A stretch of DNA of 64,000 nt, taken from the sequence record NC_028881.1, one strand, 5' to 3'. How positions within the stretch are numbered: position 1 is the first letter of the stretch; the number at the start of each line of letters is the position of its first letter. Origin of the DNA: Escherichia phage vb_EcoM-VR5. The position numbers were made by a program, and so were the translations under genes. The notes under the pieces were generated by a model. The model was not told the origin of the DNA. It made no database searches and was given only the letters and a program-made list of their open reading frames with translations. This document shows, in pieces, positions 1-64,000 of the stretch.

Positions 1-1
1 G

Positions 2-2212
2 TTAAGCCGCTTCCACGGCTTTCATGAATTTAACGATTTGAGCTACAGAAGCCTCGGTAATGGATGTTCCACGACGATACATATAGTCTGAAACTAAATG
101 GTAATCAGATTCAAACTGTACAGTCATTTTATCATTGTTGTTTGAAGCATTATTGGATAACGTATTGAACGTTGTGTTACAGATTTTCTTGATAACAGAA
201 AGTTTGTCATCAGTGATATACCCATGGAAATTCATATAACGGAATATATCATAGAAATTACTCAGACGAGTATACGCTTCAGACACCGGCTTATCGCTGA
301 AATACTTAGTCATAAACCCAAGCTCAGGGAACTTAGCAATGATTTCAAGATAATACCGGGCACGGGTATTGCTACCGATATAATCATCAATATCTACAGC
401 ATCTAATGCTTCAGCATAAGCTTCTAATGTGGCTTCCATCAGGCATTCGCACTGGCCCAACTTTTTAATCTTTTTGGCAATCTGAGGACGAATGATATGG
501 AATTCGGTAATACCTAACAAATTAGCCATACGAGTCATTGTAGTGGTGTTGATATCAAAGATACCATAAGCTTCATCCATTCCTAGGATATCAGAACGAC
601 TACCGAACAGCACATAACCTGAAATCTCTTCAGCTTCAGCCGCAGTCAAATACATTGTCTCTGTTTGCCAGCGCCCGTCTTTAATGAACCAACGATAAGC
701 ACTTGGTGTTTTAGGACGAGGTTCGGATGAACGAACAGTAACCGGAATCCATGGCTTAGCAATTTTATTCAGTTCCGAGACTTTATAAAAATGAATTGTA
801 TCACCTTTAAAAAGGGCTTTAACTTTTTCAAGTTGCTGCATTTGCAGCATTGAATTCGGGTCAACAAAAATAAGGTCTGTCCCGTATTTAGGAATATTAT
901 GCTCTTTAACAATTTTCTTGGCCGAAGCGCTGTTGTCCATTGCTAGCGCCCATAGACCTCGAACCAGAGGCACACGACCCTTTTCGTCATCATAAACAAC
1001 ATGGATTTCTTTCTTATTAATGCCTAATAAGCCACTAAGTCCTGCCACAGAAGAAGTATTACCACTTGACTTAATTCGTTTTAAACGCGGGTCCATACAA
1101 ACTTCGTAAACAACACCCAAATTAATAAGGTCGTTTTGAAGCGTATAACGTTGGTACAATTTCTCGTATGTTAATTTTTCAGTTGTGAACTGTTTAGTAA
1201 CACCTCTTTTAGAAAGGTATTCACGAGCACTATAGCCTAGGTTTGAAAGGTCGCGATAAACATGACGCGGATTATCAGATTCGACCCATTCCTGTGTATC
1301 GTTTTTAAAGACCACTGCATCTAGGGCTTCAATACGGGTTGCAATATTTTCCATAGTACGCTTATCAAGCGACAACGCTTCACGAGATGGAGCAATATCT
1401 AATGAACCCATAGGGAACTTAATATAAACTACATCATGACGAGTACGCATCCATGTGCCTTTGTTATAGGCGGAATCTAATGGATAAACAATACCACCAT
1501 AAACAGCATAAAGTCCTGAACGTTCAAAATCACCGTAGCCTGTATCAGTTACTGAATGGTAGTCTTCGAACTCAGGAAAATAATTAACTTCGGCCCCATC
1601 GACATCACCCAGTCCAATGAAAGGACGCATGATATAACGAATTTCAGTTTCAAACTTACGGAAATCTTCTTCATCAACAGGAACAGTGATTTCAATACCT
1701 GTTTTATCACCTGGCTGCATCGGTTCAACGAATGTAGGTTTAATCTGGGGACCATCACCATCCATATAAGCTACATAACCACGGACTTCACCGTTATGCC
1801 ATGAAGTAATATTAAACGTTTCTGTATAACTGAATGGAGATTTCGAACCAAGACCAAAGCCACCAATGAAATCGTTAGAAGCTGTTTTGGATGAAGCGAA
1901 ATAAGAGTTATACAAACCGGTTTCGTTTTCATCACCGCGAATCTGGAAATCACTCATACCCGGACCGAAGTCACGGCATACGAAACGTGGGTCAAGCTTA
2001 CCAGGAACCTGTACTTTCCAACGTTCTTTATTACCATTCAGAATATGGGCATCAATCATGTTGGTGATTAGTTCACGAACTACAGCACGTACCTTATTAC
2101 TATAAAGGTCTGATGACAAAATTTTAAAGACCTTAGGAGACGCCTGGATAGTAAAGCCTGTGGACTTAGAGCCGTTACCGATGATTTGTTCTTTTTCAGT
2201 TTCAATAATCAT
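2..2212 (-). CDS. rIIA: rIIA protein (C-terminal end runs past window start)
   Basis: 736-aa ORF open to window edge; N-terminal GHKL-ATPase-like region; sits immediately downstream of the topo II gene as in T4. Confidence 0.85.
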   Translation of the reverse strand: MIIETEKEQIIGNGSKSTGFTIQASPKVFKILSSDLYSNKVRAVVRELITNMIDAHILNGNKERWKVQVPGKLDPRFVCRDFGPGMSDFQIRGDENETGLYNSYFASSKTASNDFIGGFGLGSKSPFSYTETFNITSWHNGEVRGYVAYMDGDGPQIKPTFVEPMQPGDKTGIEITVPVDEEDFRKFETEIRYIMRPFIGLGDVDGAEVNYFPEFEDYHSVTDTGYGDFERSGLYAVYGGIVYPLDSAYNKGTWMRTRHDVVYIKFPMGSLDIAPSREALSLDKRTMENIATRIEALDAVVFKNDTQEWVESDNPRHVYRDLSNLGYSAREYLSKRGVTKQFTTEKLTYEKLYQRYTLQNDLINLGVVYEVCMDPRLKRIKSSGNTSSVAGLSGLLGINKKEIHVVYDDEKGRVPLVRGLWALAMDNSASAKKIVKEHNIPKYGTDLIFVDPNSMLQMQQLEKVKALFKGDTIHFYKVSELNKIAKPWIPVTVRSSEPRPKTPSAYRWFIKDGRWQTETMYLTAAEAEEISGYVLFGSRSDILGMDEAYGIFDINTTTMTRMANLLGITEFHIIRPQIAKKIKKLGQCECLMEATLEAYAEALDAVDIDDYIGSNTRARYYLEIIAKFPELGFMTKYFSDKPVSEAYTRLSNFYDIFRYMNFHGYITDDKLSVIKKICNTTFNTLSNNASNNNDKMTVQFESDYHLVSDYMYRRGTSITEASVAQIVKFMKAVEAA

Positions 2213-2219
2213 ATTTTTC

Positions 2220-2423
2220 TCAATTCAGATTACGTTTAAAAATATCTGCTACTTCAAGGAGCTCGTCCTTAGTAGCGATGTCGTTGAGTATTTTATACCG
2301 TATTTCCTTAAAGCGTTCTTTAAAATCTTCAGCCGCATTGATATCAAAAAATCTCTGGATTAGCCGGAATTCTTTGTGGACTGCTTTATCAAACAAATCA
2401 ATATTGACTTTAAAGTTTGTCAT
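2220..2423 (-). CDS. hypothetical protein (67 aa)
   Basis: ORF in tight minus-strand operon between topo gene and rIIA. Confidence 0.45.
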   Translation of the reverse strand: MTNFKVNIDLFDKAVHKEFRLIQRFFDINAAEDFKERFKEIRYKILNDIATKDELLEVADIFKRNLN

Positions 2424-2733
2424 TTTTAACTACCTCATGTTGAACATATTCTCTGGTAGAACCTAGTTCAGCCAGAATTCTTCTCATAGAACCCATTGTG
2501 CTTTTGTGCTCTCTGTGGCGATACATTATCTCTAAAACCTTTTCCTGGACAACAGGAGAGAGCGCCTGGTTATCTTTAATCTTTAAGGCAATAGATTTTA
2601 CAGCCTTGAGATATTCGAGACCCTTGCCGCTTGTAATCACTATTCCTTCATCTCTACAATTGCGAATTGCAGTCTCCATAAAAGACAAGGCCAAGTTGTC
2701 GGTGTTCACTATACTATTATCTTGCATAATCAT
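2410..2733 (-). CDS. hypothetical protein (107 aa)
   Basis: ORF with RBS AAGAGGTGA upstream of ATG; preceded by promoter-like and terminator-like elements. Confidence 0.6.
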   Translation of the reverse strand: MIMQDNSIVNTDNLALSFMETAIRNCRDEGIVITSGKGLEYLKAVKSIALKIKDNQALSPVVQEKVLEIMYRHREHKSTMGSMRRILAELGSTREYVQHEVVKNDKL

Positions 2734-2751
2734 ATTATCACCTCTTAGAGA

Positions 2752-2781
2752 ATCATATCACACTTTTAATCGGTTGTAAAC
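2752..2781 (-). promoter_or_regulatory. early-type sigma70 promoter (-35 GTTTAC, -10 TATGAT)
   Basis: motif upstream of ORF 2410-2733. Confidence 0.4.
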
Positions 2782-2805
2782 CCCGAAAAGGGCCTTGCGG
2801 CCCTT
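2782..2805 (-). terminator. rho-independent terminator (GNRA-loop hairpin + U tract)
   Basis: aagggcc-gcaa-ggccctt followed by TTTT on minus strand. Confidence 0.5.
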
Positions 2806-3011
2806 AATTAGTTGCTTGAATCGACTCTATAAACTTGACCACTGGTTTGGTAAACTTCGCCGTCCCACGTTTCAACTGTGATAGTAACGTACTCTGCAAA
2901 AAGAGGACGTGTATCTGTCCAGAGATAACCATATTCACCTGTGACGAGCGTAACCCAGTACTTTCTCATAAAGTCTCCTTTTATACGGCACTCATGTACC
3001 GTACGTATTTA

Positions 3012-4829
3012 TTACGACATCCAAGCCTTACGAAGCTGTGGGTCGTTTCCAAGGAGCATTTCGAACTGGTCTTTCCAATCTTCAGGTAATTGGACTACAT
3101 CAAATTTAGGGTCTTGAATCATTCGGCGGTATTCAGCTTTCTCAAGAGAACCGAGACCTTTGATATAACGAATAGAATGTTTAGGCAACTTATCCTTAGC
3201 TTCATTATAAGACGGAACATCATAGAACCATTCCTGTTCTTTACCAACCTGCGCAATAATTACCGGAGTTTTACAGAAACGAATTCGTCCCTGTTCGAAC
3301 AATTCAGGCCATTGGCTAAAGAAGGCTAATAACGAAGGATAAATCGAACCAGTACCATCCACATCAGCGTCAGTCATGATAGCGATATTATGATAGTTGG
3401 TTTTATTTGCAGGTTCGCCAATAATTAATCCTGTGATTGCACAGATATCAAATAGTTCCTTGTTCTTCATGATATCAGCAGCAGTCATACCCCAGGTATT
3501 CATAACCTTACCGCGTAATGGATAACCACCTTGGAGGTCTTTATTACGAACTTCAATGAAAGGACCCATTGCAGAATCACCTTCGGTTAAGAACAGAGTC
3601 GTATCAGCATCTTTGCCGTACATATTGGCTTTAATATGCTTATGGACCTTGGCTTTAGAAGCTTTCTTAGCAGCTTTAGTTTCGGCTGCCTTTTCAGCTG
3701 CTAATTTACGTGCTAAAGCGGCTTCGATAATAGGCATAATCAACCCATCAACTTTAAGAATAGCTTGAGCAATTTTCTTAGCATCAATTTGGATATGATT
3801 ACGAATCTCGCCAAATGGAGAGGTCAAACGTTCTTTAGTCTGGGAATCAAAACGCATATTGCTCATATCACGAATGAACATAACCATAGTAAGGCATTCT
3901 TTAACACGGGCCTTGGTTACTTCGATTCCACGATATTTCTTTTTAATACCTGGCAGAAGGTGCTCACAAATATCATCGAATACACATTCAACATGGTGGC
4001 CGCCATTCTTAGTATGGATATTGTTTACATACGTCAGTTGACGGAACCCGTCCGGAGAAGGAGTAAATGCCATCGAAACGTTATCAGTTTCTTGGATTAC
4101 AAAGTCTTCACCAAATTGCTTAGCATACTTTTTAAAGTTACCATCTACTTTTTTACCGTTAAAAGTAAATTGGATATCCGGATAAATTACGGCCAGTGTT
4201 TGAAGTCGGTCTAATGTAATATCCAGATAAATTTGTGACAGACTATTTTCTTCAAAATGATTAAAGTCTGGGGTGAATACAACCGAAGTACCTTTACCTT
4301 TAGATTTCTTGGTAGACCAACCTTTGTTTTCCATTCCATTGGAACAGTTAACTGTAATCTCATTCTCGCCATCAGAGGTGATGCCTGTGAACAAAACAGA
4401 GAAGATATTAGTTAAACTACTACCGACACCATTCATGCCGCCTGTCTTACGCTCTGCGTCATCTCCAAAGTTACCACCAGCCTTTGGAATAGTCCACGCA
4501 GCTACAGGGCCCGGAATCTGTTCACCGTTTTGATCGGTAACCATTGCTTGAGGAATACCACGGCCATTATCAGAAACTGAAACCTGGTTATTCTTAATTT
4601 GGACATCAATTTTATTTGCGAATTTAAAGCTTGTACGAATAGCTTCATCCACAGAGTTATCGATGATTTCGTCAATCAGTTTTACCAGCCCAGGAACATA
4701 GTTGACCTGAGTAAAATTACCGAACAGAAAACGTCCGTGAGCTTCATTAGCACTTGAACCGATATACATCCCACTACGTTTTTTGATATGTTCAATGTCG
4801 GACAGTACTTTAATTTCATTCTTAATCAT
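3012..4829 (-). CDS. 39: DNA topoisomerase II large subunit (GyrB-like; fused gene 39+60 form)
   Basis: 605-aa ORF; GHKL ATPase and TOPRIM-type motifs; RBS GAGGAAA; length fits fused 39/60 as in phages lacking the gene 60 bypass. Confidence 0.9.
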   Translation of the reverse strand: MIKNEIKVLSDIEHIKKRSGMYIGSSANEAHGRFLFGNFTQVNYVPGLVKLIDEIIDNSVDEAIRTSFKFANKIDVQIKNNQVSVSDNGRGIPQAMVTDQNGEQIPGPVAAWTIPKAGGNFGDDAERKTGGMNGVGSSLTNIFSVLFTGITSDGENEITVNCSNGMENKGWSTKKSKGKGTSVVFTPDFNHFEENSLSQIYLDITLDRLQTLAVIYPDIQFTFNGKKVDGNFKKYAKQFGEDFVIQETDNVSMAFTPSPDGFRQLTYVNNIHTKNGGHHVECVFDDICEHLLPGIKKKYRGIEVTKARVKECLTMVMFIRDMSNMRFDSQTKERLTSPFGEIRNHIQIDAKKIAQAILKVDGLIMPIIEAALARKLAAEKAAETKAAKKASKAKVHKHIKANMYGKDADTTLFLTEGDSAMGPFIEVRNKDLQGGYPLRGKVMNTWGMTAADIMKNKELFDICAITGLIIGEPANKTNYHNIAIMTDADVDGTGSIYPSLLAFFSQWPELFEQGRIRFCKTPVIIAQVGKEQEWFYDVPSYNEAKDKLPKHSIRYIKGLGSLEKAEYRRMIQDPKFDVVQLPEDWKDQFEMLLGNDPQLRKAWMS

Positions 4830-4853
4830 GTTATTTCCTCATGTAGTGGAAGA

Positions 4854-4880
4854 ATTATATCCCAAGCTATTAAAAGCAAA
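4854..4880 (-). promoter_or_regulatory. MotA-box middle promoter upstream of gene 39
   Basis: TTTGCTTTTA box, 11-nt spacer, -10 TATAAT. Confidence 0.5.
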
Positions 4881-4896
4881 AAGGGCCGAAGCCCTT
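4872..4896 (-). terminator. rho-independent terminator (UUCG-loop hairpin + U tract)
   Basis: aagggc-ttcg-gccctt + TTTTTGCTTTT. Confidence 0.6.
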
Positions 4897-5164
4897 ATTC
4901 AAATCGAATGGTGGAGTTTTTGAACAGTAGCCCAGAGCACACGGTACCTTTAACAGTTTTACCTGTAGGACCGACAGCAATGAATCCTGTACGTTGGAAG
5001 TCATCTTCAGAACACCCAAACAAACTATAACCGGTGATTTGGATTTGCTCAAAACCATTGGCATTCAAAACCTTAGTAGCATTATCAGCGTCAGTACACC
5101 CGACCAGCGAAAAAGCAAGAACCAGTGCAGCAATAGTACGATTTACGTATTTCATATTTCTCAC
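4895..5164 (-). CDS. putative lipoprotein (89 aa)
   Basis: signal peptide with lipobox LVGC. Confidence 0.6.
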   Translation of the reverse strand: MRNMKYVNRTIAALVLAFSLVGCTDADNATKVLNANGFEQIQITGYSLFGCSEDDFQRTGFIAVGPTGKTVKGTVCSGLLFKNSTIRFE

Positions 5165-5334
5165 TTAAGCAGGTCGTAGAACCCGCCGTTAACATGTTTA
5201 GGAGCAGAGACTAGCCGAACAGCCAGCCGATGGCAATCAGGACAAACATCATTATCTCTTTCAGAGATTTTCTTGATTTTTTCGTATTCTTTCGCACAGT
5301 CTTCAGATTGGCATTTGTAATCATAAAGTGGCAT
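5161..5334 (-). CDS. FmdB-type zinc-ribbon protein (57 aa)
   Basis: hand-translated small ORF MPLYDYKCQSEDC...CPDCHRL with CxxC...CxxC; RBS AAGGAA; not in >=60 aa track. Confidence 0.5.
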   Translation of the reverse strand: MPLYDYKCQSEDCAKEYEKIKKISERDNDVCPDCHRLAVRLVSAPKHVNGGFYDLLK

Positions 5335-5335
5335 A

Positions 5336-5731
5336 TTATTCCTTAAAGTGTGCTTTCAACATCTGGAAAACTGACCAGGCTTCTTCATTATTACTAATGG
5401 TGATTTTAGTCAATGGGAATGCAGTGATTTCTGGAGCTTCAGTTTCTTCATCGTCAGGTACACCATCTTCAGCCCATTCTTCATCACAGTCAACTTCGAC
5501 CATTTCGGTAAAGAATTTACGCTCAGTGGGATATAAAATCATGTCTTTATTATCGCCATAAGCTAGGTCTACGTTAGTCACATTACCTGCTGTGATAGTC
5601 CTTGGACAAAAACCTTCAGCTTCAATAATAGCATCCGCTATACCGCTATTGTTGATAACTCTACGACGGAATTCCGCTTCAGACACCTCATCTTTAAAAT
5701 AATACCACTTACCAACTTCAAATTTAGACAT
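5336..5731 (-). CDS. hypothetical protein (131 aa; start trimmed to ATG with RBS GGAAGGAGA)
   Basis: ORF; track N-terminus overlaps upstream gene, internal ATG at 5731 has strong RBS. Confidence 0.6.
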   Translation of the reverse strand: MSKFEVGKWYYFKDEVSEAEFRRRVINNSGIADAIIEAEGFCPRTITAGNVTNVDLAYGDNKDMILYPTERKFFTEMVEVDCDEEWAEDGVPDDEETEAPEITAFPLTKITISNNEEAWSVFQMLKAHFKE

Positions 5732-5942
5732 TGTAAGTCTCCTTCCAGAAGTCTGGACCAATTGAACTGATTTCACGGAACACACCGTAAATAGGATTTT
5801 TATCATCTTGATTTTCGTACACATAAACTGAAGTCAAGTGAGAGCGAGCATCAGAGTGTTCTTTCTGTACTACAACCAAATCTGGATTGAACAGAACGTC
5901 TTCAAATTCTTCACGGGTCGAGTTCACGGTAACTTTAGCCAT
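5724..5942 (-). CDS. hypothetical protein (72 aa)
   Basis: ORF with RBS GAGGAAA; promoter motif upstream. Confidence 0.55.
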   Translation of the reverse strand: MAKVTVNSTREEFEDVLFNPDLVVVQKEHSDARSHLTSVYVYENQDDKNPIYGVFREISSIGPDFWKETYNV

Positions 5943-5967
5943 TTTATTTTCCTCATCTACACTTGTT

Positions 5968-6009
5968 TTTGATAGGGTAATCTTATCACTACCCTATCTT
6001 GTTGTACAC
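5968..6009 (-). promoter_or_regulatory. early-promoter family member (variant)
   Basis: GTGTAC ... TAAGAT with gatagggta/taccctatc inverted repeat. Confidence 0.4.
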
Positions 6010-6022
6010 TACTTTTTAAACT

Positions 6023-6589
6023 TTACGCACGATGAATATTAGCATACTCAACAATAAAGCTTTCAGGAACTACCTTAAAGGTTCCAGTGAATACGATGTT
6101 ATAAAGCTTAACACCTTCTTCAACCCACTGGTCGGTGATGTAGCCAGACATGCTAGTAGTTTCGTAAGTACCAAACGGTTCATCAGTGTATTCAAAAGGC
6201 TTAGGAGAAACGAAAAAGACACCAGCACCTAATTTCCATTTAAAATCAACACCAACATGAGACAGGTCAATGGTTTCAACTTCTTGAGCCACTACACCAC
6301 GAATATCATTGCTTTCGCACACATACCCATCGTGTGATTCAACTTCTTCAACCACAGGAGCGACACGTCCAGTAAATTCAGTTGATTCTAGGAATTTAGC
6401 ACGAACGTAAGCAAATTGTGTTTCTGTCTGACCATTTTTAGGAATAATACGTACTTTTACTTCAGCGTTTTCAAGTCTGACACCTTCTTTAAGTTGAATA
6501 CTAACAACTTCAACTAAACAGCCTGCGGCTTTTGAACGAGATTGTTTGGATACGCGAACGATACCGCCGATATCTGAAATAGTAATCAT
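6023..6589 (-). CDS. hypothetical protein (188 aa), C-terminal domain paralogous to next gene
   Basis: ORF; C-terminus ITDQWVEEGVKLYNIVFTGTFKVVPESF resembles C-terminus of ORF 6663-7412. Confidence 0.65.
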   Translation of the reverse strand: MITISDIGGIVRVSKQSRSKAAGCLVEVVSIQLKEGVRLENAEVKVRIIPKNGQTETQFAYVRAKFLESTEFTGRVAPVVEEVESHDGYVCESNDIRGVVAQEVETIDLSHVGVDFKWKLGAGVFFVSPKPFEYTDEPFGTYETTSMSGYITDQWVEEGVKLYNIVFTGTFKVVPESFIVEYANIHRA

Positions 6590-6620
6590 AATTTTTCTCT
6601 CTTGGTTAAAGGTTTATTCT

Positions 6621-6660
6621 CCATGAGAGCCATTATAACATGGCTCTCGATAAAGTAAAC
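6621..6660 (-). promoter_or_regulatory. early promoter (-35 GTTTAC, 17 nt, -10 TATAAT)
   Basis: consensus hexamers; gagagccat/atggctctc inverted repeat around -10. Confidence 0.55.
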
Positions 6661-6662
6661 TA

Positions 6663-7412
6663 TTAGTTCAAAACATTCACAACTGCACTACGAGGTACTA
6701 CACTAAAATCACCAGCATGGACAACATTCAGAAGCTCAACGCCATCTTCAATCCATTGGTCTGTTACCCACCCACAGATAGGATTATCAAAAGGACGACG
6801 GACGCTTACTGGCTTACACAACAAATCGGTAGGGTCTTGTTCGACTTCGACTTCACGGAAAAGGCCGAATTCAGCTTCGTAAACCAGGATTTTCTCTATT
6901 TTGTTATTGTCTAAACGACGGCCGTGGATGACGTAAGATTTAGTAAACCAGTTACTTTTTGTAAAGTCTTCAACAATAAATTCGCCTTCGCCAAAAACAT
7001 CAGTCAGAGTTTTATGACCGGAAATCAAGGCATTAGTTTTAATTTCAGGTTCAACCAGTTTGTAGGTTTTGCCGATTTCAATAGCGATAGTCATAGTTGT
7101 TTCCTTAATTTCCAGTGGTTTAACAGGGCATACATAAGTGCTTACAACATCAAAATCGATAAGCTGCTTTGGAGCTAAACGAATAAAGGCAGCCATTTCT
7201 CGTTGCGACAATCGAATAGTATGTATATCCGGAACACCACATTCTTGAACTGTTACAGATTTAATATTATCAAGCTCATCAGGTCCAATAGAAAGAATAC
7301 GGAACTCGTTGCCTTTAGTCATCTTTTTAAGGAGGTCATAAGCTTGGTTGTAGAGCTTAAGTTCAGAGTACGGGGTAACGATGTATTTGGCATTCAGATC
7401 GAAAGTATTCAT
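6663..7412 (-). CDS. hypothetical protein (249 aa), C-terminal domain paralogous to previous gene
   Basis: ORF; C-terminus VTDQWIEDGVELLNVVHAGDFSVVPRSA. Confidence 0.65.
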   Translation of the reverse strand: MNTFDLNAKYIVTPYSELKLYNQAYDLLKKMTKGNEFRILSIGPDELDNIKSVTVQECGVPDIHTIRLSQREMAAFIRLAPKQLIDFDVVSTYVCPVKPLEIKETTMTIAIEIGKTYKLVEPEIKTNALISGHKTLTDVFGEGEFIVEDFTKSNWFTKSYVIHGRRLDNNKIEKILVYEAEFGLFREVEVEQDPTDLLCKPVSVRRPFDNPICGWVTDQWIEDGVELLNVVHAGDFSVVPRSAVVNVLN

Positions 7413-7918
7413 AATTGTCTCATTTCAATAAAATCTACGAGTTCAGCATGGGATTTGCGGAACATTACTTGGTGGTCACCAATGACAACCTCATCTTCAG
7501 GTATTTCGTAAACGGCAAGATAGAATCCTTTAGAAGATAATTCTTCTCGCTCTTCACGACTGAACCAGCGCATCATATCATACTCGCTGGCAAAAGCAAA
7601 ATGATAGAGATGAACAAACCAACTAGGTATATAGTTATCTACACCATTATAATCAGGGCGACCCCACTTAGTATTAATTGCTCTATTAGAATTCGCAACC
7701 AACAATTTATCTTGGGATGGTACCGGGATATTTTTAGTATTGCTATGGTGGTGTCTAAAATCAGGTTTATTATAACCCGCTTCTAATAACCATCCTTCAC
7801 TCCACTCGTCGAATAATCCGCTATATGGTGTTAACTGACGACTCGCCTGTCGGGTGATTGTGATACCGTTTCTGTCATCTAAAACACTGAATGATGATTC
7901 AACTCTATAAATTTTCAT
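7409..7918 (-). CDS. hypothetical protein (169 aa)
   Basis: ORF with promoter motif and RBS GAGGAGAA upstream; ATGA overlap with downstream gene. Confidence 0.65.
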   Translation of the reverse strand: MKIYRVESSFSVLDDRNGITITRQASRQLTPYSGLFDEWSEGWLLEAGYNKPDFRHHHSNTKNIPVPSQDKLLVANSNRAINTKWGRPDYNGVDNYIPSWFVHLYHFAFASEYDMMRWFSREEREELSSKGFYLAVYEIPEDEVVIGDHQVMFRKSHAELVDFIEMRQL

Positions 7919-7931
7919 TTTGTTCTCCTCA

Positions 7932-7972
7932 TGTTGATAGGGCTATAGTATCATGTCATGAGGAGAAGTAAA
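7932..7972 (-). promoter_or_regulatory. early promoter family member with SD/anti-SD inverted repeat
   Basis: GTTTAC...TGATACTATAGCCCTATCAAC; ttctcctcatg / catgaggagaa. Confidence 0.55.
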
Positions 7973-7977
7973 CACTT

Positions 7978-8652
7978 TTATCGATTTTTTACACTCAAAG
8001 GGTCTGGATTCTCAGGGACATCTTCCAGGCTTAAAGCGTATCGTTGGGCGTATTTAAGCATCAAGATATCCTTGGCACAGTCATGGATAGAGTCGTGAGC
8101 TACGAATCCTTTCAATGTTCCATTAGGCAGAGGACACATGCTTAATCCACGAGTCAACGAGTACGCTTCAATAGCAGTACGGATATCACGTTGGTTCCAG
8201 AATTTAACAGGTTCTAACTTAGAGGTATCGATTTCATTCTCAGGAACACCTTCAGAACGGTACGCATCACGGATTAGGTCGACCAAGATTGGAAAATCAA
8301 AGGACATTCCACGACACCACATCTGGGATTTCCATTGGTCTACTTCGTTTTTGCGACAGTATTCTAAGAAGTTACCAAGCCCAATAGAAGTAGACACATC
8401 AATTTCAGACGGAGCCAGGTTTTTACGTGCTTCAGGCCCTTGCTCTTTCCACCATTGGAGGGTGCTTTTAGAGAACAGACGTTTATCGCGCTGAGAAGCA
8501 AGGTCAAATTTAATACGAAGGCCGCGTTGAGTAAGCTCTTCAAATGATTCTACTACTTCTGGATTAGGGTCATAAGCAATTACGGCAAGGTCAATAACAG
8601 CTGCATTCTGGGTAGTAGCAAAGGTTTCAAAGTCAATAATTATATCTTTCAT
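7978..8652 (-). CDS. dexA: exonuclease A (DEDDh 3'-5' exonuclease)
   Basis: 224-aa ORF; N-terminal IIDFET motif; size and position as T4 dexA. Confidence 0.8.
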   Translation of the reverse strand: MKDIIIDFETFATTQNAAVIDLAVIAYDPNPEVVESFEELTQRGLRIKFDLASQRDKRLFSKSTLQWWKEQGPEARKNLAPSEIDVSTSIGLGNFLEYCRKNEVDQWKSQMWCRGMSFDFPILVDLIRDAYRSEGVPENEIDTSKLEPVKFWNQRDIRTAIEAYSLTRGLSMCPLPNGTLKGFVAHDSIHDCAKDILMLKYAQRYALSLEDVPENPDPLSVKNR

Positions 8653-8888
8653 TTAATGTACCTCATAAGGTCCCTGATTTGGCCAATGGTGTAGTCTTCA
8701 ATATAAACCGAAGAGATATTGTCGTCCATCAGATTTTGCACTGCAATAAAATCACTTTCAATCTCTTTAAGTGAATGCAAGACCTTATGGGCCTTGCCAC
8801 AGATATTTGTATCGTCCTGGTTGACCTTAATAATATATTCTGTTTCAAATTTCAACTTATAAAACTGGTCTTTAGTTACTTTAATCAT
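8649..8888 (-). CDS. hypothetical protein (79 aa; start at ATG with RBS GAGGAAA)
   Basis: ORF; trimmed start avoids overlap with dda. Confidence 0.5.
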   Translation of the reverse strand: MIKVTKDQFYKLKFETEYIIKVNQDDTNICGKAHKVLHSLKEIESDFIAVQNLMDDNISSVYIEDYTIGQIRDLMRYIK

Positions 8889-8895
8889 ATTTTCC

Positions 8896-10227
8896 TCAAA
8901 CGTAATAGGCATCAGTACGAGCACGAGTAATACTAACATAAGCTAGCTGTGAAGCTAAATTAACATCAGCCATGTGCATACATGGGGTATAGATGAAACT
9001 ATTCTGGACTGTGAGCCCCTGTGATTTATGAACAGTGCTCACTGGAAGAGCTCGAACCTTAGTAAACATTCTCTTAGCTTTCCAGAAATCAGCCCACTTA
9101 GGTTTCTTACCAGTTCCACGCATAGCCTTATACTCAGTAGCAACCTTAGCCAAGAAATAATGGAACTTCTCAACTGAAGCCTCATCGATAACCTTGATAT
9201 GCTCTACGTAATACTCGTCGTCTTCATCAATAGATTCAACCTGGAGGTCCCAGTAATTAACCATTTGGCGAGTGCCTACGTCCTTAGCAGACAAGAACAG
9301 TGAGGTGTGGTTCACATCCAGAATACGAACCATTTGACCGTTATTAAAAATGGTTTCAGAGAATTTCTTACCATCGTATTCAAGTTCCTTCATAAAAGGC
9401 TCTTGCATCACAAGGATTTCACCCTTGATATAAGGTACATCAGTTTCGTAAAGCTTTTTACGGATAATGCTATTAAGCTTTTCAACCGATTTATTTGTAT
9501 AAGCAAACATCCTGTTCTCAAACAGTGCATCTGCATCTTTTACGATGGAAAAATAATTCATCATAAAATCTTTTAAAGCGGTTTGGGATTTAAAACCATG
9601 AACACCATGACCTTCGAATACACAATCTCTAAACCAGCCGCCATTACGGATTTCGGTAGCAACCTCAATGATAGGAGCATTACTACGCATCACTTCAGTC
9701 AGATGTAGCTGTTTAATTTTAGGATGTGTAAAGAATGGAGACAACTGAGGGCTTCCATCACTTCCGGGTTCTACAGGTTGTAACTGTGCTCGGTCACCAA
9801 TTCCTAGTACAGTGCACCATGGTGGAACCGAAGCTTCAATAATCTTAAACAACTTACCGTCAATCATTGAGCCTTCATCAACAACTAGAACATTACATTT
9901 GCTCAAGTCAGGAGCTTCGCGTTGTTCGAAGATATCCTGGTCTTCATATGTAGTCGGGTTAATCTTTAAGATTCGATGAATTGTCGATGCTTCTTGGCCT
10001 GCGAGTTTAGACAATACCTTTTTGGCTGCATGTGTAGGCGCAGTCAAAATAACTCCGAGTTCGCCATTCTTGACCAGGTGGTCAAGAATAAATTTAGTAA
10101 GGGTTGTTTTACCTGTACCGGCAGGACCATTCAATGTAATCCATTCACCCTTACGTCGTTTAATAGCTTCAATGATTTCTTTAAAGGCCGTCCTCTGGCC
10201 AATGTTCAAGTCTTCAAATGTAATCAT
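8896..10227 (-). CDS. dda: Dda DNA helicase (SF1B)
   Basis: 443-aa ORF; Walker A GPAGTGKTT; N-terminus matches my recollection of T4 Dda. Confidence 0.9.
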   Translation of the reverse strand: MITFEDLNIGQRTAFKEIIEAIKRRKGEWITLNGPAGTGKTTLTKFILDHLVKNGELGVILTAPTHAAKKVLSKLAGQEASTIHRILKINPTTYEDQDIFEQREAPDLSKCNVLVVDEGSMIDGKLFKIIEASVPPWCTVLGIGDRAQLQPVEPGSDGSPQLSPFFTHPKIKQLHLTEVMRSNAPIIEVATEIRNGGWFRDCVFEGHGVHGFKSQTALKDFMMNYFSIVKDADALFENRMFAYTNKSVEKLNSIIRKKLYETDVPYIKGEILVMQEPFMKELEYDGKKFSETIFNNGQMVRILDVNHTSLFLSAKDVGTRQMVNYWDLQVESIDEDDEYYVEHIKVIDEASVEKFHYFLAKVATEYKAMRGTGKKPKWADFWKAKRMFTKVRALPVSTVHKSQGLTVQNSFIYTPCMHMADVNLASQLAYVSITRARTDAYYV

Positions 10228-10523
10228 GCCAATTTTACTCGCTTAACATTAACAGTATCTAAAACCAATTTAAGTTCTCTTGCGCGGTCTTCTGTAGGGA
10301 ACACCGTTTTGGATTCACGCTTATCAAACCACCATTTTCTTGGAATGTACAAAGTTTCAATACGTCCCATACTTAAATATCTTTTTGTAGTGTATGAATA
10401 GTTGGCAAGTTCATAATCCGCGGCAGCCTTTGTGGTATACAAGGTAACCTTCCCATCATACTCCAATGGATGTTCAAATCCATCCTTATCTTTGTAAACC
10501 AATACATAAGCGTAGTACATCAC
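10224..10523 (-). CDS. hypothetical protein (99 aa)
   Basis: ORF, ATGA-coupled to dda. Confidence 0.6.
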   Translation of the reverse strand: MMYYAYVLVYKDKDGFEHPLEYDGKVTLYTTKAAADYELANYSYTTKRYLSMGRIETLYIPRKWWFDKRESKTVFPTEDRARELKLVLDTVNVKRVKLA

Positions 10524-10524
10524 A

Positions 10525-11268
10525 TTAACCTCTAATCAGTTTAAAAATTGACGCGTTCAGTGGAAGACCTTTTTTCAACTTCAATTTGTCAATAAAAGAA
10601 AGGTGTTCTAAACGCTCCAGACCTTGAATAATTTTATCATACATATCGTAACGCGTTTCTGCTTCAGACAATTTAAACTTGGCACGCCAATCAGGCCCAC
10701 CAATTAAAGATTTAAGACCTTTTTCCATTATACCGATCGAAGCGTTAGAACCATGGATACGAGCTTTAACTGCGATAACAGAAGGAGTTTTATCGGTAGC
10801 TCCTGATTTAATAAGTTCCTTAAGACGATTTTCACGTTTCTTAAGACCTTTTTGAGTATCTTTGATATTTTTAATGATTTTACGAATTTTATAATAATTA
10901 TCAGGAGTAACTTTAAAACTATTTGGCATTTTAGAACCGCCTGAAATACGAACTGCTAAACGGGTCTGAGCACGTTTCAATTCATCAAGAGATAAATCGG
11001 CCCGTAAGCCGTTATACTTAACTTTAACCGGGATTACATTACCCTCGACATACCCTAGGTCATTATTGAATCGTTCGAACGAGACTTTATCAAGAGTTGA
11101 GTTCTCATCAAAACGTTCCCCGGAATAAGCACAGAATTCCTGTCTCAAAAGATTAGCGATATACTTGCTAGTCAGATTGAAATCCTTACCTCGGCGCTTA
11201 GCAGAAGTTTTGGTGTGCTCGCGGCGTTTGTAAACTTTTAACGCAAACTCTTCTTTTGATAAGTTCAT
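10525..11268 (-). CDS. hypothetical protein (247 aa), in the position of T4 srd
   Basis: ORF; size and synteny (dda ... modA) match T4 srd; no motif check possible. Confidence 0.6.
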   Translation of the reverse strand: MNLSKEEFALKVYKRREHTKTSAKRRGKDFNLTSKYIANLLRQEFCAYSGERFDENSTLDKVSFERFNNDLGYVEGNVIPVKVKYNGLRADLSLDELKRAQTRLAVRISGGSKMPNSFKVTPDNYYKIRKIIKNIKDTQKGLKKRENRLKELIKSGATDKTPSVIAVKARIHGSNASIGIMEKGLKSLIGGPDWRAKFKLSEAETRYDMYDKIIQGLERLEHLSFIDKLKLKKGLPLNASIFKLIRG

Positions 11269-11300
11269 GATATTTTTCTCATCTTACGGACGATTAGCTG

Positions 11301-11337
11301 ACAGGTCTATAGTATCACGTTACTCTATAAAGTAAAT
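11301..11337 (-). promoter_or_regulatory. early promoter family member
   Basis: TGATACTATAGACCTGTCAGC core. Confidence 0.45.
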
Positions 11338-11406
11338 ACTTTTTTGCTTTAAATTTTCAATGGTATAATGAATCAAGGACTTTGCCTTTCAATTAAACCA
11401 GGTAGT

Positions 11407-12021
11407 TCAGTAAGAAAGAACGGAAAGATTCCATAATGTATAATCCTGCCATCCATAAACACTCTCAATAGAGTCTACGCGTAGCGTAGTTCCCGCAGGG
11501 AACATCATCTCATCTTCATCGTTTACTAATTGTAAGTTTGTAGCGCGTGTTATTTCAGGAAATAATCCGTTGAACTCTTCAGGTGGGGCAGCACAAATCA
11601 TTTTAAAGATTGCTTCCTGGTAATCGAATGCAAAAGGTGCATCATTAATACAGAAAATATTTTTAGTTCCGTAAAAATTATATGAAGCAAAGTTACGGGC
11701 CACCTTAAAATCCTTTGAAAAGCTCATTACTCGGTCGAATTCAATTGTAGCACCAACACATCCTACCGATTCAAGGTATTTCAGCGTTTTCTTTGAAATA
11801 CCGCGATACAACTTATCAGGCACTACAGAAGTCAGATTCTTACGAATAATTTTGTTCAAAGTTTCTTGAATAGAATCCGGTTTATTTTCCATGCACTGCC
11901 ACAGGACGCTTTGTTCTTCGTCAGTAAAACGCTCATTAATTTCACCCTGAGCATTATCACGAAAATCATCACATACAATATTATCGTAGAACTCGTTCAT
12001 TTTATAAGTGGTGTATAACAT
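11407..12021 (-). CDS. modA: ADP-ribosyltransferase, ModA-like
   Basis: 204-aa ORF; R-S-ExE motifs (LYRGI, SFS, EDE); tandem paralog of next gene; RBS GAGGAG. Confidence 0.7.
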   Translation of the reverse strand: MLYTTYKMNEFYDNIVCDDFRDNAQGEINERFTDEEQSVLWQCMENKPDSIQETLNKIIRKNLTSVVPDKLYRGISKKTLKYLESVGCVGATIEFDRVMSFSKDFKVARNFASYNFYGTKNIFCINDAPFAFDYQEAIFKMICAAPPEEFNGLFPEITRATNLQLVNDEDEMMFPAGTTLRVDSIESVYGWQDYTLWNLSVLSY

Positions 12022-12034
12022 ATTATTCTCCTCA

Positions 12035-12076
12035 GTTGATAGAAAGATAGTAACACGAGCCTCCTTTCTCGTAAAC
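12035..12076 (-). promoter_or_regulatory. early promoter family member upstream of modA
   Basis: GTTTAC...TTACTATCTTTCTATCAAC. Confidence 0.5.
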
Positions 12077-12645
12077 TAAAAATCCAACATTTTTAAATGA
12101 ATTGTTTTGTACTCGATTTCGTATGGGTCTCTTTTGATAGTTTCGATTTCTACAATCTCGAACCGTGATAGACTAGAGACCATGAATTCACATTCAGTTT
12201 CAACCATATCATAGAGGTCAATACGGGTTTCATCTATTTCAAGCCCATCCACGTTCCCTGCAAGAACAAGGTCAATAGCGTGATTATAGTAGTCAAAAAT
12301 GAAAGGTGCATTCCTGAGACTTAAGATGGTTTTGGTCCCGTACTCCCAAGCCCCTGCGAACTGACGAGCTTGGGAATATTGAGTACTAAAAGAAGTGACC
12401 CGACCTGGAGACCACTGACACCCAACAGAAAGAACTTCAAGTTGTTCAAGTTCTCTAGGGGTAATCCCACGATAAAGCTCTACCGGAACTGCTGAAGTAA
12501 CATGCTTACGAACTAGTTTGTCTAGGTCGTAATGGAAGTTAGGGTCTTTTTTGGCATCTAGACATTTTTCTAAGATGGCCTGTTCTGATTTTGAGAATTT
12601 GGAATTGATTCTGTCTTGATAAAGACATTTTTGCTCGATGTTCAT
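12076..12645 (-). CDS. modB: ADP-ribosyltransferase, ModB-like
   Basis: 189-aa ORF; LYRGI, SFS, ETECE motifs; RBS GGAGG. Confidence 0.7.
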   Translation of the reverse strand: MNIEQKCLYQDRINSKFSKSEQAILEKCLDAKKDPNFHYDLDKLVRKHVTSAVPVELYRGITPRELEQLEVLSVGCQWSPGRVTSFSTQYSQARQFAGAWEYGTKTILSLRNAPFIFDYYNHAIDLVLAGNVDGLEIDETRIDLYDMVETECEFMVSSLSRFEIVEIETIKRDPYEIEYKTIHLKMLDF

Positions 12646-12654
12646 ATGACCTCC

Positions 12655-12699
12655 GGTGATTTAGAGGTCATTATAACATGAAGAGAAGGGATGTAAAAC
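12655..12699 (-). promoter_or_regulatory. early promoter variant upstream of modB
   Basis: -10 TATAAT followed by GACCTCTAAATCAC. Confidence 0.45.
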
Positions 12700-12888
12700 T
12701 TATTTTACCCAAGGTGCCCAGGGTGGAGGGTCTTGATAGTAAGAAGCAAGGTCGCTCAGGACCTCTTTAGGCAACTTAAAACCGTGCTTCTGTATAATCA
12801 TATCAAGTTCATTAACAAGGTCAATAGGCGGCTCCTGAGTTGTTTCAGGCTCAGGGTCCGGGATGACAAACATATCAAATAAATCCAT
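12700..12888 (-). CDS. hypothetical protein (62 aa)
   Basis: ORF in operon. Confidence 0.5.
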   Translation of the reverse strand: MDLFDMFVIPDPEPETTQEPPIDLVNELDMIIQKHGFKLPKEVLSDLASYYQDPPPWAPWVK

Positions 12889-13379
12889 TAGTAACCACCG
12901 ATAGGACCATAACCGTACATACGACCTCGTAGCTTAGCATCGCGAATAGCTTCTTCAGTAGGTGTAAAGCGCAAACCTATATCAAAGTGTTTCCAAATCT
13001 GACATTCTACTTCCGTAAGGTCTTCGATGGTAGAAATCAAATACGTACGGCCTTTAAGTCGTTCATTAGACATTCTATCAGTATCTTTATAGAAAATATC
13101 CATTGTTCCTTCGGCAAACGCGTCTGCTGGATAACGATACCCTTTGATATGCAACGCTTGAGACACACTAAAAGGACAGCCCTCAGCTACAGCAACGTTT
13201 TTGTTATGATACGCCTTCATCATGATGTTTTCTGGTAGCTTAATAGCCTTTAACCTTTTTTCCAAATCAGCAATAGAATTCATACCGTTGTCAACAAAGA
13301 TAAGACACGCCGTAGCATCATAAGGTCGTGTTTGGCCTGATGAATCACGTACATGGAATTCGAGTTCATAGACTTTCAT
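12888..13379 (-). CDS. hypothetical protein (163 aa; T4 mrh region)
   Basis: ORF with RBS GAGGAAA. Confidence 0.6.
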
Positions 13380-13533
13380 TATGTTTTCCTCTTCTTAGTT
13401 TACCTACTAAAGGGCCATCCGGAATTTTATTTTCCTGGATGTATTTCTCGTTTTCTTCCATCATTTTACTGCCAATTTTAAGAAGCAAATCCAGCGCCTC
13501 TTTAGCATGTGCTTCAGCTTCTTCAGTAGTCAT
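13366..13533 (-). CDS. small hypothetical protein (55 aa)
   Basis: hand-translated [18 protein letters not shown]...; ATGA overlap with upstream ORF stop; SD GGGGA. Confidence 0.4.
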
Positions 13534-13733
13534 GATTTATCCCCATAGATATCACGCATCAACTTAAGGGTGGAACGTTCAATACGTTTTTCGCGTTCAG
13601 CTTGAATACCATTAGCAGCCCATTCTTCAGCTTCGTTCTGCATTTCTTTGTTTACTTGGTCAACCCAACCATCGTCGATATACATACCACTCGGACGGTC
13701 TAACCAATCTTTAAGCCATGATAAAGGTTTCAT
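13530..13733 (-). CDS. hypothetical protein (67 aa)
   Basis: ORF. Confidence 0.5.
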
Positions 13734-14074
13734 TAATCACACGAGCCTGACGAAGAGTCACAGCTTCCTGAATCGTAAGAGGAATAAGATGAATCACCGG
13801 TCCATGAACTAGCGACAATTGCCGTAGTCACGATGGTAGAAGTATCCAAATCACTTCGGTTTCGCCGTTCATCTAAACGCATCCGTTCTAGACGCTCTTT
13901 TAATTTTTCTGAATTCAATGGAAGAGCATCATGCCCACGAACCCAGTCAGTAGGGCGAATAACTTCTTCCATCATACCATCGCCCATATAGACGTATTCC
14001 TTTTTAGGCGTGTTGATAGGAACCATACCTTGACCTGGGCTGGAAGCAAATAACTCTTTGAGCCACTTAAACAT
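13733..14074 (-). CDS. hypothetical protein (113 aa)
   Basis: ORF. Confidence 0.55.
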   Translation of the reverse strand: MFKWLKELFASSPGQGMVPINTPKKEYVYMGDGMMEEVIRPTDWVRGHDALPLNSEKLKERLERMRLDERRNRSDLDTSTIVTTAIVASSWTGDSSYSSYDSGSCDSSSGSCD

Positions 14075-14292
14075 TATAAGAACCCTCTTACAAATGCAAC
14101 TTTAAGATGTGGTTCGTCTTCGAAATCACTACGGATTTCAGCATTAAACTCAACAGAACCGTCAGCGTGCATCATGAACGAATGCACAACAACTTCAGCA
14201 TACCATAGTTGAAGACCATATTTCTGTATAACCTGACGAGCAATAACTTCATCTAGACCTTTATTAGGTTTAATCCAACGATTTAACATCAT
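14074..14292 (-). CDS. hypothetical protein (72 aa; ATG start with RBS GAGGAG)
   Basis: ORF; track start is a GTG extension. Confidence 0.5.
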   Translation of the reverse strand: MMLNRWIKPNKGLDEVIARQVIQKYGLQLWYAEVVVHSFMMHADGSVEFNAEIRSDFEDEPHLKVAFVRGFL

Positions 14293-14300
14293 GTTCTCCT

Positions 14301-14345
14301 CTATAAGATAAGACCATCTTAACACAGTCTACTAAGAAAGTAAAC
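14301..14345 (-). promoter_or_regulatory. early promoter family member
   Basis: GTTTAC, 18 nt, TAAGAT. Confidence 0.45.
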
Positions 14346-14349
14346 CAGT

Positions 14350-14380
14350 AAAACGAAAAAAGGAATCCCGAAGGATTCCT
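14350..14380 (-). terminator. rho-independent terminator downstream of soc
   Basis: aggaatcc-ttcg-ggattcct + TTTTTTCGTTTT. Confidence 0.65.
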
Positions 14381-14385
14381 TATAA

Positions 14386-14619
14386 TTAAACAATATCAGT
14401 AGGCGTAAACATTGCCTCGTTTTTGGTCTTCCAGTCAGCAGCATCAGTCACTACAGTTGAGTAGGCCGCTACCGCCGAAGGGAAAGTCTGATAATGAGCA
14501 TTAGCAATACGATGTGCATTAGAATAGATTTCAAACGGAACAGAAACCTCGGTACCTTTAACTTCTTTACCTACACCAGCTGCATGCGTGAAGGTTTTAA
14601 TATTAACGAAACCACCCAT
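14386..14619 (-). CDS. soc: small outer capsid protein
   Basis: 77-aa ORF; GFVNIKTF...HYQTFPS..AAYSTV matches my recollection of T4 Soc; TATAAATA late promoter upstream; terminator downstream. Confidence 0.85.
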   Translation of the reverse strand: MGGFVNIKTFTHAAGVGKEVKGTEVSVPFEIYSNAHRIANAHYQTFPSAVAAYSTVVTDAADWKTKNEAMFTPTDIV

Positions 14620-14650
14620 AATAAACTCCTTTGTTGTTTAATTACAGGTG

Positions 14651-14658
14651 TATTTATA
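14651..14658 (-). promoter_or_regulatory. late promoter TATAAATA upstream of soc
   Basis: exact TATAAATA on minus strand about 30 nt before soc ATG. Confidence 0.5.
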
Positions 14659-14661
14659 TCA

Positions 14662-15183
14662 TTAATAACCTCGGTCCTGACGAGCAAAGTTCTCGGCATT
14701 TTTCAGGTAATACAGTTTAAAGATTTCTTCAGCAGTAAGTCCAAGACCCTGGAACATGTTCAGAACGAAATGGAGAATATCAATCATTTCAAATTTAATT
14801 TCGAGCTGGTCTTCAGGAGAGAGTTCGTCGATACGACGATTACGGAATTCAGCATGCTGAGCTTTCCAAGGCTTCCAGCAACTTGAAGCAGCTTTCTCAC
14901 CATTGCTCATACCACCAAGAGAAGTCAGAAGTTCACGGAATTCATCATCAATATAATCTTTCTGATTACGCAGCCAATCAACAACTTCACCTGCAGTAGC
15001 CAAATCATCAGGGTGACGGTTATATTCAGGTTTATCTTTAGCCAAACGGACCTGTAAAGATTTCTGCATATCAAGCATAACCTGCAGTGGGTCTTTATCT
15101 TCGTGAATCAAGGCATTAAAATAAGCTTCCTCAGCTTTATCAACGCCAGCAATCAAACCACTACACTCATTAAAATGTGCCAT
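14662..15183 (-). CDS. 56: dCTP pyrophosphatase (gp56, MazG-like)
   Basis: 173-aa ORF; size and position as T4 gene 56; RBS AGGAAA. Confidence 0.8.
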   Translation of the reverse strand: MAHFNECSGLIAGVDKAEEAYFNALIHEDKDPLQVMLDMQKSLQVRLAKDKPEYNRHPDDLATAGEVVDWLRNQKDYIDDEFRELLTSLGGMSNGEKAASSCWKPWKAQHAEFRNRRIDELSPEDQLEIKFEMIDILHFVLNMFQGLGLTAEEIFKLYYLKNAENFARQDRGY

Positions 15184-15187
15184 TATA

Positions 15188-15844
15188 TTATTTCCTATTA
15201 AAGTTTTCTATCATTCGTCGATAACAAATATCAGGATATCCATTATCGACAGCTATTTTATTAAATTTGGTGCGTTTAGGTTTATTATTATAAACCCATA
15301 ATTCATAAAGCGCATCATAACTATCCCATATTTCTCCTCGCCTAGGATTTGGTAAACCGTATCGAGGTGAATTTTTACCGCTAAATCTTCCTTTTCGAGC
15401 TTTACTCATATTAGCCTTGGCTTCATCGGATATAATTTTATCTTTATGAGCTAGACGCATTTTGGCTTTAGTTTCTTCTGGGGTCTTTTTGCCTTTAATC
15501 CATGACGGCTTGCCATATCTAGGATTATTTTCACCTGTAACTAATAGTGAATTATTTTCCCTTAATGATGCTATAGTTCTGCTAGTTAATTTAACTCCTT
15601 TATTATATCTCATTAAATTAACGGCATGATGCAGACCTTTTACTTCAGGATACATTTTTGTTAAAAGCCTATGGGCTATAAAGTGCTCTCTTGGTAATAA
15701 AGCCACCAAATTATTTTTATCATCGGAACCATTCATACATTTGGGTACAATATGGTGTTCTTCTGTATAATATGGTAAGGACCGCTTGGTACCTCTTAAT
15801 TTTCCATTAGATATTAATTCATTGTATATTTTTTCATAGTTCAT
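15188..15844 (-). CDS. HNH homing endonuclease (freestanding, Mob-like) with NUMOD-type C-terminal DNA-binding repeats
   Basis: 218-aa ORF; HNH motif EEHHIVPKCMNG...NLVALLPREHFIAH; AT-rich; no SD upstream. Confidence 0.8.
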   Translation of the reverse strand: MNYEKIYNELISNGKLRGTKRSLPYYTEEHHIVPKCMNGSDDKNNLVALLPREHFIAHRLLTKMYPEVKGLHHAVNLMRYNKGVKLTSRTIASLRENNSLLVTGENNPRYGKPSWIKGKKTPEETKAKMRLAHKDKIISDEAKANMSKARKGRFSGKNSPRYGLPNPRRGEIWDSYDALYELWVYNNKPKRTKFNKIAVDNGYPDICYRRMIENFNRK

Positions 15845-15904
15845 GGGATAATTATAAACTGTTTAGATTAAAGCGAATAAATATTAATTTAACAGGAGGA
15901 TAAC

Positions 15905-16105
15905 ATGGGCAGTATTTTTTATCAAATCTGGAAATTGGCCGAAAAGAAAGACAAGAAAATGATGTTAGGTTTTCTTGCGCTAGACGTATTCCTTTGGAAT
16001 CTTTTAGTAGTCCCTGTAGCCGCTAGCCAAGGTGTAGTTTTACCAGCGGTTACAATGGAGCACGTGTTAAGCATAATTGGATTCTTTAGCGGAATTCCTG
16101 CCTAA
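15905..16105 (+). CDS. small hydrophobic membrane protein (66 aa), only plus-strand gene with expression signals
   Basis: ORF with strong SD AGGAGG 5 nt before ATG; late-promoter-like GAATAAATA upstream; convergent with gene 61. Confidence 0.5.
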   Translation: MGSIFYQIWKLAEKKDKKMMLGFLALDVFLWNLLVVPVAASQGVVLPAVTMEHVLSIIGFFSGIPA

Positions 16106-17130
16106 ATCTTGGAATATTTTGAAAGTCGCATTTTTGCCATTAAACCTTGTGCGATATTCTCTTTCATATAAGAAAGGACATCGTTTATATTGGCTTTATC
16201 TTTCATAACCATATCATTTATATCTTTAGAAGGCCATGGAGCCTTGTCCCAGAATAGAACCCTTTCACCGGCATCAACTAGACGTTGCATACGCTTAATT
16301 GTGTCAGGATGACGGGGTTCATTGTCCATTACCCATGCTCTTGTTTCTTTACATGGAACTATTGATAAGTCTAACGACCCACCAGTAATTGCTATTGCAT
16401 TAGGTACAAATAATGAATCTATAGGACCTTCCATTACCCACACCAACTGGCGTTCATCTATCGTATCCATTCCATATATTTTTGTAGCTTGGTCGTGAGC
16501 TTTAATTGTAATATATTTTTGCGGGGCATCTTTACGTAAAGCTCGACCCTGAAAGCTTTCAATTTGTTTATCCTTATTAAAAATAGGAATAACCAAACGA
16601 GGCTCAGGTATTTCTTTAGAATAGGTTCCTGGATTCACTGAGTTAACCAGCGCCGGCCACTCTTTCGTAAACCATAGTCTATTCCATTTGTTTTCGGGGA
16701 TGCATCGCAGAGTTACATATTTGATAATAGGATGGTCTTTAGGCATTCTATCTAATCGTTCACAGAAATTAAGCTTTTCGATGACAGGCATCTTAGCTTT
16801 AATTTTTTCAGATATCTCCACCTTAGGTGTAGCTTGTCTCCCGAACGATTGCTCTTTATGTTTCTCAAGAATATATTCTCGATATAAATCTGGCTCATAT
16901 TCGTATAGATACTTCTTAATTCCTGCTGAATAGTCACAATTAAAACAATGCAACATAATAGAACCATCGTTAGCCGGGTAAGCCCAAAATCGAGCTTTGT
17001 TCTCATCTTTTTGTGAGTCACCACATACACGACAACGACAGTTTAATTTAAAATCACTACCGGTTACTTGTCTGAATTTAGGTTGGTAATTCAAGGCACG
17101 TACAGCAAATTCTTTATCGACATATGACAT
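16102..17130 (-). CDS. 61: DNA primase (gp61)
   Basis: 342-aa ORF; zinc-binding CxxC...CxxC and TOPRIM region; length as T4 gp61. Confidence 0.9.
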   Translation of the reverse strand: MSYVDKEFAVRALNYQPKFRQVTGSDFKLNCRCRVCGDSQKDENKARFWAYPANDGSIMLHCFNCDYSAGIKKYLYEYEPDLYREYILEKHKEQSFGRQATPKVEISEKIKAKMPVIEKLNFCERLDRMPKDHPIIKYVTLRCIPENKWNRLWFTKEWPALVNSVNPGTYSKEIPEPRLVIPIFNKDKQIESFQGRALRKDAPQKYITIKAHDQATKIYGMDTIDERQLVWVMEGPIDSLFVPNAIAITGGSLDLSIVPCKETRAWVMDNEPRHPDTIKRMQRLVDAGERVLFWDKAPWPSKDINDMVMKDKANINDVLSYMKENIAQGLMAKMRLSKYSKI

Positions 17131-17141
17131 TATTTTTCCTT

Positions 17142-17168
17142 GGGCTCTAAATTAATAGAGCCATTATA
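17142..17168 (-). promoter_or_regulatory. extended -10 promoter (TGATATAAT) with adjacent hairpin upstream of gene 61
   Basis: -10 plus ggctcta/tagagcc stem. Confidence 0.4.
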
Positions 17169-17330
17169 TCATTCGTTTTTGGATTTTTCTTTACGCTTTT
17201 TAGATGGGATTTGTTCAGGCCCTTTGTTGACGACTGCGCCTGAGGTAGTTCCGGAGGCAATATTAGATGGATTTCCACCCGCATCACCGGCGACCATATC
17301 TTCGTTCACGAACTCTTTATATGTTTTCAT
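17169..17330 (-). CDS. small late protein with internal-protein-like capsid targeting sequence (53 aa)
   Basis: hand-translated MKTYKEFVNEDMVAGDAGGNPSN...KKRKEKSKNE; N-terminus like ipII/ipIII MKTY(Q/K)EFI; perfect TATAAATA plus SD AGGAG upstream. Confidence 0.55.
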   Translation of the reverse strand: MKTYKEFVNEDMVAGDAGGNPSNIASGTTSGAVVNKGPEQIPSKKRKEKSKNE

Positions 17331-17343
17331 AGGCTCCTGGCCT

Positions 17344-17351
17344 TATTTATA
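17344..17351 (-). promoter_or_regulatory. late promoter TATAAATA upstream of CTS small ORF
   Basis: exact TATAAATA followed by SD AGGAG and ATG. Confidence 0.5.
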
Positions 17352-17538
17352 TTACAAAGATTGCTTTGTCACCATTTGCATCAGTGACTTCATAAGTATC
17401 TTCGTGGTACAGTGGGATAATCCAAGTTACACCGTCACAGGCTATAACATGGATAGCTTCTTGGTCTTTTGATACGATTTCATATTCTTCGAACAGTTCG
17501 AATACAGAAATCTTAGAGCCCGTACACATTGCAGTCAT
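17347..17538 (-). CDS. hypothetical protein (63 aa)
   Basis: ORF. Confidence 0.45.
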   Translation of the reverse strand: MTAMCTGSKISVFELFEEYEIVSKDQEAIHVIACDGVTWIIPLYHEDTYEVTDANGDKAIFVI

Positions 17539-17734
17539 ATTGTTCCCTTCTTTTAATCAGATGACGGTGGGCCTTTTTAAGCTTACGAATCTGTCTTTTA
17601 GTAGGACGCGCAACGTAAGCTTGTGTAGTTACTCGTCCGAAAACTCCATACTTGGGAGACGGAGTATCAATGAAGACTTCCCATTGACAAGAGTAACCGT
17701 ATATTGCTTTAGAGAATTGAGTTAAGACAAACAT
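17513..17734 (-). CDS. hypothetical protein (73 aa)
   Basis: ORF. Confidence 0.5.
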   Translation of the reverse strand: MFVLTQFSKAIYGYSCQWEVFIDTPSPKYGVFGRVTTQAYVARPTKRQIRKLKKAHRHLIKRREQYDCNVYGL

Positions 17735-17735
17735 A

Positions 17736-18182
17736 TCAACCTCGGTTCATAAAGGCATTAAAAATCTGGTCGTCAATTGAATAAACTGGAGCTTCAAGAA
17801 TTTTCAAAAGACTGTTTTTGATGTACTTGCTAGGGATACCCATATTAACGACATCATTATTCAATTTATTGTCTGGATTGATGTCTTTAAATTCAAACCC
17901 TTCAAACTCAACCTTGTCAGGAATACCATCAGCGAAAAAATAAACCAATTGATGCATTGTATTGCATGAAAATAATTTAGACCTCACTGCAATAAGTTCT
18001 TGCCAGTGGTTTAATTCTCTATTAAGAAGTTTATGAGCAAATACAATCCTATCATCGCTATCAACAATAAAATAGCCTAGGTATTGATGGTCGTCGCTCC
18101 AATACATCCTGTATGCCTGGGCATTTGGATTTTTACAACGAAGCTTTTTAATAATCAAAGTTCTGTTAATCATTTTATTCAC
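17736..18182 (-). CDS. hypothetical protein (148 aa)
   Basis: ORF. Confidence 0.6.
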   Translation of the reverse strand: MNKMINRTLIIKKLRCKNPNAQAYRMYWSDDHQYLGYFIVDSDDRIVFAHKLLNRELNHWQELIAVRSKLFSCNTMHQLVYFFADGIPDKVEFEGFEFKDINPDNKLNNDVVNMGIPSKYIKNSLLKILEAPVYSIDDQIFNAFMNRG

Positions 18183-18468
18183 CTGTCACCTCTTTAACAA
18201 TATTTTTGTTATCGAAATTGGCATCGCAGTACAGAACATAGTTATACTGCATAACACCACCGGATGCCAATTGGTCGGATACTTCTTTAACCATATCAGG
18301 ACGGTCGCGTTTAGTGATATTCATGATATCAGCGTAAATCTGATGTTCAACTGATTCTTGGTCTGCAGTCATTGACCATTCACAAAGGTCTTTATCCATT
18401 CCAGCCGTAACTGGAGCCGTACCACATGATGCTACTGTAAGGATTGCTGCGATTAATAACTTTTTCAT
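18175..18468 (-). CDS. sp: periplasmic protein, Spackle-like
   Basis: 97-aa ORF with signal peptide/lipobox ASCG; size and position between 61 and 41 as T4 sp. Confidence 0.5.
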   Translation of the reverse strand: MKKLLIAAILTVASCGTAPVTAGMDKDLCEWSMTADQESVEHQIYADIMNITKRDRPDMVKEVSDQLASGGVMQYNYVLYCDANFDNKNIVKEVTGE

Positions 18469-18484
18469 TTTTAACTCCTCATGT

Positions 18485-18526
18485 TTTGATAGGTCTATAG
18501 TATCTCAACCATAGACCGTTGTAAAC
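18485..18526 (-). promoter_or_regulatory. early promoter family member
   Basis: GTTTAC...GATACTATAGACCTATCAAAAC. Confidence 0.55.
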
Positions 18527-18527
18527 C

Positions 18528-18767
18528 TTATTTTAAAGAATCTTCCAAATAAATTTTACGGAATTTACGTTTTGTCTGACGAATCTGACGCTTAGTAGGC
18601 TTCACAGGAAATTCGAAGAACTCCACGTATTCTTGTTCATAATCACCATTGCTGACTGAAAGAACCAGTTCCCAGTTGTTTACGGTACGTTGGATAAATT
18701 CCTGGTGCTTACCGAAAGATTTATTCCAAAAAGAACTAGGAGTCGGTTTCATTAATACAATATTCAT
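18528..18767 (-). CDS. hypothetical protein (79 aa)
   Basis: ORF. Confidence 0.5.
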   Translation of the reverse strand: MNIVLMKPTPSSFWNKSFGKHQEFIQRTVNNWELVLSVSNGDYEQEYVEFFEFPVKPTKRQIRQTKRKFRKIYLEDSLK

Positions 18768-18768
18768 T

Positions 18769-18888
18769 TTATTCCTCGTCTTCGTATTCGCTGTCGCAGT
18801 CTAAACAGGTTGCGTTGTCCCAAGCATCAAATACTGCCTGTTCTTCACATACAGAACAACCACATACTACACATTCAAACTCTTCCAT
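18769..18888 (-). CDS. small Cys-rich protein (39 aa)
   Basis: hand-translated MEEFECVVCGCSVCEEQ...CLDCDSEYEDEE; RBS GAGGAAA. Confidence 0.4.
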   Translation of the reverse strand: MEEFECVVCGCSVCEEQAVFDAWDNATCLDCDSEYEDEE

Positions 18889-19092
18889 TTAGATTTCCTC
18901 AATGCGGGCATCATATTCAAAAACTTTATTGTCATTAACAAAGGCTTTCACCAGCGCATTATTCACTTCTGCATACTGCACTGTAACCCATTCAATCATA
19001 TTTTTGTCACTAACATCCAGCGCAGTTTCTTTGGTAAACATATTACCATTTTCAAACCAACCAATAAACACTACGTTCTCTAATTTATACAT
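18889..19092 (-). CDS. hypothetical protein (67 aa; in the position of T4 dmd/61.x)
   Basis: ORF immediately upstream-region of gene 41 cluster. Confidence 0.5.
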   Translation of the reverse strand: MYKLENVVFIGWFENGNMFTKETALDVSDKNMIEWVTVQYAEVNNALVKAFVNDNKVFEYDARIEEI

Positions 19093-19410
19093 TTAGATTT
19101 CCTCACAGAAGGCCCATTCAGCGTGGTAAACCGTAGCGCCTTTAGTATCATTTAAACAAACCACATCTACCGGAGCAATTACACGATAAAGACGAGGTTC
19201 TCCTCCCACTGAACGAGCAGCTCGTCCAGCATAAATCTTAGCCAAACCAATATCTTCAGTAAAGAACACACGATTCAGGTTTTTCTTACGACCAGTTTCA
19301 GACAGAACTCCTGTTTCCTCAGGAGGACAAAGCACATTACCAATATTAGCAACACTACAACTTCCGTGATAATACACTTTATATTCTGCTTTACAGTCGA
19401 TGGTTTTCAT
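19093..19410 (-). CDS. hypothetical protein (105 aa; ATG start)
   Basis: ORF; RBS GGAGAA; promoter motif upstream. Confidence 0.55.
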   Translation of the reverse strand: MKTIDCKAEYKVYYHGSCSVANIGNVLCPPEETGVLSETGRKKNLNRVFFTEDIGLAKIYAGRAARSVGGEPRLYRVIAPVDVVCLNDTKGATVYHAEWAFCEEI

Positions 19411-19422
19411 TTTGTTCTCCAA

Positions 19423-19463
19423 GTTGATAGGTCTATAGTATCATGCTTACAGGAGAAGTAAAC
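19423..19463 (-). promoter_or_regulatory. early promoter family member
   Basis: GTTTAC...TGATACTATAGACCTATCAAC. Confidence 0.55.
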
Positions 19464-19466
19464 CCT

Positions 19467-19494
19467 TAAAACAAAAAAGGAGCCGAAGCTCCTT
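19467..19494 (-). terminator. rho-independent terminator downstream of gene 41
   Basis: aaggagc-ttcg-gctcctt + TTTTTTGTTTT. Confidence 0.6.
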
Positions 19495-20923
19495 AAAATT
19501 TGATAGATGCTGCTAAATCGTCCAAATCACTTCTATTAACACGCGTCTGCCGATTGACCTCGGCTTGGCGATTCATTTCACCTGTAGCCTCACGAACGGT
19601 GTTCACTGGACCTGGATTGCTATCGTCTTCAACTTCATACCAACGTTGGTTACCTTTCTTAACACCAATCTTAAATTTGTTGTAGTAGCTCTTATCGCCA
19701 TAACGAGATTTAAGCTGTTTGACCATCTGCATACCCATCTGAGCAAACTCTTCTGTCTCGACTACGCCTAACATAAAGTCAGCAGTATGAGCAATACCAA
19801 AGGATTCAGCAATATCAGCCATATCAATTTCGGCTGCAACGTTAGCACCGCGAGTAGTCTGGGCTGCAGTCCACAACAATAATTTCTTCTCTACTGCAAG
19901 GCCACGTAGTTCTTCTGCAACCATCTTAATTAAACCATAACTGTTTTCAGAGAAAACTTTCGTACGGGATGAAGCACAGATAGCCAAGTAGTCAACGATA
20001 ACGACCTGCGGAACAAAGTTTTGTTTCAGTTTGTATTCGTTTAATAATGCACGGAATGTATCAGCATTCGCGCCGCCAGTAGGATACTGTTTAATCTTTA
20101 AACGACCTAAAGTAGCAGTTGAACGCCACTTATCCATCTTAGCTTTATATTCAGGCCATGAGACATGTCCATCATCAATATCATCCAGTGATACATCTAG
20201 AAGGTTGGCATCGATACGCTTAGCACATACTTCCTCAGCCATCTCCATGGAGATATAAAGAACATCGTAACCGGATTGAAGGTAATCAGCAGCCAATGAA
20301 CATAGCCCAAGAGACTTACCTACGTTTGTTCCTGCCAACAATACGTTTTCAGTACCAAACTCTGCTCCACCCTTAGTAATCTTATTCAGAATATTAAGTC
20401 GGAATGGAATTTTACGGGCTTTGTCTGAATAACTTTTAAAACGTTCTTCATAGTCATCCATCCAATCATGGCCCAACTCTGAATCGAAACAAATCGATAA
20501 TGCATCACGCATGATATCTGGGATAGCACCAATACCTGGGAGTTTTCTATTTTGTTGCTCAACCGGAAGGTCGGCATTAGTTTGGATTTCAATGATTTTT
20601 GAAGTAGCATTATACATCGCTGCCTTCTGAACATATTTCTCTGTCTCTTTAACCAACCATTCTTGGTCTTCAGGGCCAGCGTTCAGTGAACTTAAAAGCT
20701 CTTTAGCTCCTTGGTGTTCAACTTCAGAAATTGTACTGTTATCTAATGCAATACCTAAGGCATTCTTAGAAGGCACTGCATTATATTCGGTAACATGTTT
20801 TTTGATTTCTTTGAAAAGGGTCTTTGCAGGACCCTGGTCAAAATAAGAATCATTCATATAAGGCCAGACCTTAGTGAAATAATCACTATTGCCTAGCAGT
20901 TGAGCCAAAATAGTTTCTACCAC
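19493..20923 (-). CDS. 41: replicative DNA helicase (gp41, DnaB-like); GTG start
   Basis: DnaB-family Walker motifs; N-terminus MVETIL aligns with recalled T4 MVEIIL when third GTG is used; SD AAGAGG 8 nt upstream. Confidence 0.88.
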   Translation of the reverse strand: MVETILAQLLGNSDYFTKVWPYMNDSYFDQGPAKTLFKEIKKHVTEYNAVPSKNALGIALDNSTISEVEHQGAKELLSSLNAGPEDQEWLVKETEKYVQKAAMYNATSKIIEIQTNADLPVEQQNRKLPGIGAIPDIMRDALSICFDSELGHDWMDDYEERFKSYSDKARKIPFRLNILNKITKGGAEFGTENVLLAGTNVGKSLGLCSLAADYLQSGYDVLYISMEMAEEVCAKRIDANLLDVSLDDIDDGHVSWPEYKAKMDKWRSTATLGRLKIKQYPTGGANADTFRALLNEYKLKQNFVPQVVIVDYLAICASSRTKVFSENSYGLIKMVAEELRGLAVEKKLLLWTAAQTTRGANVAAEIDMADIAESFGIAHTADFMLGVVETEEFAQMGMQMVKQLKSRYGDKSYYNKFKIGVKKGNQRWYEVEDDSNPGPVNTVREATGEMNRQAEVNRQTRVNRSDLDDLAASIKF

Positions 20924-21246
20924 TTCCACCACCTCTTAGATTTAATTTTATCCAGTTCTTCTTGTATTTGCATTGTAACACATTTTTCTACATGAAGCGC
21001 TAGCTCTTCTTTTCGGTCTTCGGAAGGTGTTCCGAAATCAACCGACACTTTTCCATCTTTCTCAATAACAATATTCATCACATAAACGATGTGAGCAGTG
21101 CCATCGGGTAAAGTAAGCATAATTTCCTGCTTAACAGAACCCATTGACTTACGGATTATATCTAATGATTTCTCATAATACAGAGGGTCATAGTGACCCT
21201 CTTCAGTATCTTTAACAAAATTATCTAAATCAGATAAATCAGTCAT
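20917..21246 (-). CDS. hypothetical protein in the position of T4 gene 40
   Basis: 109-aa ORF between uvsX and 41. Confidence 0.55.
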   Translation of the reverse strand: MTDLSDLDNFVKDTEEGHYDPLYYEKSLDIIRKSMGSVKQEIMLTLPDGTAHIVYVMNIVIEKDGKVSVDFGTPSEDRKEELALHVEKCVTMQIQEELDKIKSKRWWKW

Positions 21247-22411
21247 TTAAATCCATCTCTTCTAAATCGTTTTCGATATCAGCAGCGCTTTGAGCGTCCC
21301 CACTCAATTTAACTGCAACGTTCTTAGAGACTCGAGAGTTAATAAGGTCGTTCACCGCATCGTCAACTTCTTTAATAGAATTAATTGCACCAAGCTTATA
21401 CTTATTCTCGATTGCTGCACGGAACGGAGCATGTTTAAACAGTGGTCCCCAGAACTCGACACAATCAGTAGCTTTAGCGCGCCATGATTTTTCTTCTTGA
21501 ACCATTTCACCTGTGGTTTCGTCAAGAAATGCACGATTATACCAGCCAGCTTTAGGTTTGACGACAAAACCAATTTCAGTGGCCATTTCAAGCAGACCAC
21601 TAAACGGATCGATACCACCTTCAAAGTTCACGGTAATTGGGAACGTTGATTTCTCTTTAACCGTACGAGATTTCTCTGCTTTCAAGGTGAAGTCATAACC
21701 GGTGAGCTCAGTACCATCTTTAACCTGGCGTTTAGAAATAAAGAACACGGTAGAAGCAGAATACAGAATACCAGTACCACCACCCATAATCTCTTTAGGA
21801 TACATTCCACCAATTTCCATAGCCGTGTGGTTAATTGCTACGCAAGGGATATCCTTGATGGTCAGATATGGGGTAACGATACGGAACAAAGATTTCAGAG
21901 ACTTAGCACGAGTCATATCACCTACAACTTTCTCGTTCAAAGCATCTTCGGTTTCTTTCTTAGAAGCTGTGTTACCAATGGAGTCGATAAATATAATAAC
22001 CTTTTCGCCACGGGTAATTTCTTCTAATTGGTTAGTCATGTCAACCTTCAGTTGTTCGACTGACTGGATTGGTGTGTGGACCACACGTTCCAGGTCAACA
22101 CCCATTGAACGGAAATAAGATTCTGAAGCACCAAACTCAGAGTCATAGAACAAACAAATTGCGTCTGGATATTTCTTCATATACGCCGCGACCATAGTTA
22201 ATCCAAACAGAGTTTTAAAGTGTTTAGATGGAGCAGCAAAGATTGTCAAACCTGATTGCAAGCCTGCATTCAACGCACCGCCTAATGCAATATTAAGCAT
22301 AGGAATACGAGTAGGAACTTCATCACGCCCATTAAACAATTTGGATTTGGTCAGGTCGGCGGTCATTTTAGAAGTAGAAGCTTTAATCAAACGGGATTTT
22401 AAATCAGACAT
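21239..22411 (-). CDS. uvsX: UvsX recombinase (RecA-like)
   Basis: 390-aa ORF; RecA fold; T4 UvsX is 391 aa. Confidence 0.9.
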   Translation of the reverse strand: MSDLKSRLIKASTSKMTADLTKSKLFNGRDEVPTRIPMLNIALGGALNAGLQSGLTIFAAPSKHFKTLFGLTMVAAYMKKYPDAICLFYDSEFGASESYFRSMGVDLERVVHTPIQSVEQLKVDMTNQLEEITRGEKVIIFIDSIGNTASKKETEDALNEKVVGDMTRAKSLKSLFRIVTPYLTIKDIPCVAINHTAMEIGGMYPKEIMGGGTGILYSASTVFFISKRQVKDGTELTGYDFTLKAEKSRTVKEKSTFPITVNFEGGIDPFSGLLEMATEIGFVVKPKAGWYNRAFLDETTGEMVQEEKSWRAKATDCVEFWGPLFKHAPFRAAIENKYKLGAINSIKEVDDAVNDLINSRVSKNVAVKLSGDAQSAADIENDLEEMDLND

Positions 22412-22454
22412 TATATTTTTCCATAGGCATCATTATATTTTACTCACGTTTTAA

Positions 22455-22480
22455 GATAGGGTAATTATATCACTTCACAA
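22455..22480 (-). promoter_or_regulatory. extended -10 promoter upstream of uvsX
   Basis: TGATATAAT followed by TACCCTATC. Confidence 0.4.
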
Positions 22481-22488
22481 TTACAGCA

Positions 22489-23382
22489 TTAAAGGACCAC
22501 GTCCTCATAACGTGGCATTTCGTACTCGGAATGAATATGGGCACCAAAATAAATGAATTCAGCCAAACCAGGATGGAATACTAAACCCGGGTTCTCATGA
22601 TAAATGATATGTGGTCTTGATTTCAGAATCTGGTAATATTCAACCTTACTCGGTTTGAATTTAATAATCTCTACATCAGGACGATAGTCTCCACGTTTAA
22701 ATGAATCGTTGGGGTCGGTGATATAGAGTCGAGCACCTTCAGCCGCAGCTCGGTCTACAACTCGTTCGAATTGATAGCATTTATCAGAGATACGAAATGG
22801 GTGAAAAATACCATCAATTTTAATAGGCGCTAGACCATCAGAGTAACGCTCAATTACTGCCGGATTAATTACCTTTTGGTCTACAAAAATCTTATCAGAG
22901 GATGCACCTCGTGACACCAGGACGTCTTTCTGGCATTGATTCAGGACTGTAGTATAAATCGAACGTTCGACTGAAGAAACATCAATATCAATAAACTCGT
23001 CGATATAATAACGAGGAACTTCAGGGTCCATTGTGATATTAAAGTTGAATTGTACAGTCTGGGCACCATCATAACCTGTGATATCAGTTACCAACCCTGA
23101 GCAGTCGTAGTATTCGATTAATGAATCGACTACGAACTCGTTTTCAGACCAGAAATGTTTACGGGTTTCATAAGCATTTTCTTTATACCAAAGTGGCACA
23201 AAATTCAGTTCAGGGAATAACTCGATGCACTGATTGATATCGCTCGAATTTCTAGGATAAGCCAGATAATCACCTGGCCGAGCACGGTTTAAATGGAGTT
23301 GAAAATTGCCGTCCTTAAGGACAGCATATTCACCCGTTTCGTAACTACGCATACTGAAAATAGGAACGATAAACAGACTCAT
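22489..23382 (-). CDS. unknown protein occupying the T4 beta-glucosyltransferase slot; candidate DNA-sugar transferase
   Basis: 297-aa ORF; no resemblance to recalled T4 beta-gt; ATGA-coupled to hydroxymethylase gene. Confidence 0.7.
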   Translation of the reverse strand: MSLFIVPIFSMRSYETGEYAVLKDGNFQLHLNRARPGDYLAYPRNSSDINQCIELFPELNFVPLWYKENAYETRKHFWSENEFVVDSLIEYYDCSGLVTDITGYDGAQTVQFNFNITMDPEVPRYYIDEFIDIDVSSVERSIYTTVLNQCQKDVLVSRGASSDKIFVDQKVINPAVIERYSDGLAPIKIDGIFHPFRISDKCYQFERVVDRAAAEGARLYITDPNDSFKRGDYRPDVEIIKFKPSKVEYYQILKSRPHIIYHENPGLVFHPGLAEFIYFGAHIHSEYEMPRYEDVVL

Positions 23383-24077
23383 TTCAGAAAACCTCGGACG
23401 TAGTCAAAATCACGTTCAAATACGTGTGCACTAACCATGGTGTGAGAATACGTACCCAAACCAACACCACACTGCTCTGCAATAAAGGCCATCAGTTTAC
23501 CCTGCAGATAGAAATCAAGCTGCATAACAACGGCACAGTTCTGTGAACGCATATGGGTATGTGCATACAAACGACCGTCACGAATGTAATACGTCACCGA
23601 ATCAGTACAAGGATATTCTAGGGATTCGTCAGAATCAAGGAGAGCTTGGTCTTGTTCTTGGAGAATCTGGAACACAACTCTTCGCGAGTTAGGCTTTTCT
23701 TTAAGCTCTTTAAGTAGGGCTGGGAGCTGGGCCACAATTCGAGGTCCATAGAAAGTGTTGAAGTTTGCAGGCAATACGTCACTTTTCGGCTTATCAATGA
23801 ACTTAGCAACATTAGGGTATTCCTTAAATGCTTCGGAGGCATCAGTACCACCGGAAATCATAAACTTCCAAAAGGATTCAGCGTATTCATAACTAATACG
23901 ATTGATGCGTGGGTCGGTGAACTTGAACGTGCTAGCATCAAGAACTTCTACTGAAGCCGAACCGACTTCATAACAACGGCCGATACGAGAATCTACTGCA
24001 AACTGCGGAGCTTCAAGGATTTCTTCGTTCATTTGTTTAAATGCATTTTCAAAACTAACAGCGGTAATGTGTTTCAT
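23379..24077 (-). CDS. 42: deoxycytidylate hydroxymethylase-like enzyme (thymidylate synthase fold)
   Basis: 232-aa ORF; PNSRR, PCTD nucleophile and Asp 31 residues after Cys align with T4 gp42 NPDSRR, MCTNT, D179; overall divergent. Confidence 0.7.
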   Translation of the reverse strand: MKHITAVSFENAFKQMNEEILEAPQFAVDSRIGRCYEVGSASVEVLDASTFKFTDPRINRISYEYAESFWKFMISGGTDASEAFKEYPNVAKFIDKPKSDVLPANFNTFYGPRIVAQLPALLKELKEKPNSRRVVFQILQEQDQALLDSDESLEYPCTDSVTYYIRDGRLYAHTHMRSQNCAVVMQLDFYLQGKLMAFIAEQCGVGLGTYSHTMVSAHVFERDFDYVRGFLK

Positions 24078-24610
24078 TTATTCACCTTATTTTCAATATA
24101 TTCATTCAGACGTTTTAATTCTACCATATCAACATTAAGCAAATTATTATGGCCGTCATGATTTAAGATTTTAAACACGTTTTCAAAACATGTTTCGTAT
24201 TGTCTGACAGTTAGGTTGAACTCATCTTTAGTTAATTTAATAAGGTCGTCTTCGAAGTCTTCGTCTAACGGATTACGAGTTAAAATAACCTCGATAATGT
24301 TAAATTCAGATTTGAACCCTTTCCAATCTTCCAGTTCTACATAAGGGTCCATTTCACCACGAAGGAATCCCGAGTAAACAATATTACTAGGATACCCACG
24401 GTCTAAGATATAGACAAAATTTGGGTCTAAAAACTTATACAGAGTTTCAACTAGAGCCTTATCATTATCAGTTCCTAATGAAATACATTTGCCATTAATC
24501 TTTTTAGGAAAATCAATAAGGCGGTATTTCTTATCGGATAACAGATTTTTAATTAAAGTAGACTTCCCGGAATTATCCGGGCCGTCTATAACAATGATTT
24601 TTGGATTCAT
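24074..24610 (-). CDS. P-loop nucleotide kinase, thymidylate-kinase-like
   Basis: 178-aa ORF; Walker A IVIDGPDNSGKST; DRGY-type motif YILDRGYPSNIVYSG. Confidence 0.7.
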   Translation of the reverse strand: MNPKIIVIDGPDNSGKSTLIKNLLSDKKYRLIDFPKKINGKCISLGTDNDKALVETLYKFLDPNFVYILDRGYPSNIVYSGFLRGEMDPYVELEDWKGFKSEFNIIEVILTRNPLDEDFEDDLIKLTKDEFNLTVRQYETCFENVFKILNHDGHNNLLNVDMVELKRLNEYIENKVNK

Positions 24611-24990
24611 GGATGATAGGCCTTATAACTATCAAGAGTTCCTTCACGAACCATTTCTTTAAAGTGGTCGGGCCGGATTGCTCGGTCATCGATGATAAAA
24701 GTATAACTCGGCTTGTGTGTAAGCAAATTGTGATATTTCAATCCAATTTTTTCAAGGTTCTTAACCAATGCCGGAACTACTTCAACCAATATTCGGCCAG
24801 GGCCACATGAAGTCATACCACGGGCGGTGAACAATGTAATCTCACACCCTTCATCATAAAGCTTGTTAATCATGGACACCATTTCAGTGTCCGGTTTAAA
24901 GTTTTCATAATCACGGTCATGATTCCAAATCGTGATTGTGTTATCGATATCAAAACATAAATGCGGCTTATTTTCTACTCGATGCGACAT
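24607..24990 (-). CDS. HAD-superfamily phosphatase
   Basis: motif I CFDIDNTIT, motif II TLFTAR, motif IV FIIDDRA; start set at ATG overlapping upstream stop (TAATG). Confidence 0.65.
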   Translation of the reverse strand: MSHRVENKPHLCFDIDNTITIWNHDRDYENFKPDTEMVSMINKLYDEGCEITLFTARGMTSCGPGRILVEVVPALVKNLEKIGLKYHNLLTHKPSYTFIIDDRAIRPDHFKEMVREGTLDSYKAYHP

Positions 24991-26663
24991 TAAATTTTCT
25001 TCCATTGTTTGTGGAGTTCAGTAGAACCTGTAGGTTTATATTTTACACCAGTTTCCTGGTCAAGCAAAACCCACTTATCAGGACAACGAGTAATAATTTG
25101 TGCCGTAATAGGGTCACGAACTTCATCAACGAATTCACCTGTAATAAGCTTACGCTTACGAGGGTGCCGCTTCAGCAGCACACTCAGTTGGTACAAACCG
25201 TTGTAATATGCGCCAAGAGCTTTCAGAGGATTATTCTTAAAGTAACCTGCTAGCGCCATCCAAATAACAGCAATCCAGAGCTTGTGCTTAAATGTACACA
25301 TCGGAATATCGTCTAAAGGCATGACCTTTTCAATATCAACGAATACACGAGTTCCATTACGGGTTAAGCCACCCCATAGAGGGTCTGAGTTAAATTTATC
25401 ATAGCCATCGATAGAATAAAGCACCTTAGCTTCGTCATAAATCGCGGGGCCTTTAGAACTATTACCGAAATAACCACGTGGGTCGATGATTTTAATATCA
25501 CCTTCGTCCGACAGCATAATATTACTGTAGTGCGGGTCGCCATGAATAAGTTGATACGGTTCTTTATGTTCAGACAGAATTTCTAGTGCATGACGAAGAA
25601 GTTTTTCAGGGTCTCCTACCTTGAAGTCGTTAACATGGGTGATGCCCTGTGGAGAAAAGCCTTCAATCAATCCAGCAATAGAAGCATTACGAATCAGGAC
25701 CTTGTCCAATACTTCTTTCTTAACATCAGAATACCATTGCTCATCAGATGGGTTATCGATAGTTCCACCAAATGAACGTAATGCACTAATGACCTTATAA
25801 ACCATGAGCACTTTAGTTTCTTTAGACATAAACCGGTAGGCATCTGCCATGGTGCGACCAAAGATACGTTCCATTTTAATGAATTCACCTGGCGCAAAGT
25901 CTACAATGCTCGGAACGAATTCAGAATCAATAGAATTATACCAATTGATTTCTTTAGATTGAATTTCTTTACCTAATTCGTTGGTTGGTACTTTAATAGC
26001 CAGATTCTCAGTGAATTCTAATTTATTAAATTCACGATTAATTTCAGAATCTTCATGGGCCTTGGCCAGCTTCAGTTTATCACCAACATCAACTACAAAG
26101 TCCAGCTTACGTTCAGACAAATAAACCATTGAATCCAGGTTATCCGCAAGGTCTTCACCATAATTAGAACGGTCGAATCCTGTCCAATTCGCCACCTGAT
26201 ACAAACCAACTACACCGCCACCTGTACCAATTTCACGTAAGTACGGTTCTTCAAATGTAAACCGACAATCGGTCCCATAGGTATAACAGTAGTCGTTATC
26301 CCACTCAACTTTATGGCCTTCAGGAATTATGTCACACCAGTTAAATAGAACGTTATGCCCAATAATATCTTCAGCAATGCAATCGATAGCATGGGCCGAA
26401 CCGTTAGCAACATCCACATTACGAATAGTGAACTTGGGCTTATCGCCTGTAATCATATTAATCGATTTAATATAGCCTTTAACGAGGTCGTTAAATTTAC
26501 TGTGAATAACCAGAATAATTTCATCTGATTGGTTACTATACAAATCATACAAATGCTTTAATACCGTATGTTGTTTATAGTTAACCAATACCTTAGGGAT
26601 TTCATTAGTAATTGGATACAACCGTGAGCCAAGACCTGCGCCTAAAATAACAACCTTTTTCAT
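24990..26663 (-). CDS. bifunctional sugar-phosphate nucleotidyltransferase / APH-ChoK-like kinase
   Basis: N-terminal GAGLGSRLYPIT (NTP-transferase signature); C-terminal HGDPHYSNIML and IIDPRG (Brenner-type kinase motifs); RBS GAGGAA before ATG 26663. Confidence 0.75.
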   Translation of the reverse strand: MKKVVILGAGLGSRLYPITNEIPKVLVNYKQHTVLKHLYDLYSNQSDEIILVIHSKFNDLVKGYIKSINMITGDKPKFTIRNVDVANGSAHAIDCIAEDIIGHNVLFNWCDIIPEGHKVEWDNDYCYTYGTDCRFTFEEPYLREIGTGGGVVGLYQVANWTGFDRSNYGEDLADNLDSMVYLSERKLDFVVDVGDKLKLAKAHEDSEINREFNKLEFTENLAIKVPTNELGKEIQSKEINWYNSIDSEFVPSIVDFAPGEFIKMERIFGRTMADAYRFMSKETKVLMVYKVISALRSFGGTIDNPSDEQWYSDVKKEVLDKVLIRNASIAGLIEGFSPQGITHVNDFKVGDPEKLLRHALEILSEHKEPYQLIHGDPHYSNIMLSDEGDIKIIDPRGYFGNSSKGPAIYDEAKVLYSIDGYDKFNSDPLWGGLTRNGTRVFVDIEKVMPLDDIPMCTFKHKLWIAVIWMALAGYFKNNPLKALGAYYNGLYQLSVLLKRHPRKRKLITGEFVDEVRDPITAQIITRCPDKWVLLDQETGVKYKPTGSTELHKQWKKI

Positions 26664-26723
26664 TATCTGTTCCTCAAGTGAATGTAGGTACATTATACAC
26701 TATTTTTAATAAATTTCTATTGC

Positions 26724-27224
26724 TTAAATCTTATCTTTACCGTATTCCATGCATTGTTCTACTGCAGCGGGCACTTTGGTCTTAAGCTTATTGATTTGTT
26801 TCTTATAATCACGGGCCTTATCAAAGCTTTCGGTTTCTAGCATTTCGTAATAACGAGCTTCATGGATAGAAACCTGCAGATTGATATGGTTTACACACAT
26901 AGCATACAGTTTCTGCTTTTTGTACAAATCATCTTGTCGCTTCATTTCTGCCTGGTGTTTGGCTAGTACCGCTTCTCGCTTAGACTCTTGTTCACGTTGG
27001 AATTCTATTTCACGAGCCGCATATTTACCGCAGTTATTTCCGCATTGGTTGTTAGCACGAGTATAAGTAATGCCTGAACCTGCACGGAACTTAACTTCAC
27101 CATCATACTGCTTCTGTTCAGCAGCAATACGAGCTTTACCTACTTCATCAGCCGTAACAACTTCACCGTATTGGACCGCACAACCAGAGAGTAATAATGA
27201 CGCTGCGATAATTAGCTTTTTCAT
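26724..27224 (-). CDS. putative lipoprotein (166 aa)
   Basis: signal peptide with lipobox LLSGC. Confidence 0.6.
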   Translation of the reverse strand: MKKLIIAASLLLSGCAVQYGEVVTADEVGKARIAAEQKQYDGEVKFRAGSGITYTRANNQCGNNCGKYAAREIEFQREQESKREAVLAKHQAEMKRQDDLYKKQKLYAMCVNHINLQVSIHEARYYEMLETESFDKARDYKKQINKLKTKVPAAVEQCMEYGKDKI

Positions 27225-27370
27225 GATGGTTCCTTAATTAAAACATTCAAATTTGATTTGTAAGATTAACATTACCCAAGCCAAGATAAGAGTTGGAATC
27301 ATTGGTGGGACTGTCACTGCAAAATAAACAGTCATTAACACAAATATGAGTAAGAGTAAACCGGTTATAA

Positions 27371-27607
27371 TCATTGTTTAACCACGATAATCTGTGCGTT
27401 TGTTTTACGTTCGGCTGCGATAGACCAAATCAGTGCAACCACCCACCCAATCATCGTCCAACCTAACAGAAGGTTAAGCACAAAAATTCCACCATTGCTT
27501 CGAGTACCACGTAGTAATGCGATAATCCATGGTAAGAAATAACCGATGAACATAACAGCAAGAGAACCAATACCAAACACACCAGCACCGACGATTAAAG
27601 CTTCCAT
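27371..27607 (-). CDS. two-TM membrane protein, Imm-like
   Basis: 78-aa hydrophobic ORF adjacent to gene 43 as T4 imm. Confidence 0.5.
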   Translation of the reverse strand: MEALIVGAGVFGIGSLAVMFIGYFLPWIIALLRGTRSNGGIFVLNLLLGWTMIGWVVALIWSIAAERKTNAQIIVVKQ

Positions 27608-27671
27608 TGTAATTTCCTCTTAAGTAGTTGATAGGAAGGATAATACCACGTTCCATGTGGTATGTAAACAA

Positions 27672-30383
27672 TTAAAAGTCGAACATGTCAAATAACGTTG
27701 CTTTTTTCTCGTAGTCGATTTTAGCAGACTCAGTAAAACCGGTCAGAGGTTTGATAAAGGTCTTTTGGAACAATACGTTGTAGTCCATCCAACGGAGAAC
27801 TTGGTCGCGAATCTGAACTGGAAGCTCAATACCTGACGGCCAGGCCATACAAGCTTCACCAAACGGGTTACCTTCTTTAAGTGGCAGTACATATACCTTT
27901 TCACCATCAACGATACGAGGCATAGTCAAATCACCTGCAGATGCACGCATGTAAGCTAAGCAACCTTTGATGTGGTATGGACATTTAGAACCAGGGAACC
28001 CGCCTTCATTATATTTCTCAATGTTGTTAGCACTTGATACTGCAGCAATGCTTACATAGTCCAGTTCGTTGAATTCTTTATTAAACTGTTTGAAATATTC
28101 TTGCAAAGAAGCCTCGCCTTCTTGAAGCATACGACGGATACATTCTTTCAGAGCTTTCTGAACAGCTTTAGGTGTACTTGATTTCTGGGTTTCGAGACCC
28201 ATGATTTTCAAGTGAGGTTCGGCATAACGGGTGCCTTCCATGTCCCAAACGTTCAGTGCATAACGTTTCTTACCAGTCCAGAATCCACCAAGACCTTTAG
28301 AACCGAGTGGTGGGCCTGCGATAGCTTCTCGGTCCATGAACATCAAGTGTTCTTTATTATTAAGGTATTCAGCTAATTCGCGGAAGGCCTTATCTATAGC
28401 AGGTTCCATACGTTCAGATGCAAACTTACTTAAGAAGTCGACCCAATGGTTGGTATCACGGAATTTATCTTCACCTACTTTATCGATGATTGCATCAGCT
28501 TTAACATAGATGGAGTCCGTATCTCCATAGAGCACGAATTTCTGGTTTTCAGTCTTACACACTCTATTCAGATATTCGTTAACCTTACGTTCAATCCATT
28601 GGAGGGCCATTTGACCAAACAATGTGATTGCTGTAGCGTTACGCAAGTCATAGTAACGGAACCATACGTTACCAAGTGCACCATAAAGGGAGTTGATAAG
28701 CAACTTACGGTTAATCTGAGCGGTGTTACCTGCTACTTCAGTACGTTCGGCTTTGAACAACATTTCTCTTAAAGAAGGCGCTGACAACGATTTAATCTGA
28801 GATTTGATTTCTTCAGAGAAGTCAAATCGATAGTCGATATCCAGTGGACTATCAACAGACAGATTAGGATTTTCTAATGCTTCTTTAATTAACTCACCGT
28901 TACGTTGGGCTGCAAGCATATAACCTTTATGTTCTTTACGTTGTAAGAACACCTTCGTGATTTCTGTAGGAATCACACCATCGCGGTCTTTAAAATACAT
29001 CATGCCGTTAGGAGAGCAACTGTAGGTATCGCTAGGACGCGGAGCAGTTCCGGCAATATATTCATGTATCGGCGCATTAGCGAATGTCCCTGCGATGGTC
29101 TCTGGGCTAATATTCACTTGTCGAATGATACTCGGGTATAGAGATGTAAGGTCGAAACTCATTACATATTTGTAGGCATTAGGAATCGGTTCCTTAACGA
29201 AAGCACCAGGATAAGGTTGAACCATATGCGACCTAGCCTGAGGAATTACCTTACCCTGTTCTTTAAGACTGTTAAAAATGATAGCGTCCCAAGTCTTAAT
29301 AGGGCTGAACACCGACTGAATCTGCATCTTGGCATAGTAACCCATGTCTAGACTCAGAAGAATGAACTGGCGCTTCATATCAATCTGCACAACACGATAT
29401 ACGTCGATAATGTTATAGGAAATATATCGTTGGTGGTTAGTCTCACGTAATTTAGAGATCGGACCATCGTATTTCAACTTACCTACTTTCAATTCATATT
29501 CAGAAACATAATCCAGAGAATAAGATGGTTGGTTGGTAAAGCTGAATTTTTTATAAAGGTCGATATAGTCCAGAACCGAGATACCGAACAGTGTAATGAT
29601 TTCACGAGCACCATACATGTTCTCGATAACTTTAACACGAGTCTTACGATGTGGGCTTAATCGCTTAGCGGTGTTCTCACCAAACAGATTTTTCAGACGG
29701 TTATAAACGTACGGCACGTCAAATGATTCAACGTTCCAACCAGTCAAAATCACAGGAGTTTTCTGTTGCCAGAAGTTTAGGTATTCAAGCATCATTTCTT
29801 CTTCAGAATTAAACGGAAGATAAACGATTTTGTCAATGATTTCCTGTGGAACTTCGTCGCCGCCTTCGTCTTGGAGTTTCTCAGCGATTTTAATCGACCA
29901 CTCTTCGACCGTACCATAAGGTGAAACTAAAAGGTCAAATACATAGAATTTATCGTCAATCGAGTCGTAGTGAGTAATGGCATCGATAGGATGTTTAGCC
30001 TGGGCTGGTTCAGGGAATCCGTCAGGAGATGTTACCTCGATGTCGAAGTTAGCAATACGAATCTTAGAAGAATCATACTTGATTTCTTTACGATAGGTAT
30101 CAGACAAATATGCTAATTTATAGTCGTCCATACCAAGGGCTTCAAGTCCCATATCGTCCATGCGCTTCATCCACTGGGATGCATCCCGCATAGAATTAAA
30201 TTCTTTCTTAATACAACCTTTACCGTAGATGTCAATATATTTTACGGCTTGTTCTGGGTTGGCATGCATAAACATCGTAGGCTTGTAAGGAACTTCACGA
30301 CTACGTTCTTTGCCATTTTTATCGATGTATCGTTCGAGAATATTATCACCGATTTGTTCGACTGTCAAATAGAATTCTTGCAT
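27672..30383 (-). CDS. 43: DNA polymerase (family B, gp43)
   Basis: start at MQEFYLTVEQIG (track ORF has N-terminal extension); exo motif FDIEV, pol motif YGDTDS; strongly resembles RB69 gp43 from memory. Confidence 0.92.
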   Translation of the reverse strand: MQEFYLTVEQIGDNILERYIDKNGKERSREVPYKPTMFMHANPEQAVKYIDIYGKGCIKKEFNSMRDASQWMKRMDDMGLEALGMDDYKLAYLSDTYRKEIKYDSSKIRIANFDIEVTSPDGFPEPAQAKHPIDAITHYDSIDDKFYVFDLLVSPYGTVEEWSIKIAEKLQDEGGDEVPQEIIDKIVYLPFNSEEEMMLEYLNFWQQKTPVILTGWNVESFDVPYVYNRLKNLFGENTAKRLSPHRKTRVKVIENMYGAREIITLFGISVLDYIDLYKKFSFTNQPSYSLDYVSEYELKVGKLKYDGPISKLRETNHQRYISYNIIDVYRVVQIDMKRQFILLSLDMGYYAKMQIQSVFSPIKTWDAIIFNSLKEQGKVIPQARSHMVQPYPGAFVKEPIPNAYKYVMSFDLTSLYPSIIRQVNISPETIAGTFANAPIHEYIAGTAPRPSDTYSCSPNGMMYFKDRDGVIPTEITKVFLQRKEHKGYMLAAQRNGELIKEALENPNLSVDSPLDIDYRFDFSEEIKSQIKSLSAPSLREMLFKAERTEVAGNTAQINRKLLINSLYGALGNVWFRYYDLRNATAITLFGQMALQWIERKVNEYLNRVCKTENQKFVLYGDTDSIYVKADAIIDKVGEDKFRDTNHWVDFLSKFASERMEPAIDKAFRELAEYLNNKEHLMFMDREAIAGPPLGSKGLGGFWTGKKRYALNVWDMEGTRYAEPHLKIMGLETQKSSTPKAVQKALKECIRRMLQEGEASLQEYFKQFNKEFNELDYVSIAAVSSANNIEKYNEGGFPGSKCPYHIKGCLAYMRASAGDLTMPRIVDGEKVYVLPLKEGNPFGEACMAWPSGIELPVQIRDQVLRWMDYNVLFQKTFIKPLTGFTESAKIDYEKKATLFDMFDF

Positions 30384-30440
30384 TTCATTTCCTTTATAGA
30401 CGAGTGATTGTCTTTTGTTTGTTGGTGAATCATTATACTC

Positions 30441-30461
30441 CAAAAAGGGACCGAAGTCCCT
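30441..30461 (-). terminator. terminator-like hairpin between regA and gene 43
   Basis: gggac-ttcg-gtccc + TTTTT, followed by TATAAT. Confidence 0.45.
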
Positions 30462-30471
30462 TTGCTTTATC

Positions 30472-30834
30472 TCAATTACCAATCGTATATTTGGACAACA
30501 ATTCCCAGTCATTTTTCTGTTTAAAGGAAATGACACGGAAGTTATTAGTGATTTCAAACAATTCAGAATCGTCTACAATATCAATAAGTCCCCAATCCTT
30601 AAGAAGCTGGGCGATAGAATCGCGACGTTGGTAGTCTTCACCATCTATATCTACCTGGCGACCATCCATACGCAACATCTCTTTAAAGTGGACAATATAA
30701 TACCGTCCTTGCTTTTGCAAAATGTGACAGGATTGATATAGTTTCTTTTCTTTATTATTAGCGATACCCATACGAGTTAGGGTCTCTTTCACTTTCAAGA
30801 AGTCTTCAGGTTGCTTCAGAGTAATTTCAATCAT
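30472..30834 (-). CDS. regA: translational repressor RegA
   Basis: 120-aa ORF; near-identical to my recollection of T4 RegA (MIEITLK...NNFRVISFKQK). Confidence 0.9.
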   Translation of the reverse strand: MIEITLKQPEDFLKVKETLTRMGIANNKEKKLYQSCHILQKQGRYYIVHFKEMLRMDGRQVDIDGEDYQRRDSIAQLLKDWGLIDIVDDSELFEITNNFRVISFKQKNDWELLSKYTIGN

Positions 30835-30840
30835 TTTAAT

Positions 30841-31413
30841 TTACCATTCCAATGCTTTCTTTTTCAAGTCTTTTTGTTCTTTCACATTTTTGGTTACGGA
30901 TTTCAGGAACTCATCTGTAACCAACCCTTTCATCTTCTTAAGCATTGCCGGAAGATGGCCTTTAATTTTATAGGTCTCGAGATAACGATAAGCGTCATCA
31001 TTATTAATTGAATGGTATTTCATCAATAAACGAGTAATAAAAACTACGCTAACTTCATCATCATGGGCCTTAGCCCATTTACCAAATCTCTTACCCTTAG
31101 GAACCGCATGTAAAAGATAATTGAAGTGACTTTGGTCATCAAGTTTAAGACAGTTAACCATTGCGGCTTGCATAATACAATCTACATGTTGACTCAAACT
31201 ATTATTGAGCCAAAATTGATTATAGTTTTCTGATTGAGCCAAGTTACGTTGTTTCTTACCATACGTGATATCGTTCATAATGGCAAACAATTCGTTTTCA
31301 GCCTTTTCTTTAAATGAATCGGCTAAGGCTTGAATAGCAGCGTCGTTACGTTGTTTCCAAGCAACTTCATGTTCATTCAGTTCAACGTCATCATCAAAAA
31401 GACTTATAGCCAT
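30841..31413 (-). CDS. 62: clamp loader small subunit (gp62)
   Basis: 190-aa ORF between regA and 44. Confidence 0.8.
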   Translation of the reverse strand: MAISLFDDDVELNEHEVAWKQRNDAAIQALADSFKEKAENELFAIMNDITYGKKQRNLAQSENYNQFWLNNSLSQHVDCIMQAAMVNCLKLDDQSHFNYLLHAVPKGKRFGKWAKAHDDEVSVVFITRLLMKYHSINNDDAYRYLETYKIKGHLPAMLKKMKGLVTDEFLKSVTKNVKEQKDLKKKALEW

Positions 31414-32363
31414 TGGAGCTCCAGAGCAAGTTGGATGAACAGATAAGTCATGTGAATTTCCGGGTTAGCCGCAATACCGTGGTATTGGTTATTTTCACCG
31501 ACTATTTCATACATTCTAACAATGCTTGGCCCAGGCAATTTACCATAGAGTTCGTTAGCCAATGACATGATAAAGTTGGCGTAATCATTGACATGACGCG
31601 GAGCTAATGCACGGAGTTCTTTAAAGTTTTTATCTTTCAGTGCCGCCACTACTTCATCGATAGGCGAATTAGTATTCATTACAATACTCAAAATGCCTGT
31701 ATCGATTTTACCACTTGATGAATAACGGTCTAGTTGGTTAACTGTTTTACGGAAGTCAGGGAAGTTTTGTTTAACTAAAGCAGCAATAACTTTAAGGTCT
31801 TCGACTTCGATATTTTCATTTTTACAAATTGCTACGGCACGATGAATCATTTCTTTCATCATGGTCGTTTGGTCAGCTGGAGTGGCTTCACCAAATTTAA
31901 TTACACGACAACGGGATTGAAGTGGGCCGATGATACCATCAATATTGTTTGCTGTAATAATTACAGAACAGTTTGAGGAATAGGCCTCTAAGAACGAACG
32001 AAGGTGGCGTTGAGCTTCGGCAACACCTGCACGGTCAAATTCATCAATAACAATTACTTTACGCTTACCTTCGATAGATTTGGAAGATGCAAAACGAGTA
32101 AGTTCATTACGAACGAAATCAATACGGCAGTCAGAACCATTAACAAACAGCATGTCTGAATTTGTATCAGCACACAGTGCTTTAGCTACGGTAGTTTTAC
32201 CTGTACCCGGTGAAGCAGAGACTAGGATAATGTTAGGGATTAGGCCCTTATTAACAATAGCTTGGAGAGTTTCTTTATCATGGGCGGGTAGAATACATTC
32301 AGATAAAGTACCTGGACGATATTTCTGTTCCCACATGAATTCATTATTATTTACTGTAAGCAT
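31404..32363 (-). CDS. 44: clamp loader large subunit (gp44, AAA+)
   Basis: 319-aa ORF; Walker A SPGTGKTT; RBS GAGGAAA. Confidence 0.9.
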   Translation of the reverse strand: MLTVNNNEFMWEQKYRPGTLSECILPAHDKETLQAIVNKGLIPNIILVSASPGTGKTTVAKALCADTNSDMLFVNGSDCRIDFVRNELTRFASSKSIEGKRKVIVIDEFDRAGVAEAQRHLRSFLEAYSSNCSVIITANNIDGIIGPLQSRCRVIKFGEATPADQTTMMKEMIHRAVAICKNENIEVEDLKVIAALVKQNFPDFRKTVNQLDRYSSSGKIDTGILSIVMNTNSPIDEVVAALKDKNFKELRALAPRHVNDYANFIMSLANELYGKLPGPSIVRMYEIVGENNQYHGIAANPEIHMTYLFIQLALELQWL

Positions 32364-32389
32364 ATTAATTTCCTCAGGTTTGTTTTTAC

Positions 32390-32418
32390 ATTATACTCCA
32401 AGGGAGGAATTTCCTCCC
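32390..32418 (-). promoter_or_regulatory. hairpin plus -10 TATAAT upstream of gene 44
   Basis: gggagga/tcctccc stem then GGAGTATAAT. Confidence 0.35.
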
Positions 32419-32424
32419 TATGCT

Positions 32425-33123
32425 TTAGAACGAGTGGCTTGAGCCTGCTTCCATGGCTAATACATAAGAAGCCTGTGCGCCTTCAAATTTAGCGGCGAAT
32501 CGAGCATCTTGGCCTTCACCGCGCGCCCATAACAACACATGATAATCAGCTGGCATCATTTTCATATTAGTTTTGTTAATGATGAACTTAAAGTCAGGAC
32601 CGTCATGATCGGCTACTACCAAAGAATACAGTGGACGAGTTAATTCTTTATCGTCGACTTGTTTATAACCGTTGATAACAATTTTACCGTCGTCTACGGT
32701 GATTGCAAATGTATCAATACTCAATCCGGAAGATACTCGCATCAGTTGCTGATAATCTTCAGCTTTCAGATCGAAAATAACTTCAGCTACAGGGAACGGG
32801 ATAGCTTTGCTTGGGAATGCGATTGTGCTTGGGTCGGCAATAGGCCACTTAATTGTTGAACGTTGGTCTTTAATAATTAAGGTGGTTTGGTCTTCACTTA
32901 CCGAAACTTCAGCACTTTCTGACACCAAAGACAGAATACTTAAGAAGCCATTCAGGTCATAGATTGCAGCTTCGATATCAAAGGTATCACTTACAGTAGC
33001 TTCACCATAACTTGCACCGGTAACAGATCGAGTCAGAATGGTGTTGCCAGGTTTAAGCATAATGCCAGGGTTAATACCGGAGAAGTTTTTAAGAATGTTA
33101 AGAGTATCTTTAGAGAATTTCAT
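32425..33123 (-). CDS. 45: sliding clamp (gp45)
   Basis: 232-aa ORF; N-terminus similar to recalled T4 gp45. Confidence 0.88.
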   Translation of the reverse strand: MKFSKDTLNILKNFSGINPGIMLKPGNTILTRSVTGASYGEATVSDTFDIEAAIYDLNGFLSILSLVSESAEVSVSEDQTTLIIKDQRSTIKWPIADPSTIAFPSKAIPFPVAEVIFDLKAEDYQQLMRVSSGLSIDTFAITVDDGKIVINGYKQVDDKELTRPLYSLVVADHDGPDFKFIINKTNMKMMPADYHVLLWARGEGQDARFAAKFEGAQASYVLAMEAGSSHSF

Positions 33124-33146
33124 AATGTTTCCTTTTCAAGTCAAAA

Positions 33147-33560
33147 TTAAGCAATAACGATCATTTGTTTGCGAATGGATTCAGGCAGAGATTCAATATA
33201 CTCTGGAATTTGTGAAGCAACAATACCACCGGCTTCAAGCAGTTGTTCGTCAAAATCTACACAATAATCATCTTCGAGACGTTCAGAACCATCACGGTCG
33301 ATAACCAGTTTAGCACCTGCAGCCAGTGAGTCATTATAATGGCGGCGCATAATTTCTACCCACTTATCGGATACGTCGTTATCAATGATGCCGTAGAGCA
33401 TGAACTTAGTTTCTTGTGGAAGAGACTGCAGACGACGTGCAGAGTCGGTATCAATGTTCAGTACCCATGATTTGCGGATACGGTTTTGGTTATGCGGATT
33501 GGAATCGGTACGGATGGTTTTAACTTGGATATCTTTAACAGTAATAGTGTTAGCAAACAT
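33147..33560 (-). CDS. rpbA: RNA polymerase-binding protein RpbA-like (start uncertain)
   Basis: ORF in rpbA position; MotA-box middle promoter upstream; candidate starts at 33560 or 33575. Confidence 0.5.
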   Translation of the reverse strand: MFANTITVKDIQVKTIRTDSNPHNQNRIRKSWVLNIDTDSARRLQSLPQETKFMLYGIIDNDVSDKWVEIMRRHYNDSLAAGAKLVIDRDGSERLEDDYCVDFDEQLLEAGGIVASQIPEYIESLPESIRKQMIVIA

Positions 33561-33590
33561 AATATTTTCTCTCATTTGGTTGGTAGATGT

Positions 33591-33614
33591 ATTATAAATC
33601 AATATTTTAAAGCA
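33591..33614 (-). promoter_or_regulatory. MotA-box middle promoter upstream of rpbA
   Basis: TGCTTTA box, 11-nt spacer, TGATTTATAAT. Confidence 0.45.
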
Positions 33615-33622
33615 CTTAACGA

Positions 33623-33814
33623 TTAATCAAAGTATTCATAAACGAACCATGCCGGATTTCTATTTGACATGATTTTATCATATTCTGACTTAAAAGCATT
33701 TCGGAGATAATCTTCAGTAACAAGATGTTCGTCTCCAGAGAAGTTGTTAACTAAAACGTATCTCTTTATTTCTGGGACGGCCAACAAATGCTGGCCTGTT
33801 ATAAAATCACTCAT
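33623..33814 (-). CDS. hypothetical protein (63 aa)
   Basis: ORF, ATGA-coupled to gene 46. Confidence 0.5.
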   Translation of the reverse strand: MSDFITGQHLLAVPEIKRYVLVNNFSGDEHLVTEDYLRNAFKSEYDKIMSNRNPAWFVYEYFD

Positions 33815-35493
33815 TCCATCACCGTGAATCGTCCAACTTTCTTCATCTGAAGATGTTGGCCGTAAGCTTGTGGGTCATGGTCTCGGTGAGAGATAATGAA
33901 CACGTTCGTATCTTCAAGGCTATTCAAGATGGTTGCAATGCTCTTAACGCCTTCAGAGTCAGTTGCACTATCAAACACCTCATCAAGAATTAGTGTAGAT
34001 ATATTAACACCGGATACCTTAGAAGCAATATCACGCCATGTAAAAAGAAGTGCGATATCAATACGTGCTTTCTCACCCTGTGAAAATGAAGCGTAACTAA
34101 AGTCTTCACGTCCACGTGATTTAATCGTCTCATTGAACTCTTCGTCAAGTGTAAAGACGTAGTCGGCTTCCATAATCTTCAAATAAGAATTTATCTGCTT
34201 ATTAAAGATTGGAATGTATTTCTTAATAATGGAACCTTTAATACCGGTATCCTTCAACATTTCTGTTAGAATTCCACGATGATATTTTTCCATTACTAAG
34301 GATGATTTGGTAGAGACGATTTTATCAAGCTCTGCTTGAAGCGTAGCAATCTCTTCGGTATTACTTACGAACTCAGCTGCCGCTTGGTCAATTAATAGCT
34401 TAACCTTTTTAGCTTTCTCTACAGCAGTAACAGCTTGTTGTTTATGGGTAGCTATCTGGGATTTAATAGCCAACGCTTTATTGCGTTGTTCGGTTACTTG
34501 GTCTTTAATGAGCTTGAGTTCTTGGTATTGCTCATTAATCTTATCTAAAGATTTTTGAAGCTCAAAGTTTTTATCCTTAATTTTAGTAAGGATGTTTCCG
34601 TGCTCTTCTAACCCTTGCATACACGTAGGGCAGTGACCACCTGTTTCATAAAGCTTAACCACCTTTGTAAAGGTAGCCATATCATTTTTGATTGCAAATC
34701 CTTTATTACTCAGGTCACTCATGGAGTCGCTAGGGTCATCATCCACGATGACATTGAGTAATTCATCAGTTAGTTTTTCTATGTTGCTCTTGGCAGTCCT
34801 GGCTTCTTTAACTAGCTCGTCATACATTAACTGTAGCCGTGCTGCATTTTCGCCTGACAATTTACGTTGACGTTCTTCGTTGTCATTATAAATTTTAATT
34901 TGTTGGGTAATAGAATCTTGTTTAACGTCTATTACTTGGATTTGGCTATTGGTCTCGCGAATCAAAGATTTGTTCAACTTATCCATATCCGCTAATACGG
35001 AAACCTCTAAGAGATCTTCGACGAGTTTTCTTCTTGCAGGAGTGGATAGGCCCATAAAAGGGGTATATCCAGCTGTGCCGAGTACGACAATCTGTTTGAA
35101 GCTTGCATAGGACATTCCGATAAGCTGTTCAAATTCTGCTTGGAAGTCTTTACTGCTGGCAGATTCATTAAGACGTTCACCGCCACAAGAGATTTCAAAA
35201 ACATTGGGTTTTTGCCCACGTTTGATATAGTATTCTTTGCCATCGTATTCCATCCACAATTCGACCAAAAGGTCTTTTTTATTACTCGAGTTAATCAACT
35301 GGCCTTTCTTAACGTCACGAAAAGGCTTACCAAACAAAGCAAATGTAACGGCTTCAAGGAATGTTGATTTCCCTGCACCATTTTTACCAGTGACTAAGGT
35401 CTTTTGGACCTTGTCAAGTTCTACAGTAATAGCCTGCTGCCCTACCGACATAATATTTTTATACGTTACTTTCTTTAACTTAAAAGTCTTCAT
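33811..35493 (-). CDS. 46: recombination endonuclease subunit gp46 (Rad50/SbcC-like)
   Basis: 560 aa from MKTFKL; Walker A GKNGAGKST, Walker B LILDEVFD; near-identical to recalled T4 gp46. Confidence 0.9.
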   Translation of the reverse strand: MKTFKLKKVTYKNIMSVGQQAITVELDKVQKTLVTGKNGAGKSTFLEAVTFALFGKPFRDVKKGQLINSSNKKDLLVELWMEYDGKEYYIKRGQKPNVFEISCGGERLNESASSKDFQAEFEQLIGMSYASFKQIVVLGTAGYTPFMGLSTPARRKLVEDLLEVSVLADMDKLNKSLIRETNSQIQVIDVKQDSITQQIKIYNDNEERQRKLSGENAARLQLMYDELVKEARTAKSNIEKLTDELLNVIVDDDPSDSMSDLSNKGFAIKNDMATFTKVVKLYETGGHCPTCMQGLEEHGNILTKIKDKNFELQKSLDKINEQYQELKLIKDQVTEQRNKALAIKSQIATHKQQAVTAVEKAKKVKLLIDQAAAEFVSNTEEIATLQAELDKIVSTKSSLVMEKYHRGILTEMLKDTGIKGSIIKKYIPIFNKQINSYLKIMEADYVFTLDEEFNETIKSRGREDFSYASFSQGEKARIDIALLFTWRDIASKVSGVNISTLILDEVFDSATDSEGVKSIATILNSLEDTNVFIISHRDHDPQAYGQHLQMKKVGRFTVME

Positions 35494-35743
35494 CGTTATA
35501 AGCATCCTTGATGCATGATTCGGCCATGTGGATTAATGTTTCTGGAGTATCATCTTCCATTACATTAAAACTAAATTCTACAGCCCAATCGGTAGCAACA
35601 TAAACTTTAATAAGCTCGTTGGTATCACGAGTGCTCACAGCTTCAAACCAGAACTTAATAATGTTCGTTTGGTTATCGTCATCGACAACCAGGCAGTCAT
35701 GTTCAAGCTCAAGGCCTGATTTTTTGAATTCATCTAAAGTCAT
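35480..35743 (-). CDS. hypothetical protein (87 aa)
   Basis: ORF between 47 and 46. Confidence 0.5.
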   Translation of the reverse strand: MTLDEFKKSGLELEHDCLVVDDDNQTNIIKFWFEAVSTRDTNELIKVYVATDWAVEFSFNVMEDDTPETLIHMAESCIKDAYNDEDF

Positions 35744-36762
35744 CGTGTAACCTCATTATAAAGTTGGGCAGCCATAGTCTTAAGGGCTTTAAGGTCATCT
35801 TCAGTATGGCCATCAGGAAGAGCATCGATATAATCATACATCATATCCAAGAGCGACTTAACTTCGTCTTCCTCTTCAGAATCATCAATATCAACGCTGT
35901 TATCTACCTTAGACACAATACGTAAAGAGTGGACCACCTTTTCAAGTTCAGATTCAAACTTAGTAAGCCCGTCATCGATTTTATCGACTATAACACGAAC
36001 TGCAATATTTGTAAAATCTTTGTAATCGATGGTTGCATTAGGATAATGAATCTTACGATGCCAACAGGTTTCATTGATAACAAAATCCATTTTATGGGTT
36101 TCAGTATCGAAAATCCAGAAACCGCGAGGGTCGTTCTCATCGCCTGCAGTAAGGGTCCATGGAGTACCGATGTACTTAACGTTTGCGGCATCAGAAATAG
36201 TATGGAAGTGGCCAGACCAAACTTGCTTATACTTTTTAAGGAAATCAGGTTCTAAACCGTGAGATTTCATTCCTTTATAGAAATAGAACCCATTTAATTC
36301 CCAGTGACCAATACAGAAATCTGCTGTAGTATTTTTGATATGTTCCATGATATCAGTCGTGTTTTCTTCACACATCCACGGAATCAAATCAATTTCGGTG
36401 CCATCAAAGTTTACTGTTGTAGGTTTCTCGATAACCTTGATATGGTCATATTTACCGAGAACTTCAGAAGCGGCATTCGGCGTTAAGGTATTTTTGTAGT
36501 GCATATCATGATTACCAACAACGGTATACATGGTAATGCCATTAGCTTTAAGCAAATCAGAGATTTCGCGAGCGAATTCCATACACTTATGGGTAATTGC
36601 TTTACGAACGTCAAAGATATCACCGTATTGAATCCATACAGTAATGCCATTTGCTTTAGAATAATCAATAGCGTCTTGGATACCTTGGCGTTGGATATTT
36701 TGTACCCACACATCATCGGCTTTCACTCCAAGGTGCCAGTCACCTGTGTTTAATATTTTCAT
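35740..36762 (-). CDS. 47: recombination endonuclease subunit gp47 (Mre11/SbcD-like)
   Basis: start at MKILNTGDWHLG (phosphoesterase motif); track ORF has 66-aa upstream extension. Confidence 0.85.
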   Translation of the reverse strand: MKILNTGDWHLGVKADDVWVQNIQRQGIQDAIDYSKANGITVWIQYGDIFDVRKAITHKCMEFAREISDLLKANGITMYTVVGNHDMHYKNTLTPNAASEVLGKYDHIKVIEKPTTVNFDGTEIDLIPWMCEENTTDIMEHIKNTTADFCIGHWELNGFYFYKGMKSHGLEPDFLKKYKQVWSGHFHTISDAANVKYIGTPWTLTAGDENDPRGFWIFDTETHKMDFVINETCWHRKIHYPNATIDYKDFTNIAVRVIVDKIDDGLTKFESELEKVVHSLRIVSKVDNSVDIDDSEEEDEVKSLLDMMYDYIDALPDGHTEDDLKALKTMAAQLYNEVTR

Positions 36763-36902
36763 AAGCCAAGCACCGTTATCGCAATGCAAAATAAAATTAT
36801 TGAAATGAACCCGTCTGGAGTGGAAAAGAATCCTATCCAACAAGCTCGTGTGAATGTGTAGAATGCCATGAATAACACGACATATCCTAAAAATAATTCC
36901 AT
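36759..36902 (-). CDS. small hydrophobic peptide (47 aa), translationally coupled to gene 47
   Basis: hand-translated MELFLGYVVLFMAFYTF...; RBS GAGGAGAA; stop overlaps gene 47 ATG (ATGA). Confidence 0.45.
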   Translation of the reverse strand: MELFLGYVVLFMAFYTFTRACWIGFFSTPDGFISIILFCIAITVLGL

Positions 36903-36922
36903 ATGTTCTCCTCAGTTGGTTC

Positions 36923-36949
36923 ATTTTATCATCCCGAATATAAAGCAAA
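36923..36949 (-). promoter_or_regulatory. MotA-box middle promoter upstream of 47.1-like ORF / gene 47
   Basis: TTTGCTTTA box, 12 nt, -10 TAAAAT. Confidence 0.45.
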
Positions 36950-36970
36950 AAAGGAAGCACTAGGCTTCCT
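36941..36970 (-). terminator. rho-independent terminator upstream of gene 47 region
   Basis: aggaagc-ctag-tgcttcct + TTTTTTGCTTT. Confidence 0.55.
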
Positions 36971-37133
36971 TTCCAATTAATACACCGTACAGAGGTTCAC
37001 GATTAGACGTGAACTTGATGGGTTTATAGGTAATAGTACCTTCATTTTCTGCTTTAATACGAGCGGCTTCAAATTGAAGCATCATCTCATTTTTGTCAGA
37101 TTTAATCTTATCAAAATCCGTCGAACTCGTCAT
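36960..37133 (-). CDS. small hypothetical protein (57 aa)
   Basis: hand-translated MTSSTDFDKIKSDKNEMML...; SD AAGGGG; stop overlaps terminator hairpin. Confidence 0.35.
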   Translation of the reverse strand: MTSSTDFDKIKSDKNEMMLQFEAARIKAENEGTITYKPIKFTSNREPLYGVLIGKEA

Positions 37134-37375
37134 TCATATGACCCCTTAAAAATCTGGATGTTCGTCATTCATTAGCCAGCCGTCCATGTTATCATCGCTG
37201 CCACCACTTCTTAAGTTGATGAGAATCCACCCAAACCTTGGCTACAGGCTCAATCTGAAAAATTCCATCAGATAACCTGCCTACCATTTTGTATTCGGTT
37301 TCAGACTGCTTAATACAGATATTACCGTACGAACGAAGTCTGAAAGCGGCTCCAATAAGAAGCCGTTTAAAGGGT

Positions 37376-37687
37376 TTATTTACTAGCGCCATTGATAATT
37401 TCCCAAATCTGTTTACGTGTAGTTTCCCACATAACTCTAACGATTTCATCGGTAGTCGGTTGTCGGTAAATACCACGCAATTTAATTATAGCATATTTGT
37501 AAGCTTCGAAATTGTTTTCGAGAACAGCACCCTGTGCATGTTTATTAAGACGTGTAATTTCACGAGCATTCTTTTTAAGGATTTTAGCAGCCTGTGAATC
37601 GGCTTCTTTAGCATTGTTCTCTTCTAAACGCTTCTGAGCTTCTTCAATCTGCTTATCAGTCAATTGAGAAATGTCGGTGCTTTGCAT
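37376..37687 (-). CDS. hypothetical protein (103 aa)
   Basis: ORF with RBS AAGGA. Confidence 0.55.
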   Translation of the reverse strand: MQSTDISQLTDKQIEEAQKRLEENNAKEADSQAAKILKKNAREITRLNKHAQGAVLENNFEAYKYAIIKLRGIYRQPTTDEIVRVMWETTRKQIWEIINGASK

Positions 37688-37688
37688 A

Positions 37689-37952
37689 TTAATCCTTGTA
37701 ATTCAATTTTATATAAAAATCTTCGTCAGTAACGTGATAGTTATAAGTTAATGTTCCTTTTTCAGTTTTAATTTCTACCGAATCGGGGTGTTTTGGGTCT
37801 ATTACAATAGGAAGTTTGGCAATATCCTTAAGATACATTTTAAGAACATAAGGAATTGCCGAATACTCTCCATCTACTTCTTCTAAAAGGCCTACCAGGT
37901 TAATCTTGAGTTCCATATAAAAAATCCAGCTCACCAACTTTAGATTCAGCAC
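37689..37952 (-). CDS. hypothetical protein (87 aa)
   Basis: ORF. Confidence 0.5.
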
Positions 37953-38457
37953 TCTTATCAGACCCTGGCGCTTTAACTAAAGAGGTTTCATACTGAGTCA
38001 TTTTGTCGTAAATATCCTGGATAAAAGTTTCATCTGCGATACCTACCATGTCGTCGTCATTAGCGTCATAAACGTTATGGACGAAGTAGCTATATTTCTT
38101 TGCCATTTCTTTACGTTCTTTCTTGATACGCTGAACAAAGGCATTAAAACAAGCCATAGTGATATATGCATGTGGGTTGTCGTATTTTGTTTCGTCGAAG
38201 TTGTGAAGACCTTTAATAGAAGCTTCGATTCCATCAGCAATCATTTCTTGCTTCCAGGATTGGGTATATCCGGAGAAGTTAAAACGTTTACTTAGGCCTT
38301 CAGCAATGAGCATAATAGCCAAGCCGATAACGTCGTTCTGACGAACTATTTTATTAGGGTCGGTATTTTCTCGGAGCTCTGTTTTCCACTGGGTAATGGC
38401 TTTCAGAAGCTCCTTATTATTTACATAGTTATTTTTAGTCAGTTTAATTTCGGTCAT
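37900..38457 (-). CDS. 55: late sigma factor gp55
   Basis: 185-aa ORF; long stretches match my recollection of T4 gp55 ([44 protein letters not shown]). Confidence 0.9.
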
Positions 38458-38480
38458 TGTTACCTCAGATAACTCAAATC

Positions 38481-38520
38481 ATAGGTCTATTATATCATAG
38501 TATTTGGAGACCCGTTTAAA
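38481..38520 (-). promoter_or_regulatory. extended -10 promoter upstream of gene 55
   Basis: TGATATAAT followed by AGACCTATG. Confidence 0.4.
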
Positions 38521-38523
38521 GCA

Positions 38524-38787
38524 TCAACGGAGTAAGCAATAAGCCTGAAATACTGTTTCAAGGATTTGTGTGAACTCAGAATAAGAAATTGTATCAGTGC
38601 ATCCGTGTTCAGACATGTATCCGCAAAATTCTTTAAAAAGACCCGGATATTCACGATGGTTGTATTTGGAGATGTGAGACTTCCATACTAAAGAAGTCTC
38701 GCCACAAACAAACTCTACATCCATACAGTTATCTATTAAGAAAAATCCGAGACCTTCGTAAGCGAGGGTGCTAGATATAGGTTTCAT
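38524..38787 (-). CDS. hypothetical protein (87 aa)
   Basis: ORF. Confidence 0.55.
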   Translation of the reverse strand: MKPISSTLAYEGLGFFLIDNCMDVEFVCGETSLVWKSHISKYNHREYPGLFKEFCGYMSEHGCTDTISYSEFTQILETVFQAYCLLR

Positions 38788-39056
38788 TGTAGGAATCGGG
38801 CTCCTTCTAGTGCATCATCAAGGTTATCAAACTCATCAACGTAATCAATACCACCAACTTCATCCTTTGCATACAGCCAGTACTGTTTAAATTCATATTC
38901 GATAATAAAGTGGTCGCCTTCGATTTGAAGTACGCCAGCATCATTTTCACATACGGTATAACCAACCAGTCGAATGTCGTTCAAGAGTTCGTTTTTCATA
39001 GTAATTGTTTCCAGGTTCTTCTCGTAATTAGAGAGTTTAATTTTAGGTAAAGTCAT
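38784..39056 (-). CDS. hypothetical protein (90 aa)
   Basis: ORF, ATGA-coupled. Confidence 0.55.
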   Translation of the reverse strand: MTLPKIKLSNYEKNLETITMKNELLNDIRLVGYTVCENDAGVLQIEGDHFIIEYEFKQYWLYAKDEVGGIDYVDEFDNLDDALEGARFLQ

Positions 39057-39382
39057 TTCGCAGCCTTAACAATTTTCAGGTCAACGAATTTTTTCTTACG
39101 TTGGTTTTTCATACGTCGAATAGTTTTATCTGTGATTTCACCCGGGTGCCAAGCTTTAGATTCAACACCAAAGGCAGCAACATCAAACTCGTCAAGGATA
39201 TATTGAACCAGGATTTCACGAATACCGTTATGACCGATTTTTTGGTCTTTAGAGCGCATGATTGGTAACAGTTCAGCAACCCATTGGTCAAGAATCTGAG
39301 GAGTTACAAAGCCAGTTTTCATCAGTTCGTTAACTTTATCGAAAGCGAAAGAGTTCAGTACGTTTTTGATTGCTTGTGACAT
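39053..39382 (-). CDS. hypothetical protein (109 aa)
   Basis: ORF, RBS GAGGAAA. Confidence 0.55.
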   Translation of the reverse strand: MSQAIKNVLNSFAFDKVNELMKTGFVTPQILDQWVAELLPIMRSKDQKIGHNGIREILVQYILDEFDVAAFGVESKAWHPGEITDKTIRRMKNQRKKKFVDLKIVKAAK

Positions 39383-39453
39383 AATAATTTCCTCAGTTTA
39401 TTAAAATTTATAATCCGTAGGACCATTATACTCTGGTCCCAAGAGTTTGTAAA

Positions 39454-39654
39454 CTATTTTTGTGCTAATGCACCTTTCCAGCCTTCATACATCATTCCGG
39501 CTGAAAGTAACAAAGCGCCTGAACAGCTTGAGTGTTTGTGATTCCAAAACCAATTCAGAAAAACTTCGTCATCAATACCTTGAGCTATCATATTTTCAAA
39601 GAACTGACGACGAGCTTCGGCAATACGTTGTGACAGTAAAGATTGTGGATTCAT
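39454..39654 (-). CDS. hypothetical protein (66 aa; start at ATG with RBS GAGGAAA)
   Basis: ORF. Confidence 0.5.
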   Translation of the reverse strand: MNPQSLLSQRIAEARRQFFENMIAQGIDDEVFLNWFWNHKHSSCSGALLLSAGMMYEGWKGALAQK

Positions 39655-39661
39655 ATTTTCC

Positions 39662-39955
39662 TCAGCTATAACGATAACATTCGTTTGATTTACGTTTTGC
39701 AACTCGATGAGAAGTATTGTAATCAGGTTCATCGTCGTTGTAAACATCTTTTTTCAGCTTTCTCACTTCTTTACGAAGCTGACGATTCATTTCATTCTTA
39801 ACTTCGGAATCAACACCACCCATACGTTTCCACTTATCAGAACGGAAGATATTCTCTTCAACTTGTTCCTGACTTACACCGTCCGGTGCTTTACGACGTC
39901 CTGAATAACAAAAATCTTTTACAGACAATTCTTTACGACGAATAGTTTTACCCAT
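39662..39955 (-). CDS. hypothetical basic protein (97 aa)
   Basis: ORF. Confidence 0.5.
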   Translation of the reverse strand: MGKTIRRKELSVKDFCYSGRRKAPDGVSQEQVEENIFRSDKWKRMGGVDSEVKNEMNRQLRKEVRKLKKDVYNDDEPDYNTSHRVAKRKSNECYRYS

Positions 39956-39957
39956 AG

Positions 39958-40212
39958 TTACCTCAGCAGTTTGTATCCAATAAGATTTTTGATATACTGA
40001 ATATCTTTGATATCCAAATCCAACTTAAGGTCTTTCAGACGTTCAGCCAGAGTAAGAAATGTTACTCGCTTCCAATTTTTAACAGGGCAGCAATAAGTCT
40101 TAGGCCCATTTGCAATTTCAATATTTTTATCTGTGATGGTGAGAAAAATCAGGCGCTCATCATCAAGGTTCAGGGTGATGACATTTTTCATTGCATGTAA
40201 TTTCAGGCTCAT
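39958..40212 (-). CDS. hypothetical protein (84 aa)
   Basis: ORF. Confidence 0.5.
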   Translation of the reverse strand: MSLKLHAMKNVITLNLDDERLIFLTITDKNIEIANGPKTYCCPVKNWKRVTFLTLAERLKDLKLDLDIKDIQYIKNLIGYKLLR

Positions 40213-40391
40213 GATTTAATTTCCTTTGCTACTGAACAAAACACAGAGCGGTCACACACCATCAACGGGGCATCAGGCCAATTCAAAGGTTGATACCAGA
40301 CATCCAGACTTGATACTTTAGTTACTTGAACAGGATAGCCGTTTACTGAAAAATACTGGTCAACTTTAATTTCTTTATCTTGAATAGTCAT
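40209..40391 (-). CDS. hypothetical protein (60 aa)
   Basis: ORF with promoter motif upstream. Confidence 0.5.
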   Translation of the reverse strand: MTIQDKEIKVDQYFSVNGYPVQVTKVSSLDVWYQPLNWPDAPLMVCDRSVFCSVAKEIKS

Positions 40392-40407
40392 AATGTTCTC
40401 CTCATGT

Positions 40408-40449
40408 GTTGATAGGATAGACTATAACACACAAGGAGAGGAAGTAAAC
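40408..40449 (-). promoter_or_regulatory. early promoter family member
   Basis: GTTTAC ... TATAGTCTATCCTATCAAC. Confidence 0.5.
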
Positions 40450-40450
40450 A

Positions 40451-40768
40451 CTAATCTTCAATTAAATCTCGGTCATAACCAAGTTCAATCAAAAGTGTCT
40501 TAAAAGAAGGAATATTTTCTATTTTCTTATTATCAACAAAGATAACAGGATAACGTATAGCTAAGCTCTTGAAGCCGGCACGTTTGGCCAATGATACTAT
40601 AAGAGGCTTGTCATATACTGCACCTGACGGCGTCTGGTTAATCACAGGATAGAAAGTATATTGAATGGAAAGGGAATTTAGGAGCGATAGAACTGCAATG
40701 CACCCTGGACAGCGCATGACTGTCTCAGGGATACCGTAGATTTCGATTTTAGTTGACTTTTGGTCCAC
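40451..40768 (-). CDS. glutaredoxin-like redoxin (CPGC active site); GTG start
   Basis: IEIYG...CPGC...YPVIFVD glutaredoxin-fold motifs; SD AAGGAG 9 nt before GTG; track ORF N-terminus is an extension. Confidence 0.5.
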   Translation of the reverse strand: MDQKSTKIEIYGIPETVMRCPGCIAVLSLLNSLSIQYTFYPVINQTPSGAVYDKPLIVSLAKRAGFKSLAIRYPVIFVDNKKIENIPSFKTLLIELGYDRDLIED

Positions 40769-41048
40769 AGGAAATAACTCCTTGGTAGTCCCAAGTTTTG
40801 ATAACTTCTTCATCATCAATGGTTTTATACGGGACATAAACCTGAATAAGGAAACCGGTGTCATCGAAAGAGAAATAAACCGTTGGTTTGATTCCATGAA
40901 TCTCAGATAGAGCATAGATATCTTTAAGGTCTTCTTCTTTATCAGCAAAGAATTCCGGGTTAAGGTCGCAGTCATGGAAGTACCAGTCATCACCGAACTT
41001 GTCCCATTCGGTCCAATTGGTAGCTACATATTCTTCGAAACGTTTCAT
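40749..41048 (-). CDS. hypothetical acidic protein (99 aa)
   Basis: ORF, ATGA-coupled to upstream gene. Confidence 0.55.
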   Translation of the reverse strand: MKRFEEYVATNWTEWDKFGDDWYFHDCDLNPEFFADKEEDLKDIYALSEIHGIKPTVYFSFDDTGFLIQVYVPYKTIDDEEVIKTWDYQGVISCGPKVN

Positions 41049-41260
41049 TCTTTCACCTTCAGCATTTTTGCGATAACACTATGAATAGCCTGGATACGTT
41101 TGTTGAACTCAGACTCTTCAAGACCCTTTTCAGTACTCAGCCATCCGATGATAACAAACAGCAATCCGAACGGAATAGCCAGGATTAAAAGGCACACGAT
41201 AAACAAGACCAGTGTAATGTTAGCCAGAATATCAGAAGCAGCATTACGAAAATTATTCAT
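41045..41260 (-). CDS. small membrane protein (71 aa)
   Basis: hydrophobic ORF. Confidence 0.55.
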   Translation of the reverse strand: MNNFRNAASDILANITLVLFIVCLLILAIPFGLLFVIIGWLSTEKGLEESEFNKRIQAIHSVIAKMLKVKE

Positions 41261-41385
41261 AGGATAACCCAGGTATTATTGACAACAAATAACCATAGAG
41301 CTGGATACTCTACACCCATACGACGGATAATATCATTCATAGCTTCAGTTAGAGCATAGAACGTGTAACCATAAAAATTAATCAT
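41257..41385 (-). CDS. small hypothetical protein (42 aa)
   Basis: hand-translated MINFYGYTFYALTEAMNDIIRRMGVEYP...; ATGA overlaps with gene 49 stop and next ORF start. Confidence 0.35.
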   Translation of the reverse strand: MINFYGYTFYALTEAMNDIIRRMGVEYPALWLFVVNNTWVIL

Positions 41386-41855
41386 TTAAGCGATTTCCTC
41401 AGTTGTTTTTTAAATGAATCAACCATTTGTTTCTTAGTGTCGGATTCATTATAAGTCATTCCATGTGAAAGCATTTCAGCAATCATTTCTTCCTTACCTA
41501 ATCTACTGAACTCTTTGGTTTTATCAGGAACGAAATTCGGGTGGATATTATTTTCAGTGTAATCGGTTTTCAGATAGACTAGCAAATTCTCTAACCATTC
41601 GAGGTAGTCAACGTTTTGACCTTTCAAACCAGAACGGTTGAACTTATGCTTCATTTGTCCCTCTGCAGCATTGCACAGGTTACATAGTAAACCACGAACC
41701 TTACCAGCTTTTGGCCCGTTCAATTCATGGTCGTGGTCAAGGTGGTTACTTTGAACATCAGGGTTTAATTCACGTTTACAAATCAAACACTTACCATCCT
41801 GTGCATCATAAAGTTTTTGTTTTTCTTCTTTGTATAATTTGCCAGTCAACAACAT
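41382..41855 (-). CDS. 49: endonuclease VII (Holliday junction resolvase, gp49)
   Basis: 157-aa ORF near-identical to recalled T4 endo VII (MLLTGKLYKEEKQK...CLIC...HLDHDH). Confidence 0.92.
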   Translation of the reverse strand: MLLTGKLYKEEKQKLYDAQDGKCLICKRELNPDVQSNHLDHDHELNGPKAGKVRGLLCNLCNAAEGQMKHKFNRSGLKGQNVDYLEWLENLLVYLKTDYTENNIHPNFVPDKTKEFSRLGKEEMIAEMLSHGMTYNESDTKKQMVDSFKKQLRKSLK

Positions 41856-41860
41856 AATAA

Positions 41861-41885
41861 ACCCTTACCTGTATTAGATAAGGGT
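41861..41885 (-). promoter_or_regulatory. hairpin overlapping translation initiation region of gene 49
   Basis: accctta-(11 nt)-taagggt stem next to AATAAATA element. Confidence 0.4.
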
Positions 41886-42066
41886 ATTTATTAAATATTA
41901 TAAAACGAGCGATGCAACCGTTTAAATTGTCGAATCATCTTTTTAGTAGGATGAGTATATAATCCTACGCAGGTGACCATAAACCGGTCAGTAGGACTTC
42001 CTTTGATAAGAAGTTTCCAGACCTTACCACCATTTAACTTTTCGGTATAGACTAATACAGTTTTCA

Positions 42067-42240
42067 TTAGAACGCCTTATCAGAAAAGCGAAGTTGAGCT
42101 TCAAGCCAATGGATATAATCAGCCGCGGCAAAAATTAAATCAGATTCTTCATCAGATAACTTACGGGAATCCGACAGCTCGTAAAGAGAATGTTCAATCA
42201 GACGACCTTTATGTCGGCCAACTTCAATTTTGGTACTCAT
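42067..42240 (-). CDS. small hypothetical protein (57 aa)
   Basis: hand-translated ORF with SD ACGGAG; low certainty. Confidence 0.3.
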   Translation of the reverse strand: MSTKIEVGRHKGRLIEHSLYELSDSRKLSDEESDLIFAAADYIHWLEAQLRFSDKAF

Positions 42241-42356
42241 ACCCAAACTCCGTATCGATTAATTCATTGTTTGAAGGTTCATTATACTCTATTTCGGAAT
42301 CGTTGTAAACCGGTTCCTCTGGCTCGGTAGTTTCCCACCGAGCGACATACCATGGC

Positions 42357-42665
42357 TTAACGGTCACACCACCAACTACTTACTTCAAAATCGGGTTCAC
42401 CGTCTTCCCAGAACCAGGGGCCAACCGGATGCCAATCGCCATGCTTATCTTCTTCATATTCTTCAGATTCAAGTCCAACGTATTGCCATTGGACTTCATA
42501 AGCAATGTCGCCGATTACAACAGTGTTCTCGCCATACGGGTTAGCCACAACAAAGTCAATACCTTCTGCTTTAGCCAACCAAACCATGTATTCATATAGC
42601 TTATATTCTAGGTCATCTTCGGTACCGTCACCTAGAAAAATGGTCTGTTCGTTTAATTCAATCAT
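42357..42665 (-). CDS. hypothetical acidic protein (102 aa)
   Basis: ORF. Confidence 0.55.
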   Translation of the reverse strand: MIELNEQTIFLGDGTEDDLEYKLYEYMVWLAKAEGIDFVVANPYGENTVVIGDIAYEVQWQYVGLESEEYEEDKHGDWHPVGPWFWEDGEPDFEVSSWWCDR

Positions 42666-42850
42666 AATTCCACCATAAATTCAAATAGCTGGTCACGTAC
42701 ACAAGTATCAGTCCAACCCCATTCGTTGGCTTCTTCTTTTAACCAATCCGGGAGATTTGCCAATACGATTTCTTTACTAGGCGCAGGAGTATCAAACTCT
42801 CTTGCAAACTCTCTTGCGCAGGTTTCATAAGCTGTATCAAATTCGGTCAT
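42662..42850 (-). CDS. hypothetical protein (62 aa)
   Basis: ORF, ATGA-coupled. Confidence 0.5.
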   Translation of the reverse strand: MTEFDTAYETCAREFAREFDTPAPSKEIVLANLPDWLKEEANEWGWTDTCVRDQLFEFMVEL

Positions 42851-43014
42851 TTAAAGTTCCAGAATGAAGCACCAACCAGAAATAAAGGCCAACAAATCAT
42901 AGACGTCAGCCACCAACAAAAATCACCTACACCGAAATCATCTAATTTAGCTAGGGTCTTAGCATAACCAATACCGATGATAATATACAAAACACCCAAC
43001 ATTAATTCAATCAT
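42847..43014 (-). CDS. small membrane peptide (55 aa)
   Basis: hand-translated MIELMLGVLYIIIGIGYAK...; ATG overlaps nrdC stop, stop overlaps next ATG. Confidence 0.4.
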   Translation of the reverse strand: MIELMLGVLYIIIGIGYAKTLAKLDDFGVGDFCWWLTSMICWPLFLVGASFWNFK

Positions 43015-43274
43015 TTGAAATATTCTCGCAGTTCAGTGAATCCACCAATATGACTTCCGTCAGGAGCAAACACTTGTGGCATAGTCAAGCCAATTTGGGA
43101 TTCGCGACCAAGTTTAGCCAGGAGTTGAGCAATCTTCTCATCATCAAACACGCCTTTTTCTGGCATAACGTTCACGAACTCGTAAGGTTGTTTCTTAACA
43201 TCCAAAAAACGTTTAGCATTATCACAGAAAACACAACGATGAATATTTGAATCATAACCATAAATTTTAAACAT
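43011..43274 (-). CDS. nrdC: thioredoxin (NrdC)
   Basis: 87-aa ORF; CVFC active site; near-identical to recalled T4 NrdC. Confidence 0.88.
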   Translation of the reverse strand: MFKIYGYDSNIHRCVFCDNAKRFLDVKKQPYEFVNVMPEKGVFDDEKIAQLLAKLGRESQIGLTMPQVFAPDGSHIGGFTELREYFK

Positions 43275-43275
43275 T

Positions 43276-43512
43276 TTAAATTCCTAATACTTGTTTGAAG
43301 GTCTCAGTATAATCAGGGTATTGACCGGTTTGTTCTTTATGTTTGTCCATAATATCATAAACTTCTGAACGCACATTATTATACGAGCGAGTTAAAGCGG
43401 ATTTCAATACTGAATAACTATCCGGAAATTTACCGTGTTCTTTATAATAGGCCAGAGTTAATTCACGGACCGCCTTATCAGCAGTCTCAAGATATTCTTT
43501 ACGCTTTGCCAT
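43276..43512 (-). CDS. hypothetical protein (78 aa; trimmed start)
   Basis: ORF. Confidence 0.45.
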
Positions 43513-43810
43513 TTTCGTCTCGCTCAAATTTGTGTTTACAATGACGGCATTTATAACGAAGATTGCTAGTCTGCCAATGCACCAGTTGGACCTGTTCAGT
43601 TCCGCATTCCGGACAGTTAGGAACATTCTTGGAAGCTTGTTCACGACGACTAACCATAGCCATCACAGCATCCCAATTAACAGGGCTATAATCATCGCAC
43701 CCATGAATTTTTCCAATCAATTCAACTTCATCGTCCTCGGCTTCTTTAATAAATTTCAATAAACCTGTATTAGAGGCTGCAGCAATATCTTCTCTTAAAC
43801 GATTTTTCAT
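43499..43810 (-). CDS. zinc-ribbon protein (103 aa)
   Basis: CPECG...CRHCKH. Confidence 0.55.
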
Positions 43811-44814
43811 TTCAGCAGCTCCAGAGCGTGTTCAAGACGGTCTAAACGATTAGTGGACTCTTCCCAAAGTTTCTTAGCAGCAGTATATTGTCCAGTCAGT
43901 TTTTTGTTAATAGCAAGGGCGTCTTTATATGCTTTTTCCAGAGCAATTATTTCCGGCAACTTGGATTTAGTAATTGGTGTAGGGGCCATGATAGGGCTAT
44001 TCAAGTCATTAATCAAGTCTTCTAATGTAGCAGGCTCTTTATCAGTGTTCACAATTTCCTCACATTTTTCTTGGTAAATTTCGGCGTCAGTTTTTGGAAC
44101 AGCACATTTGATTTCGCGAACTTTTACTAGGACTTCATATCCTTTCCAGCCTAAGGTGCGTTTGATTTCTTGAGTCTCATATTTCTCTACCGTATCCATC
44201 AGGGCTAAAGCCTGTTCGACGGTATTCAGAGTTTCATAAGAAATATCTTGGTACTTTACAACTTCCGCTTCATCTTTAGGTTTCCGGTTTGGTGACCAGA
44301 TAATAGAAATAAGCACCCTTCCTTTATAAGCATTTGTTTTAATCATGCAATTCGCCAATGGGTGGATAGTACGACCGTCACCGGCAACTACAGTTTTAGT
44401 GGCTGCTTTGAGAATTAATGCAGAGTTAGCCTTAAATTCGGCGGCCCAACGTTGTGGAAATAGGGTACTAAGGTCCATACCTTTAATTTTGATATACCCT
44501 TTTAAAACATCACCAAACCATTTGTAGTTAACATGAGCCGGACTACGATATTTCTCTTTGCCAAAGTCGGAAAGGAGGTCCTTATTGACCAAGCGTGAAA
44601 GCAGTCGAGACCCTTTAAAAGTTTCAGTGATATCAGAAATAAACAAACGGCCCGCAATCTTTTCGATTTCAGATTTAAAACACCGTGACAAATCTTCATC
44701 AATTTGGTCAACCCATTTACTGATATTAGAAACTATTACCTCATACGGCGTTAATGGAGGCGTAGTGGTAGTAATATACGCAGTGAAGGCTTTGATATAT
44801 TCGTTACGTGACAT
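43807..44814 (-). CDS. hypothetical protein (335 aa)
   Basis: ORF from ATG with RBS GAGGAGAA; promoter motif upstream. Confidence 0.65.
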   Translation of the reverse strand: MSRNEYIKAFTAYITTTTPPLTPYEVIVSNISKWVDQIDEDLSRCFKSEIEKIAGRLFISDITETFKGSRLLSRLVNKDLLSDFGKEKYRSPAHVNYKWFGDVLKGYIKIKGMDLSTLFPQRWAAEFKANSALILKAATKTVVAGDGRTIHPLANCMIKTNAYKGRVLISIIWSPNRKPKDEAEVVKYQDISYETLNTVEQALALMDTVEKYETQEIKRTLGWKGYEVLVKVREIKCAVPKTDAEIYQEKCEEIVNTDKEPATLEDLINDLNSPIMAPTPITKSKLPEIIALEKAYKDALAINKKLTGQYTAAKKLWEESTNRLDRLEHALELLK

Positions 44815-44834
44815 GATATTCTCCTCAGTAGATT

Positions 44835-44871
44835 TAGAAAGATTATACTCCATCCGTCCTTGGATGTAAAC
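44835..44871 (-). promoter_or_regulatory. early promoter (-35 GTTTAC, -10 TATAAT)
   Basis: consensus hexamers 18 nt apart. Confidence 0.5.
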
Positions 44872-44872
44872 A

Positions 44873-45742
44873 CTATTTTAGAGCTTTTACTGCAGCGCGA
44901 AGCTTGTCACGCTGGATTTCCATATTCTTGATGCGAATCAATACGTCTTGAATACTCTTTTTCTCATCTTCGATCTGACCGTTTAAACGGTGGATTGATT
45001 CCTGGATGTAGTCCTCATGATACTTCTCGATAGGTTTCATCGTAGGGTTAGTAACAACCATAGAATTATCAGGTGTAATTTTCCAATGATACGGTTTGGA
45101 ATTGAATGGACTAGGCACCGCGGTGGTTTTGAATTTGTCATAGGCTGCATACTGGCCTACACTGTCACATGATACTGCAGAGATACGACGTTCCATTTGT
45201 GGTTCCTTTTGTTGGGATTGATAAGGGGCATAAGACAAAAGATATTGTCGAGTTAGTTTAACTCTGATATACACGGCATCGGCTCGCCCGGAACAATCAG
45301 CATATTCATCGGTTGTAACTTTATATGATTCTACTGCCTTAATACGAGTCATTGCCTCTCTGAATAAGGTTTCGAATGCTTCACGAAGGGCCTTATTACC
45401 TTTTGAGGTAGGACGGAAACGAACTTGGATACCGTCAGCCAGAATATTAATGACTAAGTTACGAGGGGTAAAATTAATATTCTTGATATTAACAGGAACC
45501 GTAACAATGCGCCCTGCTGTAGACAAAAGGTCTTTGATATTAGCTCGTAATGTTGCAGCAAATAAATGAGCAGGGCTACGGCAGTAATCATTCAAAGAAG
45601 AGATATAAGTTCCTTTACGACCTACGCCATAAGTATAACTACCATTACAAATATAGCCAAAGTCAGCTAGCCGGTCAATAGCGATACGACGAGTCGTGTC
45701 ATGGTCATATATAGAGTATTCTTTACGTGTTTTAATGTTCAT
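44873..45742 (-). CDS. hypothetical protein (289 aa) with C-terminal coiled coil
   Basis: ORF; start set at ATG adjacent to upstream stop. Confidence 0.6.
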   Translation of the reverse strand: MNIKTRKEYSIYDHDTTRRIAIDRLADFGYICNGSYTYGVGRKGTYISSLNDYCRSPAHLFAATLRANIKDLLSTAGRIVTVPVNIKNINFTPRNLVINILADGIQVRFRPTSKGNKALREAFETLFREAMTRIKAVESYKVTTDEYADCSGRADAVYIRVKLTRQYLLSYAPYQSQQKEPQMERRISAVSCDSVGQYAAYDKFKTTAVPSPFNSKPYHWKITPDNSMVVTNPTMKPIEKYHEDYIQESIHRLNGQIEDEKKSIQDVLIRIKNMEIQRDKLRAAVKALK

Positions 45743-45743
45743 A

Positions 45744-45959
45744 TTAAAGTCCAAATAATTTTTCATAGAGTTTAGCGAATGGCCACAGCACGACCATAAC
45801 TGCACAAACAAACCAAAGCAAAGGCCATACTAGTGTAATGAATACTGCATCATAACTTGACTCAATTTCGACCGGATTCCAATCACCGGATTTATGAATA
45901 AAGACGGCCGTTATGAATCCTAATACAAAATAAAGGAAAATAAAACCTAAGATTTCCAT
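45744..45959 (-). CDS. small membrane protein (71 aa)
   Basis: hydrophobic ORF. Confidence 0.55.
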   Translation of the reverse strand: MEILGFIFLYFVLGFITAVFIHKSGDWNPVEIESSYDAVFITLVWPLLWFVCAVMVVLWPFAKLYEKLFGL

Positions 45960-45961
45960 AA

Positions 45962-46807
45962 TTAATCCTTAAGAAGATTTAGAATATCAAGATATTTTTG
46001 ACGTTCGGCCTTGGCTTTAGCATTCAGACCGGAAAGTCGGAAAATCTCATCGTCTTGGCGCTGGATTTCAACATTCAAGCAAGTAATCAAATTAGTAAAA
46101 TACTCAAGCTGGGTTTGGTGTTTCTCATTGCTACGCACTGGTACAGGTTCCGCTTTAGGAGCTTGTTCTGAATGATTCTTAACTTCATTGCCTGGCCTAA
46201 TAAGTTTAATACGCCAACCTGTATTGGTATGAACATTATCGAAGGTAAGAATACCACTACGTTCAAGTTCGGTCAACGCCAATCGGAGATGGAATTTCCA
46301 GTTGTCGTATTGACATCCACTAAAAGTGGAAGTAAGATACTCGTTTTCATTACCTGGTTGGTTAACAATATTAAAGATAATCCAATCACCAGAGCCATTG
46401 GTCTTAAATGGCATTTGCTTATCTTGGCCTGAAGCCATACGAGCACCAAGTGCTAGTAAACGACGTTGGTTGGTACGAAGGTCTTTAACAACTTCATCAA
46501 ATGTCATCGCCGGGATTAAACGACCATAGAGGTCATAGCCTTTGTTATAATTTTTAAGAATAATTTTGGCGTTAGCACGAGACAACATACCTGCCCTGTG
46601 AAGAGATTTCATGACTCGGTCTTCTAACGTAAACAAACCTTTAGTCTTGTCAAAGATTTTAGTGAATTCATCTACAGCAATACAAACTTCAAACTTTTCC
46701 CACATCATGGCCAAAACCTTTTCAACCACTTCTTTATTCAGTGGAATACGACCAAATTTAATAACTTTTTTAACTTCAGAACGAATTTGATTAATTGCCT
46801 GTGACAT
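45962..46807 (-). CDS. hypothetical protein (281 aa)
   Basis: ORF with RBS GAGGAAA. Confidence 0.65.
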   Translation of the reverse strand: MSQAINQIRSEVKKVIKFGRIPLNKEVVEKVLAMMWEKFEVCIAVDEFTKIFDKTKGLFTLEDRVMKSLHRAGMLSRANAKIILKNYNKGYDLYGRLIPAMTFDEVVKDLRTNQRRLLALGARMASGQDKQMPFKTNGSGDWIIFNIVNQPGNENEYLTSTFSGCQYDNWKFHLRLALTELERSGILTFDNVHTNTGWRIKLIRPGNEVKNHSEQAPKAEPVPVRSNEKHQTQLEYFTNLITCLNVEIQRQDDEIFRLSGLNAKAKAERQKYLDILNLLKD

Positions 46808-46870
46808 AATAATTTCCTCAGTAAGTAATTAAGAACCTAGAACCATTATACCATCCTTGGTATAAAGCGT

Positions 46871-47395
46871 TTATGCGAGAACCGTCTTTAAACGCTCTTC
46901 AAATTTCTGAAGCAGAGCTTGGCGTTCAGCTCGTTGTGATTTGTACTGCTCGATACGTCCTGAAGTGAGGGCGTACTGTTCGTTTACTGATTCCCGCATA
47001 AATTCAGGAATTTCTTTACAAGCTTTGATTTCGTCAAACTTATCAATAACCGCTTGTTCCTCGGCAATCAGATTATCGAAATAAGCGATATCTGATTTAA
47101 CGTTTGCCAGGTCAGATTCGGTAGGCATTAAACGTTTGTTACGTTCAGATTGATAAGCTTGGTTGGTTTCACGACTCCAGTGAAGAGTACGTTTTTTGTT
47201 AGTATTTTTATAGAGCTCTACAATACCTACTGAATCGATGATAGCAATCCAGTTCCAACGGCTTTTGTAAATCTCTCCTCCAGATACGGTAATCTCATTT
47301 CCACAAGCAACATCGTTAAAGAACTTGCTTTGTTTTTCAGATTTAAAATTACCGTTATTAAAATTAATCAGTGAAAAAATATCTTTAGCGTTCAT
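46871..47395 (-). CDS. hypothetical protein (174 aa)
   Basis: ORF; promoter motif and RBS GGAGG upstream. Confidence 0.6.
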   Translation of the reverse strand: MNAKDIFSLINFNNGNFKSEKQSKFFNDVACGNEITVSGGEIYKSRWNWIAIIDSVGIVELYKNTNKKRTLHWSRETNQAYQSERNKRLMPTESDLANVKSDIAYFDNLIAEEQAVIDKFDEIKACKEIPEFMRESVNEQYALTSGRIEQYKSQRAERQALLQKFEERLKTVLA

Positions 47396-47409
47396 GTTAA
47401 CCTCCAGTA

Positions 47410-47450
47410 GTTGATAGGTCTATAGTATCATTCCTACTGGAGATGTAAAC
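47410..47450 (-). promoter_or_regulatory. early promoter family member with SD/anti-SD inverted repeat
   Basis: cctccagtag / ctactggag flanking TGATACTATAGACCTATCAAC. Confidence 0.55.
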
Positions 47451-47452
47451 AA

Positions 47453-47794
47453 CTAATAGAAACTTTTTTCGCCGGCTTGTCCACTAAACCAGGCTGATTG
47501 GGTATTAGGTTTCCGTTGTTGCTCAATACGGGTACGATATTCTTTTCTTATGGCACAGAGGTCATCCTGGAAGTCGGCTGCCAACTTTACCTGCTTGCGG
47601 TCTAGATTTATTAAGGCCTGAGTCTTAGCTGCCAAGGCCAGTCTCTTGTAGTCTCCTTCTTCACAATCGGTTTTATAAACTCTACTAGCGTATCCATCGA
47701 TAAATTCTTTATCATAGTCTTTGATAGACTGTTCCATGGCATTAGAGTACTTCAACTCTGCTTTTATAAGGTCATAACTAAATTGTTCAAACAT
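47453..47794 (-). CDS. hypothetical protein (113 aa)
   Basis: ORF. Confidence 0.55.
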   Translation of the reverse strand: MFEQFSYDLIKAELKYSNAMEQSIKDYDKEFIDGYASRVYKTDCEEGDYKRLALAAKTQALINLDRKQVKLAADFQDDLCAIRKEYRTRIEQQRKPNTQSAWFSGQAGEKSFY

Positions 47795-47803
47795 AATTTA
47801 CCT

Positions 47804-48784
47804 TTATTTCAGAAGTGTAACTTCGGCAATTTCAGACCAATCATTAGAATCAGTAGCAATGAAATCAGCCAAATAGAGGGCGGTACGCAATGAAACATTA
47901 CGCAAACGTAATACATTAGCCTTCATCCATGAGAGTGCCTGGTAAGTCTGAGCGTCAGTCAGACCACGTTTCTGCATCATATCTGTAGACAGAATAACAT
48001 CTTCAACACGAACCATAATCTCTTCGTTAGAGTGAACACCGAGGTCTAAGTAAACTGAACGTGATACTAAAGCCTGAAGGTGTGGAGCAAGTTTAGTACC
48101 ACGTTCCAATTCACGGTCAATATCAACGTTAGTGATGAATACGATGGTGCCTTCAAACTCGAATTCTTTATCGATATTTTTATCATCGAGATAAGAACTT
48201 GAAGTGCTCCAACATACCTTACGTTTCTCACCGGTGTCCAATGCCGCTTTCAGAAGATTCAGAATATCCATATCAGAGAATACATCAACATCATCGATAA
48301 GAAGAACACTATTAGGGCCGCGGTTATTCCAAAGCTGCTCGTAAAGACCGATTCCACTAATCTTTCCGTTGATTGATTTATATTCGATAGTTTCATTTTC
48401 GTGGGCATTCTGTAATGCTTTATCCAATGAATATGTTTTACCAATACCTGCGGCACCAGAGATGATAAGGGAACGAATTTTACCATCGATGATTCCATTA
48501 GTCATCATGTTCATTACTTTAAAACGTTTGTTGATGCGGTGTTTCATTTCGTCCTGGGATTCAGTTACGACTGCAGGGGTTTCAACACCTTCAGTTTCGA
48601 TATCAGATTTGAACACCCATACACCACGCTCTACACCATCAATCTGAACAAAGACCTTACCATCGCCGAGGTGGGCTTCTGATTCATGAATTTTATTAGG
48701 GAACCAGGTTTTACCTGAACTCATGAACGTACCGGAGATTTCGTTACCGCGGTAGATGCCTTTGTTGATTTTGATAGTTAACAT
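47804..48784 (-). CDS. P-loop ATPase (AAA-like)
   Basis: Walker A ISGAAGIGKTY, Walker B VLLIDDVDVF; ATG start with RBS AAGGA. Confidence 0.7.
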   Translation of the reverse strand: MLTIKINKGIYRGNEISGTFMSSGKTWFPNKIHESEAHLGDGKVFVQIDGVERGVWVFKSDIETEGVETPAVVTESQDEMKHRINKRFKVMNMMTNGIIDGKIRSLIISGAAGIGKTYSLDKALQNAHENETIEYKSINGKISGIGLYEQLWNNRGPNSVLLIDDVDVFSDMDILNLLKAALDTGEKRKVCWSTSSSYLDDKNIDKEFEFEGTIVFITNVDIDRELERGTKLAPHLQALVSRSVYLDLGVHSNEEIMVRVEDVILSTDMMQKRGLTDAQTYQALSWMKANVLRLRNVSLRTALYLADFIATDSNDWSEIAEVTLLK

Positions 48785-48806
48785 TTTATTATCCTTCACT
48801 CATTTG

Positions 48807-48848
48807 TTTTGATAGGTCTATCTTAACACGATTAATCAGGTTGTAAAC
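48807..48848 (-). promoter_or_regulatory. early promoter family member
   Basis: GTTTAC, 17 nt, TAAGAT, AGACCTATCAAAAC. Confidence 0.5.
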
Positions 48849-48865
48849 ATTTTTTTGCACTAAAC

Positions 48866-48891
48866 CCAAAAAAGGAACCCGAAGGTTCCTT
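48866..48891 (-). terminator. rho-independent terminator
   Basis: aaggaacc-ttcg-ggttcctt + TTTTTT. Confidence 0.6.
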
Positions 48892-48895
48892 AATA

Positions 48896-49906
48896 TTATC
48901 GATAATAGGCGTTGTGGTTTTCTAGATAAACCTCTTCAACAAATTTGTCCCAGAACTTCATATCTACCTTATCAGGCATACCGTTCTTGGCCGCCCAGAC
49001 GGCATTGGTTTCGACTTCATCGACGATTGCTTCAAGTTCAGCTTGTACATCTTTAAAAGCGTGTAGGCCTTGTTTGATTTCAAGGATAAATGGAGCCGTA
49101 CGTAAAGGATATTGGAGATCGCCTGTTTGATAGATTTCCTTTAACTGATATCCAGCGCGATAAGCATGACTCAGCGCTTTCCAATCAATACCTTCGTTAG
49201 CTTCAGCCTTACGAGCACGTTCGCCGTATTCAGCATCCAGTTTGTTCAGAGATTGCTTAAGCTCGATTAATGACAAAGTAGTTTGGTATTTACGTCCTAA
49301 GACAGTATAGAACGTTTGTGGGCCGGTTTTCTCATGGTTATGAAATACCCATTCACAGAATTCGTTCTCTGGAAGTCGATGCTTAATATCTTCAACTTTA
49401 GTACGACGATGTTTAGTCGAACCATCTTCTTGGTAGTCAACCCACTGTTCAGGAATCTGGTTAACAATTGACAGTACACCACGTAATGCAGCTAAACGAG
49501 AACCCTTAACACCATACTTAGAAGCTTGCTTACGGACGTACCCTAAATAGGCTTTCATGTTAGTCGTATAGAACCGAGAACGGTTGTCTTGGATAAATTT
49601 CCATACATCAGGTAAATCAGATTTGACCACTAGTTCAGGCGGGGTGTGGATCATATCCAGAGCTACAGTTTCACCTTCAGCAGCCAGTTTAAAGAAATAT
49701 TTCAGGCTGTAAAGCTCATGGTCAACATCGTCTTTAGTGTTTTTAGAAGCTGTGTTATTCGTGTTCAAGTTGGTATGGTTCATTGCCGTACCTAACAGAA
49801 TGTCACGCGCTGCAGGAACAAAGATTTCCTTAAAATCGACATCAGATTCCGGAGTACTTGTTCCATAAAGATGGCTACCGAAGTAGCCCTTCATAACTGT
49901 TCTCAT
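48896..49906 (-). CDS. nucleotidyltransferase-fold protein
   Basis: GS-x10-DxD signature (GSHLYGTSTPESDVD) typical of Pol-beta-type NTases. Confidence 0.6.
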   Translation of the reverse strand: MRTVMKGYFGSHLYGTSTPESDVDFKEIFVPAARDILLGTAMNHTNLNTNNTASKNTKDDVDHELYSLKYFFKLAAEGETVALDMIHTPPELVVKSDLPDVWKFIQDNRSRFYTTNMKAYLGYVRKQASKYGVKGSRLAALRGVLSIVNQIPEQWVDYQEDGSTKHRRTKVEDIKHRLPENEFCEWVFHNHEKTGPQTFYTVLGRKYQTTLSLIELKQSLNKLDAEYGERARKAEANEGIDWKALSHAYRAGYQLKEIYQTGDLQYPLRTAPFILEIKQGLHAFKDVQAELEAIVDEVETNAVWAAKNGMPDKVDMKFWDKFVEEVYLENHNAYYR

Positions 49907-50355
49907 TTCTTCGCCTCAAAATGGATTACCGGACACATCTTAGATTTACGAGCTTTGATATATTGAATGAAAACGTTTTCTTTAGTTTCTAGGCCTTCAC
50001 GCTCAGCTTTAATTCGTTCCCATTCCTTTTCTTCTTTATGTGTATCGTACCAGGACCATAAATTCATTAGACCATACATTAAACCAAATGCTACCGCCAG
50101 AATAAGAGATAATGTAGCTAGTCCTAAAATAAACCCTAACCCTAAACCAACAGGAATACTTAATACAAAGAACTGGTCCAATACACCAGCACCTGCAACA
50201 GTTAAGGCGAAGATTGTACTACCAATAAAAACTGCACAAACAAAACAAGCCCATACAATTTTCCAGAAGTAAGCACACAAAGAGTGTGGTCGAGAATGAC
50301 GGTCATAAAAACGGTCGTGGAAACGAGCGTGCCAAGAGTTCGTATTGATAATCAT
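49903..50355 (-). CDS. membrane protein (150 aa)
   Basis: multiple hydrophobic segments. Confidence 0.6.
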   Translation of the reverse strand: MIINTNSWHARFHDRFYDRHSRPHSLCAYFWKIVWACFVCAVFIGSTIFALTVAGAGVLDQFFVLSIPVGLGLGFILGLATLSLILAVAFGLMYGLMNLWSWYDTHKEEKEWERIKAEREGLETKENVFIQYIKARKSKMCPVIHFEAKK

Positions 50356-50365
50356 AATATTTTCC

Positions 50366-50920
50366 TTAAGGGTTCATAGTTGGGATAATAGTGTTCAGGT
50401 ATTTTACCAGAACTTTTAATTCGTCTTTAGTGAATACTACTTCAGCTTCACCATCGTGGGTCTGGATGATAGATAACATATCACGACCCTCGTGTTGATG
50501 GACACTGAATTCAGTATTATAATCGCCTTCTTCATCACCTTCAAAGGTTTCGCTTGAATGTATAATAGCATCACAACCAGGAATTTTCCACTCGAGCTCA
50601 GGTACACACTCTTCTTGGAACAGTTTAAAAATTTTCTCTAAAAATTCTGAACGGTTTTTAATGGATAAACAAGCCCATTCGGTTTCCAGATTAAAGCCAC
50701 TTTCACCTCGATACAACCAAGCCATAACTTCATCGTTAATTTTAAAGACACGATTATGAGTTTGAATATACTGCTCTGCATCAATAACAGACAACTCATA
50801 CAGGTTCTGAATATCTTGAATGGTCAAAACTACTGTATCATCTTCTTGTTTAAGCACGATTGCATTATCAATTACATCGGCAGTCAGGTCACCAAACAAT
50901 TCAGCTGTTTCAATAATCAT
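50366..50920 (-). CDS. hypothetical acidic protein (184 aa)
   Basis: ORF. Confidence 0.6.
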   Translation of the reverse strand: MIIETAELFGDLTADVIDNAIVLKQEDDTVVLTIQDIQNLYELSVIDAEQYIQTHNRVFKINDEVMAWLYRGESGFNLETEWACLSIKNRSEFLEKIFKLFQEECVPELEWKIPGCDAIIHSSETFEGDEEGDYNTEFSVHQHEGRDMLSIIQTHDGEAEVVFTKDELKVLVKYLNTIIPTMNP

Positions 50921-50930
50921 TTTCTGTTCC

Positions 50931-51113
50931 TCATTTCACATTTTGTTTAATAAATTTTAATAATTCTTTAAGAGCTTTATCTTCTTCTTTGGAAAGCCTA
51001 GTACAATCATCAACCGAGTAATGGCGGCAAAATGCTGTTTCGAATCTAGCAACTGTATCTGCATAGGCCTCGATAAGCTCTTCAAGCTTTAAGTGCTTTT
51101 CTTTAGTTTTCAT
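50931..51113 (-). CDS. hypothetical protein (60 aa)
   Basis: ORF. Confidence 0.45.
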   Translation of the reverse strand: MKTKEKHLKLEELIEAYADTVARFETAFCRHYSVDDCTRLSKEEDKALKELLKFIKQNVK

Positions 51114-51116
51114 AAA

Positions 51117-51326
51117 TCACCGGTTATGTTTTAAAATACTATAAAGCTCTTCAACTTGGCTCGCATCCAGATAAATGACCTCGTCATCTTGTTCCAGGAC
51201 AATCCCACCCTTAACAATATTCCACTCTACTACTTCAACAGTCATATCATCACCGGAACCTGCTAATGTTTCAGGCTCTAAAGCAATAACGCCATTTTCA
51301 GAATTACCACTTGGATCGTATAACAT
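51117..51326 (-). CDS. hypothetical protein (69 aa; trimmed start)
   Basis: ATG with RBS GAGGAAA. Confidence 0.5.
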   Translation of the reverse strand: MLYDPSGNSENGVIALEPETLAGSGDDMTVEVVEWNIVKGGIVLEQDDEVIYLDASQVEELYSILKHNR

Positions 51327-51417
51327 TACAGTTTCCTCGCTAACCATGAAAAGAATAAACCAATTAAAACAGGCCCTACAACCATTGTTAACCAAGCCCA
51401 AGGTTCAAGATAGTAAA

Positions 51418-51675
51418 TCATCTCATGCTCCTATGCCAACAGTTACGTGGCTCACGTTTAAAAATTTCATCATGCATCGCTTGACAACCAACACAATATA
51501 TCACACCCTTTATAGCTTGGCGTCGTGCTTCAGGAATTTTTTCATCGCAGTCAAAACAATATTCAGCGGATTCACGTTCAACAGCTACTTGCTTACGAGC
51601 GTGTACTATAGCGGCCTGGACGACCGCTTCCATTTCGAGCTGTTCGGCTCCGTCCTTAGCAAATCCAACAGCCAT
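51418..51675 (-). CDS. TraR/DksA-type C4 zinc-finger protein
   Basis: CFDC-x17-CVGC. Confidence 0.6.
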   Translation of the reverse strand: MAVGFAKDGAEQLEMEAVVQAAIVHARKQVAVERESAEYCFDCDEKIPEARRQAIKGVIYCVGCQAMHDEIFKREPRNCWHRSMR

Positions 51676-51857
51676 TATGCTTTCAACTCATTAAGATACT
51701 CAACCAAGGCTGCTTTAGAGTTAGCCAAATCTCGTTTACACTGTTCTATCCCAGAATATGAATAGCCTTCGCAATGTTCTACTGCAATATCATAAGAATC
51801 GCGTTCAATAGCAGTAGCGAGTTTAATAATTTTTTCAATCTGTTCAGCGGTTAACAT
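51675..51857 (-). CDS. hypothetical protein (60 aa)
   Basis: ORF. Confidence 0.45.
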   Translation of the reverse strand: MLTAEQIEKIIKLATAIERDSYDIAVEHCEGYSYSGIEQCKRDLANSKAALVEYLNELKA

Positions 51858-51861
51858 AATA

Positions 51862-52098
51862 TCACCAGTATTTGTTGATGGTAGAAATTAATTCTTGGGC
51901 CTGAGTAGTCTTCAGCTTGCACCCACATCCATTTAATGTATCTTTAAGGAGCCATGGCTCCTTGAGCTCGTCCTTTTCTAGGCGAATTCTGTATCCTCGG
52001 TAATCAGCAAAGATACTTCGGTCATCAAATATCTTAATCTCAAGGAGACGGTTATTGATTTCGTATTCCAACGAAACCGTAGTACTTGTAAGTTTCAT
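51862..52098 (-). CDS. hypothetical protein (78 aa)
   Basis: ORF with promoter motif and RBS upstream. Confidence 0.55.
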   Translation of the reverse strand: MKLTSTTVSLEYEINNRLLEIKIFDDRSIFADYRGYRIRLEKDELKEPWLLKDTLNGCGCKLKTTQAQELISTINKYW

Positions 52099-52115
52099 AA
52101 TGTTCTCCTCATTAG

Positions 52116-52155
52116 TTGATAAGTCTATAGTATCATGTTCCTAGAGGATGTAAAC
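52116..52155 (-). promoter_or_regulatory. early promoter family member
   Basis: GTTTAC...TGATACTATAGACTTATCAAC. Confidence 0.55.
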
Positions 52156-52162
52156 ACCTAAA

Positions 52163-52191
52163 CGAAAAAAGGTCCCACCGAAGTGAGACCT
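52163..52191 (-). terminator. rho-independent terminator
   Basis: ggtctcac-ttcg-gtgggacc (one mismatch) + TTTTTT. Confidence 0.5.
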
Positions 52192-52195
52192 TTGA

Positions 52196-52582
52196 TTATT
52201 CTAACGTTAACAAATACTTAGTTTGGTAAAAGACACCAGTGATGTCGTCCAAAGTCGATTGGATGGCCTTAGGAAGATTTTTGTAGATTTTATCAGATGC
52301 TTTAATAAGTTCATCAAGAAAATCTATAGGGTCTTTAGGCAGTTCTGAAGCAGACGGCAGTGATGCTTTATATTCTTTACCACTAAATCCTAGATACTGC
52401 TCACTGAACTGGTCTAGTGGTCCTTGAACTTCCGTATAATAGAAGTCGTATGCTTTGTGTCTTGCATAGCTTTTGGTTTCCAAATGGGCTGACTTAAAAT
52501 AGGCTAAAGAAACCAACAGCCAGCCAATATAAGAATCTACTTCAGTCCCTCGACTAAGTACGAAATCATTGAATTTCATCAT
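52196..52582 (-). CDS. hypothetical protein (128 aa)
   Basis: ORF followed by terminator. Confidence 0.55.
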   Translation of the reverse strand: MMKFNDFVLSRGTEVDSYIGWLLVSLAYFKSAHLETKSYARHKAYDFYYTEVQGPLDQFSEQYLGFSGKEYKASLPSASELPKDPIDFLDELIKASDKIYKNLPKAIQSTLDDITGVFYQTKYLLTLE

Positions 52583-52859
52583 CTACCTTCATTAGTTTAG
52601 CGTATCGTTCTCCGACCGCCCGACCTTCAATCGAGCAAGACTCTATTGTATTGCAATTTGAAAGTTTCCAAGAAGCAGTTACATAAGCCCAGTAGTCTTC
52701 AGAGGCCTTTACGCTAGGTTTACTCATTTGCGCATAAACTGGCATCGCACTACTAGCAAAGGCATCCATCAATTTAGGATCAGATTTGTTTGCTAGTGAA
52801 ACTGATGGGCTTAAACATCCGATCATAAGGATACAAGCCACTGTACGGAAAATACCCAT
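52566..52859 (-). CDS. secreted protein (97 aa)
   Basis: signal peptide. Confidence 0.5.
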   Translation of the reverse strand: MGIFRTVACILMIGCLSPSVSLANKSDPKLMDAFASSAMPVYAQMSKPSVKASEDYWAYVTASWKLSNCNTIESCSIEGRAVGERYAKLMKVDDEIQ

Positions 52860-52951
52860 ACAAAAGTCCTTTGTTATTTTATACGAATTTGCCTTTCGGC
52901 CTTAACCGATAGCGTTTCCAAAAGCAAAAGCTCTATGGTTAGTAATTGTAT

Positions 52952-53230
52952 TTATAGCTTTTTAAGCTTACTACAATAAGCATAAAATACATCGTTAAAA
53001 TTTTCAGAAACCCATCCACGCTGTATAGGCGAAGTAATTGAAAGCAGATAATGTGCTTTAATTAGCTCCATCCCATTTTTATTAGGGCATTCTTTATTAT
53101 TAGCATTATACGTCGCTGCTACAACCTCTATCTCTCTTTTGTAAGCCGTATCATCCATGATAGGCAAAAGAACAATATAAGAAATAGCCACAGCTACCGC
53201 TAGAATTAAAATCTTTGAATTTAGGCCCAT
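52952..53230 (-). CDS. membrane-anchored protein in the position of T4 rI
   Basis: 92-aa ORF with N-terminal hydrophobic anchor, adjacent to tk. Confidence 0.45.
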   Translation of the reverse strand: MGLNSKILILAVAVAISYIVLLPIMDDTAYKREIEVVAATYNANNKECPNKNGMELIKAHYLLSITSPIQRGWVSENFNDVFYAYCSKLKKL

Positions 53231-53237
53231 AGTACCC

Positions 53238-53810
53238 TCAACTCGTTATTTCTATCCAATGCTTCCTGCATAATGACACGTAAGAATCGTTGCCACCTAT
53301 AGAAACTTGGTCGCCATCCTTAATTGCGATACCATTTTGGATACGAGCTGTCATAGTAGCCTTACGTCCACAATGGCACACACCTTTGTACTCAACGAGT
53401 TTATCTGCTGTAGCTAATAATTCAGCAGAGCCAGGAAACAGTTTACCCTGAAAATCAGTTCTTAGACCGTAACACATGACCGGTATATTATAATTATCTA
53501 CTATCTTTGCCAATTGTTTTATTTGCAAAGGTTCTAAGAACTGTGCTTCATCCACAAATACGCAGTGGATATCTTTTTGAGATTCAGCCCAACGATAGAA
53601 CTCGTATAGGTCCATGTCTGGAGTCACTGCATTAGCCTCTTGGCTAATCCCTATACGAGACGAAATTCTATGGCTTGATTCTCTATTATCTATCGCAGGC
53701 TTTAAAAGGAGTACACCCATACCACGTTCTTTATAGTTATGGGCAGCCGTTAGCAATGAAGAGGTCTTCCCAGAATTCATCGCCGCATAGTGAAACATCA
53801 AACTTGCCAT
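53238..53810 (-). CDS. tk: thymidine kinase
   Basis: 190-aa ORF; P-loop AAMNSGKTS; C-terminal Cys cluster. Confidence 0.88.
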   Translation of the reverse strand: MASLMFHYAAMNSGKTSSLLTAAHNYKERGMGVLLLKPAIDNRESSHRISSRIGISQEANAVTPDMDLYEFYRWAESQKDIHCVFVDEAQFLEPLQIKQLAKIVDNYNIPVMCYGLRTDFQGKLFPGSAELLATADKLVEYKGVCHCGRKATMTARIQNGIAIKDGDQVSIGGNDSYVSLCRKHWIEITS

Positions 53811-54535
53811 TTAGATACAATTCCTCTATAAGAACAATCGGGATAACCTTTACTCAAGGCTATCTTTTTAAACATATACGCCGAGGGTTTATTAGATTCT
53901 TCCCATAGTATTTTCAATTCATCATAATATTTCCAAGTCTCATTTCTAATAGGAGAAGGTTTTCCTTTCATTGCGCCCTGTTTACCAAACATAGGATTCT
54001 TTTCACCCTTTTTAGAATCGCTCATGTTTTTAATAGTAGCACATGAATGCTTAAAGCCTTTTAATTTTTTAGAAGCGAGACCTATTTTAGCCTTATGTTC
54101 ATCCGTAAATCCTATTCTATTCGAATAGTGGTTTGCGCCTTTATTAGAAGTGGTATATTTAGAAGCTTCTATTCTCGCAGCACTCCATTTAACTCCTTTT
54201 TTGGACCTGGACATTTTACATTTAGTTAGCAATGATAACTTAGTTCCTTTCTTTTTGCCGCGTCCGCCATCGGCAAAATTTAAAGAATGCTTTCCATATT
54301 TTAATTTAGCTTTTTCTACTAAAGGAACTTCAGCATCGTAAGCTTCATCTTCAGTTTCAAAGAATTTTAATATACGGGTTTTATAAGGGTGCTTTTTGCA
54401 AATATTTTTAACAACAGTGCCACTTCCAAAATACCCATCAGAAAGATTATCAGTAGAATGTTTTCCTACGTAATAATATTTTGCCTTGAGGGTTTTTATT
54501 ACAGTTAAATAATTATAATGGAATTCCTTTACCAT
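53798..54535 (-). CDS. GIY-YIG homing endonuclease (Seg-like) with NUMOD-type C-terminal domain
   Basis: YYYVGKHS...GYFGSG N-terminal motif; C-terminus similar to HNH endonuclease at 15188-15844; RBS AAGAAGG. Confidence 0.75.
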   Translation of the reverse strand: MVKEFHYNYLTVIKTLKAKYYYVGKHSTDNLSDGYFGSGTVVKNICKKHPYKTRILKFFETEDEAYDAEVPLVEKAKLKYGKHSLNFADGGRGKKKGTKLSLLTKCKMSRSKKGVKWSAARIEASKYTTSNKGANHYSNRIGFTDEHKAKIGLASKKLKGFKHSCATIKNMSDSKKGEKNPMFGKQGAMKGKPSPIRNETWKYYDELKILWEESNKPSAYMFKKIALSKGYPDCSYRGIVSKWQV

Positions 54536-54544
54536 ATTACCTTC

Positions 54545-54727
54545 TTAAAGCGTATTCACGTAAGCAATTAATTCGTTTTCTTTCTCATCAAACTGTTCGG
54601 CGATTTTTTCGTAATCTTCAGCACTCACAGGACCCCATTCATCGTATGATTGCATTCCAGAATTCTCTTCTAGAAGCTCATGGATAAGCTCAAACAATTT
54701 ATCTTTTTGTTCTTTACTTAGGCTCAT
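54545..54727 (-). CDS. hypothetical acidic protein (60 aa)
   Basis: ORF. Confidence 0.45.
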   Translation of the reverse strand: MSLSKEQKDKLFELIHELLEENSGMQSYDEWGPVSAEDYEKIAEQFDEKENELIAYVNTL

Positions 54728-55169
54728 AATCTACCACCACTAAATTAATATCAGGAGTAAACAAATTAATCAATTGATAAACCTTGTCCCAATCACCGCC
54801 AGCAATACCACAGCCAATGCGAGGAATATAAATTCTCGGTTTAAACAAAAGACCCTTTGCAGTACGGTTTAATTCTATCATACAGTTTACTAAAGCACCA
54901 TAATCAAGATTAGGACCTGGTTCATATTGGGTATAAAGATTATAGCAAATTTGCCCATTATTGCCTGTGGCTTGAGTAAATGTTCCAAGTTTTGCAGAAT
55001 CACCCAAATAAGTGGCTTCTCTATCAATGGCAAGAATAGGTGAATAAGCCTTAGCCAATTGACCTGCTACGCCCGAACCCATAGTATGAAAACAGTTACA
55101 CCCATGAGCAACGTTATTACCTTGAAGAAACAGGGCGACGATATCGCCCTTAATATAATCAATAATCAT
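54714..55169 (-). CDS. macro-domain-like protein (putative ADP-ribose binding/hydrolase)
   Basis: GDI...GCNCFHTMGSGVAGQLA resembles macrodomain NAAN/GGGV region; tentative. Confidence 0.5.
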   Translation of the reverse strand: MIIDYIKGDIVALFLQGNNVAHGCNCFHTMGSGVAGQLAKAYSPILAIDREATYLGDSAKLGTFTQATGNNGQICYNLYTQYEPGPNLDYGALVNCMIELNRTAKGLLFKPRIYIPRIGCGIAGGDWDKVYQLINLFTPDINLVVVDYEPK

Positions 55170-55522
55170 TTAGAGTTTAGTCCTCGGTTGTAAGAGTCAA
55201 CGAGTCTGTCTACCATAGACGCGCACATTTCTTTATACTTTTTATCAGATGGAACACATTCAGTAACGTTTAGACGTTGCTCGTATCTTTTAGAAAGAGT
55301 TTTCTCTTTCATTCGACGATGCTCGACGTCATTCTGCCCATCTTTAAAAGCAGCTGTTATTTTTGAACTGAATTCAATAACACATTCAGTATTACTTGGA
55401 TGACAATAATCTTTTGCTGTACGGGTAGCATACTCGACAATTGAATTATTGGTATCATCAACCTGTGACGCTAATACTCCCGGAGCAATCAACATAAGCG
55501 CTATAGTCATCTGTTTAATCAT
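55166..55522 (-). CDS. secreted Cys-containing protein (118 aa)
   Basis: signal peptide. Confidence 0.55.
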   Translation of the reverse strand: MIKQMTIALMLIAPGVLASQVDDTNNSIVEYATRTAKDYCHPSNTECVIEFSSKITAAFKDGQNDVEHRRMKEKTLSKRYEQRLNVTECVPSDKKYKEMCASMVDRLVDSYNRGLNSK

Positions 55523-56062
55523 TTAATATACCGCCTCAAACATCTTTTTAGATTTTAGGTAATTGGCCTTTTCTAGAACTTCCGAAGCATATTTACTACC
55601 TGCTTTGGCATTCCAGCCCGCATTATAAGAAGCAATCGCTTTTCTCAGGTCACCTTTGTGAACATTAATCCAATACGACAGTTCAATGTAGGCCCAAGAG
55701 GCACTGTTCTGTCGGTTTTGGACCATACGAATTATTTCTTTATCCGACATCTTCCAACCTACCTGTTTAACACGACTTCTTAACGTAGGCAAGTAATTTT
55801 GGAACATGCCATAAGCATGGTGCTTATCTTTATTTAAACCTTGATTAATCCCAGCAGATGATTCCTGCCATAATAATCCGGCCATTATATATCCTAATCC
55901 TTTTTGATTAGGGGTTTCTTTGAACTTTCCCGACTTTTGGTATTGTTCACCGAAAGCATACGCGTAATGTAAATTATCGAGTTGTTCATTACTGAAAGTA
56001 GGCTCTACGCTATAGGCAGACATACTAACTGTCAATAGTAAAGTGGCTAATACTTTTTTCAT
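55523..56062 (-). CDS. periplasmic lytic transglycosylase (SLT domain)
   Basis: signal peptide; LWQESS, GMFQ, YNAG motifs. Confidence 0.65.
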   Translation of the reverse strand: MKKVLATLLLTVSMSAYSVEPTFSNEQLDNLHYAYAFGEQYQKSGKFKETPNQKGLGYIMAGLLWQESSAGINQGLNKDKHHAYGMFQNYLPTLRSRVKQVGWKMSDKEIIRMVQNRQNSASWAYIELSYWINVHKGDLRKAIASYNAGWNAKAGSKYASEVLEKANYLKSKKMFEAVY

Positions 56063-56074
56063 GAGACCTCATTA

Positions 56075-56533
56075 TTAAAGATAGATTACTTTCGTGCTAG
56101 TTTTACCTTCTAAACGTTTAGAGTTAACAAATGCCATACGACATTTTAATGAATATCCTTTATCAGGATGTTTACGATCTACAGTCATACCTAACCATAA
56201 GGTTTTATCGGTAATCTCGAGACGCAGTGGACGATACACTTTACCTGGGACAATTTCAGATTCTACATCAGGCAGAGGTTCCTGGATTAAAAATTCATGG
56301 ATTTCTTTAACATGGTTATGGAGTTGCTTGAATAAAGCAAAAACGTATTTTTCGTCAATTTCACGTTGGATAGCACGGTCCAATAGGTGATTAGAGTACT
56401 TAATAAAGAAAGCTGGGACTCCACTCTTAATGGCGGCTTTTTTGATGGATGTATTCAGTTCACGAAATTCGGTTTCGAACTGACGACGTAATTTGTTGCG
56501 GCGGATGAATACTTCTGAATTAATTTCTGACAT
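56075..56533 (-). CDS. regB: endoribonuclease RegB-like
   Basis: 152-aa ORF; N-terminus EVFIRRNKLRR resembles recalled T4 RegB; position relative to denV. Confidence 0.6.
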   Translation of the reverse strand: MSEINSEVFIRRNKLRRQFETEFRELNTSIKKAAIKSGVPAFFIKYSNHLLDRAIQREIDEKYVFALFKQLHNHVKEIHEFLIQEPLPDVESEIVPGKVYRPLRLEITDKTLWLGMTVDRKHPDKGYSLKCRMAFVNSKRLEGKTSTKVIYL

Positions 56534-56548
56534 TTTGTTTCTCCTGTA

Positions 56549-56589
56549 GTTGATAGGTTTATAGTATCATGCCTACAGGAGATGTAAAC
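56549..56589 (-). promoter_or_regulatory. early promoter family member with SD/anti-SD inverted repeat (upstream of regB)
   Basis: tctcctgtag / ctacaggaga flanking TGATACTATAAACCTATCAAC. Confidence 0.55.
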
Positions 56590-56593
56590 TGCT

Positions 56594-56803
56594 TTATTCT
56601 TGGAATGGTGTGAGTTTTCCAGCTATCGAACAAATTTCTACCATTGCAGGATAAAACTCTTTCACTTGTTCAAGGCGCTGGACAGCGTACCGCATTTCGC
56701 CTTCTTCAAGACAAGCCACTTGGTCATCGAGCAAATATTTGTGGTAACCAGTACAGGCTTCACTAATGATACGTTGGAATTCTTGCAAACTTTCAATTTT
56801 CAC
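56594..56803 (-). CDS. hypothetical protein (69 aa)
   Basis: ORF. Confidence 0.5.
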   Translation of the reverse strand: MKIESLQEFQRIISEACTGYHKYLLDDQVACLEEGEMRYAVQRLEQVKEFYPAMVEICSIAGKLTPFQE

Positions 56804-57066
56804 TAGTATTTTTCCTCAGGTCGAAATACTGCACGACATGCCCACATGCTGGCTTCTTTTAGATGTTGCTTAGCATACTTAAGAGCCTGCACTGCATCCA
56901 TATCTTCTTTGGTTTGTTGCTCGGTTTCATTTTCTTTAAAGATATATGCTTCTTCAATCAGAGCATCAAACATCAATCCAAGACGGACTTCTGCATCTTT
57001 AATAGCGTTCACTTTACCGATTTTATCGTCGGTATGTGGCTTGTAACCTTTGATATCTTCAATCAT
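56803..57066 (-). CDS. hypothetical protein (87 aa)
   Basis: ORF. Confidence 0.5.
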   Translation of the reverse strand: MIEDIKGYKPHTDDKIGKVNAIKDAEVRLGLMFDALIEEAYIFKENETEQQTKEDMDAVQALKYAKQHLKEASMWACRAVFRPEEKY

Positions 57067-57320
57067 TTCACTTCCTCACCTGTTGCAATATCATATTCAA
57101 CTAAACGAAGACCATCTGTCCACCCTTGAACAGAGATATAGGTGGTCGGGTAAACCAGTTCTTTACCATTCCACTGACCGCCGTCCCAAACTTCTAGAAA
57201 GCTTTGTTCGCCTGGTCCATTAAACCATTCAACGAATCTTTTCAAGGCTGCATCAGAGCCTTCGATCGTCAGTTTAGACATATTTTTTCCAGTCATTAAC
57301 CATACGAACCTCTTGGTCAT
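57063..57320 (-). CDS. hypothetical protein (85 aa)
   Basis: ORF. Confidence 0.5.
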   Translation of the reverse strand: MTKRFVWLMTGKNMSKLTIEGSDAALKRFVEWFNGPGEQSFLEVWDGGQWNGKELVYPTTYISVQGWTDGLRLVEYDIATGEEVK

Positions 57321-57570
57321 ATGTCAGGAGGCTACGAGTTATAATACCCTTACACGGTCCTGAGATGAACTCGAGAGTGAAGTAAGGAACCTGTTTCATT
57401 AATCGGATACTTGGAGCATGGCATCTAAAACGAGAGCCCGTAAAGGGCCCTGACATGAACACGTATTCTAATGGGTAGAAATAAGCATATTCAAAATTTA
57501 TAGTAAGGTCTTCTCTTCGAACCTTACGTGAGAAATAGCAGAACTCAAAAAGCTCTTCATCAGTCATCAT
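57274..57570 (-). CDS. hypothetical protein (98 aa)
   Basis: ORF. Confidence 0.5.
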   Translation of the reverse strand: MMTDEELFEFCYFSRKVRREDLTINFEYAYFYPLEYVFMSGPFTGSRFRCHAPSIRLMKQVPYFTLEFISGPCKGIITRSLLTYDQEVRMVNDWKKYV

Positions 57571-58094
57571 TGCATTCCTATCACAAAGAACAAGGGCAGA
57601 GGTTTATTACCTTGGCACATAAATTTATTCATCATTACCTGGTAAGCTTCATAGAACTTATCCATCGCTGGAAGTCGCATAGGCTCTTCGATAATAATCA
57701 ATAATCGAGTAACAGATAATCCACGATACTTATGGAAGTTATCTTCGTCTAAAAATGAACGAACGGTATCATAGGCGATAAATCCAGGGCGTTCTACTTG
57801 AAGATGTGGTTGTGCCTTAGAAACCTGTTTTATTACATTACAGATTTCTCGTGAGCGATGTGAAGAACTTGACATAACAATAACATCATTACCCTTAGAG
57901 ACCCAATCAGCTGCGAACTGGGCAAGGGCACTTGTTTTACCTGTTTGACGACCGCCATCAAGCCTAAGAGTACCAAACTCTTGCATTCTTGAAGTGGGTT
58001 CATACCAGGTGTATTGGTCTGAGTCTAAACGTTCAATGGCGCGTTCAGCGAAGGCGTGCATTAAGGTTAGATAAATTGGAGTTAAAAATTTCAT
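57567..58094 (-). CDS. P-loop NTPase (175 aa)
   Basis: Walker A GGRQTGKTS. Confidence 0.6.
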   Translation of the reverse strand: MKFLTPIYLTLMHAFAERAIERLDSDQYTWYEPTSRMQEFGTLRLDGGRQTGKTSALAQFAADWVSKGNDVIVMSSSSHRSREICNVIKQVSKAQPHLQVERPGFIAYDTVRSFLDEDNFHKYRGLSVTRLLIIIEEPMRLPAMDKFYEAYQVMMNKFMCQGNKPLPLFFVIGMQ

Positions 58095-58226
58095 AGTTGT
58101 CTCTTAGTAGGGGCCATTCCTTGGCACATAATTCATCCCTTTCTGCATTTACCCATTACCGCACTTGGGCTCGACCTTATTACAGGTTGGTGGGAGTCCC
58201 TCAGTATTGAGGTCCAGGTTGCTCCC

Positions 58227-58643
58227 TTATGCATAAATCGCCTTACTGTAATATTTATACCAGGTAGGGCGTTGTGCAATTTTTTCGTCTAAACGGGCCT
58301 GTGATATAACGATAGAAGCTTCATGGGGGATATAATCACCACGGAATTCCTGAGGAATATCACTAATATCCTGGACTGTAGTATCCTTGATATTAAACCC
58401 ACGTTTTAGACATTCGTCTATAAGCTCAATTTGACGTTTACGTAAGAACTCGAGCTTATCGTAAAAGAATGTAACATGACCTGTGCCAAGGATAAAAGTA
58501 GGACTGATTTTAAAATCACGAACCCGTTTACCATTAGCAACATGCTTACGAACTGCACCAAAAACACGTGGTAATTCACGATATTCGGCCATTAAGTGTT
58601 GGTCAGCCAATTCAGATACTAAAGTAAGGTTGATACGAGTCAT
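58227..58643 (-). CDS. denV: endonuclease V (pyrimidine dimer DNA glycosylase)
   Basis: 138-aa ORF, same length as T4 DenV; N-terminus MTRINLTLV. Confidence 0.88.
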
Positions 58644-58658
58644 TTTAATCTCCTGTAG

Positions 58659-58698
58659 TTGATAGGTCTATAGTATCATACCTACAGGAGATGTAAAC
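58659..58698 (-). promoter_or_regulatory. early promoter family member with SD/anti-SD inverted repeat (upstream of denV)
   Basis: atctcctgtag / ctacaggagat flanking TGATACTATAGACCTATCAAC. Confidence 0.55.
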
Positions 58699-58707
58699 TA
58701 CTATGAA

Positions 58708-59007
58708 CTAGAAAGAACCAGAGCCTTTAATTGTGTTCTGGCGTCCTTTATTTTCTACTTCAGAGTGGTCGATTTCGTAAGCTTGTGCTACACCAAAGGA
58801 TTTTTTAATTTTGGCCAACGACCCTTTAGAAATAACAATGTTAAAGGTATTGCCTTTAGAAAAATCTACCAAATCTACAGTAACGCCGTTATTGGTTAAA
58901 CTATTAACAATAGCATCAACATATTGTTGGTCTAAAGTTCCCTGAACGCCGATTTGAAAAGCTTTAGGTGCTTTAGCTTCAGTGATAAATTCTTGATATG
59001 TTTTCAT
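58708..59007 (-). CDS. ipII: internal protein II
   Basis: 99-aa ORF with N-terminal capsid targeting sequence MKTYQEFITEA. Confidence 0.7.
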   Translation of the reverse strand: MKTYQEFITEAKAPKAFQIGVQGTLDQQYVDAIVNSLTNNGVTVDLVDFSKGNTFNIVISKGSLAKIKKSFGVAQAYEIDHSEVENKGRQNTIKGSGSF

Positions 59008-59140
59008 TTCAAATCCTAGCTGGTTTTAATTAAAAGCCATTCCGTGGCTCATTAGTTAAGGTTAATCCCTTCCTGCAGTACCTGTTCGAGTGCTCGGGCC
59101 CTCCTCATAGAGGTTAGACCCTGTTAGACTTTATTAGGAA

Positions 59141-59710
59141 TTAACGGGCTGCATTAGCAACAGCGTAAGCGTACTGAATATTAGCGTCTTTAAACTTACC
59201 TTTAGAGGTATCTATTTCTGCCTTAAAGCCGCCTTTAGTCATAACATCGGCAAATTCTTTACGGAAAGCCATTGCATCAAGACCTTTCCATGATGATTTA
59301 TGCTTGGCAAATTCAAGACCTGCGAAGTTGACAGCTTTAGCCAATTTATTATCAATAGCCCATTTACCGGCTTTAGGCACAAACTTCGGGCCCTTCTGTT
59401 TAGAGAACAGTTTTAAATTCCAGCGGCGAAGGTCCGAATCAGCTTTAACAAATTCGGAGTCTAAATTACTAGCAACAACATCGTCAATATGAGCGAATTT
59501 AAGTCCGTCAACTTCAATATTTAGGTCGTTACGCCAGCGAAGTCCTTCCCAGGCGAAAGCTTTAAAGTCAGAAGCTTTTGTAGCTAAGTACCGTTCAATA
59601 GGAGCTGTTTTAGCGTCAAAACCGTTTCCTCGGTAGGTCCACTCATCTTTGTTAATGCCTTGGGCTTTTCCTACAGAAGCTTCGGCGATAAATTCTTTAT
59701 ATGTTTTCAT
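59141..59710 (-). CDS. ipIII: internal protein III
   Basis: 189-aa ORF with MKTYKEFIAEA capsid targeting sequence. Confidence 0.7.
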   Translation of the reverse strand: MKTYKEFIAEASVGKAQGINKDEWTYRGNGFDAKTAPIERYLATKASDFKAFAWEGLRWRNDLNIEVDGLKFAHIDDVVASNLDSEFVKADSDLRRWNLKLFSKQKGPKFVPKAGKWAIDNKLAKAVNFAGLEFAKHKSSWKGLDAMAFRKEFADVMTKGGFKAEIDTSKGKFKDANIQYAYAVANAAR

Positions 59711-59754
59711 GTGTTTCCTTTAAATATTTTAATTAGCGATTTGACTGTTTAAGT

Positions 59755-59794
59755 AACTGTGAATATAGTATCATGACCACAGATCAAAGTAAAC
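59755..59794 (-). promoter_or_regulatory. early promoter family member upstream of ipIII
   Basis: GTTTAC ... TGATACTATATTCAC. Confidence 0.5.
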
Positions 59795-59798
59795 AAAT

Positions 59799-60293
59799 TT
59801 ATAGATTTTTATACGCGTCCCAAGTGCCAGTTCTAAACGTTGCAATGACTCGCTTAGCTCGGTTGGGGGTCTGTTTGTACCAACGAGATTGCGCTAGGTT
59901 AACTGCGGCCTCATCCCAACGTTTTTGTTGGAGCATACGAAGAGAGTTAGTAAATCCTGCTACACCAGCTTCACCCATTTGGAAGACCATATTAATTAGT
60001 GCGCAACGACGAACTTCGTCAAGCACATCATAAACAGGTTTCAATTTAGGATTACGCAAAATAGCCCTACGAGCATTTTCCACTGAACGATTAAAGAGTT
60101 GTTCTGCTTCAGTCATTGTAATACGACCATTACAAACTCGACCCATAAGTTTATCAAGTTCAGCACGAGCAACATCTTTAGAAGGATTCTTGGTTATCAA
60201 TTGGCCGATGCCAATAGTCCAATAACCTTCGGTGTCTTTATAAAGATTTAAATCAAGACCTTCGTCTTGACGTAACATATCAAAAATATCCAT
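59799..60293 (-). CDS. e: lysozyme (endolysin, T4 e)
   Basis: 164-aa ORF; catalytic-region motifs of T4 lysozyme ([11 protein letters not shown], ...[10 protein letters not shown]...[10 protein letters not shown]). Confidence 0.92.
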
Positions 60294-60319
60294 AATACCT
60301 CCTGAGTATAGGAGGTATT
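60294..60319 (-). promoter_or_regulatory. SD-sequestering hairpin upstream of lysozyme gene e
   Basis: aatacctcc-(8 nt)-ggaggtatt perfect 9-bp stem containing GGAGG immediately before ATG; AATAAATA late-promoter-like element abuts it. Confidence 0.55.
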
Positions 60320-60327
60320 TATTATTC

Positions 60328-60777
60328 TTAGAACATTGAGCTCAGAACCTTATACATCGACTGGCCCATGACATATTCCCATTGTGGACGTTTAATCAAG
60401 GCGAAAGCATCGAACTCAGGAATACTACGACCGTCAGGGAACGTATGATAAGCCGTACATTTGCAATTCTTGAACTGCTCGTGTTCCACAGGCACAGTAT
60501 ATAAGAACAGGTGTAGATTCTTATTGCTGGAATATTTGAACTCACCTAGGTCTTTCAGGAACGCAGGGTCATATGCAGTGAATCCAATCTCTTCTTCGGT
60601 TTCACGCATAGCAGCTTGGATAGGCTCTTCACCTGATTCAACATGACCTTTAGGAATGTCCCATTTATGACGCATATTCTCTGGATTACGAGAACCTGTT
60701 ACACGACCCATGACTAGTTCTTTATCAACGGTCATGAACAAAATACCAGCGGATAATTCTTTAACTTTCTTACTCAT
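60328..60777 (-). CDS. nudE: Nudix hydrolase (NudE-like); start uncertain
   Basis: Nudix box [23 protein letters not shown]; start set at MSKKVKE. Confidence 0.65.
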
Positions 60778-61006
60778 AATCACGTTCCCAAGATTTTTTA
60801 AAGATTTCGGCCATAATAATTTCAATGCGTGTTTCTGTTGAAGGAGATTCACTATCAGAAGTTTGAACTCTGTATTCAGAAATCGGGCGTAACAAGTCCA
60901 GGTCAATTTCTAAATCATCTTTGATTTCAACTTCAGGCGTACCTTTATCATAGGAATACAGGTAAGAATCACATGACTCTGATTTAATATAAATTGCAAT
61001 ACTCAT
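60770..61006 (-). CDS. hypothetical protein (78 aa)
   Basis: ORF. Confidence 0.45.
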   Translation of the reverse strand: MSIAIYIKSESCDSYLYSYDKGTPEVEIKDDLEIDLDLLRPISEYRVQTSDSESPSTETRIEIIMAEIFKKSWERDYE

Positions 61007-61596
61007 TTACGACATTCCTCAATAAAATCATTTAAGTTCTTTTTAGTTTTACCTTCGTCATAAAGACGTTGTTGACGACGTAAACGCCATGGCATTTCAA
61101 TAGCCAGACACCAGATACTTAAGGCAACGCCTGCGGTAAAAAGGTTCATTAACCCGGCGCCAATAATGGTTCGTTCTAACGCATCATTCCAGTTTACATC
61201 AATTAAAAACGAGCTCAGCACTAGCATCGGAAGTAAAGTAATAAGATATGCCACTACATATCGTCCAAACGTAAGCCATTCGGTATCAATGAGCTTTGCC
61301 TTTCCATCTTGGAAGCAAATATACTTATCGTCAGTGCGAGTAATTTTCTTTGCAGGTTGCCAGCCATTTACAATATAACCCATTTTATATTCCTCAATTA
61401 AAAGCTCTTTCATATGACGGTTACAATGCGACCAATCTACTGTACTAGCTGCAATTCCTTCATCACCATCATCAAGATTTCGCCAGGACTTTTTAATAAC
61501 CATATTTTCACCGCTTGGTACAATGATTCCGGCGTTTTCAGAACGACGGACGAAGTTCACATCTAGGCCCATACATCCGGGTTCATAAAGAGCCAT
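61003..61596 (-). CDS. hypothetical membrane-associated protein (197 aa)
   Basis: ORF with hydrophobic segments. Confidence 0.55.
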   Translation of the reverse strand: MALYEPGCMGLDVNFVRRSENAGIIVPSGENMVIKKSWRNLDDGDEGIAASTVDWSHCNRHMKELLIEEYKMGYIVNGWQPAKKITRTDDKYICFQDGKAKLIDTEWLTFGRYVVAYLITLLPMLVLSSFLIDVNWNDALERTIIGAGLMNLFTAGVALSIWCLAIEMPWRLRRQQRLYDEGKTKKNLNDFIEECRK

Positions 61597-62282
61597 TACC
61601 AGCCCTCCATAGGGAATTCAAGATAAACTTGAGCATTGACACGGATTTCATTGGTAATATTTTTAACACGGTCAGTGTTACGAGATACACGTCCAAACCA
61701 GCGCCATCCATTACTTACCGTACGAGAACCGGTATGCCAGGTTTGCCAATCAAACTGCAAGAGTGTACGGTCTGGAGCTTCCCACTGTTCCAATTCACCT
61801 GATTCAATTTTAGCCAAGACTTCTTTGTGCCATTGGCGATAAATCAATTCACCTTCCGGGATTTCACTAAAGGTAGCTTCACCGGTAGCAAAATGGGTAG
61901 GACACACATCAGCGTTAACAAGACCAAGAATGTGTTCAGACAAATAGCGAGGATTGTCATAATCAGGTTGTCCTGCAGTAATAAAATGTTGGCCTGTTGG
62001 AATAGGTGGACGAGGAACATCGTCATGGTGATAACCTGGGATAGCCGGATACCAGCCTGGCATCAACATATGCACACGCGAATCAAACACTACTTGGTCA
62101 TTGTTCCAATCATCAGGCAAGTTCATAATAAAAGAGCGTGTAATACGGTCACCGTTATTATAAGCAAATTCTAAACTACAGTTGAAGAACATCGGTTCGT
62201 TCTTGATTTTATCATTAGAAATACCGCCAGCAAAACCACCTACTGCACGAGCTTGACTATTAAAAGTTTTAGGACCGTTCAT
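61596..62282 (-). CDS. hypothetical protein (228 aa; ATG with RBS GAGGAAA)
   Basis: ORF. Confidence 0.55.
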   Translation of the reverse strand: MNGPKTFNSQARAVGGFAGGISNDKIKNEPMFFNCSLEFAYNNGDRITRSFIMNLPDDWNNDQVVFDSRVHMLMPGWYPAIPGYHHDDVPRPPIPTGQHFITAGQPDYDNPRYLSEHILGLVNADVCPTHFATGEATFSEIPEGELIYRQWHKEVLAKIESGELEQWEAPDRTLLQFDWQTWHTGSRTVSNGWRWFGRVSRNTDRVKNITNEIRVNAQVYLEFPMEGW

Positions 62283-62295
62283 AATATTTTCCTCA

Positions 62296-62520
62296 TTACT
62301 TTTTATTGAAAAAGTACATTTTACCTTTAGGAGATAAAGATACACGAAGCGCGTTACCGATACCAACTGAACATTTAACCAGGTCAGCAGATTTCAATTC
62401 ACCAAACGCTTGACGAAGGTCACCATCACGAGTGTTAACCATCAGGCATTTAGCACCAGCTGCACGAACTTCGTTTAACATGTTGATTGCGTTAGTAGAA
62501 AGTTTCATTTTATTCTCCAT
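62296..62520 (-). CDS. hypothetical protein (74 aa)
   Basis: ORF downstream of promoter motif. Confidence 0.45.
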   Translation of the reverse strand: MENKMKLSTNAINMLNEVRAAGAKCLMVNTRDGDLRQAFGELKSADLVKCSVGIGNALRVSLSPKGKMYFFNKK

Positions 62521-62534
62521 TTCACTCTGTTGTT

Positions 62535-62574
62535 TTGATAGGTCTATAGTATCACACCTATAGACCTTGTACAC
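62535..62574 (-). promoter_or_regulatory. early promoter family member (variant -35 GTGTAC)
   Basis: ggtctatag / ctatagacc inverted repeat around TGATACTATAGACCTATCAAAAC. Confidence 0.5.
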
Positions 62575-62586
62575 TGTTTTATGCAA

Positions 62587-63546
62587 TTATTTTTCGAAAG
62601 GTCGAATTAAATGATGATTGTCTTGGAATCGCTTGATGTAATCATTTTCACCTAAAGCCTTATACATATTCACTACAGCTTGATAGTTTTCCCACGCGTA
62701 TTCGCGGAACCACCCGGAAGTGATAGAGGTGCACACTTTCTCAAGAGCCATATAGAAACTTGTGGCCGCTGGGATATTGAAGTCATTAGGAACCTGTGAA
62801 CGTTCTAGGGCCAGGACACAAGTTTCTTCGTATACGCCGGCCAGTTTAATAGCTTCAGGCAAAGCTTCAAACTTCTCACGAGAGGTCATGACTTCAGACC
62901 CATCTTTCATATAAAAGGTATACGCTGGACGTCCGGCCAGGGCCACAGCTTCATGGATAGAGTCGTGGTCTAATGTATAAATGATATCATTAAAGAATGA
63001 AGATTTGTTAACGTCTAGTTTAGGGTGAGAATAGCTCAACGTTTCTTTCTGACGTTGCAGCATGATTTCTCGGAGCTCTTCGTTCAGGGTTACACCCTTA
63101 TTACGAAGGTATTTGATATGGGACATCGTCTTCAAAAAGAACGGGTTGTTCTTCAAATAACGGTGGCTCATTTTGATAGCTAGACAGATATCAGGTGTAG
63201 CCCAATAGAAACCTGTCATACGATCTTTCTTAATATGATTTTCAGCATATTTCAGAAGACGATAGCTTGAGGTGAAGTCTTCATCTTGAAGCTCATCAGT
63301 GATTTCTCGTACGTTAGTCAAAGCGCGAACGATATAAGCTTCAAAATAGGTTTCTTTACCGTTGTGCATACATTTGAAAGCCTGAACATCAGGGTTATCT
63401 ACGTGTACATGGGCACCGAACATCTGCGCTTTAAAGTTATTCCATGAACCCTGGTCGGCAATGAAATCCCAATCAGAATTTTCGATATATTTACTTTCAA
63501 TTAATCCGGCATGGTGCAGGGCCCGAGAGCCAATAACTAACATCAT
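62587..63546 (-). CDS. hypothetical protein (319 aa; ATG with RBS GAGGAAA)
   Basis: ORF. Confidence 0.6.
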   Translation of the reverse strand: MMLVIGSRALHHAGLIESKYIENSDWDFIADQGSWNNFKAQMFGAHVHVDNPDVQAFKCMHNGKETYFEAYIVRALTNVREITDELQDEDFTSSYRLLKYAENHIKKDRMTGFYWATPDICLAIKMSHRYLKNNPFFLKTMSHIKYLRNKGVTLNEELREIMLQRQKETLSYSHPKLDVNKSSFFNDIIYTLDHDSIHEAVALAGRPAYTFYMKDGSEVMTSREKFEALPEAIKLAGVYEETCVLALERSQVPNDFNIPAATSFYMALEKVCTSITSGWFREYAWENYQAVVNMYKALGENDYIKRFQDNHHLIRPFEK

Positions 63547-63565
63547 AATATTTTCCTCAGTAAAC

Positions 63566-63805
63566 TTAAATTTCTGCAACGTAATCGTTATGCAATTCCC
63601 ACATATCGTCAGAATTACTCTTCACGATAGGAATTATCTCATTAGAGATTTCTTCTGCATAAGGGTCATTGATACAATGAGCCTCTTCAAAACGAACACC
63701 GTAATCAGACTTCTTATAGGCAAACCCATAAATCTTTTTAAACTTGGTCCGACTAATGCGCGCCGGCTCATCAGATTTATCAGACAACGGAGAGTAATAC
63801 CACAT
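63566..63805 (-). CDS. hypothetical protein (79 aa)
   Basis: ORF with promoter-like motif upstream. Confidence 0.5.
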   Translation of the reverse strand: MWYYSPLSDKSDEPARISRTKFKKIYGFAYKKSDYGVRFEEAHCINDPYAEEISNEIIPIVKSNSDDMWELHNDYVAEI

Positions 63806-63822
63806 AATGTTCTCCTCATGTT

Positions 63823-63862
63823 TGTGTATGGTAATAGTACCACAGTTTTCTAGAGTTGTACA
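63823..63862 (-). promoter_or_regulatory. early-type promoter (TGTACA, 17 nt, TGGTACTAT)
   Basis: hexamers at canonical spacing upstream of ORF 63566-63805. Confidence 0.4.
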
Positions 63863-64000
63863 TCACTTCTGCAATATTCTAAAAATAATTTATTGTTGTC
63901 AACTGTATCCCAACGTCGCCAAGATGGATTCCAGACCAAAGCGTTGTCACCACAATCATTGAGCTTAAAATGGTCATAGTACATAGCTATATGTCTAGTC

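Follow-up and report, generated by a model that had tools for sequence, protein, structure and literature searches.

The gene at 54714..55169 of the window (the whole stretch analysed, 64,000 nucleotides from a T4-like, Dhakavirus-type phage) encodes a full-length, genuine macro-domain enzyme, for which ADP-ribose binding is predicted. Sequence and gene order make it the syntenic ortholog of tk.4 in phage T4, now renamed adfM (anti-DarT factor macrodomain). The counter-defence gene is real but already known, and the fold call made for it beforehand is correct. We think it likely that the product, an ALC1-like stand-alone macrodomain, erases the ADP-ribose left by DarT2 on single-stranded phage DNA, with catalysis of the SCO6735 type. 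The gene and its immediate surroundings are as follows.

54714..55169, minus strand: tk.4/adfM-type macrodomain gene, ATG start, 151 aa plus stop codon
55166..55185, minus strand: its translation start region, with GAGGA at 55181-55185, 11 nt upstream of the ATG, which overlaps the vs TGA (ATGA, 55166-55169)
55166..55522, minus strand: homolog of vs (valyl-tRNA synthetase modifier), immediately upstream, 45% identical to T4 Vs
54545..54727, minus strand: DUF7438 ORF of 60 aa at the position of IME08 tk.3 (Pfam DUF7438, 1.4e-16; IME08 synteny)

The open reading frame is real: it starts with ATG, codes for 151 aa and, according to the ORF listing, contains at residues 8-39 the peptide quoted in the first-pass annotation, GDIVALFLQGNNVAHGCNCFHTMGSGVAGQLA; the strand, which that annotation did not state, is the minus strand. 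The product has 288 database homologs (best E 7e-93). A tblastn search with it gave matches in 2,668 phage records, 2,408 of them with at least 80% query coverage, and it matches PHROG 335 with E=1.3e-64. These homologs, records and profile match place the ORF far beyond chance.

Over its full length the protein is 53% identical to T4 Tk.4 (NP_049723, 155 aa; E=7e-64), and T4 Tk.4, searched by tblastn on the window, gave this ORF as its single match. Similarity thus spans the full length in both search directions and the position is conserved, as expected for a member of the PHROG 335/Tk.4 group. The gene order tk...tk.4-vs-vs.1-regB is identical in the window, in IME08 and in T4, with the vs homolog at the equal position in the latter two. 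Both T4 Tk.4 and the window protein belong to PHROG 335 and carry the motifs AHGCNCFHTMGSGVAGQL, NLYTQ and PRIG.GI. They differ at 47% of residues, in the phosphate loop (GCGIAGGDW in the window protein, GAGIGKGNW in T4 Tk.4) and by a 3-residue deletion in a beta-hairpin near residue 66; downstream, the window phage has a NUMOD3 homing endonuclease in place of T4 tk.1/tk.2. As identity is just 53%, the specificity of the window protein could differ from that of T4 Tk.4.

The function of the T4 gene is known from genetics. T4 lacking both adfA and adfN is still resistant to DarTG2, from which the existence of another factor was predicted (PMC11825919). A transposon screen of T4 on hosts with DarTG2 gave tk.4 as its only significant hit (preprint 10.1101/2025.11.20.689424), and a clean tk.4 knockout sensitised T4 to DarTG2, whereupon the gene was renamed adfM (same preprint, 2025). 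Our literature search for enzymology of T4 Tk.4 found none, the T4 evidence being genetic and from this preprint. Of the two functions put forward in the first-pass annotation, counter-defence is supported by the deletion phenotype of the T4 ortholog, whereas pairing with modA/modB as writer and eraser is not supported, on account of distance, distribution and linkage chemistry, as set out below.

The ATGA overlap with vs indicates co-transcription, and probable translational coupling, of the two genes. On the other side, the DUF7438 ORF and the macrodomain gene share 14 nt at the 3′ end of the latter; T4 Tk.3 gave no tblastn match in the window. A promoter scan returned 15 promoter-like sites, where 15.2 are expected from shuffled sequence. 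None of them lies on the coding strand from tk.4 up to 56561-56588, where a 9/12 match with a TG extension is found upstream of regB. A dedicated promoter or terminator for the macrodomain gene was considered and rejected, consensus matches not being above those in shuffled sequence (15 versus 15.2 and 4 versus 3.0, respectively). A hairpin at 55132-55150 lies inside codons 7-13 of the gene and is probably there by chance. The window contains no second macrodomain and no paralog, and it lacks an intact T4-type gp61.2, of which only a 14-residue C-terminal remnant is present. In T2-infected cells, the Tk.4 protein was detected in the proteome (10.64898/2026.06.19.733364).

The macro-domain fold, proposed tentatively in the first-pass annotation, is borne out by profile and structure prediction. 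Pfam Macro (PF01661) scores 30.1 bits for a gathering cutoff of 22 (E=5.1e-7), and the AlphaFold2 model has a pLDDT of 95.7 and a pTM of 0.90. Searched with this model, Foldseek returned macro-domain relatives from the PDB: TARG1 (E=2e-10, TM 0.78), then Poa1p, BT1257 and the M. tuberculosis and T. aquaticus DarG, with TARG1 and yeast Poa1p, both of about the size of the window protein, as the top matches (TM 0.78-0.81). The model is a three-layer alpha/beta/alpha fold built on a mixed central sheet of six strands, as is typical of the Macro superfamily, and the Gly-rich ADP-ribose and phosphate loops are present as MGSGVAG (30-36) and IGCGIAGG (118-125). The first-pass annotation noted a likeness to the N-terminal, nucleotide-binding region of macro domains. 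The likeness extends further: residues 22-133 cover positions 2-117 of the 118 in the Pfam profile, and 135-143 of the 151 residues could be aligned in fold comparisons. We concluded that the protein stands alone as a single macrodomain and belongs to the ALC1-like class of TARG1, DarG and SCO6735.

Four segments carry the active-site and loop residues. Q81 was placed by alignment A2 with residue mapping, and by profile alignment to TARG1.

55095..55106, minus strand: codons H22-G23-C24-N25, aligned with SCO6735 H24-V25-C26-N27 (residue mapping of alignment A2)
55062..55082, minus strand: codons M30-G-S-G-V-A-G36, forming the Gly-rich loop that follows strand 2 (the macro-domain GxG motif for ADP-ribose binding)
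54927..54941, minus strand: codons N77-L-Y-T-Q81, with Q81 in the column of SCO6735 Q85, DarG K80 and TARG1 K84
54789..54824, minus strand: codons P116-R-I-G-C-G-I-A-G-G-D-W127, the phosphate-binding loop, with G121 equivalent to SCO6735 G128 and A123 in the column of TARG1 D125

Conservation in these segments is high. H22, G23 and N25 are invariant in 57 of 57 homologs, as are N77, Y79, T80 and Q81. In the Gly-rich loop, whose GxG motif is part of the macro-domain ADP-ribose cleft (PMC9503650), G33 and A35 do not vary, and conservation of M30 and G31 is at least 90%; in the phosphate-binding loop, P116, I118, G119, G121 and G125 are invariant among the 57. Residue mapping pairs the invariant H22, G23, N25, Q81, G119 and G121 with SCO6735 H24, V25, N27, Q85, G126 and G128. 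In SCO6735, the catalytic Gln is locked by N27, while the backbone of V25 is proposed to hold the catalytic water; activity is almost lost in the N27S mutant, absent in Q85A and Q85E, and reduced in G128E (PMC9411070). Mutation of the position equivalent to N25 in PhiKZ AdfM (N23A) also lowers activity (PMC13309987). The window protein has a Gln at the DarG K80/TARG1 K84 position together with the locking Asn (Q81, N25), as SCO6735-type hydrolases do. By alignment, the active site is thus of the SCO6735/BT1257 glutamine type, Q81 replacing the catalytic Lys of DarG and TARG1.

SCO6735 and BT1257, orphan ALC1-like proteins of Streptomyces coelicolor and Bacteroides, were also the best sequence-profile matches in the PDB (3.5e-20 and 1.4e-17). 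They share the Gln-type site, with H, N, Q and Gly loops aligned, and SCO6735, like the window protein, is a stand-alone single domain with no adjoining DarT. Identity is only 26-29%, and two traits of SCO6735 are missing, a Val/Ile at the V25 position, which is described as specific to it, and the mobile loop that is long, basic and bears K89 and K94: the loop is some 5-6 residues shorter and has no aligned lysines (alignment A2). Because of the Gly at V25, the shorter lysine-free loop and the low identity, we take the protein to share the catalytic type of SCO6735 and to form a separate clade. The Gly is probably tolerated, since the role of V25 is mediated by the backbone. Human TARG1 (OARD1), which is similar in size and also reverses thymidine-linked ADP-ribose (PMC9411070, PMC13036486), differs in its Lys84/Asp125 catalytic dyad, which is absent here and replaced by Q81/A123.

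Alternatively, the protein could be a Poa1p-like ADP-ribose-1''-phosphate phosphatase, or another processor of small ADP-ribose compounds, whose main role would be the destruction of immune signals of the host, or of toxic metabolites derived from NAD, and not DNA repair. RefSeq has long named the T4 tk.4 product “phosphatase, contains A1pp phosphatase motif”, and many orthologs are likewise annotated “phosphatase” or “Poa1p-like”, but this name is a transferred domain label. Iyer et al. see low-molecular-weight ADP-ribose derivatives as the main targets of phage macro domains (PMC9503650). DarTG2 sensitivity is the only tk.4 phenotype reported in the literature found. Poa1p H23 and S30, mutated in 6lfs and 6lft according to the PDB entry titles, align with H22 and T29. 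The T29 column is nevertheless variable in the 57 homologs (T 38, S 6, V 6, L 2, Q 2), in contrast to the invariant, SCO6735-type H22, N25 and Q81, and the family profile scores BT1257 (75.6 bits) and SCO6735 (67.1) above Poa1p (55.4). Since the equivalent of Poa1p Ser30 is not conserved in the phage family, we downgraded this activity and regard it as unlikely.

The comparison with DarG leads to a similar distinction. DarG models, which count in favour of the reversal of DarT2 marks, provided both the only PADLOC match (positions 3-146 of 329, E=2.5e-6) and the best NCBIfam match, NF048014, the DarG equivalog, with a score of 20.3 bits where the cutoff is 250 and a match over model positions 12-149 of 338. 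The DarG macrodomain (M. tuberculosis 5m3i, T. aquaticus 5m31/5m3e) has K80 in an FPTK motif where the window protein has Q81, and DarG possesses a C-terminal DarT-binding domain and an adjoining darT, neither of which is found here, the neighbours being vs and the DUF7438 ORF. Membership in DarG was therefore rejected: only the macrodomain part is matched, far below the NF048014 cutoff, and the catalytic Lys and an adjoining darT are absent. The protein works like the DarG macrodomain, as far as its predicted activity goes, yet is not a DarG.

The mechanism that we favour, erasure of DarT2 marks from phage DNA, would proceed as follows. Early in infection the tk-vs-regB gene cluster would supply the protein, which would bind the ADP-ribose put by host DarT2 on the N3 of thymidine within TNTC motifs when the phage DNA is single-stranded. 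Q81, held by N25, would position the distal ribose, and a water held by the backbone at H22/G23 would act as proton donor, unlike in DarG and TARG1, which use a lysine (K80 and K84, respectively). Hydrolysis of the base-ribose bond would release free ADP-ribose and make the DNA replicable again, and the DarTG2 abortive-infection defence would be neutralised. For SCO6735 itself, hydrolysis of thymidine-linked ADP-ribose on DNA has been shown, as has the rescue of cells from DarT (PMC9411070). By analogy with this enzyme, we infer hydrolase activity for the window protein, and for T4 Tk.4 as well.

Some features count against this mechanism. The protein has neither the catalytic lysine of DarG and TARG1 nor SCO6735 K89 and the loop segment bearing K94; K89 is important for activity on DNA, and the mobile loop is also said to carry K94 (PMC9411070). 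It is mildly acidic (pI 5.6), as opposed to SCO6735, which has a pI of 9.7 and whose DNA groove is electropositive. PhiKZ AdfM, however, is likewise acidic (pI 5.1) and is biochemically active. The low DarG equivalog score (20 bits for a cutoff of 250) and the missing DarT-binding C-terminal domain, mentioned above, belong to the same list.

Acidity and the lack of the basic mobile-loop lysines of SCO6735 would also fit a protein whose action against DarT2 is mainly non-catalytic: it would mimic an antitoxin or read ADP-ribose, binding and inhibiting the toxin (“interaction-inhibition”) or shielding the modified site. The dead mutants SCO6735 Q85A, DarG K80A and TARG1 K84A inhibit DarT in vitro, SCO6735 most strongly (PMC9411070), and the phage anti-DarT factors AdfA and AdfB act as direct inhibitors (PMC13309987; PMC11825919). 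The invariant H22, N25, Q81 and Gly-rich loops, however, indicate selection for catalysis, and the 151 aa comprise a macro domain only, without the dedicated DarT-binding domain of DarG. Binding and catalysis are in any case not mutually exclusive. We give a mainly non-catalytic role a low probability, a little below that of the phosphatase.

The substrate may also be questioned. Uracil-linked ADP-ribose on RNA is also removed by SCO6735, TARG1 and DarG (PMC13036486), and SCO6735 de-MARylates PARP1 E988Q (PMC9411070), so that the main target could be uracil-linked RNA ADP-ribose, or Asp/Glu-ADP-ribosylated protein, produced by another ART defence of the host, with DarT2 reversal being secondary. 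Yet no bacterial defence writing uracil-linked ADP-ribose was found in the literature search, and under the DarTG2 condition tk.4 was the single hit of the T4 screen (10.1101/2025.11.20.689424). Such a primary substrate is very unlikely in our opinion.

Both ADP-ribosyltransferase genes mentioned in the first-pass annotation were indeed located in the window, by tblastn with the annotated IME08 proteins:

11407..12021, minus strand: modA, 79% identical to IME08 ModA
12076..12645, minus strand: modB, 97% identical to IME08 ModB

Their presence in the same genome raised the idea that the macrodomain erases the ADP-ribose, or the ADP-ribose-linked RNA chains, that Alt, ModA and ModB attach to host proteins, making these marks reversible. 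SCO6735 and TARG1 do also de-modify proteins at Asp/Glu (PMC9411070), but ModA modifies arginine, Mod and Alt being of the R-S-E ART family. Removal of Arg-linked ADP-ribose falls to DraG/ARH-type enzymes; the substrates of TARG1-like macrodomains are Asp/Glu esters, O-acetyl-ADP-ribose and ADP-ribose linked to nucleic acid (PMC8120803). Cleavage of an arginine linkage is not known for the macrodomain class of the window protein. Macrodomains specific for arginine do occur in principle (MavL, cited in PMC13036486), but the closest relatives of the window protein are not of the MavL type. Moreover, 42 kb separate the macrodomain gene from modA/modB, which lie in a separate gene cluster, and the phyletic distributions disagree: tblastn places Tk.4 homologs in about 2,670 phage records, among them phages of Pseudomonas (179), Vibrio (129), Acinetobacter (93), Aeromonas (86) and also Salmonella, against about 1,070 for ModB, almost all from enterobacterial T4-likes. 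On distribution and genome positions, a pair with modA/modB was rejected as the primary explanation, and we hold erasure of the phage's own marks to be the least probable of the roles considered. On present evidence the macrodomain and modA/modB are not functionally linked, and the writer whose marks are erased is most likely host DarT2, not the phage's own enzymes. There is a slim chance, comparable to that given to the RNA or protein substrates, that the Gln-type Tk.4 is a broad eraser, acting on DarT2 marks and in addition on Alt/ModA/ModB marks (ModB RNA chains included) or on uracil-linked RNA ADP-ribose; if so, T4-like phages would own a writer/eraser circuit timing host takeover.

A further phage protein for comparison is PhiKZ gp104, also called AdfM, from a chimallivirus, for which removal of thymidine-linked ADP-ribose from DNA was shown biochemically (PMC13309987). 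Both proteins are stand-alone and phage-encoded, and have in common the fold class and the proposed anti-DarTG2 role. PhiKZ gp104 is however DarG-like, being 35% identical to M. tuberculosis DarG with the FPTK lysine, and it is not orthologous to the window protein: BLASTP between the two is marginal (E=0.006 over 40 residues), and an HMM of the Tk.4 family scores gp104 at 33.8 bits compared to 73.6 for BT1257. From these sequence relationships, the name AdfM covers two non-orthologous branches, a T4-type one that is SCO6735-like with Gln and a PhiKZ-type one that is DarG-like with Lys, a point slightly beyond the published literature found. Recruitment by the two phage lineages appears to have drawn on different branches of one macrodomain class. 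Because the branches are non-orthologous and differ in their Lys and Gln sites, the biochemistry of PhiKZ gp104 is not simply transferable to the T4-type proteins.

The gene joins a layered anti-DarTG arsenal of T-even-type phages, in which DarTG1 is countered by AdfA and AdfN, and DarTG2 by Tk.4/AdfM. Host range on Enterobacteria carrying DarTG2 is affected, and the gene is therefore relevant to the choice of therapeutic phages.

The macrodomain gene was found among the following features, listed by coordinates in the window.

53238..53810, thymidine kinase gene tk (Pfam)
53798..54535, minus strand, NUMOD3 homing endonuclease ORF, 245 aa (Pfam)
54545..54727, DUF7438 ORF at the position of IME08 tk.3 (Pfam)
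54714..55169, minus strand, macrodomain gene of the tk.4/adfM type, ATG-initiated ORF, 151 aa
55166..55522, minus strand, vs, valyl-tRNA synthetase modifier homolog (45% identity to T4 Vs)
56075..56533, RegB gene (Pfam)

The peptide quoted in the first-pass annotation corresponds to residues 8-39 of the 151-aa product. This ORF is no chance reading frame, as its product has 288 homologs in a large protein collection (best E=7e-93), matches 2,668 phage records by tblastn, and also matches PHROG 335 (E=1.3e-64). The gene is part of a tightly packed, co-directional cluster, since it overlaps both neighbouring ORFs: its 3′ end shares 14 nt with the next ORF, and its ATG, 11 nt downstream of a GAGGA, overlaps the vs stop codon TGA (ATGA, 55166-55169). 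Translational coupling of the two genes through the ATGA is predicted. A consensus scan of the macrodomain gene region found promoter- or terminator-like sites no commoner than in shuffled sequence. A perfect GC-rich hairpin of 8 bp with a T-rich tract after it (AGGGCGATATCGTCGCCCT GTTTCTTCAA; 55132..55150, minus strand), inside codons 7-16 of the gene, is therefore probably due to chance.

Among the neighbours, the vs ORF had no Pfam match and begins with an apparent signal-like hydrophobic segment, and vs.1 gave a weak SLT-like Pfam match. The NUMOD3 ORF lies between tk and the DUF7438 ORF, at the place of T4 tk.1/tk.2 and IME08 tk.2. It looks like a mobile insertion, because an endonuclease is present there in only some of the relatives (IME540, NC-G, ABTNLS3).

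By megablast, positions 53000-57000 match T4-like phages (Straboviridae, Tevenvirinae), the closest being Escherichia phage ESCO10 (98.6%) and the Dhakavirus group around IME08. The IME08 counterpart is named tk.4, in the order tk, tk.2, tk.3, tk.4, vs, vs.1, regB; the T4 order is tk, tk.1-tk.3, tk.4, vs, vs.1, regB. Along its full length the VR5 protein is 53% identical to T4 Tk.4 (E=7e-64), its ORF is the sole T4 Tk.4 match in the window, and no paralog was found within the window. From gene order, full-length identity and this single match, we conclude that the gene is the ortholog of T4 tk.4.

The first-pass annotation had proposed a resemblance to the N-terminal region of macro domains, to be abandoned if structure prediction gave another fold. 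Pfam Macro (PF01661) matched at 30.1 bits (gathering cutoff 22), from position 2 to position 117 of the 118 in the profile. From an alignment of 57 sequences, AlphaFold2 gave a model with six strands and five helices (mean pLDDT 95.7, pTM 0.90), and in a Foldseek search of the PDB it matched TARG1 (E=2e-10, TM 0.78-0.79), Poa1p, BT1257 and the macrodomains of M. tuberculosis and T. aquaticus DarG, then coronavirus Mac1 domains. All three methods thus returned a macro fold. The restriction to an N-terminal region was not borne out: the protein is a macrodomain from end to end and belongs to the TARG1/DarG/SCO6735 ("ALC1-like") class.

The gene was already known. Macro domains were surveyed in 2022 and found in 41% of myoviruses (Iyer et al., PMC9503650), near-identical proteins (95-99%) are in public records, and RefSeq annotates T4 tk.4 as "phosphatase; contains A1pp phosphatase motif", an A1pp/macro label shared by relatives. 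Function was assigned in T4 in a preprint of November 2025 (10.1101/2025.11.20.689424): after passage of a T4 transposon library through a host expressing DarTG2, tk.4 alone was significantly depleted, and T4 with a clean knockout of it became sensitive to DarTG2. The authors gave the gene the new name adfM (anti-DarT factor macrodomain) and infer that its product removes ADP-ribose from DNA enzymatically; in the same study, vs was the most depleted gene in minimal medium. The phenotype fits the earlier observation that T4 without adfA and adfN remains DarTG2-resistant, which predicted another factor (PMC11825919). Counter-defence, suggested in the first-pass annotation, was thus the right kind of function. 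In T2-infected cells, Tk.4 protein was detected and tk.4 mRNA pairs with the sRNA ArcZ (2026 preprint, 10.64898/2026.06.19.733364), where the description "putative thymidine kinase" is an error inherited from the gene name.

DarG models were the only PADLOC match and the best NCBIfam match of the VR5 protein. They cover the macrodomain half only, at 20 bits against an equivalog cutoff of 250, so the protein is not a DarG; it is predicted to work like the DarG macrodomain. Elsewhere in the window, a 148-aa ORF (17736..18182, minus strand) occupies the position of T4 gene 61.2, whose product has 208 aa. Its final 14 residues (SIDDQIFNAFMNRG) are identical to the gp61.2 C-terminus, and tblastn found no similarity to gp61.2 in the remainder. 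This looks like a module swap with the gene's 3′ end kept. We take T4 61.2 to be adfA, an anti-DarT1 factor.

The active site was examined by scoring the phage-family profile against PDB chains. BT1257 ranked first (E=3.5e-20), followed by SCO6735 (1.4e-17), TARG1 (5e-17), Poa1p (6e-14) and DarG (about 1e-10). A role like that of Poa1p, as small-molecule phosphatase or signal degrader, is unlikely, the column equivalent to Poa1p Ser30 being variable in the phage family. Residues were mapped in a multiple alignment of the VR5 protein, T4 Tk.4, five other phage homologs, BT1257, SCO6735, TARG1 and DarG, the last represented in the common frame by the actual sequences of its 5m3i and 5m31 chains. 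Q81 (NLYTQ) falls in the column of the catalytic lysine (DarG K80, FPTK; TARG1 K84), a glutamine shared with T4 Tk.4 (Q84), BT1257 and SCO6735 (Q85), and A123 falls in that of TARG1 D125. H22, G23, N25, Q81, G119 and G121 correspond to SCO6735 H24, V25, N27, Q85, G126 and G128, and are invariant in 57/57 phage-family homologs. By this mapping, the VR5 protein has the catalytic set of the glutamine type.

SCO6735 strips thymidine-linked ADP-ribose off DNA modified by DarT, and it both rescues E. coli from this toxin and protects S. coelicolor; Q85A and Q85E are inactive, N27S almost inactive and G128E impaired (Hlousek-Kasun et al., PMC9411070). In the mechanism proposed there, the glutamine holds the distal ribose in position, and thymine is protonated by a water bound to the V25 backbone. 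As the role of V25 is backbone-mediated, the glycine found in VR5 is probably tolerated. Compared to SCO6735, the VR5 protein has a "mobile loop" that is shorter by about 5-6 residues and without K89 and K94, and it is mildly acidic (pI 5.6, against 9.7). Catalytically dead SCO6735 still inhibits DarT (PMC9411070), as a mainly non-catalytic inhibitor of DarT2 would; for the VR5 protein we judge this rather improbable. Removal of ADP-ribose from RNA or protein is very improbable as its main role.

We consider it likely that the VR5 protein hydrolyses DarT2-attached ADP-ribose on phage ssDNA. Expressed early with vs and regB, it would bind the ADP-ribose put by DarT2 on thymidine in TNTC motifs and remove it via Q81, N25 and a backbone-held water, which would restore replication. 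This reading joins the ORF, fold, orthology and residue pattern established here to findings in relatives, namely the need for T4 tk.4 against DarTG2 and the hydrolysis of thymidine-linked ADP-ribose on DNA by glutamine-type SCO6735.

The first-pass annotation had also proposed a writer/eraser pair with two ADP-ribosyltransferases, both indeed present in the window, 42 kb from the macrodomain gene.

11407..12021, modA
12076..12645, modB

The 2,668 records with Tk.4-type homologs include Escherichia (969), Klebsiella (325), Salmonella (281), Pseudomonas (179), Vibrio (129), Acinetobacter (93), Aeromonas (86) and others. For ModB homologs the tally is 1,067 records, nearly all of them from T4-likes of enterobacteria (Salmonella 30), and the last four genera named are outside their top ten. 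Alt, ModA and ModB are R-S-E type ARTs, ModA targeting Arg265 of RNA polymerase alpha. The enzymes that remove Arg-ADP-ribose are of the DraG/ARH type, and the substrates of MacroD-/TARG1-like macrodomains are Asp/Glu esters, O-acetyl-ADP-ribose and nucleic-acid-linked ADP-ribose (PMC8120803). MavL is an arginine-specific macrodomain (PMC13036486), but the relatives of the VR5 protein are of another type. Because the distributions differ, the chemistry is mismatched and the sole reported ortholog phenotype concerns host-encoded DarT2, a dedicated pair is disfavoured, and erasure of the phage's own Mod/Alt marks is the least probable role considered.

The name AdfM was also given to PhiKZ gp104, which removes DarT2's thymidine-linked ADP-ribose in vitro, the N23A mutant being impaired (2026 Cell Reports paper, PMC13309987). 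Translated from the published construct, gp104 is DarG-like, with the FPTK lysine and 35% identity to Mtb DarG. Its similarity to the VR5 protein is marginal (BLASTP E=0.006), and the Tk.4 family HMM gave it 33.8 bits, against 73.6 for BT1257. T4 Tk.4 is of the glutamine type, nearest BT1257 and SCO6735, whereas gp104 is of the lysine type. One name thus covers two non-orthologous branches of the same macrodomain class. Our literature search found direct enzymology for the PhiKZ (Lys) type and none for the T4 (Gln) type. The remaining interest is that T4-type AdfM would use an active-site glutamine rather than lysine, and that it is not orthologous to its PhiKZ namesake.

What the first reader, a model, noticed from the sequence alone, without database searches (positions are those of the whole stretch)
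55166..56062. Secreted lytic transglycosylase plus a secreted Cys-containing partner
Two translationally coupled genes both encode signal peptides. One has SLT-domain motifs (ES, GMFQ, AYNAG). A periplasmic peptidoglycan-cleaving enzyme expressed from the early region could act in superinfection exclusion or lysis timing rather than in virion entry.
Basis: seen in the sequence. Interest (0 to 1): 0.4.

Follow-up and report, generated by a model that had tools for sequence, protein, structure and literature searches.

The report
Exported SLT-like enzyme plus Vs protein
These two adjacent early genes of a T4-like phage are the known genes vs.1 and vs; both look like proteins exported to the cell envelope (a cell-wall-cutting enzyme and a small disulfide-stapled helical protein), which is odd because vs is annotated everywhere as a modifier of a cytoplasmic tRNA synthetase.

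Summary
Window 55523-56062(-) and 55166-55522(-) are two abutting ORFs (TAA|ATG) in a JS98/Bp7-type T-even phage. They are the orthologues of T4 vs.1 and vs.

Vs.1 (179 aa) has a Sec-type signal peptide. It also has invariant GH23/SLT motifs (E67-S, G85..Q88, Y146-N-x-G149) and a confident model whose best PDB matches are all lytic transglycosylases or goose-type lysozymes. This SLT similarity was already published in 2006.

Vs (118 aa) is named "valyl-tRNA synthetase modifier" in every database. Yet its whole family keeps export features. Of 56 cluster representatives, 55 have a hydrophobic signal-like N-terminus, two lineages have a lipobox, and all keep four cysteines in two close pairs. 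The model is four helices with no solved relative.

A Vs-family gene follows vs.1 within -8 to +7 nt in 49 of the 51 T4-like loci that hold it intact; the other two hold decayed copies.

Best reading: an exported peptidoglycan glycosidase plus an exported partner. Export of both is likely; a physical or functional partnership is not shown. The conflict with the classical cytoplasmic role of Vs is unresolved and is the interesting part.

The parts
56561..56588 (-). Promoter-like site (TTTACA-16 nt-TG-TACTAT) upstream of regB. Candidate early promoter for a regB-vs.1-vs-tk.4 transcript.
   Evidence: An identical pair of hexamers sits upstream of denV (58697-58670). The scan as a whole is not enriched over shuffles (11 found, 13.5 expected), so this is a consensus match only.
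56075..56533 (-). regB (endoribonuclease), the gene immediately upstream. Context only.
   Evidence: Pfam REGB_T4 E 6e-69. It lies 7-30 nt upstream of vs.1 in most of the 40 T4-like loci measured.
55523..56062 (-). vs.1 orthologue: 179-aa precursor of an exported GH23 (SLT / goose-lysozyme fold) peptidoglycan glycosidase.
   Evidence: phrog_600 E 3.6e-67. Pfam SLT 18.5 bits, E 0.0015, below the gathering score of 21.3. 35 of 40 relatives hit SLT at E<=0.01 and no other family. AF2 pLDDT 85.8. Best PDB matches are all GH23.
56009..56062 (-). Vs.1 predicted Sec signal peptide, residues 1-18 (MKKVLATLLLTVSMSAYS|V).
   Evidence: Heuristic. The same architecture is kept in 93 of 98 homologues despite sequence turnover.
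55862..55864 (-). Codon of Glu67, the predicted catalytic acid (WQESSAG).
   Evidence: W65, E67 and S69 are invariant in 40 sequences of 42-97% identity. Coordinates.
55799..55810 (-). GMFQ motif (residues 85-88), SLT motif II.
   Evidence: G85, Q88 and N89 are invariant.
55616..55630 (-). SYNAG motif (residues 145-149), SLT motif III.
   Evidence: Y146, N147 and G149 are invariant.
55166..55522 (-). vs orthologue ('valyl-tRNA synthetase modifier' family, PF26829 / phrog_1256): 118-aa precursor of a predicted exported four-helix protein with two disulfides.
   Evidence: phrog_1256 E 4.3e-34. 45% identical to T4 Vs. AF2 pLDDT 87.2 with four helices.
55469..55522 (-). Vs predicted Sec signal peptide, residues 1-18 (MIKQMTIALMLIAPGVLA|S).
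   Evidence: In Vs orthologues of other phages (P0146, P0147; loci L024, L027, L031, L046) this region instead ends in a lipobox.
55382..55405 (-). First Cys pair, C40-x6-C47, flanking the loop between helices 1 and 2.
   Evidence: Invariant. Helix boundaries.
55223..55258 (-). Second Cys pair, C89-x10-C100, flanking the loop between helices 3 and 4.
   Evidence: Invariant. Helix boundaries.
54714..55169 (-). tk.4 / adfM macro-domain gene. Its start overlaps the vs stop (ATGA). Cytoplasmic anti-DarTG2 factor in T4.
   Evidence: Pfam Macro E 5e-7. Junction. T4 tk.4 = AdfM in bioRxiv 10.1101/2025.11.20.689424.

Best explanation
The two ORFs are the JS98-type orthologues of T4 vs.1 and vs. They are probably made from one early transcript that starts upstream of regB.

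Vs.1. It is exported through Sec and cleaved after about residue 18. The mature 161-aa basic protein has the GH23 fold shared by soluble lytic transglycosylases and goose-type lysozymes, and it cuts peptidoglycan glycan strands with Glu67 as the acid. No second conserved carboxylate is present. It therefore more likely acts as a lytic transglycosylase (1,6-anhydro-MurNAc product) than as a hydrolase.

Vs. It is exported too, and as a lipoprotein in some phages. It folds into four helices in which two local disulfides staple the two hairpin loops. It is made next to Vs.1 from an abutting or overlapping start codon.

Proposed relationship. Vs acts in the envelope as a partner of Vs.1, either as a regulator/inhibitor or as a stabilising subunit.

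What is shown and what is inferred.
- Shown here: gene identity, motifs, conservation of export features, predicted folds, and adjacency.
- Inferred: actual export and cleavage, disulfide formation, enzymatic chemistry, and any Vs-Vs.1 contact.
- My confidence by step: both exported about 0.8, Vs.1 enzymatically active about 0.6, the two work together about 0.4.
For: Identity:
- The region is 93-99% identical in DNA to Bp7, JS10, JS98 and ESCO10, where it is annotated regB / vs.1 / vs / tk.4.
- T4 has the same order, with an 8-nt vs.1/vs overlap.
- Hits to phrog_600 and phrog_1256.

Vs.1:
- Invariant W65, E67, S69, G85, Q88, N89, E127, W131, Y146, N147, G149, Y158.
- SLT is the only Pfam family hit, in 35 of 40 relatives, best E 1.3e-7.
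- Model pLDDT 85.8, pTM 0.80.
- The top Foldseek PDB hits are MltD, salmon/goose/swan g-type lysozymes, Slt, Slt70 and phi6 P5, with probability 0.9-1.0.
- In distant T4-like contigs L052 and L054, the Vs.1-family gene carries a signal peptide. It lies directly upstream of Rz-like i-spanin and o-spanin genes.

Vs:
- 55 of 56 representatives have a hydrophobic N-terminus.
- A lipobox replaces the cleavage site in P0146 (ALSGC|K) and P0147 (LLAC|S).
- All 56 keep four Cys in two close pairs.
- The family has only 27 clusters at 50% identity among 1.84 billion proteins, all short.
- Model pLDDT 87.2, with the Cys pairs flanking the two hairpin loops.
- Full-length N-His T4 Vs made in the cytoplasm went to inclusion bodies (PMC8076793).
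- The only stretch of the Vs profile that aligns to Spackle is Spackle's signal peptide.

Linkage:
- In all 51 T4-like viral loci the ORF directly after vs.1 is a Vs-family gene: intact in 49, at -8 to +7 nt, and decayed in L003 and L032.
- All 26 loci found with Vs lie on contigs already found with Vs.1.
- In T4 HIDEN-SEQ data, vs and vs.1 insertions share low baseline counts (26.6 and 22.6). Flanking genes are much higher: regB 178.6, tk.4 289.6, vs.3 652.
- Both genes drop in M9 glucose: vs log2FC -2.19, q = 0; vs.1 -0.87, p = 0.0055.
- Both also drop on clinical strain CFE299: vs -1.04, not significant; vs.1 -1.20, q = 0.015.
Against: - Classical work, recalled from memory and not retrievable here, reports the following. 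T4 infection stabilises a thermolabile host ValRS in vivo, vs mutants lack this effect, and a roughly 10-kDa phage factor binds ValRS. That implies a cytoplasmic action.
- The M9-specific defect of T4 delta-vs fits an amino-acid or tRNA role at least as well as an envelope role.
- No SignalP or LipoP run was possible. Export is predicted, not shown.
- Four clustered Cys could in principle bind a metal instead of forming disulfides.
- Adjacency is weak evidence in these highly syntenic genomes. regB is equally adjacent to vs.1.
- Distance-matrix correlation for Vs.1-Vs (r = 0.72) is below that for Vs.1-RegB (r = 0.85).
- Vs can be only 27% identical between phages whose Vs.1 are 78% identical (L010/L011).
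- Some lineages keep vs.1 but have no vs (L052-L073).
- Natural vs decay occurs (L003, L032).
- The Vs model has no similarity to any known lysozyme or transglycosylase inhibitor.
- vs.1 insertions are themselves costly, which argues against a simple enzyme/antidote logic. Polarity of vs.1 insertions on vs is not excluded.
- The window Vs.1 is below Pfam's SLT gathering score. Foldseek E-values are only 0.025-0.5 and TM-scores 0.41-0.49.
Confidence: 0.5

Rival explanations
1. Vs is what the annotation says: a cytoplasmic protein that binds host valyl-tRNA synthetase. The hydrophobic N-terminus is not used for export, or Vs acts as a precursor before export. Its position next to vs.1 is only inherited T4 gene order. 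Vs.1 is an unrelated exported muramidase.
For: - Every source names the family 'valyl-tRNA synthetase modifier'.
- From memory, classical genetics and biochemistry indicate an in-vivo effect on ValRS.
- T4 delta-vs is impaired specifically in minimal medium.
- There is no co-evolution signal with Vs.1.
- Vs type is uncoupled from Vs.1 similarity.
Against: - A cytoplasmic protein gives no reason for a signal-like N-terminus to be kept in 55 of 56 representatives while its sequence turns over.
- It gives no reason for two lineages to acquire a lipobox, or for four invariant Cys.
- Database names are transferred from T4 by homology, not tested.
- Full-length protein was insoluble in the cytoplasm.
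- The mature T4 protein would be 11.0 kDa against 13.1 kDa for the precursor. The mature size is closer to the roughly 10-kDa factor I recall.
Confidence: 0.25
2. Both proteins are exported but act independently. Vs.1 is an auxiliary wall-remodelling or lysis-helper enzyme. Vs is a separate periplasmic factor with another target, for example a host enzyme or an incoming phage's enzyme, as Spackle targets gp5.
For: - Export features are present in both.
- Vs.1-family genes occur without vs, next to spanins or next to tk.4.
- Vs decays naturally in some phages.
- No co-evolution signal.
- The strictly invariant surfaces of enterobacterial-type Vs (RTAKDYC, SMVDRLVDSYNRGL) would suit a conserved host target.
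Against: - vs always lies within 8 nt of the vs.1 stop wherever it is intact.
- It was never found without vs.1.
- The two genes share a similar fitness profile in T4 transposon data.
Confidence: 0.2
3. Vs.1 is not an active enzyme but a peptidoglycan-binding or degenerate SLT-like protein. The pair has a structural or anchoring role in the envelope.
For: - The Pfam score is below the gathering threshold.
- Fold-match statistics are modest.
- Sequence profile matches to solved g-type lysozymes are not significant, E 0.35-0.7.
Against: - The catalytic Glu-Ser and all three SLT motifs are invariant across 40 sequences down to 42% identity. That is the pattern expected for an active site under selection.
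- SLT is the only family hit, in 35 of 40 relatives.
Confidence: 0.05

Closest known systems
Bacteriophage T4 genes vs.1 and vs (NC_000866 61726-62271 and 61386-61733)
   Same: - Same order, regB-vs.1-vs-tk.4, on the early strand.
- Window Vs is 45% identical to T4 Vs. T4 Vs.1 belongs to the P0030 cluster, 66% identical to the window protein.
- T4 Vs also starts with a signal-like segment (MTKILVLCIGLISFSASASA|D) and keeps the four Cys.
   Different: - The junction is an abutment here and an 8-nt overlap in T4.
- The first Cys pair is C-x6-C here and C-x5-C in T4.
- The biochemical role assigned to T4 Vs (ValRS modification) is cytoplasmic, which the sequence features do not fit.
GH23 enzymes: family-1 lytic transglycosylases (Slt70, Slt, MltD; Pfam PF01464) and goose-type lysozymes
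   Same: - E-S, G-x-x-Q and Y-N-x-G motifs.
- Helical lysozyme-like fold.
- Size close to goose-type lysozyme (about 185 aa).
   Different: - Very divergent: Pfam 18.5 bits, 13-18% identity to solved structures.
- Single domain, with no superhelical or LysM modules.
- Lacks the Asp after the G-L-M-Q motif of g-type lysozymes.
- Phage early gene with its own signal peptide.
T4 Spackle (gp61.3) inhibiting the gp5 tail lysozyme
   Same: A small (about 80-100 aa mature), helical, early-expressed phage protein exported to the periplasm, whose role concerns a muramidase (PMC7677548, PMC7650644). A Spackle homologue is in this window at 18175-18468.
   Different: - No sequence or fold similarity between Vs and Spackle beyond the signal peptide.
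- Spackle's target is on the incoming virion and is not a co-expressed neighbour.
- No inhibition by Vs has been shown.
Bacterial periplasmic proteinaceous inhibitors of lysozymes and lytic transglycosylases (Ivy, MliC/PliC, PliG)
   Same: Exported small proteins, in some cases lipoproteins or disulfide-bonded, that control GH22/GH23 enzymes in the periplasm. PliG is solved in complex with a g-type lysozyme, and that lysozyme chain (4g9s_A) is one of the best structural matches to Vs.1.
   Different: - Vs is all-helical and matches none of them. As far as I recall these inhibitors are largely beta-sheet folds.
- Vs is phage-encoded and lies next to the enzyme gene.
Secreted or SAR phage endolysins in lysis cassettes with spanins
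   Same: A muralytic enzyme carrying its own N-terminal export signal. Distant Vs.1-family genes lie directly upstream of Rz/Rz1-like spanins.
   Different: - Here the gene is in the early region, far from the holin, the e lysozyme and the spanin genes.
- T4 vs.1 is non-essential for growth.

Membership tests
GH23 / SLT domain (Pfam PF01464) | Catalytic Glu followed by Ser (E-S motif) | tested here: met
   E67 is invariant, S68 nearly invariant and S69 invariant (WQESSAG) in 40 sequences of 42-97% identity.
GH23 / SLT domain (Pfam PF01464) | Motif II G-[LM]-[MF]-Q and motif III (A/S)-Y-N-x-G | tested here: met
   G85, Q88, Y146, N147 and G149 are invariant.
GH23 / SLT domain (Pfam PF01464) | Significant match to the family profile | tested here: inconclusive
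   The window protein scores 18.5 bits, E 0.0015, below the gathering score of 21.3. 35 of 40 relatives match at E<=0.01 (best 1.3e-7) and match no other family.
GH23 / SLT domain (Pfam PF01464) | Lysozyme-like helical GH23 fold | tested here: met
   AF2 model pLDDT 85.8. The 17 best Foldseek PDB hits are all lytic transglycosylases or g-type lysozymes, with probability 0.77-1.0. E-values are only 0.025-0.5 and TM-scores (by query length) 0.39-0.49.
GH23 / SLT domain (Pfam PF01464) | Cleaves peptidoglycan glycan strands (1,6-anhydro-MurNAc product) | not testable with these tools
   Needs purified protein and muropeptide analysis.
Goose-type lysozyme (hydrolase branch of GH23) | Additional conserved acidic residue(s) besides the catalytic Glu (Asp after G-L-M-Q; named from my own knowledge) | tested here: not met
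   In the HMMER alignment to salmon g-type lysozyme, the 'vdk' after GLMQ is an insertion absent from Vs.1. There is no invariant Asp or Glu between E67 and G85.
Sec (SPase I) signal peptide, both proteins | Positive n-region, uncharged hydrophobic h-region, small residues at -3/-1 | tested here: met
   My own crude heuristic. It also picks the Spackle and RI homologues as positive controls. 93 of 98 Vs.1 homologues pass it, and 55 of 56 Vs representatives have a hydrophobic N-terminus. SignalP was not available.
Sec (SPase I) signal peptide, both proteins | Actual export and cleavage | not testable with these tools
   Needs fractionation, fusions or N-terminal sequencing.
Vs family ('valyl-tRNA synthetase modifier', PF26829 / phrog_1256) | Full-length homology to T4 Vs | tested here: met
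   phrog_1256 E 4.3e-34. All homologues carry PF26829. 45% identity to T4 Vs.
Vs family ('valyl-tRNA synthetase modifier', PF26829 / phrog_1256) | Binds and modifies host valyl-tRNA synthetase | not testable with these tools
   The original papers are not held. The sequence features (export signal, four Cys) argue against a cytoplasmic site of action but do not test it.
Known proteinaceous muramidase inhibitors (Spackle, Ivy, MliC/PliC, PliG) | Sequence or fold similarity to a family member | tested here: not met
Known proteinaceous muramidase inhibitors (Spackle, Ivy, MliC/PliC, PliG) | Inhibits a lysozyme or lytic transglycosylase | not testable with these tools
   Needs an activity assay of Vs.1 with and without Vs.
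Bacterial lipoprotein (Vs orthologues only) | Lipobox [LVI][ASTVI][GAS]C at the end of the signal peptide | tested here: not met
   The window Vs has no Cys before residue 40. Orthologues P0146 (LSGC), P0147 (LLAC) and loci L024, L027, L031, L046 do have one.

The most novel reading that the evidence does not exclude
The classical T4 gene vs does not encode a cytoplasmic modifier of valyl-tRNA synthetase in the way it is annotated. Its product would be a Sec-exported, disulfide-bonded periplasmic (in some phages lipid-anchored) protein that works with the neighbouring exported lytic transglycosylase Vs.1. The reported ValRS 'modification' would then be one of three things: an association formed after cell breakage, a side activity of unexported precursor, or the product of a mis-assigned ORF. 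The vs.1-vs pair would be a phage-encoded periplasmic enzyme-plus-regulator module that matters in nutrient-poor hosts.
Probability: 0.3. Interest if true: 0.7.

Novelty: new member of a known kind. Interest (0 to 1): 0.45.

Why it matters
The role of vs is a small but very old open question in T4 biology: why would a phage modify one host aminoacyl-tRNA synthetase? A 2025 transposon screen made vs the strongest T4 gene needed specifically in minimal medium, and it interpreted that through the ValRS annotation.

If Vs is in fact an envelope protein coupled to an exported peptidoglycan-cleaving enzyme, three things follow:
- that phenotype, and the name copied into hundreds of phage records (794 here hold a match), need re-reading;
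- T4-like phages would have a second periplasmic muramidase-related module besides gp5/Spackle;
- the question becomes testable with simple fractionation, fusion and enzyme assays.

If the annotation is right, the universally conserved export-like N-terminus and cysteines still need an explanation.

Tried and rejected
- **Original vs literature.** Miller 2003, Valerie 1986 and Muller & Marchin 1975 are not held. Statements about them rest on memory.
- **Prior notice of Vs export or a Vs.1 function.** Literature searches found only the 2006 SLT remark and the 2025 HIDEN-SEQ phenotype. The SignalP table in Nolan 2006 covers only novel ORFs, not vs or vs.1.
- **Vs against Pfam.** No family at E<=10 was shared by more than 2 of 40 members. 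There was no DUF1311/LprI signal, an idea I had from memory.
- **Homology to other periplasmic T4 proteins.** hhalign of the Vs profile against the window's Spackle and RI homologues found nothing beyond the signal peptide.
- **Mirror-tree co-evolution.** Vs.1-Vs r = 0.72 against Vs.1-RegB r = 0.85, so it is uninformative.
- **Gene fusions.** No fusion of the two families exists. Lengths are 110-196 aa for Vs.1 hits and 77-136 aa for Vs representatives.
- **Locus search with the diverse Vs alignment.** It failed for lack of a conserved stretch. The closer alignment found only contigs already found with Vs.1.
- **Complex prediction.** A read-through Vs.1-Vs fusion model was considered and dropped.
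- **Terminators and internal promoters.** None lies between vs.1 and vs.
Full report
**What is there.** The window is a T-even phage of the JS98/Bp7 type. The 2.1 kb around the finding are 93-99% identical to ESCO10, Bp7, JS10 and JS98. In annotated records such as Bp7 and JS10 the genes under the match are named regB, vs.1, vs and tk.4.

The finding's coordinates match two - strand ORFs exactly: 55523..56062 (179 aa) and 55166..55522 (118 aa). Upstream is regB (Pfam REGB_T4, E 6e-69). Downstream is a macro-domain gene (tk.4).

T4 itself has the same order, with vs.1 and vs overlapping by 8 nt. In the window the vs.1 TAA is followed directly by the vs ATG, and the vs TGA overlaps the tk.4 ATG (ATGA). 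A promoter-like TTTACA-16-TG-TACTAT lies upstream of regB (56588-56561). No promoter- or terminator-like site separates vs.1 from vs. That scan is a consensus match only and is not enriched over shuffles.

**Vs.1.** PHROGs places it in phrog_600, of unknown function (E 3.6e-67). Pfam gives only SLT, at 18.5 bits, below the gathering score of 21.3. Of 40 relatives scanned, 35 hit SLT at E<=0.01 (best 1.3e-7) and nothing else.

In an alignment of 40 sequences down to 42% identity, these residues are invariant: W65, E67, S69, G85, Q88, N89, E127, W131, Y146, N147, G149 and Y158. They correspond to the E-S, G-x-x-Q and Y-N-x-G motifs of family-1 lytic transglycosylases.

The AF2 model is confident (pLDDT 85.8, pTM 0.80). 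Its best PDB matches are all GH23 enzymes: MltD, salmon, goose and swan g-type lysozymes, Slt, Slt70 and the phi6 lysin. Probabilities are near 1, but E-values are modest (0.025-0.5) and TM-scores are 0.4-0.5. A sequence profile search of the PDB reaches g-type lysozymes only at E 0.35-0.7.

In that alignment the Asp that follows G-L-M-Q in g-type lysozymes falls in an insertion missing from Vs.1. No other acidic residue is invariant near E67. I therefore infer transglycosylase rather than hydrolase chemistry. This is inference, not a test. The SLT similarity of vs.1 is not new. Nolan et al. 2006 reported it for six T4-like phages and cited earlier PSI-BLAST matches for T4 (PMC1524935).

**Vs.** The second ORF is the orthologue of T4 vs (phrog_1256 'valyl tRNA synthetase modifier', E 4.3e-34). 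It is 45% identical to T4 Vs, and all homologues carry PF26829. Every database source uses the ValRS name, evidently transferred from T4.

The family is tiny and phage-restricted. A full HMMER scan of 1.84 billion representatives finds 27 clusters, all 77-136 aa. Across 56 full-length representatives:
- 55 have a strongly hydrophobic stretch in the first 30 residues, and the exception is N-terminally truncated;
- the sequence of that stretch is not conserved;
- two lineages end it with a lipobox (ALSGC|K, LLAC|S);
- all 56 keep four Cys in two close pairs (also loci L024, L027, L031, L046).

The mature part is highly conserved within the enterobacterial type (RTAKDYC, SMVDRLVDSYNRGL).

**Signal peptides versus chance.** SignalP was not available, so I wrote a crude n/h/c-region test. 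Both proteins pass. Only 10 of 108 window ORFs of at least 80 aa pass, and these include the homologues of Spackle and RI, both known periplasmic T4 proteins (PMC7677548 and PMC8385771 listed). Among homologues, 93 of 98 Vs.1 proteins pass; the failures are truncated or mis-started sequences.

**Linkage of the two genes.** In 51 of 51 T4-like viral contigs found with Vs.1 (42-98% identity), the ORF immediately downstream is a Vs-family gene. My first HMM, built from close homologues, detected 45 of them. The other six are clearly the same family on alignment. It is intact in 49 loci, where the distance from the vs.1 stop to the vs start is -8 to +7 nt. The other two hold decayed copies.

All 26 loci found starting from Vs are on contigs already found from Vs.1. 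More distant Vs.1-family genes (25-35% identity) lack vs:
- in L052 and L054 the gene lies directly upstream of Rz-like i-spanin and o-spanin genes and pseT;
- in L068 it is followed directly by the tk.4-like macro gene.

This evidence has limits. regB is adjacent to vs.1 just as consistently, in 48 of 51 loci. Pairwise-distance correlation for Vs.1-Vs (r = 0.72) is lower than for Vs.1-RegB (r = 0.85). Vs can be only 27% identical between phages whose Vs.1 are 78% identical (L010/L011). vs also decays naturally, with an in-frame deletion in L003 and a split ORF in L032.

**Experimental data from others.** A 2025 preprint (10.1101/2025.11.20.689424) reports that T4 vs is the gene most depleted in M9-glucose relative to LB, and that delta-vs plaques poorly on M9. 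In its Extended Data Table 6:
- LB versus M9: vs log2FC -2.19 (q = 0); vs.1 -0.87 (p = 0.0055, q = 0.155).
- K-12 versus clinical strain CFE299: vs -1.04 (not significant); vs.1 -1.20 (q = 0.015).
- In the LB control, mean insertion counts are 26.6 (vs) and 22.6 (vs.1), against 178.6 (regB), 289.6 (tk.4) and 652 (vs.3).

So the two genes, unlike their neighbours, share a mild fitness cost. Polarity of vs.1 insertions on vs cannot be excluded. The same preprint shows that tk.4 is an anti-DarTG2 macro-domain factor, AdfM. That is a cytoplasmic function unrelated to the pair. Separately, full-length N-His-tagged T4 Vs expressed in E. coli was insoluble (PMC8076793). That is what one would expect of a precursor with a signal peptide and disulfide cysteines, but it is only circumstantial.

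**The conflict.** From memory, and not retrievable here, the classical work runs as follows. T4 infection converts a thermolabile host ValRS to a stable form, vs mutants fail to do so, and a phage factor of about 10 kDa binds ValRS. That implies a cytoplasmic action.

The sequence family says export. Mature T4 Vs would be 95 aa and 11.0 kDa, against 13.1 kDa for the precursor, so a processed protein fits a roughly 10-kDa factor at least as well. I cannot decide between four possibilities:
- dual location or action of the precursor;
- association after cell breakage;
- mis-assignment of the genetic locus to this ORF;
- a non-functional export signal.

The last is hard to reconcile with the conservation pattern and the lipobox variants.

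**Verdict.** The proposed biological roles (superinfection exclusion, lysis timing) are untested.

As objects, these are known, catalogued T-even genes, and the Vs.1 prediction is already in the literature. What I could not find in the searchable literature or in any database name is that Vs, and its whole family, carries export signals and disulfide-type cysteines.

My best explanation is an exported GH23 peptidoglycan glycosidase with an exported four-helix partner. My confidence is about 0.8 that both are exported, about 0.6 that Vs.1 is active, and about 0.4 that they work together. Overall interest is moderate. It rests on the re-reading of a 50-year-old gene assignment, which simple experiments could settle.

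Noticed in passing
L052:3962-5147 and L054:3962-5239: In two distant T4-like contigs a Vs.1-family gene (phrog_600, E about 1e-47) with a signal peptide sits directly upstream of Rz-like i-spanin (phrog_739) and o-spanin (phrog_812) genes and pseT, with no vs gene. This places the family in a lysis/envelope cluster there.
   Followed up: partly
L003:4541-4798 and L032:4549-4876: Natural decay of vs. One phage has an in-frame internal deletion (85 aa) that removes the first Cys pair. Another has the ORF split into 65-aa and 55-aa pieces.
   Followed up: no
L024, L027, L031, L046 (ORF starting at the vs.1 stop); P0146, P0147: Vs orthologues of Karamvirus-type and other phages carry a lipobox (..ALSGC|K..LLAC|S) instead of an SPase I site. 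They are therefore predicted lipoproteins but are still named 'valyl-tRNA synthetase modifier'.
   Followed up: partly
window 54714-55169 (-): Macro-domain gene tk.4, whose start overlaps the vs stop (ATGA). Its T4 orthologue was recently named AdfM, an anti-DarTG2 factor.
   Followed up: partly
window 18175-18468 (-) and 52566-52859 (-): Homologues of Spackle (phrog_1586) and the antiholin RI (phrog_1246). Both were picked up by the crude signal-peptide test, so they served as positive controls. The Spackle homologue's N-terminus contains ..TVASCG, a lipobox-like string.
   Followed up: partly
window 4895-5155 (-) and 26724-27224 (-): Two ORFs of unknown function (phrog_902, phrog_1754) with lipobox-type N-termini (..SLVGC..LLSGC). 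They are further predicted envelope proteins of this phage.
   Followed up: no
window 53798-54535 (-): A 245-aa homing-endonuclease-like ORF (phrog_314, E 1.6e-21) lies between tk (53238-53810) and a 60-aa ORF (phrog_653).
   Followed up: no
window 56561-56588 (-) and 58670-58697 (-): Identical promoter-like hexamer pairs (TTTACA, 16 nt, TG-extended TACTAT) lie in the gaps upstream of regB and of denV.
   Followed up: no
T4 HIDEN-SEQ Extended Data Table 6 (10.1101/2025.11.20.689424): In LB versus M9, insertions in regB rise (log2FC +1.17, p 0.049) while those in vs and vs.1 fall. Insertions in nrdA, nrdB and td also rise.
   Followed up: no

Follow-up and report, generated by a model that had tools for sequence, protein, structure and literature searches.

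The closest described counterparts of the element reported here include small RNAs and intergenic modules of phage T4 and its relatives. T4 RNA C and RNA D, known as species 1 and 2 among the stable RNAs encoded in the T4 tRNA region, are small structured RNAs that are co-transcribed with other genes and excised by processing; according to a 2010 review, their roles are unknown, and T4 was without a functionally characterised riboswitch or trans-acting sRNA (PMC3014915). Conserved intergenic modules termed PeSLs, each composed of a sigma-70-type promoter (TTTACW-N17-TAYWAT in T4/PST) and one stem-loop (PMC4122927), mark the boundaries of shuffled genes in variable regions of these genomes and have been proposed as recombination sites (PMC2839356, PMC4122927). 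In riboswitch aptamers built on a three-way junction, a closing helix meets two hairpins, and the bases of the junction and loops hardly vary. HDV-like (theta) ribozymes adopt a nested double pseudoknot, occur beside phage tRNA genes and can dispense with their P4 helix, and CsrA leaders and sponge RNAs carry the consensus A(N)GGA.

Here, we describe two intergenic elements in a 64,000-nucleotide stretch of Escherichia phage vb_EcoM-VR5 (NC_028881.1), hereafter the window. We propose with moderate confidence that element 1 represents a pseudoknotted non-coding RNA, conserved in many virulent enterobacterial phages and usually present as a single copy, to which a processed, factor-binding role may be ascribed. 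No earlier description of the element was found in the literature searched.

Two spacers near denV share 3′ blocks

The elements and the genes of the window given with coordinates below lie on the minus strand. The two spacers singled out by a first-pass annotation are correctly placed. Element 1 (58095-58226) fills the entire spacer between denV (58227-58643; Pfam Pyr_excise match, 95% identical to T4 denV) and the gene that follows it, a vs.8 homologue encoding a P-loop protein (57567-58094). Residues 1-175 of this protein match positions 1-177 of the phrog_1488 profile (E = 3.8e-69), and the homologue shares 95% and 88% identity with phage AnYang but only about 60-62% with T4. Element 2 (59008-59140) occupies the spacer between ipIII and a gene for a 99-aa internal head protein (58708-59007), which had been labelled ipII and which instead belongs to phrog_2667 and is not an orthologue of T4 ipII. 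Element 1 has a G+C content of 50% (54% over its first 78 nt), compared with 39% for the whole window.

The shared sequence blocks noted between the spacers are exact matches on the minus strand: TGCAG(A/G)AAGGGAT at 58135-58147 and 59065-59077, and GCCA(A/C)GGAATGGC at 58113-58125 and 59036-59048. The two elements resemble each other modestly and only over their 3′ third; upstream of it, a forced alignment is about 55-60% alike. The local alignment score of 30 was matched by 1 of 2000 dinucleotide shuffles and is only slightly higher than the 27 reached by the top-scoring unrelated stretch of 133 nt in these 64 kb. The earlier description of paired homologous elements thus holds for the spacers and their blocks and fails on equivalence, as only element 1 has the family core described below. 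A 13-mer said to recur inside the P-loop gene at 57611-57623 in fact lies at 57610-57622; its expectation is 0.08 for that single word, and the estimate rises to ~0.2 once ~120 possible element words are allowed for, so that its recurrence inside vs.8 is probably due to chance.

Element 1 belongs to a large phage family with a near-invariant core

A blastn search with element 1 hit 968 phage records, T4 among them; in 496, the match covered 80% or more of the element. The T4 copy lies at 64808-64948, where the 5′ end of vs.8 has been annotated. Run over the whole window, a family HMM derived from other phages scored element 1 at E = 8.7e-34. A core of ~45 nt (CCUGUAAUAAGGUCGAGCC…GCGGUAAU) recurs, roughly 90-97% identical, in Vequintavirus and the Phapecoctavirus-like phage PsgM04F; the N4-like Klebsiella phage KpCHEMY26 is 84% identical to PsgM04F over 139 nt that include the core, and the core is also present in 38-47 kb contigs (46-kb contigs among them) and in metagenomes. 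We had considered that the element is more conserved than its flanking genes, which is wrong for T4 (denV 95%, element 74% identical overall) and true of the core only.

With filters off, a covariance model of the core (R1) matched 58143-58194 at 67.5 bits (E = 4e-19), the sole hit in the window below E = 0.7. Members in other loci scored 35.7-73.1 bits and standard copies 45-73 bits, and 62 of the 64 loci having a hit contained a single copy. An alignment of 37 distinct core sequences was ungapped over 52 columns, 21 of which were invariant.

Searches against known RNA families and host genomes were negative. None of the 4227 models of Rfam 15 reached its gathering score anywhere in the window, none gave a match inside either element at E ≤ 10, and none matched the element at E ≤ 1 in six loci from other phage groups. 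ARAGORN found no tRNA or tmRNA gene in the window, and the Rfam tRNA model gave no hit at the element. The core had no blastn match at E ≤ 10 in 5,426 E. coli genomes, and an exact scan for its pattern in GTDB representative genomes was likewise empty, leading us to reject host mimicry; on these searches, the element appears to be confined to phages.

The position of the T4 copy bears on the annotation of the gene that follows. In phrog_1488 and in all relatives, the protein starts from the initiation codon downstream of the element, and the 5′ extension of T4 vs.8, together with its copies in many genomes, is probably non-coding; these annotations would need correcting.

Covariation supports a pseudoknotted fold

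The family core (58143-58194) consists of a helix, Pc, that closes a junction of two hairpins, Pa and Pb, with invariant junction bases. In element 1, Pc joins 58188-58191 to 58155 and 58151-58153, Pa (ACCU-GUAAUA-AGGU) spans 58174-58187, and Pb pairs CC (58168-58169) with GG (58159-58160). Upstream of the core, a 5′ domain (58192-58226) contains helix P1 (GGGAG, 58222-58226, with CUCCC, 58192-58196); hairpin P3 (58199-58212) and the internal loop CAACCUGGA lie inside this helix. Downstream, a 3′ module (58113-58147) combines the first shared block (58135-58147), with one invariant GGA, and the hairpin GCCA-AGGAA-UGGC (58113-58125), whose loop carries another invariant GGA.

Both partners vary in each of the four Pc pairs among the 37 distinct core sequences (alignment A4); for example, columns 7-40 appear as A-U, U-A, C-G and U-G, and columns 6-42 as C-G, U-A, G-C and A-U. 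Paired cells amount to 93.8%, and the covariation score is 0.306, compared with 0.077 in shuffles (0 of 500 reach 0.306) and at most 0.086 with slid partners, although the sequences are related and shuffle statistics of this kind overstate independence. Pa shows a single G-C swap and Pb none; both are nearly invariant and thus beyond confirmation by covariation. The Pa loop carries CUGUAA(A/U), which is also found as the anticodon loop of tRNA-Tyr. Pairing of its UGUAA with a downstream UUACA is feasible in some classes only and was dropped.

The two domains would be locked together by a pseudoknot, P2, in which the first ~10 nt within P1 pair with ~14 nt after Pc. In the class alignment (A3), the 27 pairs including the pseudoknot held 41 double-change cells, compared with 9.3 in shuffles, and four of the six P2 pairs showed double changes in the RB69/Dhaka-type class. 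With P1 and P2 strands assigned across classes by hand and the 5′ partner limited to a segment of 10-12 nt defined by position, native partners averaged −5.9 kcal/mol and non-native partners −3.3 (matched by 0 of 20,000 permutations); a looser first test over the whole P1 interior gave no signal (p = 0.6). P2 is weak in the window and in T4, with only 3 bp; in the window, its candidate 5′ strand (CCUGGA, 58213-58218) has only CUG pairable, with CAG inside 58140-58146. P1 occurs in 14 distinct complementary variants across classes under the same hand assignment, and relative to T4 the window shows a compensatory change from GGGAA/UUCCC to GGGAG/CUCCC, that is, A-U to G-C. P3 changes from CCUCAU/AUGAGG to CCUUAU/AUAAGG in one locus (L053).

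Covariance analysis across related phages, which the first-pass annotation had suggested as a check, thus found covarying pairs in Pc, P1 and P2, and of the options that it listed, a structured RNA is borne out for element 1 by a large family, a near-invariant core and covarying helices. The predicted fold, a P1 hairpin domain followed by Pc closing a two-hairpin junction and the pseudoknot P2, is supported by these comparisons. Single-sequence folding energy was unremarkable for both element 1 (z = +0.79) and element 2 (z = −0.54).

Element 2 is read as a decayed copy that has lost the core

Searching 59008-59140 with the R1 core model returned no hit at E ≤ 10 with filters off, and the family HMM matched element 2 in its 3′ part only (E = 0.0097). 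No relatives of element 2 were found in INPHARED by blastn or in IMG/VR. Both of its ends are nonetheless recognisable. The 5′ boundary (59129-59140) reads TTCCTAATAAAG, the string with which the RB69/Dhaka-type element begins (P1 5′ strand AAAG included) and with which the elements of two other loci (L015 and L028) open. The 3′ module (59036-59077) retains the first shared block (59065-59077) and the hairpin GCCA-CGGAA-UGGC (59036-59048).

In L015, an intact element lies upstream of the internal-protein orthologue, and in both L015 and L028 the intact element preceding the orthologous gene shares its 5′ boundary and 3′ trailer with element 2. Aligned to the intact L015 element, element 2 keeps the ends, and its middle is scrambled and shortened. 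A Klebsiella phage (L028) has the same two-copy layout flanking an internal-protein gene, with both copies intact. We read element 2 as a core-less, decayed paralogue left by the shuffling of internal-protein cassettes: recombination at the conserved element would have brought in the gene cassette, and the core would have decayed later. The suggestion that the spacers hold a duplicated remnant is right in so far as element 2 is a remnant; the duplicated unit is the RNA element and not a gene end.

Element 1 itself evidently marks a recombination junction between T4-like and Dhakavirus-like DNA, with denV (95% identical to T4) on the T4-like side and vs.8 (95% identical to AnYang) on the other. 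Conserved RNA modules may thus serve as crossover points that are duplicated when internal-protein cassettes move within a hyperplastic region, after which one copy may decay.

Genomic context differs between T4-like phages and other families

In the non-T4 phages whose neighbours were checked, the element lies inside or beside tRNA clusters and shares the strand of the nearby tRNA genes. In L063, it occupies all 111 nt separating a tRNA from a weak tRNA-like match, and in JES2013 the non-coding region comes after a promoter-like site. In T4-like phages, the element ended 20-60 nt ahead of a start codon in every case examined; this position directly upstream of a start codon fits a purely cis role as well as it fits a trans role. 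What follows the element varies and includes vs.8, two different internal-protein genes, tRNAs, other RNA units or an independent promoter.

The relation to T4 RNA C and RNA D is one of likeness and not of homology, as rnaC and rnaD had no blastn match at the element in the window or in any of the loci. An RNA D-like motif lies in the same tRNA-region arrays as the element in PsgM04F/L003 phage and in a 46-kb contig (L037). Unlike RNA C and RNA D, the element of T4-like phages lies within mRNA, ~6 kb from the tRNA cluster, and no report of a stable RNA from this region was found in the literature searched.

The element also resembles PeSLs in where it lies, namely at the edges of shuffled genes in those variable regions, and differs from them in being far longer, pseudoknotted and common to non-T4 phage families. 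Neither element contains the promoter hexamers of a PeSL or any other promoter-like site. Among minus-strand spacers, promoter-like sites occur only upstream of denV, at 58697-58670 (TTTACA-16-TACTAT), with a weaker overlapping site at 58670-58642; the true PeSL-type site here is the denV-upstream spacer (58644-58707).

Alternative explanations

The tiny reading frames reported earlier are present: one (MCQGMAPTKRQL, 58091-58129) has a stop codon overlapping the vs.8 start codon as ATGA, and the other (MSHGMAFN, 59026-59052) lies within the 3′ region of element 2. They could be leader peptides, that is, short ORFs preceded by a Shine-Dalgarno sequence that are translated and regulate the next gene by coupling or attenuation, as would befit the ATG that, in 27 of 31 distinct T4-like variants, follows a purine stretch containing GGA at a distance of 6-8 nt, and the ATGA overlap with the next gene in nine of them, the window included. 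However, the start codon is ACG in the other four variants, the frame relative to the next gene is 0, 1 or 2, and the length is 8-28 codons or extends into a fusion with the next gene. Because all three frames occur, one in three produces the ATGA overlap automatically. The only conserved codons are the 6-7 that coincide with the conserved RNA hairpin, whose changes (U to C) are consistent with constraint at the RNA level, and no terminator is present. We therefore consider leader peptides highly improbable; the peptides would be incidental readings of conserved RNA sequence. A cis-regulatory leader, in which the element or at least its 3′ module acts as a 5′-UTR sensor or operator for the translation or stability of vs.8 or the internal-protein gene by binding a protein or a small molecule, is in our view unlikely. 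The position 20-60 nt ahead of start codons in T4-like phages, the two invariant GGA motifs, one of which sits in a hairpin loop ~20 nt from the other, and the survival of the 3′ module in element 2 all speak for it, as does an alternative RNAalifold structure in which the 3′ module abandons its own hairpin to pair with the core in 99-100% of cells. Every change seen in that pairing is from G-U to G-C, and it is no more stable than in shuffles, 36% of which do as well, leaving it a minor possibility. The core, moreover, is equally conserved where tRNAs, other RNA units or a separate promoter follow instead of a gene, the downstream gene varies even among T4-like phages, the ribosome-binding site lies outside the conserved module, and a terminator-like hairpin is missing here as well.

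The recombination history described above could be taken to mean that the element works purely as DNA, a PeSL-like recombination or cassette-boundary site kept for the shuffling of internal-protein genes and devoid of RNA function: element 1 separates T4-like from Dhakavirus-like DNA, copies flank internal-protein genes in L028 and in the window, and the region is known as hyperplastic (PMC4122927). Yet any conserved island in variable DNA can serve for crossover, so this evidence does not discriminate between DNA and RNA readings, and base-pair covariation at fixed columns, pseudoknot included, is unexpected for a DNA site; the strand agreement with tRNA genes in unrelated phages that lack internal-protein genes also speaks against it, and we judge a DNA-only role very unlikely. 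Even less credence is due to a self-cleaving ribozyme that cuts itself from polycistronic transcripts. Its appeal lies in a strand order, P1-P2-P3-P1′-[core as P4]-P2′, that would match the nested double pseudoknot of HDV-like (theta) ribozymes (hand-curated, and with a P2 of only 3 bp in the window), and in the tRNAs that the element adjoins. Against this, no Rfam ribozyme model matched even at E ≤ 1-10, and the features that define such ribozymes, a conserved catalytic C and a short P3/L3 with P1.1, are wanting: the linker before P2′, where the catalytic C would lie, is not conserved (AAAUG in the window; AUA, AU or CU in Vequintavirus; UUUACAU elsewhere) and lacks C in several members, P3 is a long hairpin of 5-6 bp with a variable loop or an inserted hairpin instead of 3 bp with a conserved loop, and P1 has no conserved initial G. 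Conservation is concentrated in the equivalent of P4, the domain that is dispensable in HDV-like ribozymes.

A possible factor-binding RNA with a lineage-specific 3′ module

Returning to the structured non-coding RNA that we favour, the module would begin with a 5′ hairpin domain that varies between members (P1, in some cases joined by P3) and continue with the near-invariant ~45-nt core. In vb_EcoM-VR5, element 1 would be made within a longer early denV-vs.8 message from the promoter upstream of denV, and in other phage families the RNA would be released from among tRNA genes by tRNA-processing nucleases, like T4 RNA C and RNA D. It may fold autonomously, with the invariant junction and loops presenting a binding surface for a factor common to hosts or phages. 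A near-unchanged 45-nt core across unrelated phage families, combined with covarying helices, is the signature of an RNA that contacts a conserved host or phage partner.

Similarity to riboswitch aptamers extends from the closing helix and two hairpins to the layout in T4-like phages, where a short platform separates the element from the ribosome-binding site. In contrast to riboswitches, the element has no Rfam riboswitch match, is found between tRNA genes and has no consistent downstream gene across families, nor does it keep the constant place upstream of one functional gene class that marks a riboswitch.

The T4-like 3′ module is a lineage-specific addition placed directly before the ribosome-binding site of the next gene. 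It is kept in the 31 distinct T4-like variants, with C/U changes only, and is absent from non-T4 versions of the element. Being the part that survives in element 2, it probably acts in cis on the next gene. Its two GGA motifs (AAAGGGA, AAAUGGA in T4; and CCA-AGGAA-UGG) are invariant in all 31 variants and lie ~20 nt apart, one of them looped as A(N)GGA; this agrees with the pattern expected of a CsrA-binding leader, namely two or more A(N)GGA sites spaced by 10-60 nt with at least one in a hairpin loop, and it is a feature of sequence only. CsrA is thus a candidate binder of the 3′ module. The module differs from CsrA leaders in having only two sites, neither of which overlaps the Shine-Dalgarno sequence of the downstream gene, and in being missing from non-T4 versions of the element.

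Our best guess at function is a processed, factor-binding small RNA that in T4-like phages is joined to a cis-acting 5′-UTR module. As the element of the other phage families lies among tRNA genes and would be released by tRNA-processing nucleases, a link to tRNA biology may serve as a first guess. More tentatively still, and with less than even confidence, the family may represent an undescribed class of phage RNA, T4 included, whose near-invariant three-way-junction core, displayed on a pseudoknotted fold, has passed by horizontal transfer between five or more groups of virulent enterobacterial phages and which acts in trans on a conserved host target, or else is a new ligand-binding or catalytic RNA; candidate trans targets would include a tRNA-directed enzyme or a defence nuclease, for which the RNA would be a decoy or an inhibitor. 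The element is located in a non-essential region of the best-studied phage and is thus directly testable.

Results

The window derives from a T4-like myovirus, and all genes of the studied region lie on its minus strand: lysozyme e (59799-60293), ipIII (59141-59710), a 99-aa internal head protein (phrog_2667, 58708-59007; not ipII, as the first-pass annotation had it), denV (58227-58643) and a 175-aa P-loop vs.8 homologue (phrog_1488, 57567-58094). Element 1 (58095-58226, minus strand) is the whole spacer from denV to vs.8, and element 2 (59008-59140, minus strand) is the whole spacer from ipIII to the internal-protein gene. The sequence blocks that the first-pass annotation described as shared by both spacers were found where it placed them. 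The likeness between the two spacers is limited to their 3′ third. The local alignment score of 30 was reached by 1 of 2000 shuffles; the best unrelated 133-nt window in the same 64 kb scored 27. A Hidden Markov Model built solely from other phages recovered element 1 with E = 8.7e-34 and element 2 with E = 0.0097, the latter via its 3′ part alone. A 13-mer also reported inside vs.8 is present, at 57610-57622 rather than the position first given, and is probably a chance occurrence. Another probable chance hit, at 57475-57557 on the minus strand within a 98-aa ORF (57274-57570), is to the group II intron domain V/VI model; its 27.6 bits fall short of that model's gathering score of 40, with E = 0.0096 when 2.5 kb were searched.

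Relatives of element 1 were identified by blastn in 968 phage records, including T4, where the copy occupies 64808-64948 between denV and vs.8. Outside the T4 group, the core of ~45 nt retains about 90-97% identity in Vequintavirus JES2013, the Phapecoctavirus-like phage PsgM04F, IMG/VR contigs of 38-47 kb and metagenome contigs. KpCHEMY26, an N4-like Klebsiella phage, shows 84% identity to PsgM04F across 139 nt, core included. The element has spread horizontally between phages, and its context outside T4-like phages is the tRNA cluster: wherever the neighbours of non-T4 copies were checked, element and tRNA genes shared a strand, with the element within or adjoining the cluster. In contig L063, it forms the 111 nt separating a tRNA from a weak tRNA-like match; ARAGORN assigned the tRNA directly upstream (3587-3669) in this metagenome contig a four-base anticodon (ctgg). 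No tRNA gene was found across the whole 64-kb window (1-64000), which nonetheless covers the e-ipIII-denV region, separated in T4 by a few kb from the tRNA cluster. A scan of 185,579 representative genomes of bacteria and archaea did not find the core pattern, and blastn of the core against 5,426 genomes of E. coli returned nothing. Each phage normally carries a single core; two were seen in Klebsiella Jiaodavirus pzk-kv6-1 (locus L028, 2008-2059 and 2531-2582, flanking an ipII-like gene) and in locus L036 (5199-5250 and 5088-5137, in tandem, the second copy shortened and divergent).

A structured RNA, one of the options raised in the first-pass annotation, was borne out for element 1 by a covarying fold in 37 distinct core sequences that represent every group, aligned ungapped with MAFFT (21 of 52 columns invariant). 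In the tested fold, a helix (Pc), from which one nearly invariant G bulges, closes off the hairpins Pa (ACCU-GUAAUA-AGGU) and Pb (CC-7 nt-GG). It leaves 93.8% of cells paired and scores 0.306 for covariation versus 0.077 for shuffles, none of 500 reaching it, and at most 0.086 for slid partners. All four Pc pairs changed on both sides, the one adjoining Pa occurring as A-U, U-A, C-G and U-G. Pa shows a single A-U to G-C swap and Pb no variation, so the two hairpins rest mainly on conservation, together with the shortened L036 copy. Upstream of Pc, and with its 3′ strand directly adjoining that helix, a 5′ hairpin domain (P1) is found in every class, with 14 different complementary strand pairs, assigned by hand, among 21 representatives, and with compensatory change between the window (GGGAG/CUCCC) and T4 (GGGAA/UUCCC). 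The first ~10 nt within P1 are complementary to ~14 nt after Pc, forming a pseudoknot (P2); the strands would then follow one another as in a nested double pseudoknot. When 23 sequences of RB69/Dhaka type were aligned without bias, the structure of 27 pairs, P2 among them, showed 41 doubly changed cells versus 9.3 for shuffles and a covariation score of 0.230 versus 0.092, with four of the six P2 pairs changed on both sides. A partner-swap test of P2 was supportive only with a position-defined 5′ segment, and P2 in the T4-type class, window included, is just CUG/CAG.

This conserved, covarying element is non-coding. Among 31 distinct T4-like variants, the mini-ORF starts with ATG in 27 and ACG in four, takes any of the frames 0, 1 and 2 with respect to the gene that follows, runs for 8-28 codons or is fused to that gene, and is conserved only at codons coinciding with the conserved hairpin; no terminator-like site was found. 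The leader-peptide regulators suggested in the first-pass annotation are therefore not supported, and the ATGA overlap in the window is an automatic outcome of frame 2. The annotation of T4 vs.8 gives it 219 aa and a start codon inside the element (1511-1668 of the T4 locus L001, NC_000866.4 about 64781-64938; window counterpart 58095-58226). Because the phrog_1488 profile, like every relative, starts downstream at MK/RxFLT, about 44 codons further on, this 5′ extension is very probably non-coding; the extension and the copies of it in many phage records look like an artefact of annotation.

Element 2 yielded nothing with the core model and no relatives by blastn or IMG/VR scan. Aligned to the intact element of locus L015, which precedes the orthologous phrog_2667 gene, it keeps the 5′ boundary TTCCTAATAAAG and a 3′ hairpin together with its trailer, …TTTAATTAAAAC…GGATTT.AAATGAAAAC, and about 55 nt, core included, are scrambled or lost. 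pzk-kv6-1 shares the layout, there with both cores intact (element, internal-protein gene, element, vs.8); this argues that the two copies stem from shuffling of cassettes at the conserved element, the upstream copy now decaying in the present genome. The earlier suggestion of a duplication remnant survives in that form, what was copied being the element and not a gene end.

Discussion

We consider it very likely that element 1 belongs to a conserved family of structured RNAs rather than encoding peptides. A DNA-only recombination site would draw on the history of the locus. denV shares 95% identity with T4 and 89% with phage AnYang, and the vs.8 homologue about 60-62% with T4 and 88-95% with Dhakavirus AnYang; compared over 57567-58643, the switch in relatedness falls inside element 1, which is thus a crossover point. 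This role would follow from conservation of the element and need not be its function, and base pairs that change on both sides would be unexpected in a site acting as DNA alone. The promoter and stem-loop of promoter-early stem-loop (PeSL) type in this region belong to neither element; they lie in the denV-upstream spacer (58644-58707), almost identical in T4 at the same position, where an early-promoter-like TTTACA-16-TACTAT with TG extension is overlapped by a 9-bp inverted repeat, CTCCTGTAG…CTACAGGAG (58650-58690).

A cis-regulatory leader would act on the gene that follows. T4-like phages, and these only, carry a 3′ module, AUGGA(C/U)…A(U/C)G(U/C)GCCA(N)GGAA(U/C)GGCCC, after the core and before the next ribosome-binding site; the module contains both shared blocks of the first-pass annotation. 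Its survival in element 2 suggests that the module may serve the downstream gene in cis. Both of its GGA triplets are invariant, one in the loop of a putative 4-bp hairpin whose A-U pair is broken in 5 of 31 variants; RNAalifold favours pairing of module and core, a duplex no more stable than shuffled controls. JES2013 has a promoter-like site ahead of the ~270 nt of non-coding sequence that hold the element, and the next gene is served by its own strong promoter. A self-cleaving ribozyme would be another reading of the pseudoknotted fold; no Rfam family matched, either in the window or in relatives. For the structured RNA family, we envisage that the element RNA would be released from, or fold within, a longer transcript and that its invariant junction would bind a conserved factor, perhaps tied to tRNA metabolism or tRNA-targeting defence, with the added module of T4-like phages influencing the next gene. 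This trans-acting, factor-binding mechanism specifically is a tentative proposal, which we consider less likely than not.

RNA C and RNA D of T4 come closest as precedents, being small structured phage RNAs whose roles were unknown according to a 2010 review of T4 post-transcriptional control, which also stated that T4 had no functionally characterised riboswitch or trans-acting sRNA (PMC3014915). They share no homology with the element, of which we found no prior description in the searchable literature; that it constitutes a functionally new class of phage RNA seems to us rather doubtful. An RNA D-like motif co-occurs with the element in tRNA-region arrays of other phages. This motif, a hairpin followed by UAAGUCGUCGNACUGAU, adjoins tRNA genes in the 46-kb contig L037 (about 2340-2455), there also with the 3′ end GGCGCACCA, and in PsgM04F (locus L003, 1182-1217), so that RNA D, too, is part of a family spread over unrelated phages. 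Arrays of small RNA units, among them the present element and one that is tRNA-like, lie upstream of tRNAs in the 46-kb contigs L037 (1930-2330) and L055 (4900-5230, reverse strand), KpCHEMY26 (locus L026, 1180-1345) and PsgM04F (locus L003, 1440-1700), and one and the same long stem, GUGCUCUUAUCGUUGUG … CACAACA..AAGAGCAU, encloses each unit. These long stems look like processing stems.
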